A stretch of 11,872 nucleotides of DNA from Bdellovibrionia bacterium (GTDB lineage Bacteria; Bdellovibrionota; UBA1018): positions 1 through 11,872 of the forward strand of contig JBJMMA010000160.1 in NCBI GenBank assembly GCA_045805065.1. The letters are read 5' to 3'. Of the stretch, positions 1 through 11,872 are shown one piece after another. The translations under genes were made by a program, and so were the position numbers. The notes beneath the pieces are model-generated. The model saw only the letters and a list, made by a program, of their open reading frames with translations. It ran no database searches and had not been told where the DNA came from. The first letter of the stretch is position 1. Each line of letters opens with the position of its first letter.

Positions 1-95
1 CGGCGCAGGAAAGAGGAAGGCTTACGGTCGTTCCAAAGCCTTATCCGAAACTTTGAGTTTTTCTCATTCAGAGCTTCCGTCTCTTAAATAGTTAC

Positions 96-104
96 TGTTA
101 AAAT
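96..104 (+). promoter_or_regulatory. Candidate extended -10 promoter (TGtTAAAAT) for the MFS-dedA operon
   Basis: TG-N-TAAAAT at 96-104 in an AT-rich stretch upstream of the MFS gene; motif match only. Confidence 0.4.
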
Positions 105-151
105 CGGCGAAGACTTCATGGCTTTAAAAGACTTAAGGACGAGTCTTCACG

Positions 152-1429
152 ATGCAGTATCTATTTTGGGAAGGCGCCTTCGCGATGGCGTATGAGACCT
201 GGATCGGTCCAACGTATCTGAGCGGCGTGGCGGGTGAGTTGGGTGTAGGCGTGATGTGGGTGGGGCTTTTGACCTCCATCCCGGCCATCGGGGCTGTTGC
301 GCAGCTCCTGGGGCTTTGGCATCTCCATCAAGCGCGTTCTATCAAGACCTATGCAATCCGCCTGGCAGGAGCCGCGCGCGGGCTTTGGGCGATTCCTGTT
401 TTCCTGGCCTGGTATTGGGGCATTCGAAGTTTCTCTCTGCATGAGCCTTTTCCCGCGACTCGTTGGTTTTTAGCGGCCGCGATCTGCTCTTGCCTTTCAG
501 CGGTTGTGGGATCTGCCAGTGGCGTTGCCTGGATGTCGTGGGTGAGGGATACCGTTCCTCAGAATTTTCGCGGACGGTTTTTCGGGCTTCGTCAGCGCTA
601 CACGATGGCCGCAGTCATTGCGGCGCATGCGATCGCGGTTCTTCTGATCGGCTGGAAGCCTTCGGGCATTCATCTGGGCTACGGGATTCTTCTGGTCCTG
701 GCTCTGGCAAGTGCCGCGCTCTCCACTTACTTTCTGGCGCAGGTGAGGGACGTGCGACGCCCTTCCGTCCAAGAAGCAATGAGTTTCTCGCAACTTCTTG
801 AGCCTTTTCAAAACGAGCGATTTCGCTCTCTCATTCTCTTTGGCTCCGTATTTAATGGAACCGTGCAGATGGCGGGACCGTTTTTTCCCTATTACTTCAC
901 ACGCGAGCTTCATCTCTCGATGAGCACGGTTTCGTTCTGGACCATTCTGACCCATGTCGGGTGGTTTGCAGCTTCGGTTTATTGGGGAAAGTGCGCGGAC
1001 GGAAAAAGACGCTTGAGTGTTCCGTTCTGGACGGCGCTTTGTCTGATCGCGATGTCGCCTGCGTTCTATATTTTCGCATCACCCCAGGCGGCTCTCTGGA
1101 TCGGACCAATCGATTATTTTACGAACGGGATTTTCTGGGCAGGCTATAGCCTGGTTTATACGACGCTTCTTTTGGAGGTGTGTCCTGCTGAGCGCTGCGG
1201 ACTTTATTATTCGGTTTATGCCGCATGCAATGGATTGGCAGGTGCCGCGGGTGGGCTTTTAGGCGGTCAGCTTGCACTGATTCTGATTCCGATGGGTGGC
1301 TTTCGAGCGCTTTGGGCTTTGGCCACGGTCTTACGACTGGGCGTGATCGCATTCATGTATCCGCTTTTGATTCAGGGCAATACGACAGAATCCGATTGCA
1401 CCCCAGTCGCGCACCCAGTAGCTTCTTAG
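152..1429 (+). CDS. MFS transporter
   Basis: 425 aa with about 12 hydrophobic segments. MFS-like loop motifs: 'SWVRDTVPQNFRGRFFG', 'WGKCADGKRR', 'LLEVCPAERCGLY'. AAGGA at 135-139 is a possible RBS, and an in-frame TAA at 134-136 fixes the earliest start. Confidence 0.88.
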   Translation: MQYLFWEGAFAMAYETWIGPTYLSGVAGELGVGVMWVGLLTSIPAIGAVAQLLGLWHLHQARSIKTYAIRLAGAARGLWAIPVFLAWYWGIRSFSLHEPFPATRWFLAAAICSCLSAVVGSASGVAWMSWVRDTVPQNFRGRFFGLRQRYTMAAVIAAHAIAVLLIGWKPSGIHLGYGILLVLALASAALSTYFLAQVRDVRRPSVQEAMSFSQLLEPFQNERFRSLILFGSVFNGTVQMAGPFFPYYFTRELHLSMSTVSFWTILTHVGWFAASVYWGKCADGKRRLSVPFWTALCLIAMSPAFYIFASPQAALWIGPIDYFTNGIFWAGYSLVYTTLLLEVCPAERCGLYYSVYAACNGLAGAAGGLLGGQLALILIPMGGFRALWALATVLRLGVIAFMYPLLIQGNTTESDCTPVAHPVAS

Positions 1430-1434
1430 CTACT

Positions 1435-2091
1435 ATGCTCGAATGGTTACATGAACTTCACTCGGCCGCAGGTATTTCTCATCTTATTGAAGTGGGAGGT
1501 CTCTACGTTTTGATGGCGATCGTCTTTGCTGAGACAGGACTGCTTGCAGGGTTCTTTCTGCCAGGCGATTCGCTTCTCATCACGGCCGGAGTTCTTGCTA
1601 ATCCTTTGAACCCGAATCACATCTCCACGCTTGAGATCGCGACGCTGAATTTCTGTCTGGCGTTGGCAGTCATCTGCGGAGATCAACTGGGATACTTCCT
1701 GGGCACCAAAGCGGGGGGAGCGATCTGGAATCGTCCGGATGGACGCTTCTACAAACGCAAGCACCTGGAAGCTGCGCAAGGCTTTTATCAAACCTACGGT
1801 GGCTTCTCCGTGATTGCCGCCAAGTATGTCCCGATCTTCAGAACTTTCGTTCCCTTTGTCGCAGGCATTGCGCGCATGCCTTATCGCAAGTTTGCGATGT
1901 GGGACATCTCAGGCGGAATCCTCTGGATCAGCTCGCTTCTCTGGATTGGCTATTTCTTAGGCCAGACCCCGCTTGCCAATCGCCTCGATAAACTCATCTT
2001 GGTCGTGATCGTTGTCTCGTTACTTCCGATGGCATTTGGCGCTTTGAAGCGCTGGCTTGCCTCTCAAAAAAATGCGGTTAAGGCTGAATAA
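1435..2091 (+). CDS. dedA: DedA family membrane protein (VTT/SNARE-associated domain)
   Basis: Family motifs 'IVFAETGLLAGFFLPGDSLLITAG', 'GDQLGYFLG', 'KYVPIFRTFVPFVAGIARMPYRKF'. Start moved from the track's 1225 (which overlaps the MFS gene) to ATG 1435, 5 nt after the MFS stop. Confidence 0.93.
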   Translation: MLEWLHELHSAAGISHLIEVGGLYVLMAIVFAETGLLAGFFLPGDSLLITAGVLANPLNPNHISTLEIATLNFCLALAVICGDQLGYFLGTKAGGAIWNRPDGRFYKRKHLEAAQGFYQTYGGFSVIAAKYVPIFRTFVPFVAGIARMPYRKFAMWDISGGILWISSLLWIGYFLGQTPLANRLDKLILVVIVVSLLPMAFGALKRWLASQKNAVKAE

Positions 2092-2108
2092 GTCGAAAAA
2101 ATTACGCA

Positions 2109-2124
2109 CGGCATAAAGATCGCT
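2109..2124 (+). promoter_or_regulatory. Candidate sigma54 -24/-12 promoter for the secreted protease
   Basis: CGGCATAAAGATCGCT: GG(2110-2111)-N10-GC(2122-2123), about 36 nt upstream of ATG 2160. Confidence 0.4.
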
Positions 2125-2159
2125 TGGCAACCTCTCTTCTCGCTGATAGAGAAGCGGCC

Positions 2160-3071
2160 ATGCTCATAAGCCGTCTTTGGATCTTCCTGGTTCTTTTGTC
2201 ATGGGTTCCTCAAGGGGCATCGGCCATGACCATGCCGATGAACCATCTGGAGATTCAAGATAATCCGCGAGCTCTTTATAATATCTCGCCTGTGATGTTC
2301 CGGCAGATCATTGATCAAGTGGTCACCGCTTTTTCGCCGATTGTTCGATTTCATGGAGGTGAGCTGAAGGCCAACTATTTTTGGGACAATCGTCTGGTCA
2401 ATGCCTCGGCCACCCGCGAGGGAAATGTCTGGATGCTCAATATGTACGGAGGACTTGCCCGTCGTAGGGAAATCACTCCGGACGCGTTTTCTCTGGTGGT
2501 CTGCCATGAGCTGGGTCACCACCTGGGGGGATTCCCCTTTGTCAGTGCGGGTTTATGGGCAGCGGATGAAGGTCAGGCGGATTATTTCGCGGCTCACACC
2601 TGTGCTCCCGTGATCTGGGGTCGCGATTTTCAAGGCAATGCGATTCATCGCTACACCGTTGATCCGGTCGCCAAGCTTTACTGCGATCGCTCCACGCTGC
2701 ACCAGACGGAGCGCGATCTTTGCTATCGCATTGCCGACGCGGCCCAATCGCTTTCCAATCTCTTGAATACCATCGAGGACGCCCGTCGTCCTGTTGCGTA
2801 CAAGAACGCAAACAACGCGATCCACACCTGGGCAACTTATCATGGTCACCCGAAGGCGCAGTGCCGCTTGGAGACTTTTCTCAATGGCGCGATCTGCGGA
2901 CGCAAATCGGATCTTCGGGTCATCCCGGCCTACGACATGAATATCGTCGGTGGTTCTCTCCTGGAAGAAGAGAAAGAAGCCGCGAGATACTCCTGCGCTG
3001 AGCGTGGAGCCGTTTACGATGGCGCGCGCCCGCGCTGCTGGTTTCAGCAGATCTTGGTGAACTGGGATTGA
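2160..3071 (+). CDS. Secreted zinc metallopeptidase (HExxH, M48/gluzincin-like), Cys-rich
   Basis: Signal peptide 'MLISRLWIFLVLLSWVPQGASA'; 'VNASA' strand; HELGH at 2505-2519; downstream third-ligand motif 'EGQADYFA'; 'HPKAQCRL'; 8 Cys. ATG 2160 preferred over the track's TTG 2124 because it places the signal peptide at the N-terminus. Confidence 0.8.
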   Translation: MLISRLWIFLVLLSWVPQGASAMTMPMNHLEIQDNPRALYNISPVMFRQIIDQVVTAFSPIVRFHGGELKANYFWDNRLVNASATREGNVWMLNMYGGLARRREITPDAFSLVVCHELGHHLGGFPFVSAGLWAADEGQADYFAAHTCAPVIWGRDFQGNAIHRYTVDPVAKLYCDRSTLHQTERDLCYRIADAAQSLSNLLNTIEDARRPVAYKNANNAIHTWATYHGHPKAQCRLETFLNGAICGRKSDLRVIPAYDMNIVGGSLLEEEKEAARYSCAERGAVYDGARPRCWFQQILVNWD

Positions 3072-3097
3072 TCGCGCTGCTTTCGAACGCAATCAGG

Positions 3098-3126
3098 TGT
3101 TAACAAAAAGTTTCACTTTGTTAACA
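3098..3126. promoter_or_regulatory. Inverted repeat with two TGTTAACA palindromes (operator candidate)
   Basis: TGTTAACAAA(3098-3107)-aagtttcac-TTTGTTAACA(3117-3126); palindrome centres are 21 bp apart. Confidence 0.55.
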
Positions 3127-3132
3127 ACGTTA

Positions 3133-3161
3133 TTGACGCATTGTGTATGAGCCGGTAGGTT
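3133..3161 (+). promoter_or_regulatory. Candidate sigma70 promoter for the TIGR02147 operon
   Basis: TTGACG(3133-3138)-17 bp-TAGGTT(3156-3161); ATG follows 9 nt later with no Shine-Dalgarno sequence. Confidence 0.55.
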
Positions 3162-3170
3162 CCAGCCCGA

Positions 3171-4022
3171 ATGGAACAACCGAGCCTCGAGCCAAACGTA
3201 CCAAAGGTATTTGATTACGCAGATCCAGTGGATTTTCTGAACGCATTCATTCAATCCGTTCAGGAGAGAAACCCGCAGTTCTCTCTGCGGTCCTGGAGCA
3301 AGCAATTGGGCCTGAGCCATGTTGCGATGCTCTCCATGGTTCTGAATCGCAAAAGAAGGCTGCTTCCAAGCCTTTCAAGCAAGATCAGCGCTCAGTTCCT
3401 GCATCAAGGACGCTTCACTCAGAACGAGGCTCGTTACTTTGACATGCTCGTTCTTTTCTCAAACGCATCGACGATTGATGAGAAGAACTTCTATCAGCGT
3501 ATTTTGAGCGAGCTTCGGCCGGATCGGGAGTTCGTTACGCTGGATCTTGATCGCGTTCGGCTTCTGGCGGACTGGTATCACATCGCCATTTTAGAGATGA
3601 CCTATCTCAAAGATTTCAAATCCGATCCCCGATGGATCTGCTTGCGCCTCGGGGACAGCGTGAACGAAAGACAAGTGAAGGACGCAATCGATCGATTGGT
3701 TCGTCTGGGTCTGCTTGAGCATACTGAACAGGGACTGAGAAAGACTCAGCGGATCTTGGAGAGTCCCAGCGATATCCCGAGTGATGCGTTGAGAGAGTTC
3801 CACTCTCAGATGATTCAAAGATCCATCGGCGCCATGAAAAAACAGGCTGTTCACGATCGCGAGATCAGCAGCGAGACCATGGCGATTTCAAAGGAGCGGC
3901 TTCCTGAAGCCAAGCGGATGATCCGCGATTTCAGGAAAAAGCTCTCTCAGTTTCTCGAATCCGACCAGAACGACGCCGTCTATCAATTGAACGTCCAGCT
4001 CTTTAACGTCTTGGAGTCCTAG
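3171..4022 (+). CDS. TIGR02147 family protein (N-terminal Xre-like HTH plus DUF4423), putative transcriptional regulator
   Basis: Recognised family motifs: 'NPQFSLRSWSKQLGL...LSMVLNRKRRL', 'DWYHIAILEM', 'RLVRLGLL', 'FHSQMI', 'REISSETMAI', C-terminal 'VYQLNVQLF'. Confidence 0.88.
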   Translation: MEQPSLEPNVPKVFDYADPVDFLNAFIQSVQERNPQFSLRSWSKQLGLSHVAMLSMVLNRKRRLLPSLSSKISAQFLHQGRFTQNEARYFDMLVLFSNASTIDEKNFYQRILSELRPDREFVTLDLDRVRLLADWYHIAILEMTYLKDFKSDPRWICLRLGDSVNERQVKDAIDRLVRLGLLEHTEQGLRKTQRILESPSDIPSDALREFHSQMIQRSIGAMKKQAVHDREISSETMAISKERLPEAKRMIRDFRKKLSQFLESDQNDAVYQLNVQLFNVLES

Positions 4023-4023
4023 T

Positions 4024-5010
4024 ATGTTGAACAAGTTTTTTGTAACCGCATTTGCTCTTGCTGCCGCGATCAATTCTTTTGCCTCTTCCAATGCTCTTGC
4101 ATCAAGGGGCGAGGGAACGGGTATGGGGAATGGCGGCGATATATGTGAAGACCGCTTTAAAGTCGTTCGTGACGATATCGCTTCTTGGGTGCTGCAAGGA
4201 GGATCGGCTGGGCTCGCGCTTCCGCAAGAAATCTCTGTTGAACATTATAATGCTGCGATTCTCACACAGATTGCCAACGCCAAGATCAGCTGCACGGATG
4301 AAAAGGTGATGGTTGGCACCGCCGAAAAGACCTGTAAGAACTTCGTGGATTCCTCAGGCAAGTCTCAGATTCTTTGCAACGCCTCACGTTTCAAAAACAC
4401 GGGAAGCTCTGATCAGTATGTTCTTGTTCACCACGAGTACGCAGGGCTCGCAGGTTTTGAGGTGAATAGTGATGAAGAATCTCATTATGCGATCTCCAAT
4501 CAACTGACCGAGTACCTTCGCGATCAAGTCGTTCAAAAGCTCGGGATCAAACCACGCCTTCCAAAGGCGCGGGATCTCTTCAAGCAAGCAAGTGCTGCAA
4601 CCTTGGAAGATCTTGATGTCGGCACCGCTCGCGATTGCGATTATTACTGGGGAAGTGAGCGCCTGGATGACCAGCATACTTACACCGAGATCGCGATTCA
4701 AAAGCAGGATGTGAATCCTTCGAGCGAAAAGCCAATTGCATCTGGCATCGCTTTTGGACTGAGCTCTGCTGTTGCCAACCACTATCCATTTTCTCAGGAG
4801 GTAGCATTCACCTCTCAGGGGGTTGTTGTGGCGGATGAAAATGGAGGCGTAATTCACTCCGTTCGTGCTTTGGCCAATAAGACTCTCATCATTGAACTCG
4901 GGCTGAATACCGGGGGCGGGATTCAATCCGTCGCGGATCCGACGAAATGGGCGTTGGGTTACATCGTCTGCAAGGCGACAGGCAAAGAATCAATCTTGCC
5001 TGAGTTTTGA
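4024..5010 (+). CDS. Secreted hypothetical protein with GNGG motif after the signal peptide and an HHEYAG motif
   Basis: Signal peptide 'MLNKFFVTAFALAAAINSFASSNALA'; GEGTGMGNGGD (GNGG at 4126-4137); HHEYAG at 4429-4446. Starts 1 nt after the upstream TAG, with GGAG at 4013-4016 as RBS. Confidence 0.8.
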   Translation: MLNKFFVTAFALAAAINSFASSNALASRGEGTGMGNGGDICEDRFKVVRDDIASWVLQGGSAGLALPQEISVEHYNAAILTQIANAKISCTDEKVMVGTAEKTCKNFVDSSGKSQILCNASRFKNTGSSDQYVLVHHEYAGLAGFEVNSDEESHYAISNQLTEYLRDQVVQKLGIKPRLPKARDLFKQASAATLEDLDVGTARDCDYYWGSERLDDQHTYTEIAIQKQDVNPSSEKPIASGIAFGLSSAVANHYPFSQEVAFTSQGVVVADENGGVIHSVRALANKTLIIELGLNTGGGIQSVADPTKWALGYIVCKATGKESILPEF

Positions 5011-5025
5011 TCAAGAACTGGAAAG

Positions 5026-5063
5026 ACAAATGGCTTTTACCCGAGCGGGCAAAAGCCATTTGT
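5026..5063. terminator. Probable bidirectional intrinsic terminator between convergent genes
   Basis: ACAAATGGCTTTT-a-CCC-gagc-GGG-c-AAAAGCCATTTGT: 13-bp perfect outer stem plus 3-bp inner stem, lying between stops at 5010 (+) and 5096 (-). Confidence 0.8.
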
Positions 5064-5095
5064 GATCAGTTGATCGTAGAGATGTCGGCTGTCAG

Positions 5096-6127
5096 TTAGT
5101 CCAATAAGCCAGCTTGAGCTTTGGAATCGCTCATCGAAGGCGCGCTTCCAGAAGAAGCGGAATCCTTCGCGGCTTTGCCTGCAATGGCCGATTGCGAAGC
5201 GGAGGATTCACCGAGTGTCCGTCCTTGAGTCAAAAGCAGGTTGTCCAGTCCAGTGCTGAACGTATCATTGAGCTGCTTTGCGGTGGCGTACTTGCATTGG
5301 CCCTTGGTGTTCACGATGACGCCGAGAACAAGTCTCGTAGATTTTTCTTCGGTAATCTCTGGGCCGTAAGTGAGGTTGGAGTCCTTTTGCCATCCGTCAG
5401 TATTATTGGTGAACTCAACAGTGACTTCTTTGGTCTGAATGAGGTTGAGGTAATTCAGGCTTTTCTCATTCTTAAGTGACAAAGCGAGCTCTGCCTCCGC
5501 TTTCTTGATGCAAGGTGCTTCTTTTGTTGCATGAGCGTATTTTGCGGGGTTGACTTCATTCTTCTCAAGTTCCTTCTTCAGAGAAGCAAAGTCCGCGTAG
5601 GCGTGAAATATGCGGGTATCGACCTTGGTGCCATGTCGCGAGCAAATCTCGTTAGCTGAGCTTCTGTCAAATGCACCGCCTCGCGACGACAAGACGACCG
5701 GTGTAATCGCGAATAATCTTCCATATTGATGTTCAACAGCATAGCACTGAGCTTCGGGTGATGGATGAATCTTGACCTGAGCTGCTTTGGTACGAGCATA
5801 ATTATCTAATTGCAGACCGGTGCACATGTCTGTGTATTCTAATTTGTGATAGCCGACGACGTAGCATTGGCCCTCCTCTGAAGCAGGAAGGCTCACAGTG
5901 GCGTCCTCGTTTTCTGGGCGTGGTGTGAATAAGTCAGTGCGCTTGACGTTGACGCTGATGTCGCTGAGCTTTTGAGAAAGGCTCGAAAAAGGAACGTAAT
6001 CCTTGAATGCCGCTCCTTCGTTCGGATCAGGGATGCCTGGCAGTTGGGCTTTGAACTCTTGAGCAAATGCAGAAGCGCTCAAAATCATACATCCCAAGAT
6101 CACTCCAAATACTTTCTTGTTTCTCAT
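5096..6127 (-). CDS. Secreted hypothetical protein with Ser/Ala-rich C-terminal tail
   Basis: Signal peptide 'MRNKKVFGVILGCMILSASAFA'; AAGGAG RBS upstream on the minus strand; 6 Cys in the mature part; no family recognised. Confidence 0.8.
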   Translation of the reverse strand: MRNKKVFGVILGCMILSASAFAQEFKAQLPGIPDPNEGAAFKDYVPFSSLSQKLSDISVNVKRTDLFTPRPENEDATVSLPASEEGQCYVVGYHKLEYTDMCTGLQLDNYARTKAAQVKIHPSPEAQCYAVEHQYGRLFAITPVVLSSRGGAFDRSSANEICSRHGTKVDTRIFHAYADFASLKKELEKNEVNPAKYAHATKEAPCIKKAEAELALSLKNEKSLNYLNLIQTKEVTVEFTNNTDGWQKDSNLTYGPEITEEKSTRLVLGVIVNTKGQCKYATAKQLNDTFSTGLDNLLLTQGRTLGESSASQSAIAGKAAKDSASSGSAPSMSDSKAQAGLLD

Positions 6128-6162
6128 ATCTCTACTCTCTCCTTAATCGTGCAGGCATTTAT

Positions 6163-6179
6163 TGCAGGCGATAGGCCAA
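6163..6179 (-). promoter_or_regulatory. Candidate sigma54 -24/-12 promoter for 5096..6127
   Basis: Minus strand TTGGCCTATCGCCTGCA: GG(6177-6176)-N10-GC(6165-6164); the predicted start site falls just upstream of the AAGGAG RBS. Confidence 0.5.
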
Positions 6180-6282
6180 AGAGATTTTCGAGTGAAATAA
6201 TGAAGTTGCGATCCATGTGTCGAACAGGACCCATCAGAAAAGTGACTGCAGCTGACTAAGTTCTGGTCATTTCCGTTTTCAT

Positions 6283-6687
6283 TTAATCCAGAAAAAGCGC
6301 GCGCTCGTCAGGCGATGGTAATCGACATGTCTCGCGCTTTCCAAACCAGCGATAGCGATTACGCGCGATGAAGCGATAGATGGGATCGCGAACAAAACCT
6401 GGGATTACTCGCAAAAGTACAGTCAGCCGCCATGCCCCGCCCAAGCTGCTCAAAATTCGGAGCACAGCCAAAGACTCGGAAGAAGTCGATCCATTCTGAT
6501 AAAAAACCACAGACTCTAACTTTTCCCCGGCGCCGAGGCCAAGTAAGTCACGGGACGTTTTTCCCTGCAAAGAAGCGAAACGCAAAACTCGGCGATGGTC
6601 CTGGCGGACCAAAAAGTCCACAAACCCATTGCAGAGGTTGCAGACGCCGTCGAAAAACACGATGGAGGAGGGTATTTCTCTATCCAT
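6283..6687 (-). CDS. Thiol-disulfide oxidoreductase, DCC family (DUF393/YuxK-like)
   Basis: 'VFFDGVCNLCNGFVDFL', 'RFASLQ', 'RDPIYRFIARNRYRWFGKRETCRLP' are diagnostic for the family. Confidence 0.93.
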   Translation of the reverse strand: MDREIPSSIVFFDGVCNLCNGFVDFLVRQDHRRVLRFASLQGKTSRDLLGLGAGEKLESVVFYQNGSTSSESLAVLRILSSLGGAWRLTVLLRVIPGFVRDPIYRFIARNRYRWFGKRETCRLPSPDERALFLD

Positions 6688-6743
6688 ACCTATTCAGGGT
6701 ATCATATATCTTTAGGCGATCTAAAGTTTAAGGGGAGCGGCTC

Positions 6744-7253
6744 ATGGCCCAGAACAAATTTCAGTTTCGCTTTCAACTCACTGAAGACCAGTTCAGAGAG
6801 GCGCATCGCGCCTATTTGCGACACTCGCTGCTAACGGTCAAAAACCTCTTCATGGTCACCATCGCGCTCCTCATCGGCTTGGTCCAGGCGCAACTCTTTG
6901 GTCAGGCCAATTGGGTCCTTTGGATCTTTGGCGGGGCCTGGCTTGCGGTCGTGGGGCTCTGCTTCTTTGTCTACTTCTGGATGCCGGGGAAAATCTTTCG
7001 GGCGCGCCCAAGCCTCTCAGCGCCTCAGGCCGTTCAGGTGGATCAAGAAGGCCTCGATTGGAAGTCCGGGGAGAAGCATCGCCTGATCGCCTGGAAAGAG
7101 ATCAAACGGGCGTCTGATATCCATCCGGAATATGTCTATTTTCATCCTCATCACGGACTTCCGGAGATCCTTCCCAAGAGCGTTTTCCGCTCGGATGAGG
7201 AACTTCAGGGCTTTGATCGGTTTGTTCAAAACTGTCTTCATCCGGATAGTTAG
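6744..7253 (+). CDS. YcxB-family membrane protein
   Basis: Two transmembrane helices followed by a soluble domain with 'IAWKEIKR' and 'ILPKSVFRSDEELQGF'; AAGGGGAG RBS at 6730-6737. Confidence 0.75.
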   Translation: MAQNKFQFRFQLTEDQFREAHRAYLRHSLLTVKNLFMVTIALLIGLVQAQLFGQANWVLWIFGGAWLAVVGLCFFVYFWMPGKIFRARPSLSAPQAVQVDQEGLDWKSGEKHRLIAWKEIKRASDIHPEYVYFHPHHGLPEILPKSVFRSDEELQGFDRFVQNCLHPDS

Positions 7254-7291
7254 TCAGACAGTGAAATAATGGGCACCCGATAGAGTCAGGC

Positions 7292-7320
7292 TTGACCCTA
7301 GGCGGCAGGATTGCTAGATA
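7292..7320 (+). promoter_or_regulatory. Candidate sigma70 promoter giving a leaderless DHS-like mRNA
   Basis: TTGACC(7292-7297)-17 bp-TAGATA(7315-7320), with an extended TG at 7312-7313; ATG is 7 nt downstream; the -10 box is imperfect. Confidence 0.4.
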
Positions 7321-7327
7321 GCTGTCC

Positions 7328-8308
7328 ATGACTCAAAATATGGGACCGATTTCTCAGTTTATTAAGCACCACTATCGCCATTTCAATTCGGCAGCCCTTG
7401 TTGACGCTGCTGAGGGTTACAAGACCCATATTGATCAGGGCGGAAAGATGATGATCACGCTCGCTGGCGCCATGAGCACGGCTGAGCTTGGACTTTCTTT
7501 GGCTGAGATGATTCGCCAGGACAAGGTCCACCTGATCAGCACCACCGGTGCAAACTTGGAAGAAGATATCTTCAATCTCGTCGCGCACGATCACTACGAG
7601 CGCGTTCCTAACTATCGCGATCTCACCCCACAAGACGAGCAAAAGCTCCTCGATCGCCACTTGAACCGCGTCACCGACACCTGCATTCCAGAAGGTGAAG
7701 CCATGCGCCGTATCGAAGGTGCGATGCTTGAAGAGTGGACGACCGCTGACAAGAAGGGCGAGCGCTACTTCCCACACGAATTTTTCTATCGCCTGATCAA
7801 GAAGGGCGCTTTGAAGCAGTATTATCAAATCGACCCAAAGAACAGCTGGATGGTCGCTGCTGCTGAGAAGAACATTCCAATCGTCTGCCCAGGTTGGGAA
7901 GACGCAACTCTTGGAAACATGTTCGCAGCTGCTGTCATGCGCGGTGACGTGAAGAACGTTCACACCGTCCGCACCGGCATCGAGTACATGATCAACTTGG
8001 CTGAGTTCTATCAATCCGCAACCAAGAACAACTCTTTGGGCATGTTCCAGATCGGTGGCGGTATCGCAGGTGACTTCCCAATTTGCGTGGTTCCAATGCT
8101 TCATCAAGACATGAACATTGAAGCTCGCCTCTGGGGCTACTTCTGCCAGATCTCTGACTCGACGACGAGCTATGGCTCTTACTCGGGCGCAGTGCCAAAC
8201 GAGAAGATCACCTGGGGTAAGCTCGGCATTGATACGCCGAAGTTCATCATTGAGTCGGACGCAACGATCGTTGCTCCATTGATGTTCGCTTACATCTTGG
8301 GACAATAG
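7328..8308 (+). CDS. Deoxyhypusine synthase-like protein (bacterial DHS family; probably polyamine/homospermidine-type synthesis)
   Basis: 'TLAGAMSTAELG', 'STTGANLEEDIFN', 'IGGGIAGDF', 'SYSGAVPNEKITWGK' (retains the catalytic Lys of the WGK motif), 'ESDATIVAPL'. Confidence 0.93.
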   Translation: MTQNMGPISQFIKHHYRHFNSAALVDAAEGYKTHIDQGGKMMITLAGAMSTAELGLSLAEMIRQDKVHLISTTGANLEEDIFNLVAHDHYERVPNYRDLTPQDEQKLLDRHLNRVTDTCIPEGEAMRRIEGAMLEEWTTADKKGERYFPHEFFYRLIKKGALKQYYQIDPKNSWMVAAAEKNIPIVCPGWEDATLGNMFAAAVMRGDVKNVHTVRTGIEYMINLAEFYQSATKNNSLGMFQIGGGIAGDFPICVVPMLHQDMNIEARLWGYFCQISDSTTSYGSYSGAVPNEKITWGKLGIDTPKFIIESDATIVAPLMFAYILGQ

Positions 8309-8361
8309 TTCGAGTTAAAAGTTAGCCCGGCGGCTTTCGCCGCGTATTGGCATACTTTAAG

Positions 8362-8412
8362 AAGCTCCTTTTTTGATCAGCGAAAGCTGCGCAAGAAAGG
8401 AGCTTTTTGTTT
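8362..8412 (+). terminator. Long hairpin with GAAA tetraloop and U-tract; overlaps the RBS of the DUF1059 gene
   Basis: AAGCTCCTTTTTTG(8362-8375) pairs with CAAGAAAGGAGCTT(8392-8405) with one G-U pair; inner CAGC-GAAA-GCTG; followed by TTTGTTT. Confidence 0.6.
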
Positions 8413-8667
8413 ATGGCCAATCTTCAGGCGATCAAATCAGAAAAAAGGAAAGTAGCCGACTGTCGGGACTTTCCAAGCGAGTCCAACTGCACGCTGACAA
8501 TTTCTGGCAAAGAAAACGAAGTGCTGGACGCTGCCACCGACCATGCCGTTAAAGTTCATGGGCATCAGAACTCACCGGAGCTTCGGGATCAGATCCGTAA
8601 AATGCTGAAAGATGAAACTCCGGATCAGACTGGAATGGGTGAAGGTCCACTTCATCAGGTTGCTTGA
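8413..8667 (+). CDS. DUF1059 domain small protein (predicted metal-binding)
   Basis: 'DCRDFPSESNCTLTISGKENEVLDAATDHAVKVHGH' has the C..C..H..H pattern; AAGGAG at 8397-8402 supports ATG 8413 over TTG 8407. Confidence 0.85.
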   Translation: MANLQAIKSEKRKVADCRDFPSESNCTLTISGKENEVLDAATDHAVKVHGHQNSPELRDQIRKMLKDETPDQTGMGEGPLHQVA

Positions 8668-8675
8668 GTAAAAGT

Positions 8676-9671
8676 TCAAGCGGCTCGGCGCCGCTCTTCT
8701 TCCTCAATATTCGGATGAATGACCCAGACAGGGTTTGTCGAGTTTCGAAGGACTTGTCGAGTCACGCTGCCCAGGACCTGAGCCTCCAAGCGAGTGCTTT
8801 CGCCGGCCATCGCAATCAGGCAAGGGGAGCGGCGTGACTCTTTGAGAATGGAAGCCGCAACGGGTTCTCCAAGGTGATAATCAATGATGGCGTCCGCCTG
8901 GATATTGGCATGACGGGCTTCTCGGCACCATTGTTCAGCGGCTTGGCGGCTGACTTCGATTTCAGCTTCCCGAGCTTCCTCCGAGAGCGAGACCATGGAG
9001 ATTGCGGCTTCAGGCATCACCGCAAGTCCCATCGAGATTTTGTGAAAGAGGGTCACATGAGCTTTCATGCTCCGAGCAAAGGGGAGCAGCTGGATGAAGG
9101 CGCGATGAGACTCTTCTGAAAAATCAGTTGGAAACAGGATTCGCTCAAACCACTGCGAAACCGGTTTTTTAGGATCATCCTTGACGGGATTCCAATGAGG
9201 ATTGACTGCCAGAAGCGGCAGGTCGCAGAACAAACTGAGAGTCTCAACAAAGCTTCCGAACAGCCAGCGAGACGGCCCCTTGCGAGCCTTCGTGCTGGCA
9301 ACGATGAGATCAGCAGTCTCGCGATGAGCAAAAGTGAGAAGCTCCGTGATCTGCTCGCGCAGAGAGGATCCCGTTGGCCCGATGATTTGAATGGGCTTCA
9401 AGCCATTCATTCGAGAAATGCCCACTGCGCCGAGCCATGCATCGATTTCTTCTTGGGCTTCATCGGCAAGCGCACGATTGAAGCCTTCGCGCTGCTCGGG
9501 AGCGATCTGATGACGCGGGTCTGAGGCAACATACACCGGAAGAATATAGGCAGATTGCCTCTGCGTGATGGCTTTGATCGCCAAAATGGTGGATTGCTGC
9601 GCATCGCCTTGCGGCGCGAAAGGATCTATCGCCCAGATAATCCGTGTTTGAGGCAAGGGTTGCTTTGGCAT
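8676..9671 (-). CDS. Universal stress protein with two tandem USP domains
   Basis: Domain 1: 'RIIWAIDPF...ADLIVASTKARKG...LFGSFVETL'. Domain 2: 'RILFPTDFSEES...LGSVTRQVLRNSTNPVWVI'. Start moved to ATG 9671 because the track's 9878 overlaps the CLC gene. Confidence 0.9.
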   Translation of the reverse strand: MPKQPLPQTRIIWAIDPFAPQGDAQQSTILAIKAITQRQSAYILPVYVASDPRHQIAPEQREGFNRALADEAQEEIDAWLGAVGISRMNGLKPIQIIGPTGSSLREQITELLTFAHRETADLIVASTKARKGPSRWLFGSFVETLSLFCDLPLLAVNPHWNPVKDDPKKPVSQWFERILFPTDFSEESHRAFIQLLPFARSMKAHVTLFHKISMGLAVMPEAAISMVSLSEEAREAEIEVSRQAAEQWCREARHANIQADAIIDYHLGEPVAASILKESRRSPCLIAMAGESTRLEAQVLGSVTRQVLRNSTNPVWVIHPNIEEEERRRAA

Positions 9672-9685
9672 CCGTTTGCTCAATG

Positions 9686-9701
9686 AGCATGAGCTATGCC
9701 A
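9686..9701 (-). promoter_or_regulatory. Candidate sigma54 -24/-12 promoter for the USP gene
   Basis: Minus strand TGGCATAGCTCATGCT: GG(9700-9699)-N10-GC(9688-9687). Confidence 0.45.
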
Positions 9702-9737
9702 CTGGAGTCCTGCGTTAGCTTCGGTTATCCTGAGCAG

Positions 9738-10991
9738 GTGAAATCCGAACAAACCCAGATCCTTCCAGCCGTTGTGTTTTGGACACTTCTTGCCGCCGTT
9801 GTAGGAGTATTTGGAGGGGCTGCGTCGGCCGGATTTCTCTGGCTCCTGAATTGGGCTACCGAAATGCGAGAGTCCCATCTTTGGCTCATTGCGCTCTTGC
9901 CTCTAGCAGGGCTTTTCATCGGGATTGTTTTTCACACGATCGGTAAATCGATCGAGCGAGGCAATAATCTTCTGATCGATGAGATTCATGATCCCAGAGC
10001 GCAAATTCCGTTTCGGATGGCGCCACTGATTTTGTTCTCAACCGTTGTTACCCATCTTTTTGGTGGATCGGCAGGCCGAGAAGGAACGGCAGTTCAAATG
10101 TCGGGCGCCATTGCCGATCAGTTCAGCTTTTTGAATCGTGTTCTTCCGTCCGCTGATCCGACCCGAAACCGCCGCATCTTGCTCATGGCCGGTATGAGCG
10201 CTGGCTTTGGTTCCATTTTTGGAACCCCCATCGCAGGCGCGATCTTTGGTCTCGAAGTGCTCAATATCGGACGGATGGATTACGAGGCAATCCTGCCTTG
10301 CTTTGTCGGATCCATTGTCGGTGACTATGTGACCGAGACTTTAGGCGCGATGATCGGAGTGCATCACTCACCGATGGCAAGCCTCGTGCCTGATGTCACT
10401 GTCGGTCCCGTGAGCCTGAATGCGCTTGCGCTTTGTGCGGTTGCTGGAATCATCTTCGGGCTTGTGGGAATGGTCTTCTCAAGTGCCAGCCATGCCATGA
10501 ACGCCCTCTTTAAAAGAGCGGTCCAGCATGCGCCTTTAAGACCGTTTGTGGGCGGCATCATCGTTGCGCTCATGGTGTATGCAAGTGGCAGCACTCGTTA
10601 CATTGGTCTGGGTGTTCCTGTGATCATGGAATCTTTTCAGCATCCCGTTCTACCCTGGGATTTTGCCGGAAAGATCATTTTCACTGTCCTTACTCTAGGT
10701 GCAGGCTTCAAGGGTGGGGAAGTGACTCCGCTCTTTTACATCGGATCAACGCTTGGAAACGCGCTCTCGCTCATTCTGCCATTGCCGTTGCCCTTGTTAG
10801 CCGCCGTTGGATTTGTCGGAGTATTTGCTGGCGCCGCCAATACGCCGCTGACCTGCATCTTGATGGCCTCTGAGCTCTTTGGCTCACAGGTCATGATCTT
10901 TGCGGCCGTTGCGTGCGTGGCAAGCTACCTCTTTTCAGGACATGCGGGAATTTATCACGCTCAGCGCGTTGCCTTCAGGAAGCATGGCTGA
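9738..10991 (+). CDS. eriC: CLC-family anion transporter, fluoride-specific CLC-F clade (F-/H+ antiporter, EriC-type)
   Basis: CLC-F signature motifs GNNLL, GREGT and GEVTP, plus C-terminal 'SGHAGIY'. Start uncertain: GTG 9738 preferred, ATG 9696 possible. Confidence 0.88.
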   Translation: MKSEQTQILPAVVFWTLLAAVVGVFGGAASAGFLWLLNWATEMRESHLWLIALLPLAGLFIGIVFHTIGKSIERGNNLLIDEIHDPRAQIPFRMAPLILFSTVVTHLFGGSAGREGTAVQMSGAIADQFSFLNRVLPSADPTRNRRILLMAGMSAGFGSIFGTPIAGAIFGLEVLNIGRMDYEAILPCFVGSIVGDYVTETLGAMIGVHHSPMASLVPDVTVGPVSLNALALCAVAGIIFGLVGMVFSSASHAMNALFKRAVQHAPLRPFVGGIIVALMVYASGSTRYIGLGVPVIMESFQHPVLPWDFAGKIIFTVLTLGAGFKGGEVTPLFYIGSTLGNALSLILPLPLPLLAAVGFVGVFAGAANTPLTCILMASELFGSQVMIFAAVACVASYLFSGHAGIYHAQRVAFRKHG

Positions 10992-10993
10992 GC

Positions 10994-11872
10994 ATGAGAC
11001 GACTTGACGTAGTCTTTCGCGAAATCTTCTCGATTCTCGAACTCTCAGATTATCAGTGGACGCCAGCCAAGCCTGAGCGGTTGCTGGAGTATCGAAAGAC
11101 AGCTGAGGCATTTCCTCCTCTTCAGCGATTCTTTGGCCTGGGGATCGAGATTACGTCGCAGGAGCTGATCCATGAAGGCTTTTCGCCCGAGCTTGCGCAA
11201 GAGGCTTTGGATCTTTACCCAGCGATCAGTCGCAATGAGCATGTGTTTATTCCTCACGCCCATTGGCCCGCGAAACCAGGAATGGACTATGTCTATCTGG
11301 GCGAGGAGTCTTACGAGCTCCTCAGACTGATTGGCGAGCGCACGGATGGATTGGAGCGGCTCAAGGAAGCCAATGTCCTGGATCTCGGAAGCGGATCAGG
11401 TGCGCTCTTGCTCTACATCGGATCAAGCATCGCCAAAGGACTTGGGATTGATATCTCACGAAAAGCAGTCGAATGGTCACAGGCTGCGGCTCGTGCTCAA
11501 GGATTGGATCGCTTGTCTTTTCACGCCGCCGCGATCGGTTCTCCTGAAGCGGAAGTTTTTGCCCACGGGACGAAATGGGATTTTGCGATCCTGAATCCTC
11601 CGTTTGCCATTCCGACGGAGACCGAGGCCCGGCCGCATCGCGACGGGGGAGCGCTTGGGATTGAATTGCCTCTTTTGTTTCTTCAGTACGCGGCACGCAA
11701 CCTTGGGGCGGGGGGCGAAGTGTTTACTCTTGCGACCAATCCGATTGTTCAGGGGCGATCCGCTTTCTTTGATCGATTGGATCGTGGCGCTTTCAAGATC
11801 GCCGAGAAGAAATGTCTACATGATCAGTTTAATCACTCGCTTTATCGCAAAGAGCGCTACGCCGAGCGCGGC
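10994..11872 (+). CDS. Class I SAM-dependent methyltransferase (PrmC/HemK-like NPPF type), truncated by the window end
   Basis: Not in the ORF track because it has no stop in the window. My manual translation from ATG 10994 (MRRLDVVFREIF...) stays open to 11872 and contains 'YVYLGEESY', motif I 'VLDLGSGSG', 'GIDIS', 'WDFAILNPPF' and 'HRDGGALGIE'. Confidence 0.88.
   Translation, partial: MRRLDVVFREIFSILELSDYQWTPAKPERLLEYRKTAEAFPPLQRFFGLGIEITSQELIHEGFSPELAQEALDLYPAISRNEHVFIPHAHWPAKPGMDYVYLGEESYELLRLIGERTDGLERLKEANVLDLGSGSGALLLYIGSSIAKGLGIDISRKAVEWSQAAARAQGLDRLSFHAAAIGSPEAEVFAHGTKWDFAILNPPFAIPTETEARPHRDGGALGIELPLLFLQYAARNLGAGGEVFTLATNPIVQGRSAFFDRLDRGAFKIAEKKCLHDQFNHSLYRKERYAERG

Follow-up and report, generated by a model that had tools for sequence, protein, structure and literature searches.

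A terminator-like hairpin that buries the ribosome-binding site of a DUF1059 gene in a Bdellovibrionia genome

The 104-nt gap between a deoxyhypusine-synthase-like (DHS-like) gene and a small DUF1059 gene of Bdellovibrionia bacterium (contig JBJMMA010000160.1, analyzed over a window of 11,872 nucleotides) contains a long hairpin, B, that probably combines two functions, acting as the Rho-independent terminator of the DHS unit and as a mask over the ribosome-binding site (RBS) of DUF1059, a default-off gate with no ligand sensor in cis. One hairpin could do both jobs because its 3′ arm carries the Shine-Dalgarno (SD) of the next gene. An initial annotation of the sequence had proposed a two-hairpin switch in this gap, with an upstream hairpin, A, competing for the top of B. 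Its coordinates for the hairpins, the SD, the U-tract, and the ATG all agree with the sequence. The features are listed below; G000 denotes the genome under study (94% complete) and G001 the only other species of the genus.

7328–8308, plus strand: DHS-like gene (Pfam PF01916, E = 6.6e-44), upstream of the gap, its transcript extending into hairpin B
8330–8343, plus strand: hairpin A, GCGGC-UUUC-GCCGC, −8.3 kcal/mol, with no U-tract behind it
8347–8376, plus strand: 30-nt block identical in G000 and G001, made up of 11 unpaired nt, TTGGCATACTT, and the 5′ arm of hairpin B
8358–8409, plus strand: hairpin B, terminator-like and RBS-occluding, −30.1 kcal/mol
8380–8390, plus strand: 3′ strand of the alternative A/B helix (partner 8330–8340), not conserved
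8397–8402, plus strand: SD AAGGAG of DUF1059, in the 3′ arm of B, paired with CTCCTT (8365–8370)
8404–8412, plus strand: U-tract TTTTTGTTT, immediately 3′ of the GC-rich stem portion
8413–8667, plus strand: DUF1059 gene, 84 aa (Pfam PF06348, 34.9 bits versus a cut-off of 21.1)

Hairpin B and the DUF1059 ribosome-binding site

The gap is strongly structured, as had been noted: the MFE of 8309–8420 is −51.0 versus −29.97 ± 3.12 for 200 dinucleotide shuffles (z = −6.74), and 0/200 of these fold as well as the native sequence. Hairpin B begins 50 nt past the DHS-like stop codon (TAG, 8306–8308) on the same strand. The lower stem of B comprises 18 bp (8358–8375/8392–8409) and leads through a 2×2 internal loop into the cap CAGC-GAAA-GCTG (8378–8381/8386–8389), with the GAAA loop at 8382–8385. 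The base of the stem is GC-rich (GGAGC/GCUCC) and adjoined by U5GU3, which is the anatomy of an intrinsic terminator. The GAAA cap, the buried AAGGAG, and the U-tract before ATG 8413 are all present, as annotated. This ATG lies directly 3′ of the U-tract and is the sole canonical in-frame start of DUF1059 in G000 and G001.

B sequesters the DUF1059 RBS and therefore must gate expression of this gene in cis, presumably through a block of translation. In the model of B, the mean pairing probability of the RBS drops from 0.999 at 37 °C to 0.997 at 55 °C and 0.983 at 75 °C. Temperature, which had been named as a possible signal, does not melt the RBS hairpin in the physiological range of this model (followed to 75 °C); an RNA thermometer was rejected, the RBS still being 98% paired at 75 °C and the hairpin far too stable. 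Among 597 RBS-burying hairpins (from 4110 crude ORFs) B is an outlier in stability, ranking third.

Judged from this anatomy, B would halt most DHS-like transcripts at the U-tract (8404–8412), before ATG 8413. The same hairpin would keep the DUF1059 RBS paired, and translation blocked, in any read-through transcripts. By default DUF1059 would be silent and shielded from DHS expression, and a trans factor or a ribosome event might relieve the block.

A tool scan of 6500–10000 found no sigma-70-type promoter. The DHS-like gene is preceded by a conserved promoter-like sequence, TTGACC-17-TAGATA, that ends 7 nt before its ATG, and DHS together with B can thus be read as a self-contained unit. Two further starts for DUF1059 were considered and rejected. 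Sigma-54 promoters have the spacing GG-N10-GC, and the candidate at TGGCAT has GA where GC is needed and a spacing that does not fit. A leaderless start at ATG 8413 lacks a −10-like hexamer at the right distance. Among contigs from public reads (4 of 21 listed runs), DNA contig X1 (8120–8486) spans the gap with 0 differences, X3, X10, and X11 leave 8326–8433 uncovered, and the RNA contigs end by 8299.

The DHS-like protein is 96% identical to its G001 ortholog and matches the NCBIfam homospermidine and deoxyhypusine synthase models below their cut-offs. The DUF1059 protein carries an N-terminal extension of ~12 aa relative to other homologs. Its pN of 0.104, with synonymous sites saturated (56 core codons), indicates that the gene is under purifying selection, and some route to its expression must therefore exist. 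That route is left unexplained by a constitutive terminator with a buried RBS.

Conservation and distribution of hairpin B

The comparison of orthologs rests on a single congener, G001, in which the order DHS, B, U-tract, and ATG of DUF1059 is the same. In G001, B is a perfect 23-bp helix of −32.1 kcal/mol capped by a GAGA loop, with U7 and ATG behind it. The two hairpins are identical at 43/52 nt. At five of the eight changed pair positions a one-sided exchange (U-A/U-G or G-C/G-U) leaves the pair intact, two are mismatches that become pairs in G001, and a terminal U-G is the sole loss; strict covariation amounts to 0 pairs changed on both sides between G000 and G001, alifold included. The loop is GNRA in both species (GAAA and GAGA). 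Minus-strand folds are weaker (−22.3 and −21.2, ~8–11 kcal/mol less), which argues that the plus-strand RNA is the thing kept.

The background against which B is conserved has diverged widely: 60/136 four-fold sites of DHS differ, other coding genes are 0.68–0.74 identical in DNA, and the spacer at 8309–8346 retains 4/38 positions (0.11). With divergence this close to saturation, the conservation of B reflects more than recent common ancestry. Fold and ortholog comparison together support the part of the initial annotation that concerned B itself, a plus-strand hairpin with terminator anatomy that sequesters the DUF1059 RBS. Just 26 nt separate the DHS stop from the base of B in G001, which leaves no room for an aptamer.

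B looks like the ordinary intrinsic terminators of its genome in size and style. A genome scan yielded 1379 terminator-like hairpins from 11271 T-tract candidates; 174 hairpins of −16 kcal/mol or stronger lie 0–60 nt after a same-strand stop, and many of these have 15–22-bp stems with an A-tract. The simple scan, whose rule is one gapless stem around a 3–8 nt loop, did not list B because the internal loop breaks that rule. A position no more than 15 nt from a downstream same-strand start is found for 15/1146 terminator-like hairpins. Eight terminators were chosen for comparison, of which three have no DNA match in G001, one matches on one flank, and four could be compared. Hairpin identity between the species is 0.82, 0.69, 0.57, and 0.30 for these four and 0.83 for B, and a strong hairpin is retained in 3/4; by this measure of sequence, B is conserved no better than the best of the four. 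Terminator-plus-RBS as a genome-wide design was rejected: a strong RBS-burying hairpin is present at 6/75 starts with a T-rich spacer (8%) versus 193/2211 others (8.7%), with no enrichment.

The initial annotation could not match the element to a known riboswitch class, and Rfam gave 0 matches at gathering scores in the whole window. At E up to 10, six hits in 8200–8520 fall far below gathering scores and were dismissed as noise; they comprise microRNA precursor models, a Streptococcus sRNA model, and SAM-SAH at 11.4 bits (minus strand, inside DHS). A covariance model of the element, R1, hit nothing in 41 genomes beyond the two orthologous loci apart from a single match at E = 0.9, and gave 0 hits in 183 further loci. 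Upstream regions of DUF1059 genes, which the initial annotation had suggested gathering, spoke against a wider family: 0/123 distinct homolog regions have a T-rich tail, and no shared motif was found upstream of these 123 other genes. The element is absent from 160 DUF1059 loci (the best 80 of 264 relatives on metagenome contigs and the best 80 of 171 on genome contigs). Most named genome records among the DUF1059 relatives listed are actinobacterial (Streptomyces, Acidimicrobiia). Within these searches, the element appears to be confined to one locus in one genus. A repeat element was rejected, since the genome holds one copy each of the 104-nt gap, hairpin A, and the 30-nt block. Overall, the evidence points to a conventional terminator or gate and away from a new class of riboswitch.

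Hairpin A and the alternative pairing

Hairpin A is present where it had been placed and can be extended by GCC/GGC (8325–8351, −12.1 kcal/mol). It is absent from G001, whose spacer is 27 nt shorter; as judged by this comparison, hairpin A is a species-specific addition outside the conserved device. The 11-bp helix between 8330–8340 and 8380–8390, with one G-U, also exists (duplex energy −21.0 kcal/mol). In the switch envisaged earlier, this helix would act in cis as an antiterminator or RBS unmasker, possibly in response to a ligand. We regard that as highly improbable. Few shuffles reach the energy of the helix (9/1000 of the 49-nt spacer, 23/1000 of the 200 nt upstream), as do 7/2000 random genomic 49-mers, these rarity figures all being post hoc; in G001, however, the top of B forms a −20.7 kcal/mol duplex with an unrelated coding segment, showing that duplexes of such strength arise by chance. 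The helix is favored over hairpin A at equilibrium only in a truncated nascent RNA (8309–8391), with a pair probability of 0.69–0.71 versus 0.28, and a kinetic effect specific to the G000 species is conceivable in this model. In the full-length leader, in contrast, forcing the helix gives −28.3 versus −46.9 kcal/mol, a cost of 18.6 kcal/mol.

The geometry of the locus argues against the switch as well. The helix had been thought to weaken the SD/terminator stem, yet it involves none of the 18 bp around the RBS and U-tract. A pseudoknot between the helix and this stem would leave a 1-nt linker (8391) to cross the 11-bp helix, which we judge sterically implausible by general pseudoknot geometry. 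The complementarity of the UUUC and GAAA loops, on which the proposal drew, is not kept: the change from GAAA to GAGA in G001 retains the GNRA loop and breaks the match to UUUC. A conservation test set in advance likewise failed, hairpin A and the A–B pairing both being missing from G001 although this species retains B, the U-tract, and the ATG, and the lack of an Rfam match points the same way. No alternative partner for either arm of B is conserved in both species within 200 nt upstream and 100 nt downstream. An antiterminator within the DHS 3′ end was rejected, the best partners for the B arms there reaching only −9 to −14 kcal/mol; the fold of this end (8084–8308) has z = −2.59, and alifold found no two-sided pair changes. 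To judge from the orthologs, it is only the RBS-burying terminator hairpin, and not hairpin A, that is under selection. An attractive two-hairpin switch drawn from one sequence thus dissolved once a single ortholog was compared.

Routes to DUF1059 expression and related systems

What remains is a small, selected gene behind a strong terminator that hides its RBS, with no visible promoter or sensor. Its expression might depend on read-through together with a leader ORF, on a processing enzyme, or on a hidden promoter. The first and the last meet in the conserved block, which is 30/30 identical between the species and ranks 7th by length among exact matches of the window to the G001 contig. The block reads as a 9-codon ORF from TTG 8347 to TGA 8374–8376 (MAYFKKLLF), the same in G001, so that a short ORF lies over the 5′ arm of B as in attenuators of the erm/cat type. 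It also contains an extended −10-like sequence, TGGCATACT (8348–8356), in both species. The unpaired 11 nt upstream of B (8347–8357) show no change between the species, a conservation that a terminator by itself leaves unaccounted for, although one of the comparison terminators, C246, too has an identical 11-nt stretch just upstream.

A ribosome on the leader ORF (8347–8376) might prevent B from forming. The ORF spans 8358–8376, the 5′ arm, and a ribosome there would bring about read-through and at the same time free the DUF1059 RBS. Identity between the species starts exactly at the TTG and stops exactly at the in-frame TGA, with positions 8344–8346 and 8377 on either side differing in G001, and translation of the block would account for the conserved unpaired 11 nt. 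We nevertheless consider ribosome-mediated attenuation unlikely. TTG is a weak start, no GGAG, GAGG, or AGGA occurs within 16 nt upstream of it in either species, and its spacing from the DHS stop differs between the species (38 nt versus 13 nt). Pairing rules already account for the conservation of the 5′ arm, since a U facing A or G is not free to change, and the plain terminator C246 weakens the argument from the 11 nt upstream. The coincidence of boundaries was noticed post hoc, and two identical sequences carry no synonymous versus non-synonymous signal. The fuller proposal, a sensor-less B gate opened by ribosomes on the 9-codon ORF that couples DUF1059 synthesis to translation status, is rather improbable. 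If true, it would represent a leader-peptide attenuator that starts at TTG, lacks an RBS of its own, and has a terminator containing the RBS of the target gene, and it would tie DUF1059 to the state of translation behind the DHS-like gene, a gene of the polyamine pathway.

Transcription from a promoter of its own overlapping the element, with B mainly an insulator, is an equally doubtful source of DUF1059 mRNA. The start would lie near 8363, at the base of B, with TGGCATACT as an extended −10, or at an unrecognized promoter inside B. An mRNA that starts inside B would lack the anti-RBS arm and be translatable while DHS read-through stayed silent; TGGCATACT is the only promoter-like word near DUF1059 common to both species and falls within the perfectly conserved block; and silencing by CT-rich anti-Shine-Dalgarno motifs has a precedent at sigma-54 promoters (bioRxiv 10.1101/086108). 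However, a start near 8363 leaves the whole hairpin and U-tract in the transcript, the hexamers 16–18 nt after TTGGCA inside B (TTTTTT, TTTTTG, TTTTGA) offer no acceptable −10, and the scan of 6500–10000 gave no sigma-70 match. It is very unlikely that B is opened or used by a trans factor, be it RNase III, whose cut would free the RBS, an sRNA or protein that binds the 5′ arm, or an sRNA derived from the DHS 3′ UTR and B with UUGGCAUACUU as its seed. The B helix of 22–23 bp, about two turns, in both species, the RNase III gene in the genome, and the conserved unpaired 11-mer directly upstream of the terminator hairpin are consistent with such factors. Against them, RNase III is nearly universal and its presence little informative, Hfq (PF17209) was not found in the genome (94% complete), and the covariance model finds no second or related element in 41 genomes. 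Learning how DUF1059 comes to be expressed from behind the proposed default-off terminator and mask would reveal the way in which horizontally mobile small genes are connected to a host operon.

Hairpin B shares features with several known systems. Like RNA thermometers it holds an RBS in a hairpin, but it is far too stable to be one. In some riboswitch and attenuator expression platforms a single hairpin is both terminator and RBS sequestor. B likewise combines termination and RBS occlusion directly upstream of an ORF; unlike those platforms, it has no aptamer or sensor domain, Rfam match, or conserved alternative pairing. Levy et al. (bioRxiv 10.1101/086108) reported CT-rich anti-Shine-Dalgarno motifs at sigma-54 promoters that silence read-through transcripts. 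As in those insulators, CT-rich CTCCTTTTTT pairs with the RBS from 25–30 nt upstream, and expression by read-through from the upstream unit would be suppressed. In contrast to those motifs, the CT-rich segment of B is an arm of a long terminator hairpin and not part of a sigma-54 promoter, and the scan of 6500–10000 found no dedicated downstream promoter. Control of inhibitory stem-loops by leader peptides is established for erm genes (PMC5118997). The B locus resembles erm/cat attenuation in having a very short ORF over the 5′ arm of an RBS-hiding stem-loop, but the candidate leader starts with TTG and lacks its own RBS, its translation and any stalling are putative, and DUF1059 is no resistance gene. 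The closest likeness is to canonical Rho-independent terminators: B has a stem with a GC-rich base and a U-tract shortly after the end of a same-strand gene, and its fold persists across species even as the sequence drifts. Unlike them, it holds a perfect AAGGAG in its 3′ arm, and the next ATG adjoins its U-tract.

Anatomy of the DHS–DUF1059 gap

Hairpin B, which spans the end of the gap between the DHS-like and DUF1059 genes, is probably an intrinsic terminator that closes a self-contained DHS unit and also occludes the DUF1059 ribosome-binding site, with no ligand sensing in cis. Contig C160, which makes up the window, comes from a 4.22-Mb genome (G000; 262 contigs, 94% complete, 51.7% G+C).

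Features of the locus
7292–7320, promoter-like block of the DHS-like gene: TTGACC (7292–7297), 17-nt spacer, TAGATA (7315–7320); ends 7 nt 5′ of the DHS ATG
7328–8308, + strand, DHS-like (deoxyhypusine-synthase-like) gene; PF01916, E = 6.6e-44
8330–8343, + strand, hairpin A; -8.3 kcal/mol, or -12.1 kcal/mol with the GCC/GGC extension
8358–8409, + strand, hairpin B; 18 bp, 2x2 internal loop, 4 bp, GAAA loop; -30.1 kcal/mol
8397–8402, + strand, AAGGAG, DUF1059 ribosome-binding site, within the 3′ arm of B
8404–8412, + strand, U-tract directly joining ATG 8413
8413–8667, + strand, DUF1059 gene; PF06348, 34.9 bits
8676–9878, - strand, convergent Usp-domain gene

All structural elements described in the initial annotation are present, and the region 8309–8420 is far more stable (-51.0 kcal/mol) than its shuffles (-29.97 ± 3.12 kcal/mol; z = -6.74, none of 200 equal). 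From this anatomy, B would end DHS transcription and block DUF1059 translation, so that DUF1059 would be off by default. The DHS unit has its own promoter-like block, conserved in the only other species of the genus (G001) as TTGACC-17-TAAAAA. No Shine-Dalgarno sequence precedes the DHS ATG (7292–7328), which suggests that the DHS mRNA is leaderless or nearly so.

Within the last 220 nt of DHS (8084–8305), synonymous change between the two species is 0.14–0.23 per identical codon, as against ~0.3–0.5 in most of the gene, and exact matches reach 47, 38 and 35 nt. The fold of this stretch has a z of only -2.59; RNA-level or promoter constraint is possible. Another exact match (37 nt, 1415–1451) crosses the MFS gene stop (TAG 1427–1429) and extends to ATG 1435, in frame of a VTT-domain ORF that lacks a Shine-Dalgarno sequence; the 7-bp hairpin AGTAGCT/AGCTACT (1417–1434) that surrounds the stop may be another conserved junction hairpin. 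In G000 only 8 nt separate the convergent DUF1059 and Usp genes, with a short GC hairpin (8679–8695) inside the Usp 3′ end; in G001 DUF1059 is followed by a long hairpin that resembles a terminator and has a T-rich tail (locus L197, about 13255–13400).

Conservation of hairpin B and the switch model

Among 40 relatives, three genomes carry a DUF1059 homologue and G001 alone has it behind DHS. The G001 DHS protein is 96% identical, yet the genomes are far diverged: DHS differs at 60 of 136 four-fold sites, neighbouring genes share 68–74% DNA identity, and only 4 of 38 positions match across 8309–8346. Parts retained against this divergence are thus held by selection. The G001 spacer is 27 nt shorter and has no hairpin A; then follow 30 nt identical to 8347–8376 and hairpin B, here 23 bp without a mismatch and capped by a GAGA loop, then U7 and ATG. 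Nine of the 52 positions of B have changed, seven of them in the stem: five are one-sided and retain the pair (U-A to U-G and back, G-C to G-U, C-G to U-G), and two close the internal loop. One further change abolishes the terminal U-G pair, and the last converts the GAAA loop to GAGA, so that the loop is GNRA in both species. Because no pair has changed on both sides, the evidence is pair-compatible drift and not strict covariation. The minus-strand fold is weaker by 8–11 kcal/mol, arguing that selection acts on the plus-strand RNA hairpin.

The initial annotation had proposed a novel RNA switch, either antiterminator/terminator or translational, built on an 11-bp helix between A and B (8330–8340 with 8380–8390). 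This helix exists; its duplex energy, -21.0 kcal/mol, is nominally uncommon (matched in 9/1000 and 23/1000 shuffles and in 7/2000 random genomic 49-mers). The switch itself is not upheld: the congener has neither hairpin A nor the loop complementarity, and the A–B pairing is unconserved, an outcome named in advance as speaking against it. Forcing the helix costs the full leader much of its stability (-28.3 versus -46.9 kcal/mol), and the helix does not reach into the 18-bp stem, which encloses the ribosome-binding site and adjoins the U-tract. Alongside this stem it would make a pseudoknot whose linker, one nucleotide long, would have to cross 11 bp, an arrangement judged implausible on general geometry. 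In G001 the top of B pairs with a DHS coding segment by chance at -20.7 kcal/mol, indicating that matches of such strength arise easily. In a truncated nascent RNA (8309–8391) the predicted A–B pair probability is ~0.7 versus 0.28 for hairpin A, so a transient, species-specific effect is possible. An RNA thermometer was excluded for hairpin B.

No Rfam family reached its gathering score, and the weaker hits were noise. A covariance model constructed from the G000 and G001 copies recovered, in 41 genomes, just its two source loci plus one match at E = 0.9, and nothing in 183 further loci. Across 123 distinct DUF1059 upstream regions from other lineages, drawn from 163 loci among the matches listed, no T-rich tail leads up to the start, and only six regions bury the ribosome-binding site in a hairpin of -20 kcal/mol or stronger. 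Across the family and order, 27 other genomes have unrelated sequence 3′ of DHS; by eye, a few of them have ordinary terminators. The element thus appears, on the genomes and loci compared, to be a single-locus feature of one genus.

Hairpin B among the terminators of the genome

A scan of G000 found 1379 terminator-like hairpins, 174 of which lie 0–60 nt past a same-strand stop at -16 kcal/mol or stronger; many of these share the 15–22-bp stems and A-tracts of B. Conservation was calibrated on the eight strongest post-stop terminators, four of which could be aligned to G001. Their hairpin identities are 0.82, 0.69, 0.57 and 0.30, and three of the four still fold into a strong hairpin, their changes including double compensatory ones; at 43/52 (0.83), B stands at the top of this range, not beyond it. 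Its added constraint is largely explained by the combined demands of ribosome-binding site, U-tract and pairing. One comparison terminator (L204, C246:2618–2663), an ordinary one, is conserved in its counterpart L212 with several double compensatory substitutions and shares with it an identical 11-nt stretch directly 5′ of the hairpin; conserved single-stranded runs of this sort ahead of terminators may be frequent in the genus.

The unusual aspect of B is its overlap with a start site. Of 597 hairpins burying a ribosome-binding site (4110 crude ORFs), just two are more stable than B, and only 15 of 1146 terminator-like hairpins have a same-strand start within 15 nt. Hairpins burying ribosome-binding sites are not enriched in T-rich spacers (6/75 versus 193/2211). 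Further start-abutting, terminator-like hairpins with a T-run occur at C208:3808–3844, C247:101–156, C219:383–434, C248:2405–2434 and C68:22051–22074, and in several of these the 3′ arm includes a GGAG-type word. Though rare, the arrangement thus recurs in G000.

Expression of the gene behind hairpin B

The DUF1059 protein is about as similar to the congener's copy (76%) as to the actinobacterial and metagenome-contig homologues (L007–L166; up to 75–76% over residues 12–70 among the matches listed), which begin ~12 residues later. Synonymous sites between the two species are saturated in DUF1059 (pS 0.89; 0.49 in adjacent DHS). The gene may have been acquired or replaced horizontally. With pN = 0.104 over 56 core codons, DUF1059 is under purifying selection and must therefore be expressed. 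It is only rarely mentioned in the parts of the literature searched.

Several candidate routes to expression of the gene behind B can be considered. The 30 identical nucleotides start precisely at a TTG and stop at an in-frame TGA, a 9-codon ORF across the 5′ arm of B that suggests opening of the hairpin by a ribosome, much as a leader peptide is described as controlling an inhibitory stem-loop in erm genes (PMC5118997); the ORF lacks its own ribosome-binding site. The extended -10-like word TGGCATACT (8348–8356), common to both species, is a promoter lead, but a transcript begun there would still include B. RNase III, which the genome encodes, could cleave the 22–23-bp helix of B. A 3′-UTR-derived sRNA is possible, although Hfq was not found in this 94% complete genome. 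CT-rich anti-Shine-Dalgarno motifs have been described as silencing read-through transcripts (bioRxiv 10.1101/086108).

Whichever route serves DUF1059, the element, read as the terminator of the DHS unit, is a further example of a familiar type, the intrinsic terminator whose hairpin also hides a ribosome-binding site. Expression platforms that combine the two functions are known.
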